Numbered from the stretch's first letter, positions 1-64,000 are shown. The stretch is 64,000 bases of DNA from Nitrospirota bacterium (GCA_963732675.1 CAVTAJ010000005.1:503019-567018), one strand, 5' to 3'. Notes: a model not told the origin generated them from the letters alone. Made by a program: numbers and translations.

Positions 1-153
1 AGCAAGGCCGGGATAACCGGCACGCCGGCATTTCTCCTGGGTTATATGACGTCCGACGGTAAGGTGAAAGCGGTAAAGAAAATGGTGGGAGCGTCACCGT
101 ACGCCACTTTTAAGGCTGCGATAGATGAGGTGCTTTCCTCAAAAAACAGGTAA
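1..153 (+). CDS. C-terminal end of a DsbA/thioredoxin-fold protein (partial)
   Basis: Frame 1 reads SKAGITGTPAFLLGY...MVGASPYATFKAAIDEVLSSKNR*; the GITGTP cis-Pro motif is typical of DsbA-like C-termini. Confidence 0.7.
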   Translation, partial: SKAGITGTPAFLLGYMTSDGKVKAVKKMVGASPYATFKAAIDEVLSSKNR

Positions 154-156
154 CGG

Positions 157-194
157 TCTGAGAGCGGGGCATGACCCCGCTCTCAGATGTTTTC
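157..194 (+). terminator. Intrinsic terminator
   Basis: Hairpin TCTGAGAGCGGGG-catga-CCCCGCTCTCAGA followed by TGTTTT, just after the stop codon. Confidence 0.7.
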
Positions 195-602
195 ACCGCG
201 GTCGAGCGCATAAAAAAATATCATTTCCCCGGTGCTGGACGGCATTTTTTTATATTCGTGAAATTCCCTGTCATAAGTATGCCGCCTGGTCTCTATACTG
301 CGATGCTCTGCCATTTATCATCTCGTGAACTACTCTGATCACACCTGCGGAGGGAGTTGCAAAAAGGAAGAGAAAGAGGGATAATCTGAAATCAGTTTTC
401 CGCAGAGGACCGGCGCGATCATCAGGAATGCGATCTCCTCTCTCGTCCGTTGCTTGTCTTTGTCGTGCACGGTTCACCGCACCCCGGTGATCTCATTGAC
501 GGAAAGTTGTCTTGTTTAAAATCTGACTTAATTGGTGTTTGCCGCGGAAGAGCGTGTGAAATACGGTCTCTCCCGGGGTGAGTCCATGGTATATACAGCA
601 TT

Positions 603-1238
603 ATGAAATTCAAGATCGACCTGCACGTCCACACAAAATACAGCGGCGACAACGATTCTGATCCTGAGGAAGCGATTCTTCGTGCCATTGAACTCGGTCT
701 CCACGGCATCGCCTTTACCGAGCACTACTACTACGAAGCATCAGAGCCCGTCGAGATCCTGAAGGAAAAGTACAAGAACAGCATCCTGATCTTCCGGGGA
801 GTAGAGTTTTCAACAGCAGAGGGGCATTGCCTCGTTTTCGGTGTTGATACGGACACGCTGTCGATAAAATATGCTTCGGTTAACGAGGTCATGCAGGCAG
901 TTCATCAGAAAGGCGGCGTGGTGATCCCTTCCCACCCCTATCGTTCGGTGAATAGCCTGGGCGACCTGGTGCGGAACGTGCCGGGCCTCTGCGCGCTCGA
1001 GGGATACAACGGCTGCAATATGCACGCGTTTAACGTGAAGGCGATCGAGGCGGCTGAGGTGCTGAAAATTCCCTATACCGGCGGTTCGGACGCGCACTCG
1101 CCCTGGGAGGTCGGCTCGTGTTTTACCGAGTTTGATGATGTGGTAACCGCTGAGAATTTAATCGAGGTATTAAAGGCAGGGAAATTCCGGGGAGTTGATA
1201 CCCGAAAAATATCCAAAGTGATGATAAACAGTTTTTAA
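603..1238 (+). CDS. PHP-domain metal-dependent phosphoesterase
   Basis: Motifs DLHVHT, FTEH, GVE, GH, SHP and GGSDAH. Confidence 0.9.
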   Translation: MKFKIDLHVHTKYSGDNDSDPEEAILRAIELGLHGIAFTEHYYYEASEPVEILKEKYKNSILIFRGVEFSTAEGHCLVFGVDTDTLSIKYASVNEVMQAVHQKGGVVIPSHPYRSVNSLGDLVRNVPGLCALEGYNGCNMHAFNVKAIEAAEVLKIPYTGGSDAHSPWEVGSCFTEFDDVVTAENLIEVLKAGKFRGVDTRKISKVMINSF

Positions 1239-1681
1239 TCACCTGCAGGCGTACCTCTTCGTCTTTGTCTCGCATCTTCTCGAAAATCAATCTCCCTTCT
1301 TGATATGCATCCCGGTCATCCGAAACGATCACCAGCCTGGATCTGTTCAATTCTCAACAAGGCCTTTTATCCCAACCCGGACAAGTCGGAATCAAGAAAA
1401 GCCGAGTCAATGTCTCTGACACGGATATCAGCGGATGAATCCCGTAAGAAATCCTACGATAGCGTGTCGAGTCGCACGTCTGACATCGTTGACCGGTCTG
1501 CGGCTTTTCTAACGGGATGAAACCTATGAAAGATCGTGATCCGTTATAATCCAATCAGTCCGGAGCAGTATCAAGAAAACCGGTTCATACTGCCCATTTT
1601 AGGAGAATTTTATTCTTTAGCGGCTCTCGTGGTCGTTCATGTGCCGAGGACTGTTGAGGGAGAAGACGTGCGGGGGAAATG

Positions 1682-2671
1682 CTATCCAATATGGTAGTGA
1701 ACCAGGAGTTTCTGGATACCCCAGGCCATGCCGATACAGGCCGGAAGCGTGAGGACCCATGCCATGACGATCTTACCGGCGATTCCCCAGCGGACTGCCG
1801 AGAGCCGCTTGGTGGCGCCTACGCCGAGGATGGCCGTGGATACAACATGCGTCGTGCTGACGGGAAGGCCGAAATGGCTTGCTGCGATGATGATGGCGGT
1901 CGAAGATGTTTCCGCGGCAAAGCCGTGTATGGGCTCGAGCTTCAGCATTTTGTGGCCAAGGGTCTTGATGATCTTCCATCCGCCGAAGAGCGTGCCGAAT
2001 CCCATGGCCAAGGCGCAGATGAGGACGACCCATGTCGGCACATCAAGCGTCTTGATCGCGCCTCCGCTTACGAGGGCCATGGTGATGATGCCCATTGCCT
2101 TCTGCGCATCATTGGAGCCGTGTCCGAAGGCCATGAACGATGACGAGATGATCTGGAGCCTGCCGAAGTACCTGCTGATGACGCCCGGAGAGAGCTGGCC
2201 GAAAAGCCTGAGAATGAGCTTCATGAATAAATAGCCGAAGACGATACCCAGGATTGGAGAGACGAGAAGCGAGGTGAGGATCTTGATAATGCCGCTGACA
2301 TTCAGGATGCCCGCGCCGCCGTGTGCCATCGCTGCTCCCGCGATTCCGCCAAAGAGCGCATGCGAGGAACTGACGGGAAGGCCCATAAGGATGGTGATAA
2401 GGTTCCAGAGGATTGCGGAGAGCAGCGCAGAGATGATGACCAGGTCCGTAACGGCCAGGGGATCGACGATGCCCGTGCCGACGGTTTTAGCGACAGCGGT
2501 CGAGAGGAAGGCGCCGAGGATATTCATCGTTGCGGCAAGGATCACCGCCTGCATGGGTGAAAGGACCTTGGTCGACACCACGGTCGCAATAGCGTTCGCG
2601 CAGTCGTGCCAGCCGTTCGCAATGTCGAAGATCACGGCGAGAACGATGATGAAGATCAGGATCTCATGCAT
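1682..2671 (-). CDS. pit: PiT-family inorganic phosphate transporter
   Basis: Motifs NGWHDCAN, GLPVSSSH, HGSNDAQK and GLPVSTTH. The start ATG (MHEILIF) overlaps the stop of the DUF47 gene. Confidence 0.93.
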   Translation of the reverse strand: MHEILIFIIVLAVIFDIANGWHDCANAIATVVSTKVLSPMQAVILAATMNILGAFLSTAVAKTVGTGIVDPLAVTDLVIISALLSAILWNLITILMGLPVSSSHALFGGIAGAAMAHGGAGILNVSGIIKILTSLLVSPILGIVFGYLFMKLILRLFGQLSPGVISRYFGRLQIISSSFMAFGHGSNDAQKAMGIITMALVSGGAIKTLDVPTWVVLICALAMGFGTLFGGWKIIKTLGHKMLKLEPIHGFAAETSSTAIIIAASHFGLPVSTTHVVSTAILGVGATKRLSAVRWGIAGKIVMAWVLTLPACIGMAWGIQKLLVHYHIG

Positions 2672-3281
2672 ACTTGAGTACAATGGATTCGAGGATATTG
2701 GCGATATCTTCCGCGCGGTCAGAGGCGTCTTCCAGGATCTGGTAGATGTCCTTCCATTTGATGATGTACACCGGGTCGTTATCGCTGTTGACGAGCTTGC
2801 CGAGCGCGTCGCGATACTTGCGGTCGATGCGGTTCTCAAGCCGGTTGACCTCGATGCAATGTTCCTGGACACGGGAATATTGCTTCGCCCGGAGTTCCCG
2901 GAGCGCCTTGATCAGAACGTCCGCCGTCATTTGCAGGTCCTCGGCAATGGAGATGACCTCGGGCGTCGGCTTCTCGATCTTGTACACGACCATCCGGTCC
3001 ACGGCCGCCCAGATCAGGTCGAGGACGTCGTCGATCCGTGATGCAAGCGAATGGATATCTTCACGGTCGATGGGGGTCAGGAAGGTCTTGTTCAGATCCT
3101 TCATGATATCGTGGGTGAGCATATCGCCTTCCTGCTCGAATTCGTAGATGGCCTTCGCCTTTTTCTCGAACGTGTCAAAATTGTTCAGCATGTCGACAAG
3201 CACATTGGCTGCCTTTGAAAGGTTCTCGAGTGCCCGGTCGAATTGTACAAAAAAGTCTATTGTTTTCGGGAAGAGTGCCAT
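2664..3281 (-). CDS. DUF47 / PhoU-like phosphate transport regulator
   Basis: EQEGD...FLTPIDREDI and DRAEDIANILESIVLK motifs; standard partner gene of pit. Confidence 0.92.
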   Translation of the reverse strand: MALFPKTIDFFVQFDRALENLSKAANVLVDMLNNFDTFEKKAKAIYEFEQEGDMLTHDIMKDLNKTFLTPIDREDIHSLASRIDDVLDLIWAAVDRMVVYKIEKPTPEVISIAEDLQMTADVLIKALRELRAKQYSRVQEHCIEVNRLENRIDRKYRDALGKLVNSDNDPVYIIKWKDIYQILEDASDRAEDIANILESIVLKYA

Positions 3282-3581
3282 AGGCCTTTCTTAATGCTCC
3301 TTTTGAGAAAATGTGAGAGGAAAAGCATGCGGTCGTTTGAGTGATGCCAATCTGACTTTGCGGAGATAAATTAGCATAACCGGGCATTTATTGCAACTGA
3401 TAACTCTCATTCTCACCAGAAGAGAAACCATAAAGTGCTATTTATGAACGTTATAAAAAACAACGAGTTAGTGCCGGTGTAGACCATGGCGGGTATGATG
3501 CTTTGTCCCATAACAGTGGTTTCAAAACAAGATAACGGCGGGGGCATCGTCGGCTGAGGAACGCGGGAAAGCGGGTCTGTA

Positions 3582-3614
3582 CAAAAAAAAGGCGGTGAAA
3601 TGCTCACCGCCTTG
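3582..3614 (-). terminator. Intrinsic terminator downstream of the small Cys-rich gene
   Basis: Minus strand reads AAGGCGGTGA-gcatt-TCACCGCCTTTTTTTT. Confidence 0.8.
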
Positions 3615-3641
3615 CAACGAAACGATATCTGAAGAACCGGC

Positions 3642-3815
3642 TTACAGCGCCTTTTCTTTATTGCATTTATCGCAGTACCACATCATGCCGCGGACCTTGC
3701 CGCTTGTGGTCATCATCTTTGCCGCCAGCATGGGTTTGGCGCAGCACTGGGGCACATTCAGGTTCACAATGGCCTTTTTTGTGGCTGCTTTAGCGGTTTT
3801 ACTCATTTCTGCCAT
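3642..3815 (-). CDS. 57-aa small basic Cys-rich (zinc-ribbon-like) protein, absent from the ORF track
   Basis: MAEMSKTAKAATKKAIVNLNVPQCCAKPMLAAKMMTTSGKVRGMMWYCDKCNKEKAL*. Preceded by a GGAGGTGA RBS and a TTGACA-16-TAGAAT promoter, followed by a terminator. Confidence 0.8.
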   Translation of the reverse strand: MAEMSKTAKAATKKAIVNLNVPQCCAKPMLAAKMMTTSGKVRGMMWYCDKCNKEKAL

Positions 3816-3946
3816 GGTACGTTCACCTCCGGTTTGATAGTTCGAAACCCGTGCATTCTAACTGTAAATGGAAAAATGTCAAGAAGATTTTGCATGTTCA
3901 CCTTCTTGCTGCAGGAGACAGGCAAATTCATTTCATGATAAACTCC

Positions 3947-3975
3947 TTGACAATATTAGGGGTTTGAATTATATA
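3947..3975 (+). promoter_or_regulatory. sigma70-type promoter for the LysR gene
   Basis: TTGACA-17 bp-TATATA. Confidence 0.55.
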
Positions 3976-4059
3976 TACAAACGTATTAACAGATGTACGA
4001 TCGTTCTCATGCCATTCCTCATCAGTACTACTTTGCTTGTGTTAACTTAATTATTAACT

Positions 4060-4968
4060 ATGGAAGATCATAAACTAAGAGTGTTCTGCGCCGTCGCAGA
4101 TACCAAAAGCTTTTCCAAGGCCTCGGAGCTCATCCACTTGACCCAGCCCGCGGTGAGCCTTCAGGTGCAGGCCATGGAAGAGCTCTACGAGACCCGTCTG
4201 TTCGACCGGTCCGGCAACTCCATCAATCTGACACCGGCCGGAGAGATCCTGTATAAGCGGGCGAAAGAGATCCTTGCGCTCTACGCCGAGGCCCAGAAGA
4301 ACATAAGTGAGATCACCGGATCGATAAAGGGTTCCCTCTCGATCGGCGCCAGCTCGACCATCGGCAACTACCTGCTCCCCATGATCATCTCGGCGTTCAA
4401 GAAGAAGGTCCCCCAGGTCAATATCTCGCTGCTGGTGAGCAATACCAAGACCATCACCGAAAAATTGAATGCCGGGGAGATCGATATTGCCCTGGTGGAA
4501 GGGGATGTGAGTAAACAGCGTTTTGCCGTTGATACACTGCTGTCGGACGAACTCGTAGTGATCATGTCTCCGGCGCACCCCTGGGCCGAACGCCGCAATA
4601 TTCCGGCCATGGACTTGATCAAAGAGCCCCTCATCCTGCGAGAAGAGGGGTCGGGCACCCGCCAGATCATCCTGAAACATCTCGAAGAGCACGGGATCAA
4701 ACTGGCCGACCTCAAGATCTCGCTTGTGCTCGGCAGCACCGAATCGATCAAGAGCGCCGTGGAGGAAGGCGTCGGTGTCTCGATCGTCTCGGCCTGGGCC
4801 GCCCGCCAGGCGATCAAACACGGGATCCTGAAGGCCATGACCTTCAAGGACGTCAAGTTCCACCGGAATTTCAGCATCATCTCGCCCAAACGCAATTATT
4901 GCACCCATACGGCCAAGGAGTTTCTGGGCTTCCTGAAGGTCTACCCCATCAAGGCCCCGCTGCCCTGA
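4060..4968 (+). CDS. LysR-family regulator, CysL/YeiE-like (sulfur/selenium-associated subgroup)
   Basis: HTH SFSKASELIHLTQPAVS; IGASSTIGNYLLP, LREEGSGTR and LGSTESIKSAVEEG are typical of CysL/YeiE. Confidence 0.9.
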   Translation: MEDHKLRVFCAVADTKSFSKASELIHLTQPAVSLQVQAMEELYETRLFDRSGNSINLTPAGEILYKRAKEILALYAEAQKNISEITGSIKGSLSIGASSTIGNYLLPMIISAFKKKVPQVNISLLVSNTKTITEKLNAGEIDIALVEGDVSKQRFAVDTLLSDELVVIMSPAHPWAERRNIPAMDLIKEPLILREEGSGTRQIILKHLEEHGIKLADLKISLVLGSTESIKSAVEEGVGVSIVSAWAARQAIKHGILKAMTFKDVKFHRNFSIISPKRNYCTHTAKEFLGFLKVYPIKAPLP

Positions 4969-7497
4969 TCCGGAGCCTGCCCCAGTTTCCCTGTTCCTGT
5001 TCGCTCCACTTCGAGCGATCAAAGAGATCGATCCTCCGCAGTATCAGATCATTCCATCTTTGTAGTGCAAACTTTCCCGTATTCACCCCGATCGTCACTG
5101 CGCCGTCCATATCAGTTCTGCAGATCCGGGCCCCGATTTTCTCGTATCGCGCAAGGACCTCATCGGACGGATGATGATATGGATTCCCTCTGCCCACCGT
5201 CACGATCGCTACGTCGGGCCGTATCTGCGATACAAAGGCGTCGCTGCTCGAGCTTTTGCTTCCGTGGTGCGGGACCTTGATAAGGTCGGCTTTCAGGCCC
5301 GGCATGGTCCTTATGATGTCTCGTTCCGCCTCGATCCCGATATCGCCGGTGAATAACATGTCCTTGCCTTCCGACCTGACCTGCAGGACGAGAGAGCGGT
5401 TGTTCTCAGCGGCATATGCCTGCCGATCATGAGCATCGAATCCCCTGCGCGGATGGAGCACGGAGACCATCGCCTCGCCGAGCATCACCGGAGGATCATC
5501 AGCGGACACCAACCGACAGTGTATTTTTTTGTCTTCCATCGCCCGGCTGAACTCACCATGTCCCGGCAGGTCCGTATCCATTCCGCTCTCCCAGACTGCA
5601 GCGACCTCGAATTTTTTCAGGATCGCGATAAGCCCGTTCATGTGGTCTGGATGCGGGTGGGACAGGACCACGAGGTCCAGCCTGCGGATGCCTTTGTTCC
5701 AGAGATAGGGGGCAAGGACGCGCCGCCCGATATCGAAGCGGTTGTCGCGGGTGCCTCCGCCGTCGATCAGGATGGTCTTTCCCCCGGGAAGTTCGATGAG
5801 CGTGGAGTCTCCCTGGCCCACGTCGGGGAAGCTGATCATTGTGTGTTGTTGGGGTATGAAGGAGAGGGCAAGTCGGAAGCAGCAAACACACTCCCGCGAA
5901 AACCATGCCGATGACCGGTGCCTTTGAAACCCGTGATGATGATTCGAACGGCTTGAACCGGGAGAGCAGACGCGTCCTCGTGTGCATGAACAGTGAGACA
6001 AAGAGAACAGCATAGAACATAAGCCACACGACATCGGGCGCGGGCGGATGAAATTCAGCGAAGGGGAGCTGTGAAAAGAATGAGACAGCGCTGATAAAGG
6101 CGTCTGCTGCGGTCTGGTCCAGCCCGGCCAGCGGCAGGTGATGAGTAAAGAGAGAGAGTATCCCTGAAAACAGTCCGAGCGGAACGACCACCATACCCGC
6201 AAAAGGGACGATGATGAGGTTCGAGACGATGCCGGCGAATGAGATCTGGTTGAAGTAGTACGCGACAAGTGGTCCGGTGGCGAGACCCGTGGAAAGGGAT
6301 ATGATGATGAGGAGCAGGGCGCTGTTCCTGATCTTCCGGAAACGGGTCTCTGCCGTTAATTGCAGCTCGTTCCAGAGCGAGACGACGTAACCGATGACCA
6401 GGACGGAGAGAAACGAAAGCTGGAACGAGATGTCGAAGATCGCCTGCGGGTTTGAGATGAGGATGAGGAGCGCTGCGAGGGCAAGGGAGTGCATGAGCGC
6501 ATTCTCGCGGTCGAGGATGATCGCGAAGAGCCCCGCGGTGATCATAACGAGCGAGCGGACCGTTGCCACCTGCCCCCCTGCAAGCAGCGTATAGAAGACC
6601 ACGAGCGGGAGGGTGAGCCATGCGGCAATGATCTTTGGGTCCGTGTGCAGGGTCAAACGGTGATAGAACCGTTCCGGCAGCATGAACAGCAGCCACCTGA
6701 TCAGGCCGAAACAGAGGACCGCCACCATGCCGAGGTGGGATCCGGAGATGGAGATGATGTGCGTGACGCCTGCCGCCATGAACCGGTCTCGCAGCTCGTC
6801 GGTGAGCCGGCCTTCCTCGCCGAGCACCATGGCCTGGAGGATGGCAGATCCATCCCCTGAGGTTGACGCCAGAAACGATTGACGGATCCGTTCCCGCCAG
6901 TCCTGGATGGTCCTGAACAGACCTGTGCCGCGGCTGAGGATCTCGATCGTCATCCGCGCTCTTTACGTTCACGGTGTAATACATGCCGCTTCGGGCAAGG
7001 GATGCGGGGTAGTCAAAACCTCCCGGATTGTTGTATCCGCCAGGTTCGAACAGTTTGCCGGTGATGCGAATGATATCGCCATATCCAACGGACGACATCT
7101 CTTCGCGAACGCTGACGCGGACCTTCCCCGAAACGCGGGTTCCGTCGATGTCATGAATGTCCACGACAAAGCCGGTCCTCTCCGGGTCGCGATCAAGAGG
7201 GGAGATGATTTTGCCGATGATCTCGTGGGTCTCCTTATCAGGCCTGAAATGGCGGGTGTAATGATCGGCTGGAAACCACGCAGCCGAGGAGAGGTATGCG
7301 GCCATGCCCACAAGGCAGGGGAGAATGACGAGCATCGTACGGCGGATGGTCAGTTTATCCAACCAGGTGAGTAAGCCTGATATCAGAATGCTGAAAATGA
7401 TCAGGAAGCCGATCGAATAGGGGAAGTAGAGAAACTCGTGACCGAGCAGGAGGCCAGTGATGTATGCCAGTGTGAGGGTGATGATGGGTTTGCGCAT
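4949..7497 (-). CDS. comEC: DNA uptake channel ComEC/Rec2, with two apparent frameshifts (~6950, ~5850)
   Basis: DUF4131 region (NPGGFDY), Competence domain (GVTHIISISGSH, SFQLSF) and metallo-beta-lactamase domain (DVGQGD, SHPHPDH, KVPHHGS) are spread over three frames. Confidence 0.9.
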
Positions 7498-7703
7498 AAA
7501 GGGTCAAGATGTTATATTCAGGAGTGCAGTAAAGAAAAGATGGTTGAACTGTTTCTAATATAGTTATGCACCGAAAGAACCAATGACCTCCAAGTTACGC
7601 AAACGGCATAGTTGATAAATTATTATTTGATGGATATAACCGAAATATTAGTTGAAGAAACAGAAGCTGTTCCACGCACCAGTCATGCATCCAAAAAGAA
7701 GAT

Positions 7704-7976
7704 TCATTCCACCAATGACGAGATTATAATGTCAAACAAGAGACTGAAGGGGAGATCTAATTTTGGATAGTCCGGCGGTTCTACGCCATACTTATCCCTG
7801 TAACCTCGGAGAATATCATCGTGACCTGCGCTCGCATGTATGTCGAGCCGAGTGCCGCTATATATCTTTGGGCTTTCTTTGGTGAAGTGGGCAGTTGTTG
7901 TTAGATGACGCACAGGCAGTGGTTAAAAGCGTGAAAATAACATGGCAGATACCAAGCGTCTGTTCCGTGTTGTCAT
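7704..7976 (-). CDS. YceK/YidQ-like small lipoprotein, frameshifted
   Basis: GAGGAG RBS then ATG at 7976. Lipobox LTTAC appears after a frameshift, followed by KIYSGTRLD...DLPFSLLFD, typical of YceK/YidQ. Confidence 0.55.
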
Positions 7977-7988
7977 TGATATTTCTCC

Positions 7989-8534
7989 TCACTGTTCCTT
8001 GTTTCTTCTCTCTTGCGCCAGAGGAATGTCGGCGGACTTGATCAATCTCCTCTCGAAGGAAATCGGTTTATCTTCTCCTGCTTCGCTATAGATCGCAGGT
8101 CTACCGGAAAAAACGGCGTCGATCGTTATGGGTATTGTTTTCTGCCCTGATAAAATCCGCCGTAGGACGGACCCCAGAACGGGGTAGAGGTCCGCATAAG
8201 CGATCGTTGCAGGGACCTTGATCTCCGTGTCTCCTTTCGGGTTAAGCGCTAAAGGAATGTTTTTCCCTGTCAGAAACTTTTTCCCTTCAACAAAAAGATC
8301 ATACGAGCAGGTTACGTTCTTCAATCCTGCTTCATTCGGATTATGCGCGGTGAACAGAAAATTCACGGTTGCCCCGTTTTGCGAGGTCTCGACCAGTTCG
8401 GATCCGGCATAGGTGAAGGTTGGCTTCTCTAACCGGCTGGTCATCAGTTTAGTGAAGGTGCATCCTGGCAGGGCAAGGATGAGCGCTGCAACGACAACGC
8501 GATTTATTCTGTATGAAAATATAATTCTATTCAT
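7989..8534 (-). CDS. LEA type 2 / WHy-domain lipoprotein
   Basis: Lipobox LPGC and HNPN motif; beta-rich sequence. Confidence 0.75.
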   Translation of the reverse strand: MNRIIFSYRINRVVVAALILALPGCTFTKLMTSRLEKPTFTYAGSELVETSQNGATVNFLFTAHNPNEAGLKNVTCSYDLFVEGKKFLTGKNIPLALNPKGDTEIKVPATIAYADLYPVLGSVLRRILSGQKTIPITIDAVFSGRPAIYSEAGEDKPISFERRLIKSADIPLAQERRNKEQ

Positions 8535-8566
8535 AGCGAACGTTTCAAGAACACCAATCGAGAAGT

Positions 8567-8606
8567 CCCCACTCACCCCGGCCCTCTCCCTCAAGGGGAG
8601 AGGAGG
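8567..8606. repeat. REP-like palindromic unit (CCCCTCACCCCxGCCCTCTCCC..GGGAGAGG family)
   Basis: Related copies at 28854-28938, 36237-36310, 37945-38005 and 53755-53791. Confidence 0.7.
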
Positions 8607-8635
8607 GATAGATGGGTGCATCTTTGATCAGTCTT

Positions 8636-9985
8636 CTACCCCAGCTTCTCCTTGATGATCCCTGCAAGACCATCAGCAAGCGTCTTGATCTCGTTCTGGT
8701 CCTCGCCCTCGATCATCACGCGTACCTTGGGTTCGGTGCCGGAATACCGCACGAGCAGGCGGCCGGTACCATCCAGCTTCTTCTCGATCTCGGACATCCG
8801 CTTCGCGATCTCGGGGATTGAATCGAGGTCTTTCCGCTCCTTTACTTTCACGTTCACGAGTATCTGGGGATAGGTCTTCATGCAGGCCGCGAGTTCCGAC
8901 AGCGGCTTATCGGTCTGCTTCATGATCGTGAGGACCTGGAGCGCGGAGATGAGGCCGTCGCCGGTGGTGTTGTGGTCCAGGAAGATGATGTGGCCCGACT
9001 GCTCTCCACCGAGGTTGTAGCCTCCTTCGATCATTTTTTCCATGACGTACCGGTCTCCGACCGCGGCGCGGACGAGCTTGCCGCCTGCTTGACGCATTGC
9101 CAGCTCCAACCCGAGATTGCTCATGACCGTGGCCACGAGCGTATTGTGGTTGAGATTGCCGTGTTTCATCATGTGGAGAGCGCAGATGGCCATGACCACG
9201 TCGCCGTCGACCATGACACCGTTCTCATCGCACAGGATGATACGGTCAGCGTCGCCGTCAAAGGCGATCCCGATCTGCGCATTGTTCGCCACCACGGAAC
9301 GGAAGATGACCTCGGGGTGGAGCGATCCGCAGCCCTGGTTGATGTTCATGCCGCTTGGCTGGTCGTAGAGCGAGATCACGTCGGCGCCGAGTTCCGTCAG
9401 GACGCGGGGACCGATCTTGTAGGCTGCGCCGTTTGCGGAGTCAACGATGATGCGCAGCCCCGCAAGGTCCATACCGCGGGGGATCGAGGACTTCACGAAC
9501 TCGTTGTATCTGCCGATGGCGTCGTCGATCCGGAAGGCCTTGCCGATCTCGCTGGCCGTAGGCCGGACGGAGTCTATGGCGCCGGAAAAAATCAGGTCCT
9601 CCATCTTTTTTTCCATCTCGTCGGGAAGTTTGAATCCGTCCCTGCCGAAGAATTTAATGCCGTTGTCCTCATAGGGGTTGTGCGATGCCGAGATCACGAC
9701 GCCGGCATCGGCCCTGAGGCTGCGCGTGAGGAACGCGATCCCCGGCGTCGGCACAGGCCCGATCAGCAGCACATCCATGCCCATGGAGCACAGCCCGGAA
9801 GTAAGCGCGCTTTCTATCATATACCCCGAGAGCCTCGTGTCCTTGCCGATCACGATGCGGTGTCTGCGGGCCGAATCTCGGAATACGTGCGCCGCCGCCC
9901 TGCCGATGCGCATTGCCATCTCCGAGGTCATGGGGTCCTGGTTCGCTACACCCCTTACGCCATCTGTTCCGAAAAGCTTTTTCAT
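8636..9985 (-). CDS. glmM: Phosphoglucosamine mutase
   Basis: Motifs [27 protein letters not shown] and RYSGTEP. Confidence 0.97.
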
Positions 9986-10640
9986 TTGTTAATCCTCTCA
10001 ATGATAATTCGTACCTCGATATTTTTTTCAAGGAGCTTCACCGATTGGCCCTGGTAATCTATCTTGGGTTCGACGATCTGTTCTCTTCAGCCCCCTGGAT
10101 GTCGATCGGCAGGGTTTGGAGACTGTCCAGCGTTTTCATCGACGCTGGAGGGCCCTTCAACGGTTATCTTCGGCGGAGTGACGACGATATTCTTCAGTCG
10201 ATAGCCGCTCGCGGGAGCGCCATGGACAACCGGCTTCAGACGGAATGTTTTCCGGATGAGCGGCTCGAGCTTTACCTTGACCTCCGACAGGGACATATGG
10301 GTGACGACTACATCTGACCGGACGACTTGATATCGTCAGGGGACAGGCGCACGGTATTTTCCCCCTCTTTGGTCATGGACAGATCGAGGATGCCGACCAA
10401 CTTTTTGCCTGTCGTGATGTCCCGGAGCAACCGTTCCTGGCCCTGCACACGCACTTCCAGTGAACTGGCCACAGGCCCGACCACGGCCATGTTCTGGGGG
10501 ATGCTGCGCAGCTCAAGCGGCACCGTCAGCGTCATCTCGGTCTTGCCTTTTGAAGTTACGTAGAACCAGAGCATCAGGGAAAGTCCGAGCGAGATGAGTT
10601 TGATGCCCCAGTTCTCAACAAGCATGCCTCGAAGGTTCAT
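9982..10640 (-). CDS. cdaR: CdaR/YbbR-like c-di-AMP cyclase regulator, frameshifted
   Basis: [19 protein letters not shown] followed by YbbR-type repeats across several frames; lies between cdaA and glmM. Confidence 0.8.
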
Positions 10641-10647
10641 GGTATGA

Positions 10648-11433
10648 TCACCGGCCCTTCTTTTTGACGAAAATATCGGAGATCGTCTTCCTGAGCGCGG
10701 GTGCGTCAGCATTGTGCGCGATCGCGCCGTTCATGACCACCGAGATCTCCCCCGTTTCCTCGGAAACGACGATCGCCACGGCATCGCTCTCTTCCGTCAG
10801 CCCGACAGCGGCGCGATGGCGGGTGCCGAGCGCCTTTGACAGGTTTGACGAAAGCGTGAGCGGCAGGAAGCACCCCGCGGCGGTGATCCTGCCGTTCCGG
10901 ATGATCGCCGCGCCGTCATGGATCGGCGAGTAGGGAAGGAAGATGCTCACGAGGATCTCCTTGGTGACCTTGGCGTCGAGTTCGGTACCCATTTCCACGA
11001 TGGTCGATAGATCGGTGTCGCGTTCGAGCACGATGAGCGCGCCGATGCGCTTGTTGGCCATGTTGACGGCCGCTTTGACCGTCTCTTCAATGAATTTTGA
11101 GCCCTCGACCTCCGAGAGCGACCGGAACAGGTGGCGTTCGCCGACCCGGGCCAGCGTACGCCTGATCTCGGGCTGGAACAGGATCACGAGGGCAAGCACG
11201 ATCTGGGACCAGAAGCTGTGGATGAGCCAGTCAAGGGTGTAGAACTCGAAGGTCTGCGATGCGATGAGCACGAGCACGATGAGCCCGATGCCGATGAGCA
11301 TCTGAAAGGCGCGCGTGCCCTTGATGATGAGCAGCAGCCGGTAACAGAGATAGTAGACGAGCACGATGTCCACTGTATCGTTGAACCAGCGATAGTGCGC
11401 CAGGGATTCGCGTATTTCAGTAAAGGTTGTCAT
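10648..11433 (-). CDS. cdaA: Diadenylate cyclase CdaA/DacA
   Basis: Three N-terminal TM helices; FQPEIRR, HDGA, GTRHRAA and VSEETG motifs. Confidence 0.95.
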   Translation of the reverse strand: MTTFTEIRESLAHYRWFNDTVDIVLVYYLCYRLLLIIKGTRAFQMLIGIGLIVLVLIASQTFEFYTLDWLIHSFWSQIVLALVILFQPEIRRTLARVGERHLFRSLSEVEGSKFIEETVKAAVNMANKRIGALIVLERDTDLSTIVEMGTELDAKVTKEILVSIFLPYSPIHDGAAIIRNGRITAAGCFLPLTLSSNLSKALGTRHRAAVGLTEESDAVAIVVSEETGEISVVMNGAIAHNADAPALRKTISDIFVKKKGR

Positions 11434-11594
11434 AAAAGATCAAAGGATCGAAATTGAAAACCACAGAGACGCGGAGGCGCCGAGAACAGCCGATACAGAA
11501 TAAAGGAACAAAAAGGAAATCAAAACCAGCACTTTCATGTTTCCTGCTATCCTGCTGTTTCCTGCGTGACTCCGTATCTCCATGGTAAAGTATG

Positions 11595-12740
11595 TTATTT
11601 GTATTTGAGAATTGCATCCGTCATCTTCGCGACCTGTGCCATGCGCGCCACGTCATGGACCCGCACGACGCGGGCGCCGCGCTCGATCCCGAGTGCCACG
11701 GTGGCCGCCGTGCCGTCCACCCGCTGTTCGGGCGCCTGGACATCCAGGACCGTGCCGATGAACTTTTTCCTCGACGTGCCGAGCACGATCGGCCTGCCGA
11801 GCGCCTGGAATTCATCGAGCCGGTCCAGGATCGCAAGGTTGTGTTCAAGTGTCTTGCCGAAGCCGATGCCCGGGTCGATGAAGATCTTTTCCCGGTCCAC
11901 GCCTGCTTTTACGGCGATCTCGATCCCCTCCTCGAAATAGGCCATGATCTCGCCGATTACATCGTCATAGACAGGGTTCTGCTGCATATTACGCGGAGTA
12001 CCCTTGATGTGCATGATGACCACGGCAGCGCCGGAATCGGCCACCACGTTCGCCATGTCGGGCGAGAACCTGAGCCCGCTGATGTCGTTCACGATCCGCG
12101 CGCCCGCCTCGATCGCTTTTTTCGCTACCGATGACTTATAGGTATCGACCGATATCGGGACCGCAAGCTCGGCTGAAAGGCGCTCGATGAGCGGGATGAT
12201 CCGGCGGAGCTCTTCCTCTTCGGCCACAGGCGCCGCTCCGGGCCGGGTGGACTCCCCGCCGATATCGATGATATCCGCGCCTGCGGCAGCCATTACATGG
12301 GCATGCGTCAGAGCCCTCACGGCATCGGCATAATGCCCGCCATCGGAAAAGGAATCAGGGGTCACGTTCAGGATACCCATGATGTGTGTGCGGCTGCCGA
12401 GGTCGAGGACCTTGCCTCCGCAGTTAATCTTATAGTCTGAGCGCAGGTAGTTGTCAAGCAGAGAGTGGAATGTTTCAGCAAGACCGGTTGGGAAGCGTTG
12501 ATCTTCAGCGAGTAGCAGGGAAAGTTGCCTCAGCTGGTTCGGGGTGCCGGCCACAATAATCTCGTGAGGAACTGTATCAGTTGATCGTACCCGCTGAAAA
12601 GAAATCGGAGCAGGGTGTAAGGCTGCTCCGATTAGTGATGATGGAAGAATTTGGGAAAGGGCGTCCGCCTGGCCGGCATTGAGGCCCTTCAGAGTTATGG
12701 TGAGTGCCCCGTGGCCGGAGATCCGGAGGACAGGCCCCAT
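11595..12740 (-). CDS. folP: Dihydropteroate synthase with an N-terminal extension
   Basis: Motifs MGILNVTPDSFSDGG, GGESTRPG, DPGIGFGK, GTSRKKF and RVHDV. Confidence 0.95.
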   Translation of the reverse strand: MGPVLRISGHGALTITLKGLNAGQADALSQILPSSLIGAALHPAPISFQRVRSTDTVPHEIIVAGTPNQLRQLSLLLAEDQRFPTGLAETFHSLLDNYLRSDYKINCGGKVLDLGSRTHIMGILNVTPDSFSDGGHYADAVRALTHAHVMAAAGADIIDIGGESTRPGAAPVAEEEELRRIIPLIERLSAELAVPISVDTYKSSVAKKAIEAGARIVNDISGLRFSPDMANVVADSGAAVVIMHIKGTPRNMQQNPVYDDVIGEIMAYFEEGIEIAVKAGVDREKIFIDPGIGFGKTLEHNLAILDRLDEFQALGRPIVLGTSRKKFIGTVLDVQAPEQRVDGTAATVALGIERGARVVRVHDVARMAQVAKMTDAILKYK

Positions 12741-12749
12741 ACCGCCCTC

Positions 12750-14547
<1,798 letters not shown>

Positions 14548-14805
14548 TAGGAGAAACCTCCAATATTTCGCATTAGTAAATTGTTAAATTGAAGATTGAA
14601 CAATGAAAATCGAGCGATTTCATCACCATACAAAATTCAACAGGCAACCTTCATTTCCGTTCATAGTAACATATTCCTGCGTTCAAGACAACAATTTATC
14701 CACTCTTTACCCTGACCCGAGACAGTCCTCAGGCAACTGTCTGATAGTTGAAACGGCGAATTGCCGATCAAATGGGCCAAACTCCCGGTTCTTCACGTGT
14801 GGCCG

Positions 14806-15351
14806 TTACGGTGCCTGGCGCTCCTCCATGGGAAGCACGGCGATATAGGGCAGATTGCGGTAGCGGTCTTTGTAGTCCAGTCCGTAACCGACCACATATT
14901 TGTTCGGGATGCGAAAGCCCGCATAGTCCGCCTCGATCGGGACCTGCCGGCGGTCGGACTTGTCGAGCAGCACGCACACCTTGAGTGAAGCCGGATCCCG
15001 CTCAAGGAGCATCTTCTTGAGATAATCGATGGTCACGCCGGAGTCCATGATATCCTCGATCAGCAGGACGTGTTTGCCTTTGATATCTTCTTTCATGTCG
15101 CACAGCATGTGCACCGGATTGCCGTCCATGCTTTTGGTGGCGGAACTGGTGCAGTGGATGAAGTCCATCCTGACGGAGATCCTGAGTGAACGGAGCAGGT
15201 CGGACATAAAAAAAAGCGCGCCTTTGAGGACCCCGACGGCGAGAAGGTCCTTGTCGGCATAGTCTGTAGAGACGCGTGCGCCTATCTCCTGTATCTTCCG
15301 CTGGATCTCCTCACGGGTAAAAAGCGGTTTTCCAAAATCGATGCCTACCAT
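14806..15351 (-). CDS. hpt: Hypoxanthine phosphoribosyltransferase
   Basis: Motifs VLKGA, VLLIEDIMDSGVT and VVGYGLDY...YRNLPYI. Confidence 0.95.
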   Translation of the reverse strand: MVGIDFGKPLFTREEIQRKIQEIGARVSTDYADKDLLAVGVLKGALFFMSDLLRSLRISVRMDFIHCTSSATKSMDGNPVHMLCDMKEDIKGKHVLLIEDIMDSGVTIDYLKKMLLERDPASLKVCVLLDKSDRRQVPIEADYAGFRIPNKYVVGYGLDYKDRYRNLPYIAVLPMEERQAP

Positions 15352-15408
15352 TGATGCCCTCCATAATGACAATCGGGTCGAAGATGAATGTGCAGGGTTG
15401 CCTCTCCG

Positions 15409-16795
15409 TTATTTCGCAATTCGAAATCGCACCATCAGACCTTTTCTTGTGTTCGGTCCCGGCAGGAACCTCTCGTCCGTCCGGAGCCCCACGACCCACA
15501 GGATGTCTTCTCCCGAGCAGAGCAGGGGGACTGTGTCACGCATCCTGCGAGGGACCTTCTCGTCCACGAAGTAGTCCTGGAGCTTTTTTCTTTTGCCGCC
15601 CATCCCCGCTGGGCAGAACCAGTCGCCGGAATGCCTGTTCCTGTATGTCAGAAACGACCCCATCTTATCATAATCGAACAGGGCCTGCCAGACATAATTT
15701 TTATCTTCCGGCTCCACCGGGAGGCGGTCGGTGATCAACGTCTCGACCATCAAGGGGAGTTCCGGTATCATGGTAATGCCCGGTATGCTGATCGGATAGG
15801 AAAAAGTATCTGTTATCGATCGGGCGCTGAGAACGAAGCGGTCGTACTCGCGTCCGACGGTGAGGCCGTGGGGCAGATCCATGGTCCTGCCCGTCTGGGC
15901 CGAGGCCATGAACGCGAGGGCCTCGTCGATTTGGACCTGGGACAGCCCCGAGGATTCCACGCCGGCAAGGTCCAATGCTCTTTTCAGCAGTCTGCGCCTG
16001 AAGGCAATGGGCAGTGCACTGAACTCCTTCCTCTTGATAAAAAGGTCATTCTCTTTCCGTTCCAGGATGCTGTCCGCGAGTGTTGCACAATGGAACTCGA
16101 TTGCTTCGTCCTCGTCCCGAAGAAGGGCAGCCTCGGCAGCGAGCGTCTCGACGATGCGGGGGTTGAATCCCTTCAGGATAGGTATGATCTCGAGCCGGAT
16201 CCTGTTTCTGGTATATACGGGTTTCGCGTTCGATGGATCAGTTACGAACGAAAGACCCGTCTCCTTCAGGTACTCCAGCACCTCGTCACGCGTGATTTCG
16301 ATGAGCGGTCTGACAATGTTCTCCCGCACCGCGGGGATGGCCGAGAGGCCGGAGGCACCGGCGCCGCGCAAGAGCCGCATGAGGAAGGTTTCGGCCTGAT
16401 CGTCTGCCGTATGGCCTGTTGCGATGTGGGCTGCATCCGATCGTCTTAGCCACCCGTTGCAAAAAATCGTACCGTACTTCCCGCGCACCCTCCTGGGGCG
16501 ACAGCCCTCTCTCGAGGCAGTAGACCGGTACGTCAAAATTCTCGATGGTCGCCGGGATTCCGAGCTTGTTCGCAAGTTCACCAACGAACAGCGCCTCATC
16601 GGCAGACTCTTTGCCGCGGAACATGTGGTCGAGGTGGGCAATGCGCAGGGTCAGGTCGAGTTCCATTGCTAAAGCCTGAAGGACGCTCAGGAGGCAGACC
16701 GAATCCGGTCCGCCCGAGACGGCGACGAGCACCCGTTCGCCGGGGGAGAGCATGCGATATTTCTTTATTGTTTCTTTGATCGTGGTAAGCAGCAT
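15409..16795 (-). CDS. tilS: tRNA(Ile)-lysidine synthetase, with an apparent frameshift at ~16440
   Basis: AVSGGPDS in one frame; TGHTADDQAET, RNRIR and KKLQDYFVDEKVP in the next; tilS-hpt-ftsH synteny. Confidence 0.95.
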
Positions 16796-16891
16796 GATAT
16801 GAGAACGCGAGTCGCTCCGTGAAGGCAGTTCCTCTGGTGTTATTCTATTCTAGTGAAAGATTTTGATGAGAAAAAGGAAAGGGGGCAAAAA

Positions 16892-16967
16892 TGGTGGCGG
16901 TGCAGGGACTCGAACCCCGGACACAGGGATTATGATTCCCCTGCTCTACCAGCTGAGCTACACCGCC
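16892..16967 (-). tRNA. tRNA-Met(CAT), elongator type
   Basis: GGCGGTGTAGCTCAGCTGGTAGAGCAGGGGAATCATAATCCCTGTGTCCGGGGTTCGAGTCCCTGCACCGCCACCA folds as a cloverleaf with G1-C72 paired and CCA encoded. TTGACA-17-TATCTT lies upstream. Confidence 0.93.
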
Positions 16968-17158
16968 ACGAGAAAATTTAGAGGCACAAGATACTGTATT
17001 ACGGCATTTTTGTCAAGAAAAACCTGATTCAGGAGGACACACTGTCAGTAAATCTTTTCAGCAGGATCACGGGATACCAAAAATGGGTGCTTCTCAACGA
17101 AATCGGCTAAAGACCGTGAGCATCCTGCTCATCCTGTTATCCTGTCAAAAGACCGCGT

Positions 17159-17764
17159 CTATTCCTTGAACCTCGTTTCTTCCTTCTGGATATTTTCCAG
17201 CGCTTCTTTTTTCGTCTTGCAGGCGATGCAGTACCGGGCAAGAGGGTTTACCTCGAGGCGTTTGATGTCGATTTCCTCACCGCATTCCTCGCACTGGCCG
17301 TAGGAATTATTCTGGAGCTTTCGGAAGGCATCAGCGATGTCTTTGTACTGCTCATACTTCATTTCCAGAAGCGAGTAATCGATGCCCTGGTCCATGTCGA
17401 GTGCGGACTGGTCGGCGCTGTCCATGGCCGAGTCGATCTTCTGTCCCGTTTCCCGGACCAGTTTACGGCCGATCTGGGCCTCAAGGTTTTCCACAACCTC
17501 GTTCCGTTTTTTGAGCAGTAATTTTGACAGCAGCTCATTCCGTTTCTTCACGGCCGCAGATATTCGTGGTTTGACCGCCGTGGCCTTTGCGATTTTTGTC
17601 GCTGTTTTTTTTACGGCCCTGGTGGCGGCCTTCTTGACCTTTATCTTTTTTACCGTGCTTTTCTTCGAGCCGGCCTTCTTCACGACTTTTTTAGCTGACT
17701 TTTTTACGGTGGGTTTCGCAGGCTTGGTAGCTTTTTTCTTTTTTGCGCCTTTTTTTACCGCCAT
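17159..17764 (-). CDS. DksA/TraR C4 zinc-finger protein with a Lys/Ala-rich histone-like N-terminus
   Basis: DSADQS coiled-coil tip and YGQCEECGEEIDIKRLEVNPLARYCIAC zinc finger. Confidence 0.9.
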   Translation of the reverse strand: MAVKKGAKKKKATKPAKPTVKKSAKKVVKKAGSKKSTVKKIKVKKAATRAVKKTATKIAKATAVKPRISAAVKKRNELLSKLLLKKRNEVVENLEAQIGRKLVRETGQKIDSAMDSADQSALDMDQGIDYSLLEMKYEQYKDIADAFRKLQNNSYGQCEECGEEIDIKRLEVNPLARYCIACKTKKEALENIQKEETRFKE

Positions 17765-17966
17765 AATAGTACTCCCTCCTGACCATCATAGGCAACTTGG
17801 ATTCGTATTATAGTTATCTATTAAAGCAAATTCAAGACAATTTGTCAGGTATCGCAAGAAAATTTCTCATTTCCAAGCCTATGAAACGGCCAGGAACAGG
17901 GGGGAGATAGCTATTTGACGGTTTTTCTGTTACTATAATTTGAATAAAGCCGGGCACGAGGACCCT

Positions 17967-20123
17967 ATGCGAAAACACTTTTTTATCATATTTATGGTCA
18001 TTTTGGCGGGATTTTTCTCCTTTGCAGATAACGGATTCGCATCGTTTTCAGGACAGAATGGTGCAACGAGAATGAACAACGACTGGATATACCGGAAACA
18101 ACTCTTACTGGAGTACGGCGCGCTGGCAACAACAAAGAACGAGATTCCGCTCAGGGATTTCCAGAGCGGGGCTGACGAAGCTTCCCGGGCCATCGGGCGT
18201 GCCAAGACCATCCTTGTCTTTCACCTGCTGCGACGAATGGCTGGAGAAGAGGCGTATTCCCGTCTCGCAGGTACGAATATGGTCGAAGACCCGGTGAGGT
18301 CCTGGGACGAGATCAAGGGACGGTTCGAGAAAGAGCTTGGCCAGGACCTCGGATGGTTCTTCAAACAGTGGGTGGACCGGAAGGGACTCCCTGATCTGCG
18401 AGTGGAGAATGCCTCGATCCAGCGGAATGGCAGCCGGTTCAAGATCAGCTTTGACCTTGTCCAGAAGGGCGAGGTCTATACCCTGGACATCCCCATCGTC
18501 ATCTCCTTTATCCACGGCAAGGATAGGTCGGAAATGGTGAAGCTCGAAGCGGATAAGAAAGAGGTTGTCCTTTTTGTTGACGAAGAGCCGTCAGCGGTGG
18601 TGATCGATCCGGAGTATGATGTTCCCCGGAGGCTGACGGATGCCGAGACACCGCCGCTTCTTGCAAAACTGCTGTCCGAGGAAAAGCCGGTTCTCGTTAC
18701 GGCCGTAACCGGCAGAGAGATATACGCAGGAGCAGTTGCTGCATGGAAGCAGCGGGGCGCAGAGGAGCGGCAGACCGACACGATCAAAGATGCGGATGTC
18801 AACGGGTCGTCCTTTCTTGCGTTCGGTCCGGACAATCCTCTCGTTGGCAGGCTCTACGGCAGGGTTGAAACGGGAAACGGGGCGCTCTCCCTGGTAGCGA
18901 AGAAAAATCCCTGGAACCCGGACAAGGTCGTTGTGATCGTCCAGGCGAGGACCGAGCAGGCCGCATCCGAGGCTCTCAGCGCTGTCCTTTTACACGGGAT
19001 TTGCAGCGCCTTGTCGATCGACGCAAAAGGACAGGTGGCGCAGAAGACCCTGGAATCCGAGCAAGGGATCGTGATGGAGCTGCGGGAAGAGGCTACGGCC
19101 ATCGACGTTTCAGCACTCAAAACGATTTCCAACGTGATCGAGGGCGTGTCAAGAAAGAAGATCGTGTATGTGGGAGAATACCACGACCGGTTTGCGCACC
19201 ACAACGTCGAACTCCAGATCATCAAGGGCCTCTTTCAGAAGGACCCGAAGATCGCCGTGGGTATGGAGATGTTCCAGCGGCCTTTCCAGAAAACGCTTGA
19301 TGAGTACGTCAGCGGTTCGATCGACGAGCGGGAGTTCCTGAAGAAGTCGGAGTATTTCAAGCGCTGGGGTTTCGACTATAACCTGTATAAGCCGATCCTC
19401 GATTATGCCCGCGCTGAGAAAATCCCAGTCGTTGCCCTGAACCTGAGCCGCGAGATCACTGATAAAGTGGCGAAGACGGGCATGGACTCTCTCACGAATG
19501 ATGAGCGGAAGGACGTCCCGGAGCAGATGGATTTTTCCGACTTGGAGTACCGCGACCGGCTCAGGCAGGTGTTTGATCAGCATGCAGCAGCAAGCGAACG
19601 GAACTTCGACTTTTTCCTGCAGGCCCAGATCCTGTGGGATGAGGGCATGGCCCGGTCCATCGACGATTACCTCCGGAAGAACGCGGACCAGCGGATGGTC
19701 GTGATGGCGGGCGTGGGGCACCTTGCCTACGGTTCGGGGGTCCCGAAAAGGACCTTCCGGCGGAACGGTTTACCCTATGCGACGGTCCTGAGCGATGTTG
19801 CGATCGAGGCGGACATTGCCGACTTTGTCGTGTTCCCCCCATCGCTCGACGGGATGACCTCGCCGAAGATCATGGCCGTGCTCAAGGAGAGCGGGGAACA
19901 GGTCAGCATCGCGGACCTGCCGGAAGGGAGTGTCTCAAAGAAGGCCGGCATCAAGGTCGGCGATATTGTGGTGTCGCTCGACAACACGTTGATCAGGAGC
20001 GTGGATGATATCAGGATCGCGCTCTTTTACAAAAAGTCGGAGGACAGGGTCCGGATCAAGGTGGTGCGCAAGCGGTTCCTGCCGGGGTATGCGGAGATTG
20101 AATTCGACGTGAAGTTGCAGTAA
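17967..20123 (+). CDS. Exported protein: truncated M1-peptidase-like region + ChaN/EreA-like domain + PDZ
   Basis: Signal peptide; VFHLLRR..FFKQWV..PDL..IDPEYDVPRRL (M1 C-terminal part); YVGEYHD, VGMEMF, AQILWDEGMA and AGVGH (ChaN); KAGIKVGDIVVSLD (PDZ). Confidence 0.85.
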   Translation: MRKHFFIIFMVILAGFFSFADNGFASFSGQNGATRMNNDWIYRKQLLLEYGALATTKNEIPLRDFQSGADEASRAIGRAKTILVFHLLRRMAGEEAYSRLAGTNMVEDPVRSWDEIKGRFEKELGQDLGWFFKQWVDRKGLPDLRVENASIQRNGSRFKISFDLVQKGEVYTLDIPIVISFIHGKDRSEMVKLEADKKEVVLFVDEEPSAVVIDPEYDVPRRLTDAETPPLLAKLLSEEKPVLVTAVTGREIYAGAVAAWKQRGAEERQTDTIKDADVNGSSFLAFGPDNPLVGRLYGRVETGNGALSLVAKKNPWNPDKVVVIVQARTEQAASEALSAVLLHGICSALSIDAKGQVAQKTLESEQGIVMELREEATAIDVSALKTISNVIEGVSRKKIVYVGEYHDRFAHHNVELQIIKGLFQKDPKIAVGMEMFQRPFQKTLDEYVSGSIDEREFLKKSEYFKRWGFDYNLYKPILDYARAEKIPVVALNLSREITDKVAKTGMDSLTNDERKDVPEQMDFSDLEYRDRLRQVFDQHAAASERNFDFFLQAQILWDEGMARSIDDYLRKNADQRMVVMAGVGHLAYGSGVPKRTFRRNGLPYATVLSDVAIEADIADFVVFPPSLDGMTSPKIMAVLKESGEQVSIADLPEGSVSKKAGIKVGDIVVSLDNTLIRSVDDIRIALFYKKSEDRVRIKVVRKRFLPGYAEIEFDVKLQ

Positions 20124-20314
20124 TTTTTTAAGACAGTCGGCAGGTGATATGCTATCATAAGAATATCCGTGTGCTGACGGGAATGGCTGCCTCAATTGCG
20201 TCAGGCCGTACCGGGGCACCGGGGCGGCAGGATGGATAGGTTCCCTTTATTGAAGGTGACAACCTGTCTTCGTGGTAAAAGAAATATCAACCCGTGATTA
20301 TACAGGAGGGGCAG

Positions 20315-21124
20315 ATGAAAAAATATATTCTTGTTGCGATGGCCGCCGCGCTTGCTGTTTCGGGGTGCTCAGGCGTGGTCGCGAAGAACTTCAAGGTCTT
20401 CGCCGACCCTCCAGACTCAACCATCAGGGTCGTTTCGGGCATTGACCTGAAGGAATTGAAGTACCGATCGCCTGCGACCATTACGGCCGAAGCGCCGAAG
20501 GACCCCGCGCTTGCGTCTAAGGCGGTCCTTGAGGTGAGCAAGGATAACTATCAGCCGAAGATCATAGCGCTTCGAGACATCAATGAAGGCGAGACCCTCA
20601 ATATCAAACTGGAGAGGATCTTGAAGGATATCGTCAGATACAAGCTGTCGTTCCGGCTCGTCAGCCCCGTCGTGTCCCAGGAGCTCCAGTTCCGGGACAA
20701 GAACATATCCATCGCCTTTACTGTCGGCGAGCAGGGCTTCCAGATGCATTTCGAGAACCTCAGCCCCAACGATCTGAAAATATTGTGGGACCGCGCCGAG
20801 TATACCGGCGTGAACAGACAACCGCAGCGGCTCATGCATTCCGGTGTCCGCTTCCCGGACCGGCACAATCCCATCCCTGATCAGTTCGTGCTGTCCCGGG
20901 GTTCCGTGCAGGAGGCGGTGTTCCCGATCAGCAATGTGTATATGTTGCCGCAGAGAAAGGGGTATGATATTCGCCCCTTGTTCCCGCTCGAGACCGACGA
21001 TGCGGCTGGACTGAAAGGGAAGAGCGTCAATCTTTTTATCCCTGTGGAGGTCAACCGCCAGATCATCCCGTATAATTTCAAGATTGAGATCATGGACGCC
21101 GTGAAGGAGGTCAACAAGGGCTGA
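20315..21124 (+). CDS. Hypothetical lipoprotein
   Basis: GGAGG RBS and lipobox AVSGC. Confidence 0.75.
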   Translation: MKKYILVAMAAALAVSGCSGVVAKNFKVFADPPDSTIRVVSGIDLKELKYRSPATITAEAPKDPALASKAVLEVSKDNYQPKIIALRDINEGETLNIKLERILKDIVRYKLSFRLVSPVVSQELQFRDKNISIAFTVGEQGFQMHFENLSPNDLKILWDRAEYTGVNRQPQRLMHSGVRFPDRHNPIPDQFVLSRGSVQEAVFPISNVYMLPQRKGYDIRPLFPLETDDAAGLKGKSVNLFIPVEVNRQIIPYNFKIEIMDAVKEVNKG

Positions 21125-21188
21125 TCGATGCCGCTGACATATGATTTGCATCATAGGTACAGTATTGCAGGAGGTGTAGAATAGGGTC

Positions 21189-21431
21189 ATGTTTAAAGAA
21201 GGTTGCCCAGGAAGTAGTGAGATACGTTCGCCAAAGCCGGAGGATATCCGGTGCCAGAAATGCGGCGAGAAGATCGAGATCTGGAGCGATGAGCCGGATA
21301 CCGCCTGCAAGAAGTGCGGCCATCTGAACGCGCGGCCCATCGGCACGTCCTGCATCGAGTGGTGCGCCTTTGCCAAGGACTGCGTCGGCGCTGAAAAGCT
21401 CGAGAAGCTTCTGAAGGCTGCCAAGGGCTAA
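21189..21431 (+). CDS. Small 8-Cys metal-binding protein
   Basis: CPGS..CQKC..CKKC..SCIEWCAFAKDC; GGAGG upstream. Confidence 0.75.
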   Translation: MFKEGCPGSSEIRSPKPEDIRCQKCGEKIEIWSDEPDTACKKCGHLNARPIGTSCIEWCAFAKDCVGAEKLEKLLKAAKG

Positions 21432-21578
21432 TCCGTATGTTACTCAATCCTTTATTCGTATCTGCACGGTTTCATTTGCCGACTTGAGTAGCTGCGATAT
21501 CCTTTAAAAGGGGAGTAAAAAGATGTATAATGGTATTAATCCAGAACAGCCTGGGGATTGGGAAAAGGAGAATAGATC

Positions 21579-21806
21579 ATGACCAAAGAAAAAGTTGAAG
21601 ATGCCTTGAAACAGGTTCGTCCGGCGCTCCAGCGTGACGGCGGAGATATCGAGCTGGTGAGCGTGGAAGAGAACGGTACGGTGAAAGTACGGCTCAAAGG
21701 CGCCTGCGGGGCCTGCCCCATGTCCACGATGACGCTCAAGATGGGTGTGGAAAAGCACCTCAAGCAGCAGTTCCCCGAGCTCAAGGAAGTTGTCCAGGTC
21801 GCGTAA
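21579..21806 (+). CDS. NifU-C / NfuA-type Fe-S carrier
   Basis: VRPALQRDGGDIELV..GACGACP. Confidence 0.93.
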   Translation: MTKEKVEDALKQVRPALQRDGGDIELVSVEENGTVKVRLKGACGACPMSTMTLKMGVEKHLKQQFPELKEVVQVA

Positions 21807-21827
21807 GGCCTCCCTTGAAAAATTGAC

Positions 21828-21954
21828 GGCTGTTGCTCAAATCGATTCCGTGCCTCACCAAGCTCAGCATGAACGAAAAAGCCTTGATGACAAGACCGCA
21901 ATGCCGTTCGTACTAAGCCTGTCGAAGGTCAACGGGTTTGTCTGGGCAACAGCC
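21828..21954. mobile_element. MITE-like element with internal REP-like arms
   Basis: Terminal inverted repeat GGCTGTTGC...GCAACAGCC encloses arms CAAGCTCAGCATGAACG and CGTTCGTACTAAGCCTG. Confidence 0.5.
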
Positions 21955-22302
21955 TATTGCAGCAAGGTCCTCCGTGGACCGACTTGCCTGACGCTTTTGC
22001 AAGTCTGCGCTGATGTCCCTTTCGCCGGGATGGCGGACATCCGGATATGGCTGCCGAATATTGATCTTCTCGTACTTGAACCGAGGAAATGCAGTCAGCC
22101 ACGAGTAAAGGTTTGCACAGGCAGGCCCGCAGAGAACATACAGATAAATCAAATCCCTCTCCGCACCCTCTTATCCACTCATGCGTGTCGCTATTTTCTA
22201 TTCATTGAGCACGCGATCCCAACGAAGCAAACAGTATGAATATCACGGCGTTACGAAATGAAACACGAAAGCCGTTCTCACATCCATTCGGTAAAAATTC
22301 GC

Positions 22303-22331
22303 TTGACACTTCGACCCCATTCTGTTATAAA
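22303..22331 (+). promoter_or_regulatory. sigma70-type promoter of the rnf operon
   Basis: TTGACA-17 bp-TATAAA with an extended -10 TG. Confidence 0.65.
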
Positions 22332-22401
22332 CGCAACGGCTTTTAGTAGAAATTCTCAAGTTGTAATTTCAACGTTTATACTATTTGGCGGGTGAGACAG
22401 A

Positions 22402-23747
22402 ATGGAAGCCACGACTGTAAAAGCGCATGATACGTTCAGCGGAGGTGTGCATCCTGCTGGTAACAAGCACCTCACAGCACACAAGCCGGCCGTTGCCGCA
22501 GCAATTCCCAAACGCGTAATCATTCCCCTGAGCCAGCACATTGGCGCACCTACCAAACCCCTCGTTGTCATTGGACAGGAAGTAAAAAAAGGAGAAAAGA
22601 TCGGAGAGACCACCGGTTTTGTCTCCGCTCCTGTCCATGCATCGATCTCCGGCAAGGTAACGGCCATCGGCAATTTCCCGCACATCCTCGGTATGGATCT
22701 GCCTTCGATCATTATCGAGAGCGACGGCAAGGATGAGTGGGTGGCCGGCATCAAGGAAACGCCTGACTTCAGCGTGTTGAGCCCTGACGAGCTCAAAAAG
22801 CTCGTGCTGGATGCCGGCATTGTCGGCATGGGCGGAGCAACCTTCCCGACACACGTTAAACTTTCCCCCCCAAAGAGAAACCGATCGACGTGGTGATCCT
22901 GAACGGAGCCGAGTGCGAGCCCTTTCTGACCTCCGACCACCGGCTCATGCTCGAAAGACCGAATGAGATCATCGAGGGCCTCAAGATCCTCATGCGGATC
23001 CTGAATGTCAGCAAGGGATATATCGGCATCGAGGCAAACAAGCCGGACGCCATCGAGACCATGACCAGGGCCGCGGCAGGATCTCCGGAGATCAAGGTCT
23101 GGCCCGTCAAGGTCAAGTACCCGCAGGGCGCGGAAAAAATGCTTATCAAGGCCATTGCCAACAGGACCGTTCCCGCAGGCAGCCTGCCCATGGATGTGGG
23201 CGTGGTGGTGCAGAACGTGGGCACGGCCGAGGCCATTTATACCGCGGTCCGCTACGGCAGGCCGCTGATCGAACGCTATGTCACCGTGACCGGCAGGGGA
23301 GTGAAGGACCCAAAGAACTTCCTCGTCCGTGTCGGGACGCCGTTCTCCCAGCTTATCGAAGAAGCAGGCGGCTTCACAGACGATGCGGCCAAGGTGATCT
23401 CCGGCGGTCCCATGATGGGCATGAGCCAGTACACACTTGATGTTCCGGTGATCAAAGGGACGTCCGGCATCACGGTCATCCCAAAGGCCGAAGTGAGCAT
23501 GCAATCCTACGGACCTTGCATCCGCTGCGGCCGATGCATCGATGCCTGCCCCATGAAGCTCCAGCCGTCCCTCCTCGGGATCTATATTGAGAAGGGCCAT
23601 TACGAAGATGCAAAGGACTACAACCTGATGGACTGCTTTGAGTGCGGCTCATGCACGTTTGTCTGCCCGGCCAACCGCCCCATGGTCCAGTGGGTGAAGA
23701 AGGCGAAAAAGGAACTGGCGAAGAAGAAAGAACTGACAAACGCATAG
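22402..23747 (+). CDS. rnfC: Rnf subunit C, with an apparent frameshift at ~22870
   Basis: GGVHP, QHIGAP, GMGGATFPTHVK; then NGAECEP, YPQGAEK, GGPMMG, CIRCGRCIDACP and CFECGSCTFVCP. Confidence 0.95.
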
Positions 23748-23824
23748 AGCAGAGCGTTCAAAGAGCAGAGGGCACAATACACTATGCCCTATGCTGCCAT
23801 GCGGATAGAAAAGAGGTTTATGCG

Positions 23825-24868
23825 ATGGAAGCACCCGCAAAAGAGCAACCCAAAGAACAACCGAAAGAGCAACCAAAACTGATCGTCTCGATCGGGCCCC
23901 ACATGCACGATGAGGAGACCACATCCAAGATCATGTGGACCGTCAGCGGTGCGCTGCTTCCGGCCACGCTCATGTCGGTCTACTATTTTGGCATGCCGGC
24001 CATCCTGGTCATTCTCGTCTGCATCGTGACTTCCCTCCTGACCGAGGCAGGGATGCAGTGGCTGCTCAAGAAACCCATTACGCTCTCCGACGGCAGCGCA
24101 TTCCTGACCGGCCTGCTCCTCGCCCTGAACCTCCCTGCCAATGCGCCGCTCTATATTCCGTTCATCGGATCCATCGTGGCCATCATGATCGCCAAGCATC
24201 TTTTCGGCGGTCTCGGCTTCAATATTTTCAATCCGGCGCTCATTGGACGTGCTTTTGTCCTGGTCAGCTTTGCGAAGATCATGACCACCTTCGTTACGCC
24301 GGCGACCACGTTCATGGCTCTGGATGCCAAGACCACCGCCACACCGCTTGGTCTCCTCAAAGAAGAGGGGATGTCGAAGCTGCTCGAGATTTATCATACC
24401 AAGGCCGCCTTGTATCAGGACCTGTTCATCGGCAACCGGGCAGGGTCTCTCGGCGAGACGTCGGTGATCGCGCTGCTGCTCGGCGCCGCGCTTCTCATGC
24501 TGAAGCGGTATATCACCTGGCACATCCCGGTCACGTTCATCGCGACGGTCGGCATCCTTACCTGGATCTTCGGCGGCAAGGAAGGGCTGATGACGGGCGA
24601 CGCCGTATTCCATATGATGTCCGGCGGTCTTATCCTCGGCGCGTTCTTCATGGCCACGGACTATGTGACCGGTCCCTCCGTCCGCAGCGCACAGATCGTG
24701 TTCGGCGCCGCGTGCGGTGCACTTACGGTGCTCATCCGGTTGAAGGGCGGGTATCCCGAAGGCGTGATGTTCGCGATCCTTCTCATGAACTGCTTTGCGC
24801 CGCTCCTTGACCGGGGCATGCGGAGCCGTGTCTTCGGCAAGGCCGAGGCCAAGGGGGTAAAGAAATGA
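23825..24868 (+). CDS. rnfD: Rnf subunit D
   Basis: FGGLGFNIFNPA, TTATPL (FMN Thr), GSLGETS and AFFMATDYVT. Confidence 0.95.
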   Translation: MEAPAKEQPKEQPKEQPKLIVSIGPHMHDEETTSKIMWTVSGALLPATLMSVYYFGMPAILVILVCIVTSLLTEAGMQWLLKKPITLSDGSAFLTGLLLALNLPANAPLYIPFIGSIVAIMIAKHLFGGLGFNIFNPALIGRAFVLVSFAKIMTTFVTPATTFMALDAKTTATPLGLLKEEGMSKLLEIYHTKAALYQDLFIGNRAGSLGETSVIALLLGAALLMLKRYITWHIPVTFIATVGILTWIFGGKEGLMTGDAVFHMMSGGLILGAFFMATDYVTGPSVRSAQIVFGAACGALTVLIRLKGGYPEGVMFAILLMNCFAPLLDRGMRSRVFGKAEAKGVKK

Positions 24869-25452
24869 AAGACATGCTGAAAATAACCCTGAGCCTGGTC
24901 GCCATCTTCGTTGTTGCAGGCTTGATCATGGGGCTTACCTACAAATTTGCCTATCCCGTGCGGTTCCAGGCGGAAAAGAAGGAAAAGGAAGAGGCCCTGA
25001 AAGAGATGGCGCCTGATGCGACTGATCCCATTAAAGTGGCGGGAAACTGGTCCGCTGACAATAAACCCTATGAATATTTTGAGGCAACCGCCGGCGGCAA
25101 ACCGATAGCGTATATCGCGAGCACCGCGGGCAAGGGATATTCAAGTTTCATCAAGATGCTCGTTTCTCTCGGTCCTGATCTTAAGATCAGAGACATCAAG
25201 ATCCTCGGCCATGAAGAGACCCCCGGTCTTGGTGACCAGGTTGAGGACAAGAGCTTTCTCGACCAGTTCAAGGGGAAGTCCCTTGACCAGATCAAACTGG
25301 TAAAGGTGGAGACAAAAGAAAACATCCAGGCCGTATCCGGTGCCACCTATTCGAGCCGCGGAGTGACGAAAGGCGTTAAAGACGCTGCGCAGTTGCTCAT
25401 CGATAAATACGGCGCGGGTGTCAAATCGGCGGTGCAAGAGGTGACGAAATGA
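24865..25452 (+). CDS. rnfG: Rnf subunit G
   Basis: N-terminal TM helix, HEETPGLG and VSGATYSS (FMN Thr). Confidence 0.93.
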   Translation: MKDMLKITLSLVAIFVVAGLIMGLTYKFAYPVRFQAEKKEKEEALKEMAPDATDPIKVAGNWSADNKPYEYFEATAGGKPIAYIASTAGKGYSSFIKMLVSLGPDLKIRDIKILGHEETPGLGDQVEDKSFLDQFKGKSLDQIKLVKVETKENIQAVSGATYSSRGVTKGVKDAAQLLIDKYGAGVKSAVQEVTK

Positions 25453-26081
25453 GCGACAACGTTAGCTACTGGGCACTATTCAAGAACGGCGTCTTCGGTG
25501 AGAACCCGGTCTTCAGGCTTGCACTCTCTCTCTGCCCGGCCGTGGCCGTCACGAGCGGCGTGAAAAACGGGTTCTTGATGGGGGTCGCGGTTTTATTCGT
25601 CATGACCATGACGAACGTAACGGTTTCCCTGCTGCGGAACTTCATCAGTCCGAAAGTCCGGATCCCCTCCTATGTGTTCATCACGGCCACGTGGGTCACG
25701 GTGATCGATCAGTTGATGGCGGCGTACCAGCGAGCGGTTTACAAGGAAATGGGCCTCTATATCATGCTCATCGTCGCTTTTGCCATTATCCTTTCCCGGG
25801 CGGAGATGTTCGCGAGCAAGAACAAGCTCCTGCCATCCTTTATTGACGGGGTCGGAATGGGAACGGGCTTTCTGCTCGCCCTGATGCTGCTCGGTGTGTT
25901 CAGGGAGTTTTTGGGCAAAGGGTCGCTCTGGGGCGTCCATATTTTGCCGGTAAAGCCTCTGCTCATCATGATCATGCCGACGGGCGGTTTCTTCGCCATG
26001 GGGCTCATGATGGGTTGGCTCAACTGGATCGACCGGAAGTTCTTTGGCGGTACCGGCGGCGGAGGCGGAGGACATCATTAG
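25449..26081 (+). CDS. rnfE: Rnf subunit E
   Basis: ENPVFRLALSLCPAVAVT, VRIP, RAEMFASKN and PTGGF. Confidence 0.93.
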   Translation: MSDNVSYWALFKNGVFGENPVFRLALSLCPAVAVTSGVKNGFLMGVAVLFVMTMTNVTVSLLRNFISPKVRIPSYVFITATWVTVIDQLMAAYQRAVYKEMGLYIMLIVAFAIILSRAEMFASKNKLLPSFIDGVGMGTGFLLALMLLGVFREFLGKGSLWGVHILPVKPLLIMIMPTGGFFAMGLMMGWLNWIDRKFFGGTGGGGGGHH

Positions 26082-26212
26082 CGCGAGGACGCGCAATTGC
26101 ATATTGGAAATTTAAAATTGGAAATTGTAAAATGTAAGTGATTCGAACAGTCCGCAAATTTAAAATTTCCAATTTCCAATCTTCAATTTACAATTTACCC
26201 GGAGGGTATATC

Positions 26213-26798
26213 ATGTGGCAACATGTAGCTAACCATATTCGTAGCATCCGCGCTCATCAATAATTTCGTATTCTCCCGTTACCTCGGCCTCTGCATTTTC
26301 TTCGGCGTGACCAAGAAGATGGAGACCTCCATGGGCATGAGCTTTACTTTTACGGCCGTCATGCTCATTTCCGCATCCCTGAACTGGCTTATTTATAACT
26401 ATGTGATGATCCCCTATCATCTCGGGTTCCTGAAGATCGTCATTTTCATCGGCGTGATCGCCGCCTTCGTGCAGGCTGCTGATACGATCATGAAAAAGGT
26501 AGCTCCCGCGCTGTACTATAAGCTGGGCATCTACCTGGCGCTGATCGTCACGAACTGTGTCATCCTGGCGGTGCCGCTCCTCAACGCGGATGAAAATTAC
26601 GGCTTTTTCGAGAGCCTGGCGCTCGCCTTGGGATCGGGACTCGGTTTCAGTCTGGCGCTCATTATCATGGCGAGCATTCGCGAAAAACTCGAGCTTGCCG
26701 ATGTGCCCAAGTCATTTCAGGGGCTGCCCATTTCATTCGTTTTGACCGGCTTGATCGCTCTGGCATTCCTGGGCTTTTCCGGAATGATCACGCTGTAA
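26213..26798 (+). CDS. rnfA: Rnf subunit A, with an apparent +1 frameshift at ~26228
   Basis: GGAGG RBS and ATG at 26213; INNFVFSRYLGLC, LIVTNCVIL and IREKLELADVP. Confidence 0.92.
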
Positions 26799-26887
26799 TA
26801 TGTTAAATTCGCCACAAGGGCACAAAGACACGAAGTATCAAAAGCAGTTCCCGGCGCCTTGGTGACTTCGTGGCAAAATGAAGGTGC

Positions 26888-28058
26888 ATGACTATGATTG
26901 AACAATTAGTGCATATCCTTATGCAGGCGTTCTCGCACGCGCTGTCAATTTTTGCCAACAAGTTGACCCCCCTCGTCGATGCCGGCGGTGCGGCGGAGGC
27001 CGCAGGAAACGTTCCCCTGTCCACTGTGTATATAACACTGATCGTGCTTGCAGGGCTGGGCATTGTTTTTGGAGTGGCACTGGCCTTAGTCGCCGCGCGG
27101 TTCGTAGTCAAGGTAGATCCCAAAGTGGAGAAGGTGCGCGATACCCTGCCGGGCGCCAACTGCGGCGCCTGCGGCTTCGCGGGCTGCATGGGATATGCCG
27201 AGGCCGTGGTGGGGAACCCCGACGTCGCCGTGAGCATGTGTGCCCCCGGTAAATCGGCAGTTGCCGAGAAGATCGCGGAGATCACGGGCAAGAAGGCGGA
27301 AAAGATGGACCCGAAGATCGCGCGGGTCTTCTGCCAGGGCGGCAGTTCCCTTAGCCAGCGGAAATTCATCTACACGGGCGTAATGGACTGCACGGCCGCG
27401 GTGCTCGCGGCAGGAGGCGACAAGTCCTGCCAGTACGGATGTCTTGGTTACGCCACCTGCATGCGCGCCTGCCCCTTTGACGCTATCACGATGAGCGCCG
27501 ACAACCTGCCGATTATCAGCAAGGAAAAGTGCACAGCCTGCGGCAAGTGCGTTGCCGCCTGTCCCAAACAGGTGATCGAACTTGCGGTGGAGTCCAAAGC
27601 AGTGGTGATCAGCTGCCACAGCAGGGACAAAGGCGCGGACACCAAGAAGAAATGCCAGGTCGGCTGTATTGCCTGCGGCATCTGTGTCCGTACCTGTCCG
27701 GTGGACGCCATCAAGATCGACAACAACCTTGCGCGGATCGACCATGCCAAGTGTATTGTCTGCGGTCTCTGCGTCAAAAAATGTCCTACCAGCGCGATCC
27801 ATGACTACATCCCGGTACGGCCTAAGGCCTTCATCGATCCCGCAAAATGCGACGGTCATTGATGTGTGCAAGAAAGTGTGCCCGGTCAGCGCCATCTCCG
27901 GTGAGATCCGATCGGTGCATGTCGTCAACCAGGAGAAGTGCATCGGTTGCAGAATGTGCGAGGCCCGGTGCCCCAAGAAGGCCATATCGATGATGGAGGC
28001 CGCTTCCGGAGCTGTTGATAAAAAGCCCTCAAAGAAACAGGAGCCGGTCACAGTTTAA
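26888..28058 (+). CDS. rnfB: Rnf subunit B, polyferredoxin type, with an apparent frameshift at ~27858
   Basis: LPGANCGACGFAGC, CQYGCLGYATC and several CxxCxxCxxxCP motifs; an extra ferredoxin module lies in the shifted frame. Confidence 0.92.
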
Positions 28059-28080
28059 CATCACGGAAATCCGTCTTAGA

Positions 28081-28112
28081 GAAGGGGATGCGTACTTTGC
28101 ATCCCCTTTTTG
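28081..28112 (+). terminator. Intrinsic terminator after rnfB
   Basis: AAGGGGATGC-gtacttt-GCATCCCCTTTTTG. Confidence 0.8.
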
Positions 28113-28235
28113 CATGGGGAAACACAGCGTGGCGGCGCTTCTTTTTTCTGCTTGACAAAATTTCTTGCTTAGGTTAAAAACAGACTCATTCATCATTCTG
28201 CTCAAGTCCAACACGATCATGTTTCGGAGGTTTAT

Positions 28236-28625
28236 ATGAATCCTGATGATATCAAATACCACAGAGAACATACCTGGGTGCGCGCTGAAGGAAAGCATGC
28301 GACTATCGGCATTACCGATTACGCCCAGCAGCAGATGGGAGATATCGTGTATATCGATCTGCCCGAAATAGATACCGAGGTCGATGCAGACTCGGAACTG
28401 TCAGAGGTCGAATCCACAAAGGCAACTTCACCAGTGGTCAGCCCGGTATCGGGTAACGTGAGAGAGGTGAACGAGGACCTCGCCGATTCTCCGGAGATCA
28501 TCAACGAAGATCCGTACGGCAACGGCTGGCTCGTGGTGCTTGACATGAGCGACCCCTCGGAGTTGAATGACCTGATGAGCAAAGCGGAGTACGAGAAGTT
28601 CCTGAAGGAAGAAGAGGGGAAGTAA
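28236..28625 (+). CDS. gcvH: Glycine cleavage H protein (lipoyl carrier)
   Basis: HTWVR, IGITDYAQ, VESTKA (lipoyl Lys) and INEDPYGNGW. Confidence 0.93.
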   Translation: MNPDDIKYHREHTWVRAEGKHATIGITDYAQQQMGDIVYIDLPEIDTEVDADSELSEVESTKATSPVVSPVSGNVREVNEDLADSPEIINEDPYGNGWLVVLDMSDPSELNDLMSKAEYEKFLKEEEGK

Positions 28626-28663
28626 GAAAGCAGGAATGCGGCATGATCACAATATCATTGAAC

Positions 28664-28695
28664 AAAAGGGAGAGTGTAGACTCTCCCTTTTTTTG
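28664..28695. terminator. Bidirectional intrinsic terminator after gcvH
   Basis: AAAAGGGAGAG-tgtaga-CTCTCCCTTTTTTT. Confidence 0.8.
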
Positions 28696-28989
28696 CTCAG
28701 AAAACTATCGCCACACGTGAAGGTTCGAATAGGCAGGCTCACCGAGGGCACAGAATAATTCAAGTTCCTTAGTGACGTTGATTTTACATAGATGATTTAT
28801 GTTATGTTGCTTCAGAACTTGACATGTTCGCGTGAATGTTTGCCTTGAATAGACCCCTCACCCCAGCCCTCTCCCGCAAGGGGCGAGGGAGGTTTGCATC
28901 CTCTCCCCAACGAGGGAGAGGACCGAGGTGAGGGGGGATTGGTTGCGGCCAAAGGCCGCGTTATGTTTATAACGAGTAAGGAGCGCATT

Positions 28990-30387
28990 ATGCCGGTAAA
29001 ACTCACCATCATAGGCGCGGGACCGGGCGGTTACGTGGCCGCGATCCGCGCGGCCCAGAAAGGCGCGCAGGTGACGGTCATCGAGGGGGCTGAAGTCGGC
29101 GGCACCTGTCTGAACCGGGGATGCATTCCGACGAAGACCCTCATCGCGTCAGCCGAGGCGCTCGAGCGCACACGGAGAGCTGCTGATTTCGGCATTCAGG
29201 TGTCAGGTGAGGTCAGCTACAACCTGGCGAAGATCCGCGAGCGCAAGGACAAGGTCGTTGCCATGCAGGTCAAGGGAATCCGGGGCCTGTTCAAGAGCTG
29301 GGGTGTGGACCTCATCGAGGGCCGCGGTACAATGCTCTCACCCGATATCGTCCGGGTGGTCCGGAAGGACGGCACGGTAGCGGACGTGAAGTCCGACAAG
29401 GTCATCATTGCAACGGGATCGCGGCCCGCGAAGCTGCCTGGTTTCCCGTTTGACGGCGAGAGCGTGATCACGAGCGATGAAGCGATCCAGCTCACGAGTA
29501 TTCCCAAAAGCCTGCTGATCGTCGGTGCGGGCGTCATCGGTTCCGAATTTGCATTCATCTACCGGTCTTTTGGGGCCGAAGTGACCATGGTCGAGATGAT
29601 GGCGCACGCGGTCTCGACCGAGGACGAGGAGATGTCCGAACTCCTCGAACGGGAGCTGAAAAAAGCGAAGATCAAACTCGTAACGAACGTGAAGGTGGAA
29701 AGCGTTGAAAAGGGACCCGATGGCATGATGGTCGCGAAGCTTTCGAACAAGACGGAGGTCAGGACCGAGCGGATACTCGTTTCCATCGGCAGGAGCATGA
29801 ACTCGGAAAACCTCGGGCTGGATAACGTCGGCGTGGTCATCGGCAGGCGCGGCGAGATCCAGGTAAATGAGAAGATGGAGACGAACGTGCCGGGCATCTA
29901 TGCAGTCGGAGACGTGACCGGGAACATGATGCTGGCGCATGTTGCGTCGCACCAGGGCCTCGTGGCAGTGGATAACGCGCTCGGCGGGGATTCCCGCATG
30001 GATTATACCGTGGTCCCGGCCGGCATCTTCACCATGCCCGAGATCGGAAGCGTCGGCCTCAGGGAAAAGCAGGCGATCGAGAAGGGCATCAAGTACAAGG
30101 TCGGCAGGTTCCCGTTCCGCGGGCTCGGCAAGTCGCACGCCATGGGCGAGATCGCGGGGATGGCAAAGATCATCGTCGATGAAGCCACGGACAAGGTGAT
30201 CGGCGTCCACCTCTGCGGCGCCCATGCTACTGACCTGATCCATGAGGGTGCGCTTGCCATGCAGATGGGCGCCACGGCGCAACAGCTCGGCGCCATGATC
30301 CATGCGCATCCCACACTCGCTGAGGCTATCATGGAAGCATCGGAAGACGTGCACAAGATGGCGATCCATGTGATGAAGGGACAGTAG
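28990..30387 (+). CDS. lpdA: Dihydrolipoamide dehydrogenase
   Basis: GAGPGGYVAAIRAAQ, GGTCLNRGCIPTK, GAGVIGSE, MLAHVAS and HAHPTLAE. Confidence 0.95.
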   Translation: MPVKLTIIGAGPGGYVAAIRAAQKGAQVTVIEGAEVGGTCLNRGCIPTKTLIASAEALERTRRAADFGIQVSGEVSYNLAKIRERKDKVVAMQVKGIRGLFKSWGVDLIEGRGTMLSPDIVRVVRKDGTVADVKSDKVIIATGSRPAKLPGFPFDGESVITSDEAIQLTSIPKSLLIVGAGVIGSEFAFIYRSFGAEVTMVEMMAHAVSTEDEEMSELLERELKKAKIKLVTNVKVESVEKGPDGMMVAKLSNKTEVRTERILVSIGRSMNSENLGLDNVGVVIGRRGEIQVNEKMETNVPGIYAVGDVTGNMMLAHVASHQGLVAVDNALGGDSRMDYTVVPAGIFTMPEIGSVGLREKQAIEKGIKYKVGRFPFRGLGKSHAMGEIAGMAKIIVDEATDKVIGVHLCGAHATDLIHEGALAMQMGATAQQLGAMIHAHPTLAEAIMEASEDVHKMAIHVMKGQ

Positions 30388-30639
30388 TGGCGCAGTCCGG
30401 CTATCAACTCCGTCCCGAGGGTCTTCGTGCCGGACGCTTCGAAACCGCGAAGAACCAGAATCCATCCATCGCGTCAATATCCTCTATGGAGTCCTCCCGA
30501 TAAAAACCCGTGGATCGAGACATGGTATCCCTGGTTGTTTTACCCGAGACGGGCGGGGAGGGGCTGCGTTTCGGGCAATTGAAATGAATTAATGCGGGGA
30601 CCACCTCGAAAAATGCGACGCAACGGGTGATACAACGTT

Positions 30640-30880
30640 ATCGGATTTCCCTCGGTGCTCCAAAGACTTCATGTTCCAGCTCACCTCTGACGAGACCCAC
30701 ACTATCCTGTCACAATTTGTGACCACTTCAAAAAGAAACTTTCACTATTTGCCCTACCCTTTACCGAACATGGGATTATCACGGCTGCCAGTATTTTGAA
30801 CAGTAGAGCGCTCCAGATGCAAGCGCTTATGTCGTGCGCGCCGTTGTCTGACTGCCTGAAATGATTGCAACTCATCTTAG
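30640..30880 (+). pseudogene. Remnant of an ORF6N-domain DNA-binding gene
   Basis: Broken frames read DFMFQLTSDETHTILSQFVTTSKRNFHYLPY..FTEHGIITAASILNS..AYVVRA; no intact ORF. Confidence 0.65.
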
Positions 30881-31097
30881 CGATACTTGGGTTTAAAAGC
30901 CCCTGGCAGGCCTTCGACGAGTTTCAACTGAAGGCAACTGCATAGGTTGTATCTTGTGTCCCGCGGTACCGGGTGCGCGCAAAAATGCCAAATTTATGAT
31001 AGGATTGTCCTATCAGTAATGCTTTCCCCATCGCCAGCACTCATGAGGAGAGCAATCCAATTCTCCGTTGAGATGGGCTTTCCGCAACTAACGAAGG

Positions 31098-33605
31098 ATG
31101 CCAATAAAAGTGAATACATCCAAAGGCTATACTGACAGAATCCTTGGCGAACAGGTCCGTCTTGCCATCAAGCAGTTGCCTACGATGCAGATAACTTCCT
31201 TCATCATCGCCCTCGTTCTTTCCATTACCGTTCGCAATATTATCCCTCGGGCAAATATCATCGCATGGTTATTGATGGTCCTGGTGACCGTCTTTGGCAG
31301 GACCGTTCTTTACTATCGATTCCTGAAGGTCGATGAACAATCCATTGTTGCGGAGTACTGGGAAAAGATCTATTTGCTTTTGGCCCTTTTTTCTGGGATC
31401 GTGTGGGGCGTTTCTGCCTTTATAATTTTCCCGGTTGGCAATATATGGCCGATGGCGATTTTTATGATCGCAATTGCCGGCTTGACGGCAGGGACTACAA
31501 TATCTCATGCTGGCATTAAATTGGGGTCAACAGCATGGGTAGTACCGGTCATGCTGCTCTATGCCATCCGCTGTGTCATGGTAGGAGGTGAATTTGAATA
31601 TATCTTAGGCTCATTTTTTGTTATCTTTATGGTTGCAATAATTCTTCATTTCATTGAAAAACAATGAATCCATTACCGCTTCCCTCTCTTTAAAATTCGA
31701 ACATATCGACCTACTTACAGCTGTGCGGGAGAGCGAGGAACGATTTCACGTTCTGGCTAGAGCAAGCTTTGAGGCTATGGTTTTCAGTCAGGAAGGTATT
31801 ATCAAGGACTGCAACGAACAGTTGTCAAAGATACTTGGTTTCAGCAAAGAAGAAATGATTGATAAACCGATTCGAGACCTTTTGCCCCCGGAAGAAATCG
31901 AGCGCGTTATGAATAATATCAGAAGTGGGCGGGAAGTTATCATTGATCACGATGTAATATGCAAAGACGGCAGTCGACGCAGTATAGAGGCGCATGGCAT
32001 AACAACAATATATCTGGGCAAAGAATATCGCATAACCGCCATCCATGACATCACCGAGCTCAAACGGATGGAAGGGGCGCTCCGGGAAAAGGAAAGCAAG
32101 TACCGATCGCTCTTTGAATCCGCGAAAGACGGCATCTTTATCCTGGATGAGACCGGCTTCACGGACTGCAACCAGAAAGGCGCCGAGATGTACGGTCTTA
32201 CGAAGGAAGAGATCATCGGCCGTTCACCAAACGATTTCGCTCCTGAGCATCAACCCGATGGACGGCCCTCGTCCGAAGTGGCCGGCGAGAAGATCCAGGC
32301 GAGCGTTGAGCGGCGTTCCCCAGATCTTCGAGTGGCAGTCGCTACGCGCTAACGCCGGCCCCTTGAGCGCCTTTGATGTGGAGATCTCACTGAGCCGGCT
32401 CGAAGTGGGCGGTAAGATGTGCCTGCATGCGATCGTTCGCGACATCAGCGAACGAAAGCGGTTGGAGCAGGAACGCCTCAAGACCCAGAAGCTCGAATCC
32501 ATCGGCACGCTCGCCGGCGGCATCGCCCACGATTTCAACAACCTCCTGCAGGGTGTCTTCGGGTACATCTCCCTGGCGAAGCTGACCATCGACCGGGAGA
32601 AAAGTCGCTGGCGATGCTCGAGCAGGCGGAGAAGGCGCTGCACAAGTCGGTGAACCTCACGACCCAGCTCCTTACCTTCTCCAAGGGCGGCAAGCCGGTG
32701 AAAAAAACGATCGATCTCCGTCCCGGTGATCGAGAACGCGGCGAAGTTCGCCCTGAGCGGCTCGCGCACCGATTACCAGCATTGTGGTCGATGAAGGCCT
32801 CTGGCAGGTTGACGCGGACGAGGGCCAGATCGGCCAGGTGATCCAGAACATCGTGCTGAACGCCGACCAGGCCATGCCGGAAGGCGGCAGGGTGGAGATC
32901 ACGGCGCGGAACATTCCACGCTCCCGTACCGGACTGCACTGCAGGGCCTGCAGCAAGGGAGCGTATGTCGAGATCGCCATCCGGGACACCGGCGTCGGCA
33001 TCCCGGAAAAGTATCTCGGCAAGATATTCGACCCCTATTTCACCACCAAGGAAAAAGGGAGCGGTCTGGGACTCGCAACATCCTATTCCATCATCAAGAA
33101 CCACAACGGCATAATCGACGTAAAGTCGGAGATGGGGAAAGGAACGACGTTCCTCATTTACCTCCCGGCAACAGCAGCGGTAAAAAGAGAAGAGCAGGCC
33201 AGGCCCTCTGAAGCGGCGCCGGGACGGACGGGTCGGGTGCTTATCATGGATGATGAGCCGGTCATCCTCACTGTTGCCGGAGAACTGATCAGGGCGCTGG
33301 GTCACCAGGCGGAGTTCGCTTCTCAGGGTAGTGAGGCGATCGCAAAATACCGGGAGGCGCAGCGATCAGGACAGCCGTTCGATGTCGTTATTCTGGACCT
33401 GACGATCCGGGGCGGGATGGGCGGCGCTGAAACCCTTCGGAGACTGACGGAAATCGATCCCGGCGTGAAGGCCGTTGTATCGAGCGGATACTCTGATGAT
33501 ACGGCCATCGCAGGCTACTTGGAGCAGGGATTCAAGGCCGTTCTCAAGAAGCCGTACCATGTCGATGAACTGCGAGAAGTGCTGAACAGATTGATGAACT
33601 CGTAG
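31098..33605 (+). CDS. Hybrid sensor kinase (TM domain, 2 PAS, HisKA, HATPase, REC), at least four apparent frameshifts
   Basis: PAS repeats; LESIGTLAGGIAHDFNNLL, NADQAM, FDPYFTTKEKGSGLGL; REC motifs MDDE and ILDLTIRGGMGG. Confidence 0.88.
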
Positions 33606-33640
33606 TTATTACTGAACAGGGGAATCCATGAGTTCTGGAA

Positions 33641-35021
33641 TTACTCCACCTCGTCCAGCTTCGTAAATGCCTTCAATACCACTTCCGACAGCGCCGGGTG
33701 GATGTGCATGCCCTTGGCCACGGACCAGAGGTTCCCGTCCCCAGCCATGGCATTCACGACCTCCTGGATCAGGACGGATGCCTGCGGGCCGATGATGTGG
33801 TATCCCAGGATCTTTCCCGTCTTCCGGTGCACCACGGCCTTGGTGAATCCCTCGGTATTCCATCATGGCCTCTCCGCGCGCCACTTCCCTGTACATGGCC
33901 TTGCCCACAAGGACCTCGTGTCTGCCCATGAGCTTGATCGCCTGCTCCTCGGTAAGTCCCACGGAAGCGATTTCGGGATAGGAGAACACGGCATGCGGCA
34001 CGGTAAGGAAGTTCATCCGTGATTTCTTGCCGTGGATGGCATTGTGCCAGACAAGCTCGACCTCATGATTGGCCGAGTGCCGGAACATCTTCTTGCCGAT
34101 GGCATCGCCGAACGCCCAGATGTCTTTCTTCGAGGTCTCTAAGAACTCATCCACGATGATGTAACCCTTTTCGTCCGTCTTCACACCCGTGTTCCCGACC
34201 ATCAGAACATCGGCGTTTGACTTTCTGCCCGCGGCGATCAGAACATATTGAGCAATGACCTCCAGCTGTTTTCCGCTGTTCTGCTCTTTTGCTGTGACCG
34301 TAGTGACCTTCCCGGTTTGGCGGACCTCAATGGCCTCGGTATTCGTATGAATTGTCATGCGCTGGGAAAGGGATGTCTTCAGCAGTTCCGAGATCTCCGG
34401 CTCCTCTTCGGGTACGAGCCGCTTGTTGCTCTGGATGATAGTGACCTTCGTGCCCATGGCCTCGAAGAAATGGGCGAACTCAGCGGCAATGTATCCGCCT
34501 CCGATGATGATCATGCTTTCCGGGCGTTCAGTAAGCTGGAGCGCACTCTCGTTCGTGAGGTACTCGATGCTCTCGATGCCTTTGATGGGAGGAATGAGCG
34601 GCCGGGCGCCTGATGCGATGAAGATTGTCTTGCCCTTGATCGTCCGGCCCGTTACGTCGAGTGTATACTCATCGGTAAAATGCGCCTCGCCCCCGTAGAA
34701 ATCGAAACCTTCGGCCTCGTCCAGCGTTTTTTGGATATTGTCGTGACTTTTTTTTACGTGCTTCCGCATCCGCTCCATGATGGCCGCGAAATCGATCGCC
34801 TTGATCTCTGCGGTGATGCCGAATTTCTGTGCCTCGCGGATTTCCATGATCCTGTCAGCCGGGTAGACGATCATCTTCGTGGGGATGCAACCGACATTCA
34901 GACAGGTGCCGCCCGCAGGCCCCTTGTCCACGATCGCAACGGTCTTCTCGTGTGACAGCGCGTCATTGACAAGGTTCGCACCACTGCCTGAGCCGATGAT
35001 AATGACGTCGTATTCTTTCAT
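33641..35021 (-). CDS. Class-I pyridine nucleotide-disulfide oxidoreductase (Lpd/mycothione-reductase-like), apparent frameshift at ~33860
   Basis: IGSGSG, GGTCLNVGCIPTK, GGGYIAAE and MFRHSAN; C-terminal HIHPALSE lies in the shifted frame. Confidence 0.88.
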
Positions 35022-35270
35022 GATGGTCCTTTCAAGATGCAGCCTACCCTTGATGGTAATATATATAAGCATTGTAGCATTTTCCCGGTGCGTGTCAATG
35101 AAAGGGATTCTTCGCCGCATGCATTGCTATAGCTGGTGTTCTCATCACCCTCACCTCTTCTTTGGCCCACTCAAAGAAACAACCTGTCCGACCTCACAAA
35201 ATAATTGCGTATTGCTCGAAAATTAAATATACTACCGCCATTCAACGTTTATTGGGGGAGGAAGAAGTAA

Positions 35271-36180
35271 ATGAGCATTCTTGATTGCATCGGCAACACG
35301 CCGACTCGCGCGGCTGGACAGGATCAACCCGAATCCGAAGGTCCGGCTCTTTGCCAAGCTGGAAGGGAACAATCCCGGCGGATCGGTGAAGGACCGCATC
35401 GCCTGGTACATGGTCAAGTCCGCTGAAGCGGAAGGCAGGCTCACGAAAGGTTCGACCATCCTCGAGGCGACGTCGGGCAATACGGGCATCGGGCTCGCCA
35501 TGGTCGGCTCGGCCAGGGGATACAAGGTCAAGCTCGTGATGCCCGAGTGCGTGAGCATGGAGCGGAGGAAGGTGCTCGAGGCCTTCGGCGCCGAGCTGGT
35601 GCTGAGCCCCGGCAACCAGGGGACCGACGGCGCGATCCGGCTGGCGCACAAGCTCTACGACGAGCACCGGAACGGCTATTTCATGCCGAACCAGTTCGAC
35701 AACGAGGCGAACGTCAAGGCCCATTACGAGACCACGGGCAGAGAGGTCTACGAGCAGACGAGGGGAGAGGTGAGCGTGTTCGTGGCCGGCATGGGCACGA
35801 CCGGCACGCTCATGGGCGCGGGCAAACGGCTCAAGGAAATGAACAGCTCGATAACGGTCCTCGGCGTGGAGCCCCATCTGGGCCACAAGATCCAGGGGCT
35901 CAAGAACATGTCCGAGGCCATCGTGCCGAAGATATTCAATCCAGCGGCGCTGGACGAGAAATGGAACGTGGTGGACGACGACGCGTTCGACACAACGCGC
36001 AGGCTGGCGCTCGAAGAGGGCCTGTTCGTGGGTATGAGCAGCGGCGCGGCCATGTCTGCGGCGATCAAGAAAGCGAAGGAGATGAAGGACGGTACGATCG
36101 TCGTGGTCCTACCCGACCGCGGGGACCGGTACCTCAGTACGGCCTTGTTCACCTCTGTCTGCGCGCAGTGCCCGCCGTAG
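35271..36180 (+). CDS. cysM: Cysteine synthase B-like PLP enzyme, apparent +1 frameshift at ~35304
   Basis: MSILDCIGNTP start; KLEGNNPGGSVKDR, ATSGNTG, GMGTTGT and PDRGDRYLS. Confidence 0.9.
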
Positions 36181-36421
36181 GGGAGGATGTAAATAGACGG
36201 GGATCGGCTTCCCGAACATCGCTCCCGCCGTCGGTTCCCCCCTCACACCCTGCACTCGCGGTGCCGCTCGTAAACGCGGGTGCAAGTCCCAGCCCTCTCC
36301 CTACTGGGGATGTTGCACAGACGAGAGGCAGGTTTGCAATCATTTCAAATGCGTTTCGATTCATATCTCCCTGTTCACACGATCGCCGGTTGCACGTTCT
36401 CTACCGTCTCTGATTCAACTT

Positions 36422-37882
36422 TCATGGTTTGATCGTAAGGTAGATCGAACCTCCTCGCCGGTAGATGAGCAGGAGCACACCGTCCTTTTCTTTGATCTTC
36501 GAGACCGCCTGTTCATACTCCTGCGCGCTCTTGATGCTCTGACGGTTCACTTCCTGGATCACGTCATTGGCCTGCAACAGACCATGGCTCGGGCCGTCTG
36601 AAGCGACATCGGTCACAACCACACCAGTAAAGTTTTCGGGGATGTCCAGCTTGTCACGCAGGCTCGTGGTAAGGTCCTGGACCGTAATGCCCTTCAGAAC
36701 GTTCTTGTATTCGGTCTTTTTTATTTCCGCTTTTTCTTTGAACTCGCCGAGCGTTGCGGTGAGGGACTGCTGATTGCCATCCCGTATGATCTTGATCCCG
36801 ATCTTTGTCCCCGGCGACAACGCGGACACCATGTTCCTGAGGCTGGTGGAGTCGGAAACCGTTTTCCCGTCCAACTCGATGATGAGATCGCCCCGCTTCA
36901 GACCGGCCTTGTACGCGGGGCTGTCTTCCATGATGCCTGAAACCAGGGCGCCTGTCTGTTCCGTGATATTAAAGGATTTCGCGAGATCCGGTGAAAGGTC
37001 CTGGATGCTGACACCCAGCCAGCCGCGGATCACCTTCCCGTGCTTGATGATGCTGTCCATAACGCCTGTTGCCATGTCGGAGGGTATCGCAAAGCCGATC
37101 CCCATGTATCCGCCGCTGGTCGAGAAGATGGCGGTATTGATACCGATCAGTTCACCGTTGGTGTTGACCAGCGCGCCGCCTGAATTGCCCGGATTGATGG
37201 CCGCATCGGTCTGGATGAAGTCCTCAAAATCGGCGAGACCGATGTGCGATCTTCCCACGGCGCTCACGATCCCCATGGTGATCGTCTGGTTCAGGCCAAA
37301 GGGATTGCCGATGGCGAGCACCACGTCACCGGTCTTCAGCGCGGAGGATGACCCCATTTTCACCGTCGGCAGGTCCTTGGCGTCGATCTTCACGACGGCG
37401 AGGTCTGTTTTGGAATCAGTGCCCACGATCGTGCCTTTGAATTCCCGTTTGTCATACAGGACCACCTTGATCTCATCGGCACCCTTGACCACATGGCTAT
37501 TGGTCAGAATATACCCCTTATCGGACACGATCACGCCCGACCCCAGGGCAGAGGACTTATGTTTCCGATTCGGCCCCGGATGATTGAACTGGTCGCCGAA
37601 GAAGTGCCTGAAAAAAGGATCATTGAACATGTCGCCGAAGGGGTTCTCTTCCGCCGGGATCGTGGTCGTTGTCGAAATATTCACCACTGCCGGCCGTACC
37701 ACTTCGGCCACCTCGGCCAGAGCGTTGCTTAAATTCCCGAGTAATTTTTTGCTGTCCGGGGAAATGGTTTTTCCCCCGGCGTGGGCGGTATCAGCGGTCA
37801 GGTGAGCGCCCGAAACCAGGAATAGGAAGCTGAGTACAACGAAAAACCATGAAATGTTGCTGTTGCTGGTGCGATTCTGCAT
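36422..37882 (-). CDS. DegP/DegQ (HtrA) serine protease with two PDZ domains
   Basis: TNSHVV, DLAVVK, INPGNSGG; two PDZ domains; signal peptide. Confidence 0.95.
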   Translation of the reverse strand: MQNRTSNSNISWFFVVLSFLFLVSGAHLTADTAHAGGKTISPDSKKLLGNLSNALAEVAEVVRPAVVNISTTTTIPAEENPFGDMFNDPFFRHFFGDQFNHPGPNRKHKSSALGSGVIVSDKGYILTNSHVVKGADEIKVVLYDKREFKGTIVGTDSKTDLAVVKIDAKDLPTVKMGSSSALKTGDVVLAIGNPFGLNQTITMGIVSAVGRSHIGLADFEDFIQTDAAINPGNSGGALVNTNGELIGINTAIFSTSGGYMGIGFAIPSDMATGVMDSIIKHGKVIRGWLGVSIQDLSPDLAKSFNITEQTGALVSGIMEDSPAYKAGLKRGDLIIELDGKTVSDSTSLRNMVSALSPGTKIGIKIIRDGNQQSLTATLGEFKEKAEIKKTEYKNVLKGITVQDLTTSLRDKLDIPENFTGVVVTDVASDGPSHGLLQANDVIQEVNRQSIKSAQEYEQAVSKIKEKDGVLLLIYRRGGSIYLTIKP

Positions 37883-38343
37883 ATGTTCCTCCTCTTATTA
37901 TAAATTGATACAATCGAAATAATATTTATTACATACCAATGGGTTCCCTTCTCCCCGCTTTGGAGAGGACCAGGCCTGCCCTGAGAAAGGCGAAGGGGTG
38001 AGAGGCCATGTTGCATCAGTGTTCAATGCGTTCGTATTAGATTATACATTATGATGGTGTCGTGAGCAAGATGGATGCAGTGTCGTTGCGAGTGAGGTAG
38101 GTCAGCTTGTCCGAGCGCAACTGGCTGAAAAAACATGATTACGGTTCGCCTCCCCACCTGGCAAACGGTTTTGGGTTATGAAATTCGACACTGAAAAACC
38201 ATAATGGTTTAACGAAGGCTGTTTTTTTTAGAAAGGACCTTGCGGAAAAATCAGTGGGTACCTGCTTCAGGAACGACTGACAAGGCAAGCGGATCGTTAA
38301 TGTCAATCTATGGATTCGATACCTATGGCTGAGACGGCGGGGT

Positions 38344-41300
38344 CTACAGACCTGTGCAGTGTACGAGCCGGTTACTATCAAGGAACAGGAGATATCCCTC
38401 CACGCTCTCAAGTTTGAAGATATCTTTCACCGCTTCGCAGTAGATTGCGAGCTGCGGGCGATAATGTTCCTTCCAGTCATCGAGCGTCTCGTTACTTTCG
38501 ATGACGATGGACTTGTAGTCGATCACAAACCCTTTGCCGTCTTTTACGACCACGCGATCGATGATGCCGCTAACGAGGGAATGGCCTTTTTTATACAGGA
38601 AGGGCAGTTCCGAGTATGCGTTCTGATGACGCTCGAATATCCATGCAATAGTGTTGTTCCCCAGAACTGATCGCAGGATCGACTCGACATCGACCTTCAC
38701 GGTATGTTGAGCATCTTGCCCGCGCGTCATTATCTCAGGATATTCGGCAGTGATCCTGTCAATATCGTACGCGCCGTTCTTCGTGTATTCCTCAAGGCAG
38801 CGGTGGAGAATGCTTCCGCGAATAAGGGGAGAAACACCCCTGCCTTCACCTGAAAGAGCAACCGTCCCGGCTGCATCTTCCTTTTCCCGCTCGATGAAGT
38901 CAGTTGCACGCTTCCATTCAAGCGCATCCGAGCGAGGGATGGGGGAGATGTTGTTGAGGACCCGTTGCACATCTATCTGCACTGAAACGCCCTGAGCAAC
39001 TCCCCCCTTGGAAAGCGGGGCTGAAGGGGTTTTTCCCGTGAAGCCCGGTTCCCGTGCGGACACAGGATACGAGTAGGAACGCACGCCTGTTGGACCATCG
39101 ATCGGTGATGCGAATAAGGGTTGCGGCGCTGTGGTGTGCAGATCATCCAGCCAGGAGTTCTGTTTGACCGGTGTTTTGTTGTTCCCGAGGGTGCCGAGCA
39201 TGATCAGATGGTCCCGGGCCCGTGTCATCGCGACATAGAGAAGCCGCTGTTGTTCCCGCTTGATCTCTTCCCGCTCGCCGCTGTCGCCTTTCCACATATC
39301 ATCGTACACCGGATTGTTCGCGTCTTTGATCGCGATGCGCGGTCCATTGCCTGATTCGCTGATGAGGGCCTCCGGTCCGATGGTGAGAGACCGCGCGGCC
39401 TGGTTCATTCCCGGCAGGAACACGATGGGAAATTCCAGACCCTTGGCCTTGTGCACGGTCAGGATGCTGACGGACCCCTGGAACCCGGGAAGGTTCATAT
39501 CAGCAGTGGCCTCGCGCTGCTCGGTCCTGCGGAGGTTCCTGACCCATTCCACAAAGTCCTGGAGCGTGGTATGGCCGCGGCGGTCGAACTCGCGGGCAGT
39601 ATCGAGCAGTTTGTCGATGTTGAAGATCGCCTGCGGGTTCTTCCTGCCGAACCGCACATAGGCGCCGGTATCGTTGACGATCGTGTGCATAAGGGCCGCA
39701 AGAGGCGCGACGCCCGCGAGTTGTTGCCAGCGGTGCAGCAACTCCCATGCTCCCGGTCGCAGCGTTCGGAGGGCATCGAGCATATCTCCATGCTGCTGCA
39801 TGAGGTCGAAGAGGTCCTTGTCCGTGAACCCGAAGAGGGCTGAGGTAAGGGCCGCGGCAAGCGCAAGGTTGTCATCCTTGTTCCAGAGAAAGAAGAGGGT
39901 GTTCATCATGGCCTGGACCTCGTCCTCCTCGTAAAAGCCGATGCCGCCGATCACGCGGAAGGGAATGCCTGCCTGCTGCAGTGCTGTTTCGTAATCCTTG
40001 AGCTTTGTGCGGGACTGGATCAGGATGGCGCAGTCGCCGTACGCGGCATGCCGTTCTTTCCAGACATCGTTCACCTTATCGTAGACAACGGCGCCGGTTT
40101 CCACGAACGACTGTATGCTCTGCGCCAGCACATCGGCTTCAGCAGGGCCGGAAGGGGCCCCTTCTCCAGATGCAGACTGGATCTCGATGAGCTGGACGCT
40201 TCCCTTGTGGTCCTTTCTGTCACTGTCAGAGGGTTTATACGCTTCTCCCCATAGCCCTGCAAAGACCCTGTTCACCGTCTCGATGACCTCGGGTGTTGAA
40301 CGGAAGTTCTTGTCGAGCGTGAGGATTGCCCGCGATCCGGGAGGCAGAAGCGTCTCCATCTTCTGTTTGACGTTCTCGATCAGGCGGTAGTTCGCCTCGC
40401 GGAAGCGGTAGATGGACTGCTTCTCGTCGCCGACCACGAACAGCGTGGGGGGCATGCGTTTTTCCGCGCCCTGGCCCGCGAAGATCTCGCTGGTCAGCCT
40501 GTCGAGGATGGCCCACTGGATGTCGCTCGTGTCCTGGAACTCGTCAACAAGGAAGTGAAGGACCTTGCGGTCGAGCCAGTAGAGGATCTCCGGCGATTCA
40601 CTGTTCTGGAGCAGACGGTAGGCGTAGATCTCAAGGTCATCGAAGTCCAGGAGGCCTTCTCTGAGCTTCGATGCCTGGTAGTGTTCAGCCGAGCGCGAGA
40701 TACAGCCGGAGCATGCTGAGCGACTCGCGGCCTGCTTGTGCGCGCTGGTACGCGTTCCTGAGCCGGTACAGCAGTGCCTGGATGGCGAAGAAGCGCTTCT
40801 CGTATCCCTGTCTGTTCCTGCCTTTGAAGGACTTCACGGCGATCTTCGCGTTCTTGCGCGGTGTGCCTTCAAGGGTACAGTAGATCGGTGAGAGTGATGC
40901 CGCTGCCCTGAACGCGGCATCCGGGTCCTGCGCTTCGGCGAGCAGAAGGTGACCAGGCCCCATGCAATCGACATAGTTGTCGCCCTCTGCCTTGAGCAAG
41001 AGCTCCATCTCCTGGAACGATCGCCGCCACTCAGCGCTGGTGATAAGCGTAGCGAGCTCCGCCTCAGCCGCGCCTGTTTCCATTCCTGCGCGGACGGACT
41101 CGAGCAGGCCGTCCGGTCCCTGTGCGTCGATCTCCATGCGTTTGAGCCTGGTCCTGATTGAAAGCAGGTACTCGATGGTTGAAATAAGTTCGTCGGCCGT
41201 GAACCCCTTGAGCGCGGCCATGATCTCCTGGTCTTGGTCGGTTTCTTCGAGGGTATCTTCGATGGCCTTTTGGATCTTGGTTGCCTGGTCGCGGGAATCG

Positions 41301-41656
41301 AGCACGCCGAAGTCAGGCGGGAGACCCGCTTCGAGCGGGTAGCGCTTCAGGAGGTTCATGCAAAAGGAGTGGATGGTGGAGATGCGGAGGTCCTGCTTGC
41401 CCCGGATGATCTTCTTGAGCATGGCCTCGGGCAGGTCGCGCATCACGCGCTCTTTGATCTCCGCAGCGGCCTTGTCCGTAAACGTGATGGCCACGGCCTG
41501 GTCGATGTTGAGCCCGCGCTTGTCGAGCACGTCGAGCAGCGCCAGATAGCGCTCCTTGAGCGCGCGGGTCTTGCCCGATCCGGCCGAGGCCGAGAGGTGC
41601 ACGGACCTGGCCGTGTCGGAGGCGTCTGGCATTGTTTGATTTTTATTATTGGACAT
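38344..41656 (-). CDS. addA: AddA-like UvrD helicase/PD-(D/E)xK nuclease, apparent frameshifts at ~40685 and ~40455
   Basis: ASAGSGKT, TFTDKAAAE, STIHSF, LVDEFQDT (intervening frame), VGDEKQSIYRFR, TVHKAKGLEF, YVAMTRA, GIIDR..IDYKS..QLAIY. Confidence 0.9.
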
Positions 41657-41848
41657 AATTATTAACGAGGCAATGCCTCGGACCCATGAAACAATGGCAA
41701 AATCTTTGAACCGCGGAGACGCGAAGGCGCAGAGGACTTCATGTTCTTATATTTTAAACCCGAGCCTTGCCATGCTTTTCTCCGCGTCTCGGCGTCTCTG
41801 CGGTGAACGCTTGTGCCGTAGTAAAAGATTTTACTGTAGGGGCGACCC

Positions 41849-44800
41849 CTATGGTTCTTCTTTTTCACACATCATCTCATTCGGGCAATACCGGCACTTG
41901 TTTTCATCCCGCGGTTTGGCCGAGAAATCGCCGGCGCGGATGCCTTCGACTGCCTTGCGGGCCTTGTCCATGCTCTGTTTTAATATCGCCTCAAATTCCT
42001 CTGCGCTTTTGGGGCTTGCCTTGGGTTTTGCCATTGGATGGTCATTGCGCGCTTCTTTATTAAAGAGCACCACATCCCGCGCCCCGCCCCCGGTCTTTCC
42101 GGCGAGGTCGTAATATGCCAGGCCGATGGGTTTCCGCAGGGGCACGGCGCGCCGTGCCCCAACCTGTTGCATTGCCATGACCGCGTAGACCGGGAGCTGG
42201 AAGATGTCCTGCTCGGCATTCATCTTCGGGAGGGGATAGCTGCCGGTCTTGTAATCCACGATGATAAAGTCCCCATTGCCGTCAACATCGATGCGGTCGA
42301 TCTTTGCCGAGAGCTCGACTTCTTCGCCATTCGAAAGGACAAGACGGTATTGCCCGATCTTCTGCTCCAGATAGGCCGGCTTCATTCCCTGCTTCCAGAA
42401 CGCTTCCTCTGCATCAAGGAACCGTTCAGCCATGACCGTGAGGAAGCGCTCTTTGTCTCTTCGGTTGCGGAACGTATCTGCTTCCTTATCAAAGGCGGAG
42501 TCGGCGAGCTTTCGTAAGAGCGCCTGCGCCTCATCTCGAGTCTCCCGAGTGACTGTCTTGTTCCATGAAAGGTAGAAGTTCCGCAGGATCGCATGGATCT
42601 TGCTGCCGCGGTCCAGGGGAGAAATATCCTCGGTCACCTCTTCGAGCGGCTCGATGCCGAGGACATGCCTGACATAGTATTGGTAAGGACAGTTGAGGTA
42701 GTCATCCAGCTCGGTAACCCAGAATTCGCGCTTCTGCTGCGGTACGACGGGTGAGGTCGGTTCCGCTGGTCGGTACTCGATCGCGGACCTGATCCCGGAC
42801 AGTCCTTCGAGACCAGCATTCAGGATATCCTGTAAGCCGTTCATATTCCCTGACAGGCTTATCGCTTTTGCCAGCTCCGGTATGCTGTGGCTTTCTTCAA
42901 GCTTCAGGCTGAACTGGATGTCGGATGTCTTCCCGATCCCGCGATTCAGCAGGCCGGATTTCTTGAGCGGGGTCAGCTCTTCCAGAAACGGTGACGGCAC
43001 CACAGGCCGGTCGCCTTCGTTCTCAGGAAAGGTAAGCGTAACGGTCCCGGCAGAAAGGAGAAGACGATAAAAATGATACGCGGCGTTCAAGCGCGCCTTC
43101 TCGAGCGTTCTCACGCCCATGGTCTCGAGTGCCTGCTCGGGCAGGAAGATGTTCTGCGGCAGACGCTGGGGGAACTTGGCGTCAACGAGCCCGCCGAGAT
43201 AGATCTCTTTCCACGGATGGCCCATGCTTTCTTCAATGCCCAGGACCTGGACACCGCCCTCATCTTCGGGGGGCACCTGGAACCGGGTGTGCATGAAGGT
43301 CTTCTTGAGCAGGAACAGCCATTCGTTGAACGTGCAGGTATATTCCGGAAAGAGGTCGCCGGCCCGGCGAAGGGACGCGAGGGTATCGTTCAATTTCCTG
43401 TATGCCTGAAGATTGATATTCAAGGGGCCGTGAATTTTATCCACCCGCGCCGCGAGCCCTGACCAGGAGATGAGACCGTCAAGGCGCTCCATCCAGAGGG
43501 AAAGGGGAGATGCTTCTTTCGCGGCAAAGGGGTCGAGGGCAGCGAAAAGGTCCTTCAACGGTCCCGACAGGAGGTCCCTGCCGTCTTCTCCCCGGACATG
43601 ATGCGTGAGCGCGGAGAGCAGCTTGTCCTTGCCGCCGGTTATCCTCCTGTCCCGCATGAGCCTGTCGAGTGCCGGGGCGATTGCCGGCTGCTCGCTGAAT
43701 TTTATAAAGGGGGAACTGAAAATTCTGAGCAGCGACGGTCCGGAGAAGTCTTCCTGGAATGAGCGGAGGAGCGAGACCACCGCGGTTGACACCGGCGAGG
43801 TGCTGAGCTGCCTGCCGAGTGCGCGGTTGTAGGGGATGCCGTAATCATTGAAGATCTCTTCCACGAGCGGACCGTATTCATCAAGCGAGGGAAAGGCCAC
43901 GAGAATGGAGTCCGGCACAATGCCGTTCTTCAATGACCGTTTCACCATTCCCGCGATCATCGACACTTCCTCGCGGGTATTGATTGTCGAGAGCAGGTTG
44001 ATCGTCTTTGAAAAGGTCGATGGGGAAGGAGCGTTCTGTATTGTCTCAGAGAAAGGTTTGTCCGAGAACACGGTTGATGCAAGGAACCGGTCGTCGTTGT
44101 TCATGCCGGCACGGCCGGCTTTCGGCGCGATCCCGACGGCTGAGATGAAGTCTTTCGTTATCCTGAGAGGGTGGGACTCTCCGGCGCGTTCAAGCAGGTC
44201 CAGCGATGGCGCATCCACCAGGTATGCGCAGTCGCCGCATTCAACCATCTTGCGCAGAATGTCCGCTTCAAGCCTGCCCGTGTCCTGGATCCCGTCGATG
44301 ACGATCCGGGAATAGTGTGCGAGCCATGCGGGGTCGAAGCGGTCGCGCAGATGGGCGCGCATGCCTGCCGGGTCGGTCAGGCCGCGTTTCTCCAGGAGGG
44401 CGGTATACCGGGTATAGACATCGATAAGCAGCCTGACCTGGGGCTTGTCGAAAAACTCGGCATCCTTGATCTTGAGGGAAAGGTCAGCGGGCATCACGCC
44501 TGCCGCGGAAAGTTGTTCGATCATCTTCGCGAGCGCGGCAGAGAGAGAAGGCGCGAGCAGGTCCGGACTCTGGTTGAAAAGAGAACCGTTGATGAGGCGC
44601 TCCTTGACCAGACCCTCGAGCAGGAACAATCTGCTGTTCTCGTCCATGAGCCGCGGGCCATTGAGGGAGGAGTAGAGCTTCTCGAAGAACTGATGGAGCG
44701 TCTGGATCTCGGGCTGAACGAGTGCTGACGAACCTTTGCGATGAACGAGATCGAGGAACAGCCTGCCATACATCCGCTTCATACGAGACGAGGGCACGAG

Positions 44801-44917
44801 GATCAGAACATCGTTATAGATAAACGGCGGCACGTTTCTGGATGCAATAAGTTCCTCCAGAATGCGGGTTTTTTCCATCCAGCCCGCGTCCCCATATGGC
44901 AGTATGATGCATTTCAT
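41849..44917 (-). CDS. addB: AddB-like protein with Fe-S-stapled PD-(D/E)xK nuclease domain
   Basis: NCPYQYY..RGSKIH..KIDRID..VDYKTG..QLPVY..CRYCPNEMMC; adjacent to addA. Confidence 0.85.
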   Translation of the reverse strand: MKCIILPYGDAGWMEKTRILEELIASRNVPPFIYNDVLILVPSSRMKRMYGRLFLDLVHRKGSSALVQPEIQTLHQFFEKLYSSLNGPRLMDENSRLFLLEGLVKERLINGSLFNQSPDLLAPSLSAALAKMIEQLSAAGVMPADLSLKIKDAEFFDKPQVRLLIDVYTRYTALLEKRGLTDPAGMRAHLRDRFDPAWLAHYSRIVIDGIQDTGRLEADILRKMVECGDCAYLVDAPSLDLLERAGESHPLRITKDFISAVGIAPKAGRAGMNNDDRFLASTVFSDKPFSETIQNAPSPSTFSKTINLLSTINTREEVSMIAGMVKRSLKNGIVPDSILVAFPSLDEYGPLVEEIFNDYGIPYNRALGRQLSTSPVSTAVVSLLRSFQEDFSGPSLLRIFSSPFIKFSEQPAIAPALDRLMRDRRITGGKDKLLSALTHHVRGEDGRDLLSGPLKDLFAALDPFAAKEASPLSLWMERLDGLISWSGLAARVDKIHGPLNINLQAYRKLNDTLASLRRAGDLFPEYTCTFNEWLFLLKKTFMHTRFQVPPEDEGGVQVLGIEESMGHPWKEIYLGGLVDAKFPQRLPQNIFLPEQALETMGVRTLEKARLNAAYHFYRLLLSAGTVTLTFPENEGDRPVVPSPFLEELTPLKKSGLLNRGIGKTSDIQFSLKLEESHSIPELAKAISLSGNMNGLQDILNAGLEGLSGIRSAIEYRPAEPTSPVVPQQKREFWVTELDDYLNCPYQYYVRHVLGIEPLEEVTEDISPLDRGSKIHAILRNFYLSWNKTVTRETRDEAQALLRKLADSAFDKEADTFRNRRDKERFLTVMAERFLDAEEAFWKQGMKPAYLEQKIGQYRLVLSNGEEVELSAKIDRIDVDGNGDFIIVDYKTGSYPLPKMNAEQDIFQLPVYAVMAMQQVGARRAVPLRKPIGLAYYDLAGKTGGGARDVVLFNKEARNDHPMAKPKASPKSAEEFEAILKQSMDKARKAVEGIRAGDFSAKPRDENKCRYCPNEMMCEKEEP

Positions 44918-45046
44918 CGCCCGGTGATTATGCCACAAGTCCTGTAAATAGACAATGATTTCGAGATCAATGATAAGAGTGATTGTATGAACCAGGAGGT
45001 TTTGCTGAAAGATTGTGCCGGACATTCTCTAACGGAGTAAAAAATA

Positions 45047-45075
45047 TTGACAATGATTAGTGCATGGTCTATTAT
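45047..45075 (+). promoter_or_regulatory. sigma70-type promoter for fdx-trxA
   Basis: TTGACA-17 bp-TATTAT. Confidence 0.65.
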
Positions 45076-45090
45076 TGAAACAACTGTTAT

Positions 45091-45288
45091 ATGCAGTATC
45101 GAATCACGGAAAATAGATGCACCGGATGCGGGACTTGTCTGGATGTGTGTCCTACCGAGGCGATCAAGATGCAGGACGGGCGTGCGGTCATTACGATGGA
45201 ATGTATCGACTGCGGAGCCTGTCCGCGTGTCTGCCCCGAAGGCGCGATCAAGCAGGAGCTTCCCGCATCTGTCAAAAATTCGCGATAA
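45091..45288 (+). CDS. 2x[4Fe-4S] ferredoxin
   Basis: CTGCGTCLDVCP and CIDCGACPRVCP. Confidence 0.92.
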   Translation: MQYRITENRCTGCGTCLDVCPTEAIKMQDGRAVITMECIDCGACPRVCPEGAIKQELPASVKNSR

Positions 45289-45309
45289 AAGGGTTTGAAG
45301 GAGGTTGTA

Positions 45310-45645
45310 ATGGCTGAAGCGGTGACGAGTGCAACATGGGAGCAGGAAGTACTGAAGGCATCGGAGCTTGTACTGGTGGACTTTTGGGCTGTCTGGTGCG
45401 GGCCGTGCAGGATGGTTGCGCCGATCGTTGACGAGATCGCGAAGGAATACGAGGGCAAGCTAAAGGTCAGGAAACTGAACACGGACGAGAACCCGGACAT
45501 CGCCGGCAAGTACCGCATCATGGGCATCCCGACCCTCATGTTCTTTAAGGGCGGCCAGACCGTGGACCAGGTGGTCGGCGCCGTGCCCAAGGCCCAGCTC
45601 AAAGTCAAGGTGGACAACACTGCTCGCGAAATAGGCGTGGTCTGA
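45310..45645 (+). CDS. trxA: Thioredoxin (last residues probably frameshifted)
   Basis: [10 protein letters not shown] and IMGIPTL. Confidence 0.95.
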
Positions 45646-45752
45646 GCGTTGCCGGATACCGGTGTGAACGGTCGAATATATTGTTGTCAGATCGACTGCC
45701 CGTCTTTGGCGGGCAGTTTTTGTTTGACCTTCTGCTTGAAAAGGAGCTGTTG

Positions 45753-46245
45753 ATGTTGAAGAGATTCGTCATTCCAGCCATCGTCGTGATGGCGTTGGCA
45801 GCCGGGTGCACTGACAAGGGCGCGCAACCGGGCTCTCTCGCTGCTCCCGATTTTACTCTCCAGGACATGGGCGGGAAAACCGTCAAACTGTCGGACCAAA
45901 AAGGCAAGGTTGTGCTGCTTGAGTTCTGGGCCACCTGGTGCCCCCCCTGCCGCGCGGCTGTCCCGGGTCTTGAACAATTGCACAAGGCTTATAAGGACAA
46001 GGGATTAGTGGTGCTCGCTGTGTCAATGGACCAGGGCGGCTGTGGATGAGGTAAAGTCATTTGTTGCTGAGCAGCATATTACCTATACGGTTCTGAAAGG
46101 AACCGATGCTGTTGCAGAGCAATACCAGGTGCGCTCGATCCCCATGACGCTGATACTGAATAAAGAAGGCAAGATATCCAGGCGATATCTCGGCATGGGC
46201 AACGACGAGGAACTGGAAAAGGACGTCAAAGCCGTATTGCAATGA
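45753..46245 (+). CDS. TlpA/ResA-family disulfide reductase lipoprotein, apparent frameshift at ~46043
   Basis: Lipobox AAGC, APDFTL and FWATWCPPC; YQVRSIP lies in the next frame. Confidence 0.88.
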
Positions 46246-46549
46246 AATGAGGACCAGCCGCAACACTGACCGGTATCTAGTTGATCCTGAACCTTTCACA
46301 ATTGACAAAGTTGTATAAAGCCCTATCTCACACAAAGCCACGAAGTCACAAAGAGGTAATCCCTTAAGGTATCGATTTAATTTTCTTCGTGATCTCTGTG
46401 TCTCAGTGTGGCCCTCTTCTTGGCCATCGCGTGAAAATCGACTTTTTATTGAGTCCATGACTGTTGACTCCCTCACCAATCAAAGCAATTCGCTGTTTCG
46501 ATTATGAATGTGCCGTTGGCATGATCATGGACATTTTCTTTTTTCGGGG

Positions 46550-46578
46550 TTGACAACACGCGGGCCCGTCGCTATAAT
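46550..46578 (+). promoter_or_regulatory. Consensus sigma70 promoter for tRNA-Gly
   Basis: TTGACA-17 bp-TATAAT, a perfect match. Confidence 0.85.
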
Positions 46579-46592
46579 GACTTTCAAAAAAA

Positions 46593-46668
46593 GCGGGCGT
46601 AGCTCAGTTGGTAGAGTACAAGCTTCCCAAGCTTGGTGTCGCGGGTTCGAATCCCGTCGCCCGCTCCA
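46593..46668 (+). tRNA. tRNA-Gly(CCC)
   Basis: GCGGGCGTAGCTCAGTTGGTAGAGTACAAGCTTCCCAAGCTTGGTGTCGCGGGTTCGAATCCCGTCGCCCGCTCCA. Confidence 0.95.
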
Positions 46669-46832
46669 TAAAGCAGACGACAGAGAGCGGAATACAGACA
46701 ACAGCCGGCAGGCGTCATGAGAAAAAATAAATTTCAGTCTGTCGTCTGCGTCAGTGCTCCGCATATCTGATGAGTTTGACCCCTCCTGATAAAACAGGCG
46801 GGGCTTTTTTGTCCACGAACCATCGCGTTATC

Positions 46833-47354
46833 ATGTCTAACAAAATATACTTCATCACCGGCGGGGCACGGTCCGGGAAGTCGGCATTTGCGGAGAAGCT
46901 GGCGAACGGCCTGACGGGTCAGCGGGCGTACCTCGCCACGGCGCAGGCGCTCGATCCCGAGATGGCCGCGAGGATCGAGAAGCACCGCAAAGACCGCGGC
47001 ATCGCATGGGACACCTATGAGGAGCCGCTTGCGGTGGCGGAGCTGCTGAAGAAGCTTTCCGGCCGCTATGACGTGGTGCTTCTCGACTGCCTCACCCTCT
47101 GGCTGAGCAACGTCATGGCCCACACGGATGGCGACGGTGCTGTCTCTTCCCGCGCGGATGAACTGGTGACAGCGATGCAGGGTTTTGACGGCGCCTGCAT
47201 CATTGTGTCCAATGAGGTGGGGCTTGGCATCGTGCCGGACAACCCCCTTGCAAGAAAGTTCCGCGACTTTGCGGGCATGCTGAACCAGAAAGTGGCGCGT
47301 TTTGCCGATGAGGTGTATTTTACCGCATCGGGAATTCCGATGAAGATAAAATAA
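46833..47354 (+). CDS. cobU: Adenosylcobinamide kinase/guanylyltransferase
   Basis: GGARSGKS, RIEKHR, LDCLTLWLSN and VSNEVGLGIVP. Confidence 0.95.
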   Translation: MSNKIYFITGGARSGKSAFAEKLANGLTGQRAYLATAQALDPEMAARIEKHRKDRGIAWDTYEEPLAVAELLKKLSGRYDVVLLDCLTLWLSNVMAHTDGDGAVSSRADELVTAMQGFDGACIIVSNEVGLGIVPDNPLARKFRDFAGMLNQKVARFADEVYFTASGIPMKIK

Positions 47355-47540
47355 AACAATTAGTAACTAAAATAAAATTCTACTCAAAACAGCGAGAATA
47401 TTTGCCGCAGAGCGCACAGAGGGCACAGAGAACGTCTTGAAAGCAGTTTAGAAATATACCGTTTTTCGCTTCTCTCGTGTTCTCGGTTACCTCTGTGGCT
47501 AAAAGCTTTCCGGCTTGTCCGGATCGGGAGGGAAAATACA

Positions 47541-48614
47541 ATGGGAAAACTGCAGGAAGTACTGAACAAGATCCAACCCGTCGACACATCGCGCACTAAT
47601 GCGGTCCAGGCGCAGCTCGATAACCTGACGAAGCCGCAGGGGAGCCTCGGCCGGCTCGAAGAACTCGCCAGGAAATACTGTCTTATCACGGGCAGGGACA
47701 AGCCGACGATCCGGAACAAGATCATCTTCACCTTTGCCGGCGATCATGGAGTGACCGAGGAGGGTGTCAGCGCATTCCCCAAAGAGGTAACGCCCCAGAT
47801 GGTCCTTAACTTCATCCGCGGCGGCGCCGCGGTGAATGTGCTTGCAAAGCACGTGGGCGCAAGGGTGATCGTGGTCGATATGGGCGTTGATCACGATTTC
47901 GAGCCCATGGAAGGGCTGGAGATCAGAAAGATCGGGCGCGGCACGCGGAACATGACCAAGGGCCCGGCCATGACGCGCGACGAAGCGGAGCGGGCAGTGC
48001 TTGCCGGCGTCGAACTGGTGGAAAAATACAAAGAAGGCCTCGATCTGCTCGGGACAGGGGACATGGGCATCGGGAACACGACGCCGTCATCAGCGATCGT
48101 GTCCGTGATCACGGGCACGGACGCGGGAAACGTCACGGGCCGCGGCACGGGCATCGATGACCGCTCTCTCCAGAACAAGGTCGCGATCATCAAAAAAGCG
48201 ATCGCGATGAACGATCCGGACCCCAAAGACGCGCTTGACGTGCTCGCCAAGGTCGGCGGATACGAGATCGCGGGCATCGCGGGTCTTGTGCTCGGCGCCG
48301 CCCTGTATCGGATCCCCGTGGTTATCGACGGGTTCATCTCGACCGCGGGCGCGCTCATTGCCGCGGAACTGAACCCCCTGGTCAAAGGATACATGATCGC
48401 CGCGCACCAGTCCGTGGAGATCGGCCACCGGAAGATGCTTGAACATCTGGAGCAGGTACCGCTCCTGGATCTGAACCTCAGGCTCGGAGAGGGTACAGGC
48501 GCCGCCCTCGGAATGTCGCTCGTTGAAGCAGGCGTAAAGATCCTCGGCGAGATGGCGACGTTCGGGGATGCGGGCGTGGCGGAGAAGAGCGAAAGTGAGA
48601 AGGTGGGACGTTAG
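47541..48614 (+). CDS. cobT: Nicotinate-nucleotide:DMB phosphoribosyltransferase
   Basis: [27 protein letters not shown] and LRLGEGTGA. Confidence 0.96.
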
Positions 48615-48943
48615 TTGAACTATAATCAAACTTTTCCGGGCCAGAAACTAAGTAACCAAATTCTATTCAAAACGGCAAGGATGTTTCGCGCAATGGCCAA
48701 GAAGAGGGCCACACTGAGCCGTACCCTGCTGTTGCCCCCTGCTCTTGCGATAGCGCGGGGACAAGCCATAATACGGGCATAAACTAAGCTCGCAAAGAAG
48801 GGCTAAATTAGTTGTTTCATAAAAACCAAGACCTAACGGTTTTCTTGGCGTCCTTGGCGTTTTTGCGAGAGACGCTTTTCGGTTTTGAACTTTCGGTTCA
48901 GGTCTGTCCGGGTCAGGAAGGCCCCAAAGGCGGTTAACGAGCG

Positions 48944-49714
48944 ATGCTTAAAAATTTCATCACAGCTTTGCAATTTCTTACCATCGTCACCGTGAAGAAG
49001 GACCACGACGTCGCGGAAGGGGACCTGGCGAAGTCCATGGTCTATTTCCCGGTGGTCGGTTTTCTGATCGGATTTCTCCTGGTCAACGCGGACAAGGCGT
49101 TCGCCCTGATCGCCCTGCCCCAGCCCATTGCCACGCTCCTGCTTATCATCATCTCGGTCATCATCACCCGGGCCATCCATATCGACGGCCTGGCCGATAC
49201 CCTCGACGGATTGATGGGCGGAAGCAACCATTCCTCCCGGCTTGCCATCATGCAGGACAGCAGGCTCGGGACCGCCGGGGCGCTCGGCATCTTCTTCGTC
49301 CTGTTCATGAAATATCTGTGCCTCAACAGCCTCTTTGAAAGCGACAGGATCGGCGCACTGCTGGTTGCACCGGTAGTGGCACGATGGGCGCAGACGCTCA
49401 TGGTGTTCAACGCGGAATACGGACGCGAGCGCGGCATGGGCAAGGCCTTTGTGGGACATCTCAGGTCAAGCGGCCTGGCCGCCACTTCCGCCCTGGCCAT
49501 CTGTTTGTCGGCATTCGTGGTCGTGCGGCTGGACGCACGTTCCATTGTCCTTTTTTTCATCCTGATCTGCGGCGTTGTGCTGCTTACGTATCTCGGGAAG
49601 CGTTACCTTGTCCGAAAACTCGGCGGGGTGACGGGTGACGCGATCGGCGCGATGAGCGAACTGAACGAGGTGCTTGTACTCCTCCTGTTTGTGATATTCT
49701 CGAGCGGAACTTAG
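48944..49714 (+). CDS. cobS: Adenosylcobinamide-GDP ribazoletransferase
   Basis: ALQFLT, HIDGLADTLDG, MQDSRLG and GGVTGDAIGA. Confidence 0.95.
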   Translation: MLKNFITALQFLTIVTVKKDHDVAEGDLAKSMVYFPVVGFLIGFLLVNADKAFALIALPQPIATLLLIIISVIITRAIHIDGLADTLDGLMGGSNHSSRLAIMQDSRLGTAGALGIFFVLFMKYLCLNSLFESDRIGALLVAPVVARWAQTLMVFNAEYGRERGMGKAFVGHLRSSGLAATSALAICLSAFVVVRLDARSIVLFFILICGVVLLTYLGKRYLVRKLGGVTGDAIGAMSELNEVLVLLLFVIFSSGT

Positions 49715-49718
49715 GATC

Positions 49719-50315
49719 ATGCCGACCAGGGTTTACCTTATGCGCCACGGCGAGGTGACGAACAACGGCGAGAAGCGCTACAACGGCCACATCGACATCG
49801 ATATCACGCAGACGGGCATCGACCAGATGCACCGTCTCGCGGGGCTGCTCGAGGGAAAGAGCATCGTTGCGGTCTATTCGAGCGATCTCATCCGCTCGAA
49901 GAAGGGCGCCGAGATCATCTCACGCCGTGTCGGCATTTCCTCCACCCCGCTTCGGGAACTCCGGGAGCGGAGCGTGGGCGCGTGGGAAGGGCTGACCGCG
50001 GATGAGATCAAGGCCCGCTTTCCCGAGCAATACGCGGCGTGGCGGGAGGACCTGCTCAATTATCGCCCGCCCGGCGGAGAGTGTCTCGTCGATGTAAGCG
50101 CGCGGATACTGCCGGTGTTCAAACGGCTGGTAGAATCCCATCCGGAGCAGGAGATCGCGATGCTCCTCCACGGCGGCGTGAACCGGGTCATCCTGGCAGA
50201 CGCGCTCGGCATGGACCTGATGAACCTGTTCAGGATCGACCAGGCATTCGGTGCTCTCAATATCATTGAATATCATGACGACGGCATGGCCGTGGTCAAA
50301 CTGCTGAACGGGTAA
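49719..50315 (+). CDS. cobC: Alpha-ribazole phosphatase (histidine phosphatase)
   Basis: RHG motif, YSSDLIR and LHGGVNR; cob operon context. Confidence 0.85.
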   Translation: MPTRVYLMRHGEVTNNGEKRYNGHIDIDITQTGIDQMHRLAGLLEGKSIVAVYSSDLIRSKKGAEIISRRVGISSTPLRELRERSVGAWEGLTADEIKARFPEQYAAWREDLLNYRPPGGECLVDVSARILPVFKRLVESHPEQEIAMLLHGGVNRVILADALGMDLMNLFRIDQAFGALNIIEYHDDGMAVVKLLNG

Positions 50316-50342
50316 AAGTGCCGCAACGGTCCGCAAAAGCTA

Positions 50343-50371
50343 TTGACATTGGTCCTGTCGTGCAGTATTGT
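50343..50371 (+). promoter_or_regulatory. sigma70-type promoter for the thi operon
   Basis: TTGACA-17 bp-TATTGT. Confidence 0.6.
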
Positions 50372-50382
50372 ACCGACACAGA

Positions 50383-50470
50383 AAGCTGGGGGAGCCGATC
50401 GGCTGAGAGTCCTTTGAAGGACGACCCTTAGAACCTGATCCGGGTAGTGCCGGCGTAGGGAAGGCGAGTA
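50383..50470 (+). ncRNA. TPP riboswitch (THI box)
   Basis: GGGGAGCC..GGCTGAGA..GACCCTTAGAACCTGATCCGGGTAGTGCCGGCGTAGGGAAG upstream of thiS. Confidence 0.93.
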
Positions 50471-50491
50471 TATCACCATCGAAAACCTTTC

Positions 50492-50521
50492 GAGCCGTAT
50501 CTTCCGGATACGGCTTTTTTT
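50492..50521 (+). terminator. Riboswitch expression-platform terminator
   Basis: GAGCCGTATC-ttccg-GATACGGCTTTTTTT. Confidence 0.85.
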
Positions 50522-50577
50522 GCGTTCAGGAAGGTGTGATCCCTTTTGCCTGAATGGGCAGCAGGAGGAAGATACGA

Positions 50578-50825
50578 ATGACCATCACTCTGAATGGTGA
50601 AAAAAAACAGATGCCTGACGACATCACGGTCCTTGGTCTGCTGGAGTTCCTGAAGTCCAGCACCAGCGTGTGGCAGTGGAGCTGAACATGGAGATCGTGA
50701 AGAAGGACGTTTATGGCTCGACACCTGTCAAGGAAGGCGACAGCCTGGAGGTGGTGAGCTTTATGGCGGGAGGGTGTGGCGCCATCGGCGCAATTGAAAA
50801 TTGGAGATTGGAAATTGCAAATTGA
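50578..50825 (+). CDS. thiS: Sulfur carrier ThiS, apparent frameshift at ~50656
   Basis: MTITLNGE..VAVELNMEIV..KEGDSLEVVSFMAGG. Confidence 0.85.
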
Positions 50826-50846
50826 AAAATAAGGATGGGCTTTAGT

Positions 50847-51627
50847 ATGACGGACGATAAACTGGTCATTGCTGGCATTGAATTCAACTCCCGGCTCTGG
50901 GTCGGCACCGGGAAATACAAGGACTTTGCTGAAACGAAAAAGGCCATCGAGGCCTCGGGCACGGATGTGGTGACCGTTTCGGTCCGGCGGGTGAACATCA
51001 TCGACAAAGGCAAGGAGAACCTGCTCGATTATATCGATCCGAAGAAGTACAAGATCCTTCCGAACACCGCGGGCTGCTACACGGCAAAGGACGCGATCCG
51101 CACCGCCATGCTCGCTGCCGAGGCGGGTATCACGAAGCTCGTAAAGCTCGAAGTGATCGGCGACGAGAAGACCCTGTTCCCGGACAACGAGGCGACGCTC
51201 GAGGCAGCGAAGGTGCTGATCAAAGAGGGGCTGATCGTGCTGCCCTATGTGAGCGATGATCCGATCATGGCCAAGAAGCTCGTTGCTATCGGCTGTCCCG
51301 CGGTCATGCCGCTTGCCGCGCCTATCGGTTCCGGTCTCGGCATCAGGAACCCCTATAATCTCCGGATCATCATGGAAACCGTGAAGGTCCCGATCATCGT
51401 CGACGCGGGAGTGGGTACGGCCTCCGATGTCGCGCTTGCCATGGAGCTGGGGTGCGACGCGGTGCTGCTGAACACGGCGATTGCCGGGGCAAAAGACCCG
51501 ATCTCGATGGCCGAGGCCATGAAGTACGGCGTGCTTGCCGGCCGTCTCGCGTACAAGGCAGGGCAGGATCCCGAAGAAACTCTATGCCACGGCCAGCAGC
51601 CCGATCGAGGGGATGATAGGGAGTTAG
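50847..51627 (+). CDS. thiG: Thiazole synthase, apparent frameshift at ~51560
   Basis: [31 protein letters not shown] and DAGVGTASD; the C-terminus [10 protein letters not shown] is in the shifted frame. Confidence 0.95.
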
Positions 51628-51727
51628 GTCGCATAGTGCAGAGCGCAGAGAGCGTGCAGAGCGTACAAGTTCGAGAACTTACGCCATGCTCCTTGCGCCA
51701 TGCGCTCTGCCCATTGCGGAGGTTATT

Positions 51728-52401
51728 TTGCCTGTCGATTTCAGACTCTACCTGATCACTGACCGGAAGCAGGTGAACATGCCCCTGGCCGCCGCGGTCA
51801 GGCTGGCGCTCGAGGGCGGGGTACGGGCTGTCCAGCTGAGGGAGAAGGACCTGCCTGTCAGGGAACTGCTCGCCTTGTCACAGGAAATGAGGACCTTGAC
51901 GAGCGAGTTCGGGGCAAGGCTGTTCATTAACGACCGCGTTGATGTGGCGGTCGCGGTAAATGCGGACGGTGTACACCTCGGCCATCAGAGTATGCCTGTT
52001 GAGGCGGTCCGCAGGGTCGTTGGCAACAATATGCTGATCGGCGTATCGACCCATAATCTGGCGGAGGCCAAAGCTGCAGAGGCTGGAGGGGCGGATTTTA
52101 TAACCTTTGGGCCTATATTCGAGACACCTTCAAAGGCTAAACTTGGCCATCCAGTGGGATAGAAGTTCTTAAAGAGCTTAAAATATGAGATTAATATCCC
52201 ATTTTATGCCCTTGGAGGGATAAAAAGTGGGAATATAATGCAAGTTATTATGCAGGGGCAAGTGGTGTGGCAATGATATCCGCCATTTTGGCTGCAGAAG
52301 ATATCAAGAAGGCTGCAAGCAAACTTAGCGAAGCAATAACTCTCTGTGACAAGATCATATGTCAACTTACCGCGCTGATCACCGTATCAGGCAGAATATA
52401 G
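51728..52401 (+). CDS. thiE: Thiamine-phosphate synthase, several apparent frameshifts at 52160-52250
   Basis: LYLITDR, VQLREK, INDRVD, GVHLG, GVSTH, FETPSK, then YALGGI and GVAMISAI. Confidence 0.9.
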
Positions 52402-52413
52402 GCGAGGTGTAAC

Positions 52414-53737
52414 ATGACACAGATACTCGAAGCGCGAAAAGGCAACATCACTCCCGAGATGGAGGCAGTGGCCAGGGCCGAAGGCGTGAGTGTCGAGCAT
52501 ATCCTGACGGGGATCGCCGATGGCACCATCGTCATCACCAGGAACAACCGGCATACGTCGATCACGCCCGCTCGGCATCGGCAAGGGGCTCAGGACCAAG
52601 GTCAATGCGAACATCGGCACCTCCAAGGACCGGATGTCGATCGATGATGAGATCGCGAAGCTCAAGGTCGCCGTGGCGGCCGGTGCGGACGCGGTCATGG
52701 ACCTCTCGACCGGCGGCCCGATCATCGAGATCCGCAGGGAGATCCTGAGGCAGTCCACCGTTTCCATCGGCACCGTGCCGATCTACCAGGCCGCGGTCGA
52801 GACCGTGGCCCAGGGAAAATCCATCGTGCAGATGGACCCGGAACTCCTGTTCCGCGTGATCGAGGAGCAGGCCGAAGAGGGCGTGGACTTCGTGACCGTG
52901 CACTGCGGCGTGACCATCTCGAGCGTGGAGCGGCTGAAGCGCCAGGGCAGGATCATGGACGTGGTGAGCCGCGGGGGCGCGTTCCACCTCGAATGGATCG
53001 TCGTGAATGGAATGGAAAACCCGCTCTATACGCAGTACGACCGGTTGATCGGGATCTGCAAGAAGTATGACATGACGCTTTCGCTCGGCGACGGCATGCG
53101 GCCGGGCTGTCTTGCCGATGCCACGGACCGGGCGCAGATCGAAGAGCTGATCACCCTCGGTGAGCTGCGCGACCAGGCGCACGAAGCAGGCGTACAGGTG
53201 ATGATCGAGGGGCCGGGCCATGTGCCGATCAACCAGGTCGAGACCAACATCAAGATCCAGAAAGAACTGTGCAAGGGGGCGCCGTTCTATGTGCTCGGCC
53301 CGCTCGTGACGGACGTGGCGCCGGGATACGACCACATCACCTCGGCCATCGGCGGCGCGATCGCCGGCGCGGCCGGCGCGGATTTTCTCTGCTATGTTAC
53401 CCCGTCCGAACATCTGCGTCTGCCGGACCTCGAGGATGTGCGCGAGGGGGTCATCACATCGCGCATCGCGGCGCACGCGGCCGACATCGCCAAGGGCGTC
53501 AAGGGGGCGATGGACTGGGACAACGAGATGGCGCGACGGCGCAAGGCACTCGACTGGAAAGGCCAGATCGAGCTTTCGATCAACCCGGAACGGGCCCGCA
53601 AGCTGCGCGAGTCAAGCCTGCCGAAAGAATCCGACGTCTGCAGCATGTGCGGCGAGTTCTGCTCCATGAAGGGTGTGAGCAAATATTTGAAGAAAGAAGA
53701 CAGAGGTCAGAAGACAGAGGTCAGGAGCAAGACATAG
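52414..53737 (+). CDS. thiC: Phosphomethylpyrimidine synthase, apparent frameshift at ~52570
   Basis: [37 protein letters not shown] and CSMCGEFC; thi operon context. Confidence 0.93.
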
Positions 53738-53840
53738 TAACGCAAAAGAATTTCACCCTCGCCCCTTGCGGGAGAGGGCCGGGGTAAGGGGTACTAGCGG
53801 AATGCGGAATAAATACATGAAAGGCTCCGGGGTAAATTCA

Positions 53841-54683
53841 GTGAAGAACATCTTGCTCATTATCGCACTGGTTTTTTCGCCCCTCCTTGCTCACGCAGCG
53901 ACAGTCACGTCTCCCAGGGTCATCATCCAGCCGGAAAAGATCGGTCCCGGCGATATCATCACGGTCGCTGTCAAGAATACGGCCGGACCGGTGGAAGGCA
54001 TCTTCAACGGAAAGCAACTCTATTTCAACCCGGCAAATAAAACGTTCAAGGCGGTCATCGGCATCGATCTGAATCAGGAGCCGGGGAGGTATCCCCTTGA
54101 GGTCATGATCAACGGCAAGAAGCTCCGTAAGAACATCAGGATCGTGAAGAAGAAGTATCCGGTCCAGCGGCTCACGCTGCCCGAGGGCATGGTTGTCCTC
54201 TCGCCCGAGAACGAGGCGCGGGCGGAGCAAGAGCAGAAGAAGATAGCGGCCATCTGGCCTGTCGATTCCCTCCGTATCTGGAGCGGGAACTTCATCGATC
54301 CCCTGCCGGGGAAAAAGGTCGGCACCCCGTTCGGCGTCAGAAGGATCATCAATAACATTCCGAAGAATTCTCACTCGGGAGTTGACATCACGGCAGACGA
54401 GGGAGAGCCGGTGCTCGCGCCCAATGACGGCGTGGTGGTGCTCGTGGATGACCAGTTCTATTCCGGGCACAGCGTTGTTCTCGATCATGGACAGGGGATC
54501 TACACCATGTTCTTTCATCTCTCGAAGATCAACGTTCGATACGGGCAGGCGGTCATGAAGGGCGATACGATAGCCCTCGTCGGCGCCACCGGCCGCGCCA
54601 CCGGCGCCCATCTGCACTGGGGCGTGCGCATGCAGGGCGCGAAGGTGGACCCGCTGGAATTGATCCGGTTAAAGCTGGAGTAA
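53841..54683 (+). CDS. Exported M23-family metallopeptidase
   Basis: HSGVD, FFHLS and GAHLHW; signal peptide. Confidence 0.92.
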   Translation: MKNILLIIALVFSPLLAHAATVTSPRVIIQPEKIGPGDIITVAVKNTAGPVEGIFNGKQLYFNPANKTFKAVIGIDLNQEPGRYPLEVMINGKKLRKNIRIVKKKYPVQRLTLPEGMVVLSPENEARAEQEQKKIAAIWPVDSLRIWSGNFIDPLPGKKVGTPFGVRRIINNIPKNSHSGVDITADEGEPVLAPNDGVVVLVDDQFYSGHSVVLDHGQGIYTMFFHLSKINVRYGQAVMKGDTIALVGATGRATGAHLHWGVRMQGAKVDPLELIRLKLE

Positions 54684-54911
54684 AATAGATAGGGGCATGG
54701 GTTAAGGGGACAGGGAGAAGTGAAAGGCGAAAGGGTGAGGACAACCGATTAAAAGATCTTTCTCCCCATTTCTCCGTCATTCGTCTCCTTTCTCCTAAAC
54801 GGTTTTTCCGAGTACTTGAGATAATTCATTTTGACAACATTTATATGAAAGACCCAAAAGTCGTCATTCCTGTGAAAACGGAAATCCAGTGTTTTGATAA
54901 CACGTGACCCA

Positions 54912-55679
54912 ATGATCAAAGTCCTCTCCATAGCAGGCTCCGATCCGTCGTCCGGCGCCGGGATCCAGGTCGACCTCAAGACCTTCCAGCAGCTGGGCGC
55001 TTTCGGCATGGCCCTGCCGGCTGCGCTCACGGTCCAGAACAGCCAGGGCGTCTCGGCAGTCGAACCGATCTCATCAGCACTGCTTTCGAAGCAGCTTGAC
55101 GTTCTGCTTTCGGACATCACGCCTGATGCGATCAAGACCGGCATGCTCCTGACGAAGCAGAACGTTGGGGCCGTGGTAAAAGCAATGACCAGGCATGCGA
55201 TCAAGAACCTTGTCATCGACCCGGTGCTCCGGTCCAGTTCCGGGAAACACCTGCTCGAACACGATGCTGTTGCGGTCCTGAAGAAAAAACTTTTTCCCCG
55301 GGCGCTCATTATTACACCGAACATTGCCGAGGCTGAAGTGCTGACCGGCATTGCGATGGAATGTGATTCGGATATGGATTTTGCAGCAGGCAAACTGCTC
55401 GATATGGGGCCGGCGTATGTACTCATCAAAGGCGGACATCGTATTGGACCGGCCGTGGACACCCTGTATGGCGGAAAAACCGTGCTCAGCTTCTCCACAC
55501 CACGGCGAAAAGGGGAGTTTCACGGCACCGGGTGCGTACTTTCCTCGGCAATAACCGTGTTCATAGCCCAGGGATTACCTGTGGAAAAGGCTGTGGAAAA
55601 GGCGAAACAGTTTGTGGATATGATGTTGAAACGTGCGGAGCCGGTGGGGAAGGGCACGACGAACTATTTCCAATTCTGA
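54912..55679 (+). CDS. thiD: HMP/HMP-P kinase
   Basis: IAGSDPSSGAGIQVD, KTGML, IDPVL, TPNIAEAE, KGGH and HGTGC. Confidence 0.95.
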   Translation: MIKVLSIAGSDPSSGAGIQVDLKTFQQLGAFGMALPAALTVQNSQGVSAVEPISSALLSKQLDVLLSDITPDAIKTGMLLTKQNVGAVVKAMTRHAIKNLVIDPVLRSSSGKHLLEHDAVAVLKKKLFPRALIITPNIAEAEVLTGIAMECDSDMDFAAGKLLDMGPAYVLIKGGHRIGPAVDTLYGGKTVLSFSTPRRKGEFHGTGCVLSSAITVFIAQGLPVEKAVEKAKQFVDMMLKRAEPVGKGTTNYFQF

Positions 55680-55697
55680 GACGACGGATGGATGGTT

Positions 55698-55757
55698 GGG
55701 GAACGCGCGGGTGAGACGCGCGTATTCTGCGCGTCGTTCTCGACCCACAGGTTGAGA
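55698..55757 (-). mobile_element. attC-like site 5 (degenerate)
   Basis: Minus strand TCTCAAC-ctgtg-GGTCGAGA..acgcgc agaatac gcgcgt..TCTCACC-cgcgc-GTTCCCC has R''/L''/L'/R' spacing with an extra base in L''. Confidence 0.6.
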
Positions 55758-55877
55758 GAATCATTTTGCATCACCCCGAAGCGGTTTCCGCCCGGCACGT
55801 TCTCCGATATCTTTCTGAAGTCATCTCATTTTTGCACGTTTCGCACTACCCGACCGACGCACCCTCCTGTTCTGAAA

Positions 55878-56762
55878 TTATAAGTCCAGATCAAATCCCA
55901 TCCCGAACGCGGCCATATATTCGCCCTTCCGGTTGCGGTCCTCGATATAATGGCCGATCTGCGCATAGAACCGCGGCCGCTTTAACGTTCCCACGGCGTC
56001 CCGCAGGACCCAATATGCCATAACACCCCCACGTTGTCTTCTCAGGTCCGCTGCAGCTGCATGCATTATCTCGTAATAGGGTCCTGCCAAAAGCGAAGCA
56101 GCTCCTGAGCTTTTCACAATAGGGAACAAAAAGTTGGTCCTGTTCTGAATAACATGGTCTCCGTCCTGAAGAAGCGTCTCGTATGTCCAATCCAGGTAAT
56201 AAGGTCCTTTTCCCGTGAAGTGAAAATACGCAAGATCGGTCTGATTGACGATAATAACGGGGCCGGCTTTCACGTACAGGGTCGGCCTGATCAGGAGCCT
56301 GCTGCCGTTGCCCTCCTCTTCCTTTCCCTTCAAGGCATCAACGTCGGCTCTGCCGAAGGATGCGGTGGCGGAGGGAAATGAAAGCAAGCTGGTGTTCGTT
56401 CCATAGAACCTGTAGAGATCGTACTGCACACGGAGATTGGCAAAGACAGCGGCAAGCCATTCGGCATGGACGGATGCCTGTCCATAGGCGGGTGTAGTCC
56501 CGAGTCCGAAGCCTGTTTGCAGATACGACGAAGGAATACCCATGTCTTTATCGGTCCCTTTGATCCACCGGCGAAATCCGCCAAGGGAAACCATTAGTCC
56601 GTCCGGATTCGACTGGGCGGCAAGATCAGCCTGGAGTACTGTTTGGACCTCATGATCGGATGCTCCGTAAGCATTTGGGACGCTGCGAAAAAGCGGCAAA
56701 CCGACGATGAGCACTATCGTTAGCCAAAAAAGGATGCCACTGATGTTATCGTTCTTATTCAT
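55878..56762 (-). CDS. Hypothetical exported protein, possibly a beta-barrel; likely gene cassette
   Basis: Signal-like N-terminus, alternating amphipathic strands and C-terminal FGMGFDLDL; flanked by attC-like sites. Confidence 0.7.
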   Translation of the reverse strand: MNKNDNISGILFWLTIVLIVGLPLFRSVPNAYGASDHEVQTVLQADLAAQSNPDGLMVSLGGFRRWIKGTDKDMGIPSSYLQTGFGLGTTPAYGQASVHAEWLAAVFANLRVQYDLYRFYGTNTSLLSFPSATASFGRADVDALKGKEEEGNGSRLLIRPTLYVKAGPVIIVNQTDLAYFHFTGKGPYYLDWTYETLLQDGDHVIQNRTNFLFPIVKSSGAASLLAGPYYEIMHAAAADLRRQRGGVMAYWVLRDAVGTLKRPRFYAQIGHYIEDRNRKGEYMAAFGMGFDLDL

Positions 56763-56770
56763 GTTGTATA

Positions 56771-56818
56771 CATTAACGATGAGCTGACCCGTTTGCCGGG
56801 TCGAGCGATTGGTCAGCC
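56771..56818 (-). mobile_element. attC-like site 4 (short)
   Basis: Minus strand GGCTGAC-caatc-GCTCGACC cggcaaacg GGTCAGC-tcatc-GTTAATG, 8 bp before the ATG at 56762. Confidence 0.65.
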
Positions 56819-56925
56819 CCGTATTTTCTTTTGATAGTGATAGTCAGCGTCGGCCACTACATCCACTAAGGTTCTAAGAACTTTTCTGATCCGAAAGTAA
56901 AAGCAGTGATCCCGTCTCCGTGGCT

Positions 56926-57577
56926 TTAAAGAGTCGGACCTGGGCTGTTCTTTTCCATGAGGTCGGCCAGTTTCGACCAGTCGAAGGAGAGGAGGTTCAT
57001 GATCTGCGATCGGATCTTCCGTATCGCCGCGGATGCGTCACCTTCCTTTTTCATATTGTAAAACGGACAGGACCGCGCCAAACGTACGCTCGATGTAATC
57101 CGGGATCGGCGGCAGAACGTCACCGCGTCTCGTGAAATAGGGATCTTCTCCGGGCGCGCAGGGAACCGTGAACACATTGAACATTCTGCACCCTACCGGC
57201 CGGACAGGGTGAATGGAGCAGGAGTCATCGATAAGAAACGGGCATCCCGAAGCGGTCGAATGGACCGCAAGCCGGCTCCTCAGGACTTCCCTGACGGGCA
57301 ATGTAATTTTCTCCGTGGCATACCAGTAGATGCCGACGAGTTCGTGCGGGTACAGGGGAAGGTCCTTTTGATCAACGCAGCAGGTGCCGCATCCTTTCCC
57401 GCAGGCGAGTGTTTTCTTCTGCTTTTTCTCCATATCCCTGACCGCGATCGCCACTCCGGTATCGGCGATCGAGTACGCGTCAAGAAGCAGGGAAAGCCAG
57501 GGAAGGCGTTGCTCGTCAACGGGAAAGTGCAGGCGCCGCGAAAGACCGGCAGTCATATGTCCCCGGTTTTTTTTCAT
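56926..57577 (-). CDS. YkgJ/FliB-like cysteine-cluster protein, apparent frameshift at ~57065
   Basis: CGKGCGTCC..CPFLIDDSCSIHPVRPVGCRMF. Confidence 0.85.
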
Positions 57578-57724
57578 GTTGTCATTCCGCGCATTGTTTT
57601 TTCAAGGCAAGTGCGGACCATGATGGTGAAACACATTAACAATCAGCGAAAGGAATGTCAACAGGAAACCTGACAGCAGGAAGGGATAACGGCAAGACAG
57701 AAAACCCGTCGGACTTGAGCCGAT

Positions 57725-57791
57725 CCATAAACTCGAATTGGAAACTGACGACGCGATGAGGCGGATTACCGGTTCGAACGGCGGATTAGCA
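57725..57791 (-). mobile_element. attC-like site 3 (highly degenerate)
   Basis: Minus strand TGCTAAT-ccgcc-GTTCGAAC...CAA-ttcga-GTTTATG. Confidence 0.35.
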
Positions 57792-57943
57792 GGAAGATGA
57801 ATCGGTAATTAGCACCAACACTTTTTCTCTTAGTTATAAATGAATTTTAGAATTAGTTTCTTTCCGCATCATCATTTTTGCTTCATTTCGATCTTCGCTC
57901 TCATTCTATATAGCCCTATGAGAATAGTTATAGTATCTTGAAA

Positions 57944-58357
57944 TCAACCCGTGTGCCCCTTGGATCCTATCCACTTTAGGCAATCTTGGTAATTCTTGAA
58001 AACACGCACTTCCTTAGAACCACTCGGCAAAAGGCTGCGATATATTTCATACATTCGAGCTAGACCAAACGCTATGGGTTTGTTTACAACAATTGCAAGT
58101 TTGGTCTTGACTCCTTGCGGATCTTTAATGGAGGCCATATGTGCAAGCTTTTTTATACCTTCAGAGCTCAATAAAAAATTATTTGCGCCGCTGAAGTCTG
58201 CAATTTCGTTGAATGAGGCGTACTGGGGCAGGCTTTTTATGTTTTGTTGATATTTAGAGAGGGCATCAAGAAGTTCACTGTCAACGGCATCTCCGGACCA
58301 GATTGTAGTAATAAGTTTAGCGTCATCATCGATTTTATGCAGTACTGGCATGGCCAC
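57944..58357 (-). CDS. Hypothetical STAS/SpoIIAA-like protein, AT-rich; likely gene cassette
   Basis: KLAIVVNKPIAFGLARMYE..VRVFK..CLKW; starts immediately after an attC-like site. Confidence 0.7.
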   Translation of the reverse strand: MAMPVLHKIDDDAKLITTIWSGDAVDSELLDALSKYQQNIKSLPQYASFNEIADFSGANNFLLSSEGIKKLAHMASIKDPQGVKTKLAIVVNKPIAFGLARMYEIYRSLLPSGSKEVRVFKNYQDCLKWIGSKGHTG

Positions 58358-58363
58358 CCTAAG

Positions 58364-58430
58364 TGCTGACGCGCAAGTTCAGCGGTACGTGCTGCGTTTT
58401 ATCCTGTGCCCGCTGGATGAATTGTCGGCG
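58364..58430 (-). mobile_element. attC-like site 2 (degenerate)
   Basis: Minus strand CGCCGAC-aattc-ATCCAGCGG...CCGCTGAA-cttgcgc-GTCAGCA. Confidence 0.55.
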
Positions 58431-58449
58431 CAGGCAGCGTCCGGCAGCC

Positions 58450-58600
58450 TCAATGCGCGACTGTGAAGCGCCGGCAGACGTGGGCGGGACGCTCCAGTTC
58501 GTCGAGAAATGCGACCGCGTAGTCCTCTACCGAAATGCGGCTCACCCTTTTTCGTCCGTGACGAGGAGATCGTGGCCTGGTTCGTACGGCCGGTGCGCTG
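58450..58600 (-). pseudogene. 3' fragment of an NAD(P)H-binding (YwnB-like) oxidoreductase
   Basis: DLLVTDEKG/SRISVEDYAVAFLDELERPAHVCRRFTVAH*; the 5' part is missing and the stop lies 20 bp before an attC-like site. Confidence 0.65.
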
Positions 58601-58607
58601 TCCGGTC

Positions 58608-58676
58608 TCAGACGTTAGCGCGCGACGTGATGTGATACACCGCGCCTGGGTATTCTACGCGAAGAGGTCGTGCCAT
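58608..58676 (-). pseudogene. 5' stub of a REP-associated tyrosine (Y1/RAYT-like) transposase
   Basis: MARPLRVEYPGAVYHITSRANV*, the hallmark N-terminus of this family. Confidence 0.75.
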
Positions 58677-58833
58677 AAAGTGAGGATAGCAGTGACGTTG
58701 AGAATTGTCAATGATAACGACCTGAGCCCATTGGCTGATGCCCATGCCGGATAATCCAAGGTTAATTTGCTTGCGAAAGCGGAAAGCGCGGGTTATTATG
58801 CCACATCTGGTTAACAGTCACGGGATATATATA

Positions 58834-59361
58834 ATGCATCGCTTATTCGACAAATCTTCTATTTTATTTATAAAAATAGCCATTCTATCTCTCCTGACCG
58901 TCGTTCCTTCTTCTTATGCGGCCTCAAACCCTATACGGGAAGCGGCGCCGGACTTTACGTTATCCGACATGCAGGGCATCGCGCACAAGCTCGCCGATTA
59001 TCGCGGCAGTGTAGTGGTTTTGAATTTCTGGGCCTCATGGTGTCGAGAATGCGCGTTAGAGATGCCGTCTCTCGACGGCCTCTACAAACGGCTGAAAAAA
59101 GACGGCCTGGTCGTGATCGGGGTCTCCGTCGACAGGGCCCGCGCAGACATCGCGCAGTTGGCAGGCAAGGTGTCTTATCCTGTACTGCTTGACGAAAGAG
59201 GAGACGTGTTCGTAAAAGGATACACGATCACCCGGCTGCCGGCCACGATCATCATCGATCGCGATGGGGCCATCGTTAAGAAGATCTACGGTGGGCGGGA
59301 TTTCAGCTCCGGGGCCTTTATCGGGGAAATGACCGGTCTCTTGCAGGAGAAAAAGCGGTAA
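58834..59361 (+). CDS. TlpA-family disulfide reductase
   Basis: APDFTL, LNFWASWCREC and LPATIIIDRDG. Confidence 0.88.
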   Translation: MHRLFDKSSILFIKIAILSLLTVVPSSYAASNPIREAAPDFTLSDMQGIAHKLADYRGSVVVLNFWASWCRECALEMPSLDGLYKRLKKDGLVVIGVSVDRARADIAQLAGKVSYPVLLDERGDVFVKGYTITRLPATIIIDRDGAIVKKIYGGRDFSSGAFIGEMTGLLQEKKR

Positions 59362-59708
59362 TGAAACGCCTTTACGGGCATATCGGAGCGACACTCTTCA
59401 TGGTCCTCTTGATAGGCTGCGGCCCCTCGACATTCTTGATAGACAAGGCGGGCACCTCCGCATATTTCGGACGTAATAGCCAGTTCCTTAACAAGAAGCT
59501 GTGCACCAGTGACGAATTGAGGCTGATACTCGCGGACGCGGACCTTCCCCGGGAGATGGAAAGCGATTTCTATCGCTATACCTGCTCGGAGGAGAAGTCC
59601 TATGAAAAGGTCATATCCCTTTATCTTGTTCTGACGCCGGTGGAAAAGTTGCAATTAAAGAGGGCGTTCGAAAAACACGGGTACGAAGTGAATCGCATGC
59701 ACTGCTGA
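59361..59708 (+). CDS. Hypothetical lipoprotein
   Basis: Lipobox LIGC; start overlaps the tlpA stop (TAATG). Confidence 0.75.
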   Translation: MKRLYGHIGATLFMVLLIGCGPSTFLIDKAGTSAYFGRNSQFLNKKLCTSDELRLILADADLPREMESDFYRYTCSEEKSYEKVISLYLVLTPVEKLQLKRAFEKHGYEVNRMHC

Positions 59709-59889
59709 AGCTGATGCACTGCCCCGGTCGGGGCACAAAAACTGCTTGGATTGAGCGGATAATGCGCCAGAATATGGCTGATAGACGGTGCATGAAGCAG
59801 TCTGAGTGCTGGGCCTGGAGAGCCGTAGTCTCGCATATAACGCGCACGTTGTGGCCGTCTGCATGTGAGGCGCCACGGAGTATTTCACC

Positions 59890-60834
59890 ATGGATAATAT
59901 CATCCCGTTTCTCATACAGCACGGATATTCCGTAGTGTTTATCTGTGTTTTTGTAGAAACAATGGGGTTTCCCATACCGAGCGCTCCGCTGCTTATCACG
60001 GTCGGGACCATGGCCGGTGTCGGACAGTTGAACCTGTTTCTCTGCATGGGGTCAGGCGTCTGTGCAGCGCTGGTGAGCGACCTGTTTTGGTTCACTATGG
60101 GACGGCGACGCGGAGGCCAGGTGTTATCCGTGCTTTGCCGCATATCTCTCGAGCCTGACTCCTGCGTCCGCCGGACGGAAAGCATCTTTACCCGGTACGG
60201 CGGCCGCTCCCTTCTCGTAACAAAGTTTTTCCCCGGGTTTGGCGCAGTGTCGACTCCGATGGCGGGTATGATCGGCATGCGTCTGTGGCGTTTTTTGCTT
60301 TTCGACGGTATGGGTATCATCCTCTGGATCGGCGCCTATACACTTCTCGGTTATGTATTCAGCAGAGAACTCGATCGTGCGTTGGATTACGCCGCGGGAA
60401 TGGGCAAAACGCTCTCGGTGTTAGTGGCCGGCGGGCTGGCGCTGTATATCCTCCGGAAGTATGCCTTGCGCCGGCGTATATTGCGCGAGCTCTACACCGC
60501 GCGCATAACACCGGAAGAGCTGAAGCAGAGGCTGGACGCCGGCGAAGATGTCGTTATCATCGATCTGCGCCACGAACTTGACTTTGAACATGATCCCTAT
60601 ATCATACCCGGCGCTTTGCGGATCCCCTTGGATGAGGTAGCGCGCCATCCAGTCGTTTCGAGCGATCGCGAGATCGTCGCCTATTGTACGTGCCCCAACG
60701 AAGCCTCAAGCGCCCAGGTGGTGCTGCGGTTATCTCAGCAGGGAATTACGCGCATTCGGCCGCTCGCCGGCGGTTTTCACGCCTGGCGCGACCGCGATTA
60801 TCCCGTAGTACTGGTGGACAGACAGAAATCATAA
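59890..60834 (+). CDS. DedA/VTT membrane protein fused to a rhodanese domain
   Basis: ETMGFPIPS, LCRISLEPDSCV, KFFPG; IIDLR, IPGA, YCTCPNEASSA and LAGGFHAW. Confidence 0.9.
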   Translation: MDNIIPFLIQHGYSVVFICVFVETMGFPIPSAPLLITVGTMAGVGQLNLFLCMGSGVCAALVSDLFWFTMGRRRGGQVLSVLCRISLEPDSCVRRTESIFTRYGGRSLLVTKFFPGFGAVSTPMAGMIGMRLWRFLLFDGMGIILWIGAYTLLGYVFSRELDRALDYAAGMGKTLSVLVAGGLALYILRKYALRRRILRELYTARITPEELKQRLDAGEDVVIIDLRHELDFEHDPYIIPGALRIPLDEVARHPVVSSDREIVAYCTCPNEASSAQVVLRLSQQGITRIRPLAGGFHAWRDRDYPVVLVDRQKS

Positions 60835-60882
60835 AGTCGTCGAAGTTCAGGGTTTTGATTATTACCAAAGAAGCTTACAAAC

Positions 60883-60920
60883 AAAAAAGGGCCGCCTTCA
60901 GCTTGAAAGGCGGTCCTTGT
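60883..60920. terminator. Intrinsic terminator, U-tract on the minus strand
   Basis: AAAAAAGGGCCGCCTT-cagcttga-AAGGCGGTCCTT. Confidence 0.65.
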
Positions 60921-61053
60921 ACGTTCCGGCTCTCCAGAGATGATAAATAGAGCCAATGGACAGAGTGTTTTGAATTATCGGTACGGTGAGCAACACCTAC
61001 TTTTCTGCAATGTCAATATTTCGACGTGGGTAAATTGTTCTGGAAGTATCATG

Positions 61054-61121
61054 CATTAACGCGAAGCTAAGCCAACGCTTGGAGCACGCAAAGGCCGGTC
61101 GGCTTGAGCGCCGTGTTATGC
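61054..61121 (-). mobile_element. attC site 1 (best preserved)
   Basis: Minus strand GCATAAC-acggc-GCTCAAGC cgac...ttg GCTTAGC-ttcgc-GTTAATG, 4 bp after the stop at 61126. Confidence 0.8.
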
Positions 61122-61125
61122 CATT

Positions 61126-61605
61126 TTATATACAATTCACAACCTCGACTCTTTCTTCGAAAAGCAATTCCTTCACGCTTTCAACCTCAACAAATTGATA
61201 CGGTGACGTCTGTGCTTGCGTAACAACGCAATTGCTGCCGGGCTTCTTAATGATAATCGATGCTTTAATAAACTCACCATAATCCTCTATTTTCTCCGCC
61301 GAGATTGAATAACCGCCAGTAGGACGCCCACCAAGGCTAAGTAAAGCTACTCTCCGAGAAGAAAAATCCACGGTGTGCTCGGCAAGTGGTTGTATGAATA
61401 AATACAAACTTGAATTAAATGCCGTCTGATCTGTATATATCTCAAGTTTCCTATTCTCAGGCAGGCCATTAATTGTGTTGTCACCAGACGCTATTACGGA
61501 ATAGCTGACCGTCGGAAGAGGTGTGTCTGCATTAGAATCTGGAGTGCAACTCACCAACAATGGAGCGACCACCGATAAAAGAAAGCCAATTATTTTGAGC
61601 TTCAT
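61126..61605 (-). CDS. Lipoprotein with a PrcB C-terminal-like domain; first gene cassette
   Basis: AGGAGG RBS; lipobox LVSC; VDFS..LGGRPTGGYSI..PGSNCVVTQAQTSPYQFV; AT-rich. Confidence 0.8.
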   Translation of the reverse strand: MKLKIIGFLLSVVAPLLVSCTPDSNADTPLPTVSYSVIASGDNTINGLPENRKLEIYTDQTAFNSSLYLFIQPLAEHTVDFSSRRVALLSLGGRPTGGYSISAEKIEDYGEFIKASIIIKKPGSNCVVTQAQTSPYQFVEVESVKELLFEERVEVVNCI

Positions 61606-61647
61606 GATTCCTCCTATTGGCAGTATCGCGACGCGAAGCGCCGAGAG

Positions 61648-61700
61648 TACAAGTTATTATAGGGACGGATAACAGTAACATGGATTATATTAATGGTCAA
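61648..61700 (-). promoter_or_regulatory. Pc-like promoter and candidate attI region
   Basis: Minus strand TTGACC-17 bp-TACTGT, followed by ATCCGTCCCTATAATAACTTGT, pointing into the cassette array. Confidence 0.5.
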
Positions 61701-61832
61701 GATTTATTGAAAAAAACTTGACGTAACCGATGGAATTCATTACTATTTGAATACTGACTAATATGATTCTAATGGAATATCATAATAAGCTGACCATTAT
61801 TAAATTGGGTATTCATCGGAGGTTTTCTTCGC

Positions 61833-62021
61833 ATGCTCCTCATTCCGGATGACAGATTAAAACCCTTTGATGCCATCATGGGAAAGAAGGCCATTCTTCC
61901 CTCGCACCGAGCCGATTACAGGAAGTGGCTGCGGTATTATCTTGATTTCCGAACACTTCTCTTGCAGGCGCACAAAGATATTAGGACCATCAAGGAAGTC
62001 GGCAGCCCGCTGGATTTTTGA
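61833..62021 (+). pseudogene. intI: Internally deleted integron integrase remnant
   Basis: [12 protein letters not shown] (N-terminus of long-type IntI) is joined to [20 protein letters not shown] (cf. IntI HLLQANYDIRTIQ...KSPLDF). Divergent from the attC array. Confidence 0.7.
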
Positions 62022-62040
62022 GACTGAGAGGAGACATTTT

Positions 62041-62754
62041 ATGCGTAGTGACGGCAGGAAGGCGGACGAACTCCGCAAGATAAAGATCACCAGGAACTAT
62101 ATCAAGACAGCAGAGGGCTCGGTGCTGATCGAGATGGGCGACACCAGGGTCATCTGCACTGCCACGGTCGAGAACTCCGTCCCGCCCTTTTTGCGCGGCA
62201 AAGGCACGGGCTGGGTCACGGCTGAATACGCCATGCTTCCGCGCTCCTCGGGCCAGAGGATCCAGCGCGAGCGGAGCAAGGTGGGCGGCCGCACGCACGA
62301 GATCCAGCGGCTCATCGGCAGGTCCCTTCGCTCGGTTGTCGATATGAAGGCGCTCGGCGAACGGTCCGTGCTGCTCGACTGCGACGTGATCCAGGCGGAC
62401 GGCGGCACGCGCACCGCATCGATCACCGGGGCGTACATCGCGCTCGTTGATGCGCTCCGCCATAGTGAAAAGCAGGGGCTGATCAAGACCGTGCCGGTCA
62501 CGGACTACCTTGCCGCGATCAGCGTCGGCATCGTGGACGGCAAACCCATGCTCGACCTCTGCTATATCGAGGATTCGACAGCGGAAGTGGACATGAACCT
62601 GGTGATGACGGGCAAGGGTAAGATCGTTGAGGTGCAGGGCACTGCCGAGGGTGAACCATTCTCGAGGGCCGAGCTCAGCAGGCTTCTCGCGCTCGGAGAG
62701 AAGGGCATCAAAATGCTGGTCAAGAGACAGCGGGCGCTCTTGAACAAGTCTTAG
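62041..62754 (+). CDS. rph: Ribonuclease PH
   Basis: [42 protein letters not shown] and EVQGTAE. Confidence 0.97.
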
Positions 62755-63023
62755 AGGTTATGCAAACTGTACAGGTCCTTATAACTGTTCAGGAGACGCA
62801 GAGACGCAGAGTTGGAGAAATGGGCGAAAAGACATTCTTTTATTTATGTTAATCATCCGCACCTTATGCCTTTTAATTCCCCATTTTTCAGCTGATCGTT
62901 TTCTTCTGTATCTGAGTTCTGAGGTTTATGCGTTCACGGTTATTTGCGTTGAATGGCGCTTATTGATGTTATTGTCATCCCTGTTCATACGATGAATCCA
63001 CTGCCGAAAAAGTTGAGGTTCTC

Positions 63024-63593
63024 TTGTCCCTCTTGACGATCTTCTTTATCACCTTCGGCCTCATCTTCACCGCTGAACTCGGCGACAAGACGCAGCTCAT
63101 GGTCTTTACCCTGGCGCTTCGCTACGGAGGACGGCCGGTCCTCGCCGGCGCGTTCCTTGCCTTCGCGCTCCTGTCGGGAAGCGCCGCGATCGTGGGCAGG
63201 GGAGTGGGTGAGCTGTTGTCGCCCGTCCTCATTACGCGCATCTCCGCCTGGGTGTTCATCCTCTTTGGCCTGTACATGCTGCTGCGCAAGACTGAGGAAG
63301 AATCGCCGGAGCAGGTCAAACCCTCGGCGCGCGCAGGGTTCATCGCCGCCTTCAGCCTGATCGCCATCTCCGAGATGGGGGACAAGACGCAGATCGCTAC
63401 GCTGCTCCTGTCCGTAAAATATCAGAGCTTCCTCGCGGTATTCCTCGGCAGTCTTGCCGCCCTCAGCTTCGCCACGCTGATCGGGATCCTCGTGGCCGGC
63501 AGGCTCCATACGTTCATCCCGGCCAGGTATATCCGTCCGGCATCCGGCATTCTCTTCGTTCTCCTCGGCATCGGCACGCTTGTTCTGGCGTGA
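63024..63593 (+). CDS. TMEM165/GDT1 (UPF0016) Mn2+/Ca2+ transporter
   Basis: Twin E-x-G-D-K-T-Q motifs: AELGDKTQ and SEMGDKTQ. Confidence 0.92.
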   Translation: MSLLTIFFITFGLIFTAELGDKTQLMVFTLALRYGGRPVLAGAFLAFALLSGSAAIVGRGVGELLSPVLITRISAWVFILFGLYMLLRKTEEESPEQVKPSARAGFIAAFSLIAISEMGDKTQIATLLLSVKYQSFLAVFLGSLAALSFATLIGILVAGRLHTFIPARYIRPASGILFVLLGIGTLVLA

Positions 63594-63713
63594 TCCCTTA
63601 TCTCCGAACTGATAGTTGTTGAAAATTCAGCTGCCCTTCGCTATACTTTCTCTCAGTCCTTCGGGACGACGGGAACAGATCCCAATCTTACCTGAGAACT
63701 CTTCGAGGTCATC

Positions 63714-64000
63714 GTGAATTTATCCTCACTATTTCAAAAAGCACCTGAAATGAGCGCTGAAGCTGTGAAGGAGCTGATGAAACAGAAAAAGCCGGGCGAG
63801 TATAACCTGATCGACGTCCGCCAGCCGGGCGAGTACGAGCAGGGCCATATCCCGGGCGCGAAGCTCATCCCCATCACAGAACTGGCGTCACGGATAAGCG
63901 AGATCGATCCTGCAAAGCCGACCATCCTGTACTGAGAAGCGGGGAATCGCAGCCGTGCTGCTGCGGGAATGCTTAGGAACGCGGGTCTCACGAACATGTC
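63714..64000 (+). CDS. Rhodanese-domain protein, probable selenoprotein (runs off the window end)
   Basis: LIDVRQPGEYEQGHIPGA..TILY-TGA-EAGNRSRAAAGMLRNAG; the TGA sits at the catalytic Cys position. Confidence 0.85.

Follow-up and report, generated by a model that had tools for sequence, protein, structure and literature searches.

Inactivated intI genes in sedentary chromosomal integrons are known from Xanthomonas, where such elements were termed 'pseudo-integrons' (as cited in the available text of Nemergut et al. 2008, PMC2426708); the same text reports that over a fifth of integron-bearing lineages have more than one intI gene, and mentions an IntI clade about 120 aa longer than usual. 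Clusters of attC sites that lack an integron integrase are defined as CALINs in the available text of Cury et al. 2016 (PMC4889954), according to which recognisable intI pseudogenes, with matches covering >50% of the profile, lay near only 15 of 279 CALINs. IntI pseudogenes and CALINs are already well described, and the locus presented here adds another example to a known kind. Pseudogenes of the integrase are common, as are orphan attC clusters, and the passage from one to the other is usually invisible. The window, a stretch of 64,000 nucleotides from the genome of a Nitrospirota bacterium (G000), carries between thiD and rph (55680-62040) what we consider, with high confidence, to be a decayed sedentary chromosomal integron.

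The thiD-rph locus and the collapse of its resident intI

Pfam matches and ORF positions agreed with the initial annotation in placing a 62-aa ORF between thiD and rph, divergent from a set of minus-strand ORFs. The flanks, the remnant and the region upstream of it comprise the following features:

54894..55679, + strand, thiD (phosphomethylpyrimidine kinase; PF08543, E=1e-78), left flank
61645..61665, - strand, putative attI core, motif kept in 4/4 relatives' integrons (alignment, by eye)
61672..61746, unstranded, back-to-back promoter region (P_int plus candidate cassette promoter)
61700-61672, - strand, candidate cassette promoter TTGACC-17-TACTGT, its -35 (GGTCAA on the + strand) kept in G005 and G001
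61718-61746, + strand, P_int TTGACG-17-TACTAT (promoter scan), kept upstream of the relatives' intI
61833..62021, + strand, intI remnant of 62 codons, with similarity to the relatives' IntI; junction 1 at 61952/61953, junction 2 at ~61991/61992
62041..62754, + strand, rph (RNase PH; PF01138 and PF03725), right flank, 19 nt past the remnant stop

The ORF was present with the peptide previously given, and the likeness of its two ends to integron integrases held, the N-terminal and C-terminal parts both aligning with the relatives' IntI. Residues 1-40 were 44-67.5% identical to the N-terminus of the IntI proteins of four same-genus genomes (blastp E 3e-6 to 3e-14 against a small database), which are ~475-486 aa long and score 353-383 bits on TIGR02249 (cut-off 265). 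In a global alignment, blocks 1-40, 41-53 and 54-62 of the remnant corresponded to residues 1-40, 439-451 and 476-484 of the 484-aa IntI from G006. This alignment bears out the proposed two-step in-frame loss of the catalytic core, with one deletion of ~389-399 codons and another of 24 codons, junction 2 being ambiguous by two residues ('TI'); ~87% of intI is gone and the reading frame is kept. The alignments show that these two in-frame deletions took the predicted linker and second SAM-like domain out of the resident intI, and with them the entire catalytic domain. The catalytic residues of tyrosine recombinases lie within the deleted parts.

Neither Pfam nor NCBIfam gave a match in the 62-aa peptide, and a genome search with TIGR02249 did not pick up the remnant at the locus, so its assignment to intI rests on pairwise similarity to the relatives and on synteny. 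It combines the features of an intI pseudogene, namely homology, the intI slot and orientation, a disrupted coding sequence and a shared upstream region; with just 62 codons left and no family match, it does not qualify as a functional integron integrase. P_int and the ribosome-binding site are still intact ahead of a stub whose peptide would have no function of its own, and the resident locus would no longer be able to recombine cassettes by itself. Elsewhere in the G000 assembly, other intI pieces were found, namely stubs L036 and L037 (three stubs together with the remnant) and a contig-edge fragment, which consists of the final 37 codons of another intI and opens contig C1.

The attI motif sits where homology among the five loci stops, and its crossover triplet, GTT in 4/4 relatives, is GTA in the window (TAC at 61648-61650 on the + strand; both by eye on the alignment). 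Back-to-back promoters had been proposed here: the scan recovered TTGACG-17-TACTAT, whereas TTGACC-17-TACTGT fell below its thresholds. Another minus-strand candidate from the scan was TTTTCA-18-TATAAT (61713-61684), and the region held 8 promoter-like sites against 6.9 +/- 2.2 in shuffles, i.e. no excess.

Comparison of the interval across related genomes, which had been put forward as a check, revealed an intact intI in G006 and cassettes that vary with respect to G004. The full-length gene of G006, a genome of the same genus, occupies the same thiD-[array]-intI-rph slot, in the same order as in the window (rph, intI, cassette array, thiD, M23 peptidase gene, thiC), and window-G006 homology stops ~14 nt past the thiD stop. 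This complete integron (L020) shares with the window the thiC, M23 peptidase, thiD and rph flanks, the orientation, the ~14-nt array boundary, P_int and the attI motif, but it encodes a full-length 484-aa IntI, has no cassette in common, contains an intact IS200-like gene in the array (314 aa, PF01797, 6480-7424) and carries a 1-kb opposite-strand gene pair (one AbiEii-like) between intI and rph. An empty site with thiD beside rph was found in G008 (60 nt between), L038 and L039, rph lying 60-176 nt past thiD in the same orientation in the empty-site genomes. The RNase PH-based search for related loci yielded two more empty sites, and 78 other distant genomes were uninformative.

Decayed intI occurred at the locus in four genomes of the genus (G000, G001, G004 and G005), with coding sequence wholly gone and the promoter kept in G005, and the gene shortens across the decay from ~480 codons to 62, then to ~17 with a tail, then to 9 and finally to 0. 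On the right-hand side, the deletion junctions in the G000, G001 and G004 remnants are no more than ~9 nt apart; as candidates for this clustering, microhomology (involving ACCATC or purine-rich runs that resemble an RBS), leader selection and a shared ancestral junction were weighed.

It is possible, although we hold it only tentatively, that the stub was kept for what it carries: the integron would have cut rph from the thiD operon, P_int would have become the rph promoter, and selection may have kept P_int while intI eroded. The short thiD-rph spacing in the empty-site genomes fits such a takeover, as does a co-oriented TTGAC[G/A]-17-TAnnnT upstream of rph in 4/4 decayed-intI genomes (-35 to rph ATG: 323, 184, 166 and ~60 nt in G000, G001, G004 and G005, respectively), together with a P_int-like promoter in G006, where the gene is intact, and the survival of the promoter in G005. 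However, the deletions of G000 and G001 lie inside the ORF, so that promoter retention there needs no selection and two informative cases are left, and the gene pair between intI and rph in G006 implies that rph can do without a close P_int. A weak terminator-like hairpin at 61999-62013 also speaks against it, and stubs L036 and L037 keep their 5' ends as well, which suggests deletion bias rather than rph-tied selection. If the takeover were true, the clustered right-hand junctions would mark either a leader that must stay or a deletion hot spot.

Cassettes, attC sites and the opposite-strand block

The remainder of the decayed integron, from the thiD side to the first cassette, contains these features:

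55698..55757, - strand, terminal attC, AAC...GTT core intact; R1 48.8, R2 59.3, R3 57.2 bits (R3 E=4e-17)
55878..56762, - strand, cassette ORF, 294 aa, no Pfam family; the slot in G004 is filled by a shikimate-kinase cassette
56771..56818, - strand, attC with R'' GAC for AAC and R' GTT intact; R3 20.7 bits, E=3.3e-4; R2 12.3 bits, E=0.46
57038..57577, - strand, ORF, 179 aa, CxxCxxCC domain (PF03692); common to G004, its 5' part there split into three frames
57725..57800, - strand, third site of the initial annotation, unsupported as attC; G004 homology break at 57726/57727
57944..58357, - strand, AT-rich ORF, 137 aa, no Pfam family; 89% aa identity to G004, dN/dS 0.24
58364..58432, - strand, second site of the initial annotation, GAC...GTC palindrome, unsupported as attC; in G004 too, without homology break
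58608..58745, - strand, 45-aa ORF, fragment of an IS200/Y1-type transposase-like gene (~22 residues of its N-terminus), with tblastn matches in other parts of G000
58738-59361, + strand, AhpC/TSA-redoxin (Pfam)
59361-59708, + strand, lipoprotein-like ORF, 115 aa, in the opposite-strand block
59890-60834, + strand, VTT/DedA+rhodanese fusion (Pfam)
60892-60913, terminator-like hairpin 3' of block 58738-60834 (terminator/promoter scan)
61054..61121, - strand, attC of the first cassette, AAC...GTT core intact, longer loop; R1 18.9, R2 23.1, R3 24.4 bits (R3 E=1.6e-5)
61126..61605, - strand, first cassette ORF, 159 aa, PrcB_C (PF14343, E=6.5e-11), AT-rich; absent from G004

The bit scores come from three attC covariance models (R1, R2 and R3) made from relatives' sites alone, R3 from 60 sites, none of them in the window, and R3 was run unfiltered over the two strands of the window (128 kb). 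The starting alignment of 12 attC sites from G008 had compensatory changes at 9/17 pairs; a direct-repeat search in the relatives' arrays was useful for that genome alone. Five attC-like sites had been proposed, and those at 55698, 56771 and 61054 matched the models on the minus strand; they were the only window matches with E<0.01 (R3), all inside the interval, the next best reaching 12.2 bits (E=0.32). The other two, at 58364 and 57725, gave no match at E<=10 with any of the three models. The terminal site lies 18 nt from the thiD stop, and the decay of AAC to GAC that had been described was seen in the R'' box of the 56771 site, whose G004 orthologue has GAC too. The three minus-strand attC and the + strand remnant make up co-oriented, attC-bounded cassettes divergent from intI, and three attC within 5.4 kb with no TIGR02249 match at the locus correspond to a CALIN. 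Rfam yielded four matches at E<=10 over 54000-64000, all at chance level, and no attC-like family was among them.

Two further approaches to attC were tried. The minimum free energy of the single-stranded sites did not separate accepted from rejected ones (z against shuffles: +0.35 for 61054, +0.29 for 58364, +1.13 for 57725, -2.08 for 56771 and -4.22 for 55698) and was dropped as a test. A scan of our own for attC-like palindromes, based on regular expressions and stems, with 14 strict and 41 relaxed matches on both strands of the window, recovered 58364-58430 and missed all three model-backed sites on their own strand, which shows only that such palindromes are frequent in the window.

That 58364 and 57725 are real, heavily decayed attC, and that the interval was once an array of at least five cassettes, we regard as unlikely. 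Their positions are those expected of attC, 58364-58432 directly 5' of the 137-aa ORF and 57725-57800 between two minus-strand ORFs; by eye, the former has complementary GAC/GTC ends, a 6-bp inner stem and a 3' half that looks like the model consensus, and the latter coincides with the G004 homology break at 57726/57727, a point at which a further two minus-strand genes (aldo/keto reductase and YHS domain) are present in G004. Yet all three models were silent on both sites, both fold no better than shuffles, equally loose rules give the 41 palindromes just mentioned, and the models found no attC at the matching G004 breakpoints. Since the models were built around short sites of 57-60 nt and missed at least one attC-like site (by eye) beside thiD in G004, their non-detection is weak evidence.

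Homology to G004, the closest genome, is interrupted at the GTT of attC 56771 and at that of attC 55698, between which G004 carries another cassette, in a cassette-precise swap (window 55708-56774 vs G004 1254-1865): homology stops at 55707, 3 nt from the GTT 55702-55704 of the terminal attC, and resumes at 56775, within the GTT of attC 56771. The cassettes beside attI also differ between the two genomes, so the array was not simply frozen as had been supposed. These swaps are due to recombination after the two lineages split, and hence the word 'dead' fits the resident intI but need not fit the array. As both resident integrases are dead, the swaps suggest either that recombination took place in trans or that the two genes decayed recently and independently. 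Another IntI, acting in trans, may still be able to use the two or three attC sites in good condition.

The genes common to G004 are under purifying selection (dN/dS 0.11-0.37), in line with the earlier claim that cassette genes persist; the flanking genes gave 0.32 (thiD) and 0.14 (rph), and the shared genes may be kept by selection as ordinary chromosomal genes. AT-rich composition was confirmed for the minus-strand ORFs at 61126-61605 and 57944-58357 (GC 0.37-0.46) but not for the other two (0.51-0.57). Nor does the interval look like cassettes throughout: block 58738-60834 (2.1 kb) runs on the other strand, lacks attC and is not cassette-like. The block is common to G004 at 91% nt identity (dN/dS 0.11-0.27), its DedA-rhodanese gene is present in 11/41 family genomes, G000 included, and insertion, not cassette capture, probably brought in its three genes. 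In the middle 4.2 kb (56819-61053), old cassettes that have lost their attC would be mixed with the three-gene block beside a transposase fragment.

Integrity of the locus and comparison with described integrons

It is very improbable that the true genome has an intact intI and that the short ORF arose by collapse or chimera formation when the metagenome bin was assembled, a reading already largely refuted. In its favour, the genome is a bin of 23 contigs (89% complete, 3.9% contamination) and the C1 intI fragment ends in 'TIKEV.SPLDF' like the remnant, an ending absent from the four same-genus IntI aligned. Against it, that fragment has other sequence and other downstream DNA, G001 and G004 hold different and even shorter remnants at this locus, and both junctions are bridged in the short form by contigs (not raw reads) of three public runs from three studies; one of the runs may be the window's source sample. 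The bridging contigs (X1 record 2, 61386-62033; X2 record 11, 61224-62033; X4 record 29, 61889-62305) differ from the window by 6, 6 and 16 letters, respectively, and thus do not copy this assembly. In run X3, one contig departs from the window right after 61952 and then runs on like a full-length intI.

As far as the available text of Nemergut et al. 2008 (PMC2426708) describes them, the pseudo-integrons resemble the G000 locus in their fixed chromosomal site beside a housekeeping gene, in an intI functional in some relatives and broken in others, and in the different cassettes of close relatives. They differ in the lesion, a stop codon or frameshift there against the in-frame loss of most of the gene here, and in the host, which here is an uncultured Nitrospirota lineage. 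G000, with its three intI stubs and one contig-edge fragment, likewise agrees with the multiple intI genes per lineage reported in that text. The relatives' ~475-486-aa IntI carries an additional SAM-like domain at its N-terminus (two stretches match Pfam SAM_4), and may correspond to the long IntI clade mentioned there.

With at least two attC and no detectable integrase nearby, the locus matches the CALINs of the available text of Cury et al. 2016 (PMC4889954), and since the remnant gives no profile match, a profile-based pipeline would probably call a CALIN here; under a 4-kb clustering rule, the 61054 site would be split from the other two by a gap of 4.2 kb. The stub is far below the >50% profile coverage used in that text. 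The stub, the putative attI and P_int together show that the CALIN at this locus arose on the spot by collapse of intI. For annotation, short N- and C-terminal IntI pieces and the conserved attI/P_int region should be sought besides integrase profiles. A single genus presents, at one locus, an empty site, an intact integron and four degrees of intI erosion, and the stub, too small for profiles, shows concretely by what route a CALIN that lacks a 'recognisable intI pseudogene' can form on the spot.

The thiD-rph interval

The DNA separating thiD from rph in the window (positions 55680-62040), itself 503019-567018 of contig C5 in a 2.96-Mb bin of 23 contigs, contained a 62-codon ORF, minus-strand ORFs and a group of plus-strand genes, as listed here from left to right.

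Features of the thiD-rph interval and its flanks
54894-55679: thiD, left flank (PF08543)
leftmost in the interval, minus strand: three ORFs, of 294 aa (no family), 179 aa (CxxCxxCC domain) and 137 aa (no family)
58608-58745, minus strand: transposase fragment, 45 codons
58738-60834, plus strand: three genes, encoding an AhpC/TSA-redoxin, a 115-aa ORF and a VTT/DedA-rhodanese fusion
61126-61605, minus strand: ORF with a PrcB_C domain
227 nt, next leftwards of the 62-codon ORF: promoter/attI region
61833-62021, plus strand: 62-codon ORF (intI stub), nearest to rph
62041-62754: rph, right flank (PF01138/PF03725)

Of an IS200/Y1-type transposase-like gene, the fragment at 58608-58745(-) retained just the first ~22 residues, and a full-length 314-aa copy (PF01797 plus a DnaA-C-like HTH) was found in the array of the relative G006 at the same locus (L020:6480-7424, plus strand); similar fragments were present on five other contigs of the genome (C1, C8, C14, C19 and C20). 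Homologues of the VTT/DedA-rhodanese fusion (59890-60834, plus strand) from family relatives carried one in-frame TGA in 8 of the 11 matches outside this genome, and may be selenoproteins, whereas the window copy was without an in-frame stop.

The integrase stub and its origin

Integron integrases are common in this lineage: TIGR02249 scored above its cut-off in 21 of the 61 genomes searched, and at E<=1e-30 it had matches in six of the eight same-genus genomes. The genome-wide TIGR02249 search did not recover the 62-aa stub, nor did Pfam or NCBIfam recognise a family in the peptide. The same-genus IntI proteins (n = 4) were about 475-486 aa long, with an extra N-terminal SAM-like domain (Pfam SAM_4, two stretches), and their N-termini shared 44-67.5% identity with stub residues 1-40. 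A global alignment with the 484-aa IntI of G006 resolved the stub into three blocks, in which residues 1-40 corresponded to 1-40, 41-53 to 439-451 and 54-62 to 476-484, confirming the initial annotation of the ORF ends as those of an integron integrase. This arrangement requires two deletions, both in frame, one of 389-399 codons, the length varying with the reference, and one of 24 codons, in agreement with the two-step loss of the core proposed earlier; the second junction was ambiguous, since the residues 'TI' were present on either side. Judging by tyrosine recombinases in general, the deleted parts held all of the catalytic residues.

An assembly collapse of an intact intI, the alternative to be weighed, was examined in Logan contigs, and the short form was bridged in three public runs from three studies, indicating that the short ORF is not an artefact.

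Logan contigs across the stub
61386-62033: run X1, 6 letters differing from the window
61224-62033: run X2, 6 letters differing from the window
61889-62305: run X4, 16 letters differing from the window

Among the differences that they had in common, 61840 T>C and 61971 C>A restored the full-length IntI residues Pro3 and Asn47 in the stub. A contig from a further run (X3) tracked the window as far as 61952, exactly the first deletion junction (61952/61953), and then translated like the next residues of full-length IntI.

The interval was also compared in relatives. G006 was a mirror image of the window, with rph followed by full-length intI, a cassette stretch of about 5.5 kb, thiD, the gene for an M23 peptidase, and thiC, and it supplies the intact integron sought at this position; homology with the window ended ~14 nt past the thiD stop. 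Between intI and rph, G006 also carried a small ORF and an AbiEii-like nucleotidyltransferase convergent with intI (L020:1168-1921, plus strand), AbiEii being a type IV toxin-antitoxin family. At the motif conserved where homology among the loci ends, the cassette strand, read by eye from the alignment, had GTT in all four relatives versus GTA in the window. In G008 and two other MAGs (loci L038 and L039), thiD and rph were direct neighbours (60 nt apart in G008), indicating that thiD and rph were already paired when the integron was inserted.

Upstream of intI, the window, G005 and G001 shared a conserved region that includes the TTGACG-17-TACTAT promoter and the GTT/GTA motif, and four genomes represented four stages of an intI remnant upstream of rph.

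intI remnants upstream of rph
Genome studied: the 62-codon stub
G001: intI promoter and ~17 N-terminal codons, fused out of frame to the last ~10 codons
G004: intI promoter, ribosome-binding site and only the last nine intI codons
G005: intI promoter alone, with ~38 nt from the -10 to the rph ATG

The right-hand deletion junctions of the window, G001 and G004 all fell inside ~9 nt, and attC sites were present in the intervals of G001, G004 and G005 too.

attC sites and cassette exchange

The array of G008 comprised 12 clear repeats, whose consensus fold had 17 pairs, with compensatory changes in nine. Covariance models were built without window sequence from these 12 sites (R1), from 41 sites (R2) and from 60 sites drawn from the relatives' loci and two other loci of the genome studied (R3); the R3 search covered both strands of the entire window with filters off.

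attC sites matched by R3
55698-55757, minus strand: 57.2 bits, E=4e-17
61054-61121, minus strand: 24.4 bits, E=1.6e-5
56771-56818, minus strand: 20.7 bits, E=3.3e-4

The next best window match reached 12.2 bits (E=0.32). R1 and R2 gave the same ranking for 55698 and 61054, and site 56771 was at chance level with both (10.3 and 12.3 bits, respectively). Thus, three of the five attC sites initially proposed were retained, while the other two, 58364 and 57725, received no score from any of the three models; as these favour the short 57-60-nt attC type, and missed an attC-like site seen by eye adjoining thiD in G004, the negatives are not strong. A weak match with all three models at 7935-7975(+), far from the integron (12.0-12.6 bits, E 0.3-1.8), is probably due to chance.

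G004 was the closest genome (amino acid identity of 92% for thiD and 95% for rph), and shared with the window the segments 54912-55707, 56775-57726, 57888-58545, 58663-60925 and 61992-62755, at 87-94% nucleotide identity. The first two homology breaks coincided with the GTT of sites 55698 and 56771, and between them the window carried the 294-aa ORF with its attC, whereas G004 had a shikimate-kinase cassette there, and its attC was a different one. Such a pattern is the signature left by an integrase-mediated cassette exchange and provides independent validation of the weak site 56771. The R'' GAC of that site was common to both genomes, so the change predates their split. The attI-proximal content differed as well: where the window has the PrcB_C cassette, G004 has 4.9 kb of DNA holding five minus-strand ORFs and an attC that scored 72.7 bits. 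The dN/dS of the genes common to both ranged from 0.11 to 0.37 (thiD 0.32, rph 0.14). In G004, rph (L030:12641-13350) was read as two overlapping pieces in different frames (residues 1-54 and 45-237), suggesting a frameshift or sequencing error near its 5' end, and the CxxCxxCC gene was likewise broken into three frames.

Other remnants and relation to known integrons

Two additional stubs, each with a divergent attC array, were found in the genome, on contigs C21 and C1, and these loci are its second and third decayed integrons.

Further integron remnants
L036:7942-8217 (C21), minus strand: 91-aa ORF, ~71 N-terminal IntI residues, weak PF13495 match
L036:9381-11432 (C21), plus strand: attC sites at 9381, 10524 (best, 45.7 bits), 10644, 11202 and 11373
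L037:7618-7833 (C1), plus strand: 71-aa ORF, ~52 N-terminal IntI residues
L037:4279-6587 (C1), minus strand: attC sites at 6528 (best, 53.8 bits), 4410 and 4279

On the sequence reading, a DUF362-like/4Fe-4S-like ORF began exactly where the 71-aa stub ended. At the very start of contig C1, positions 2-115(+) (locus L005) comprised the final 37 codons of an intI (TIGR02249, E=4.8e-11), the remainder of which was absent from the assembly; this fragment could belong to an intact second intI capable of acting in trans.

Pseudogenes make up nearly one third of intI genes according to Nemergut et al. 2008 (PMC2426708), and CALINs were defined by Cury et al. 2016 (PMC4889954), in whose set only 15 of 279 had a recognisable intI pseudogene nearby. 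Since both intI pseudogenes and CALINs have already been described, the present locus is a well-documented further case of a known kind, to which it adds the comparative series of remnants and the lead provided by promoter retention.
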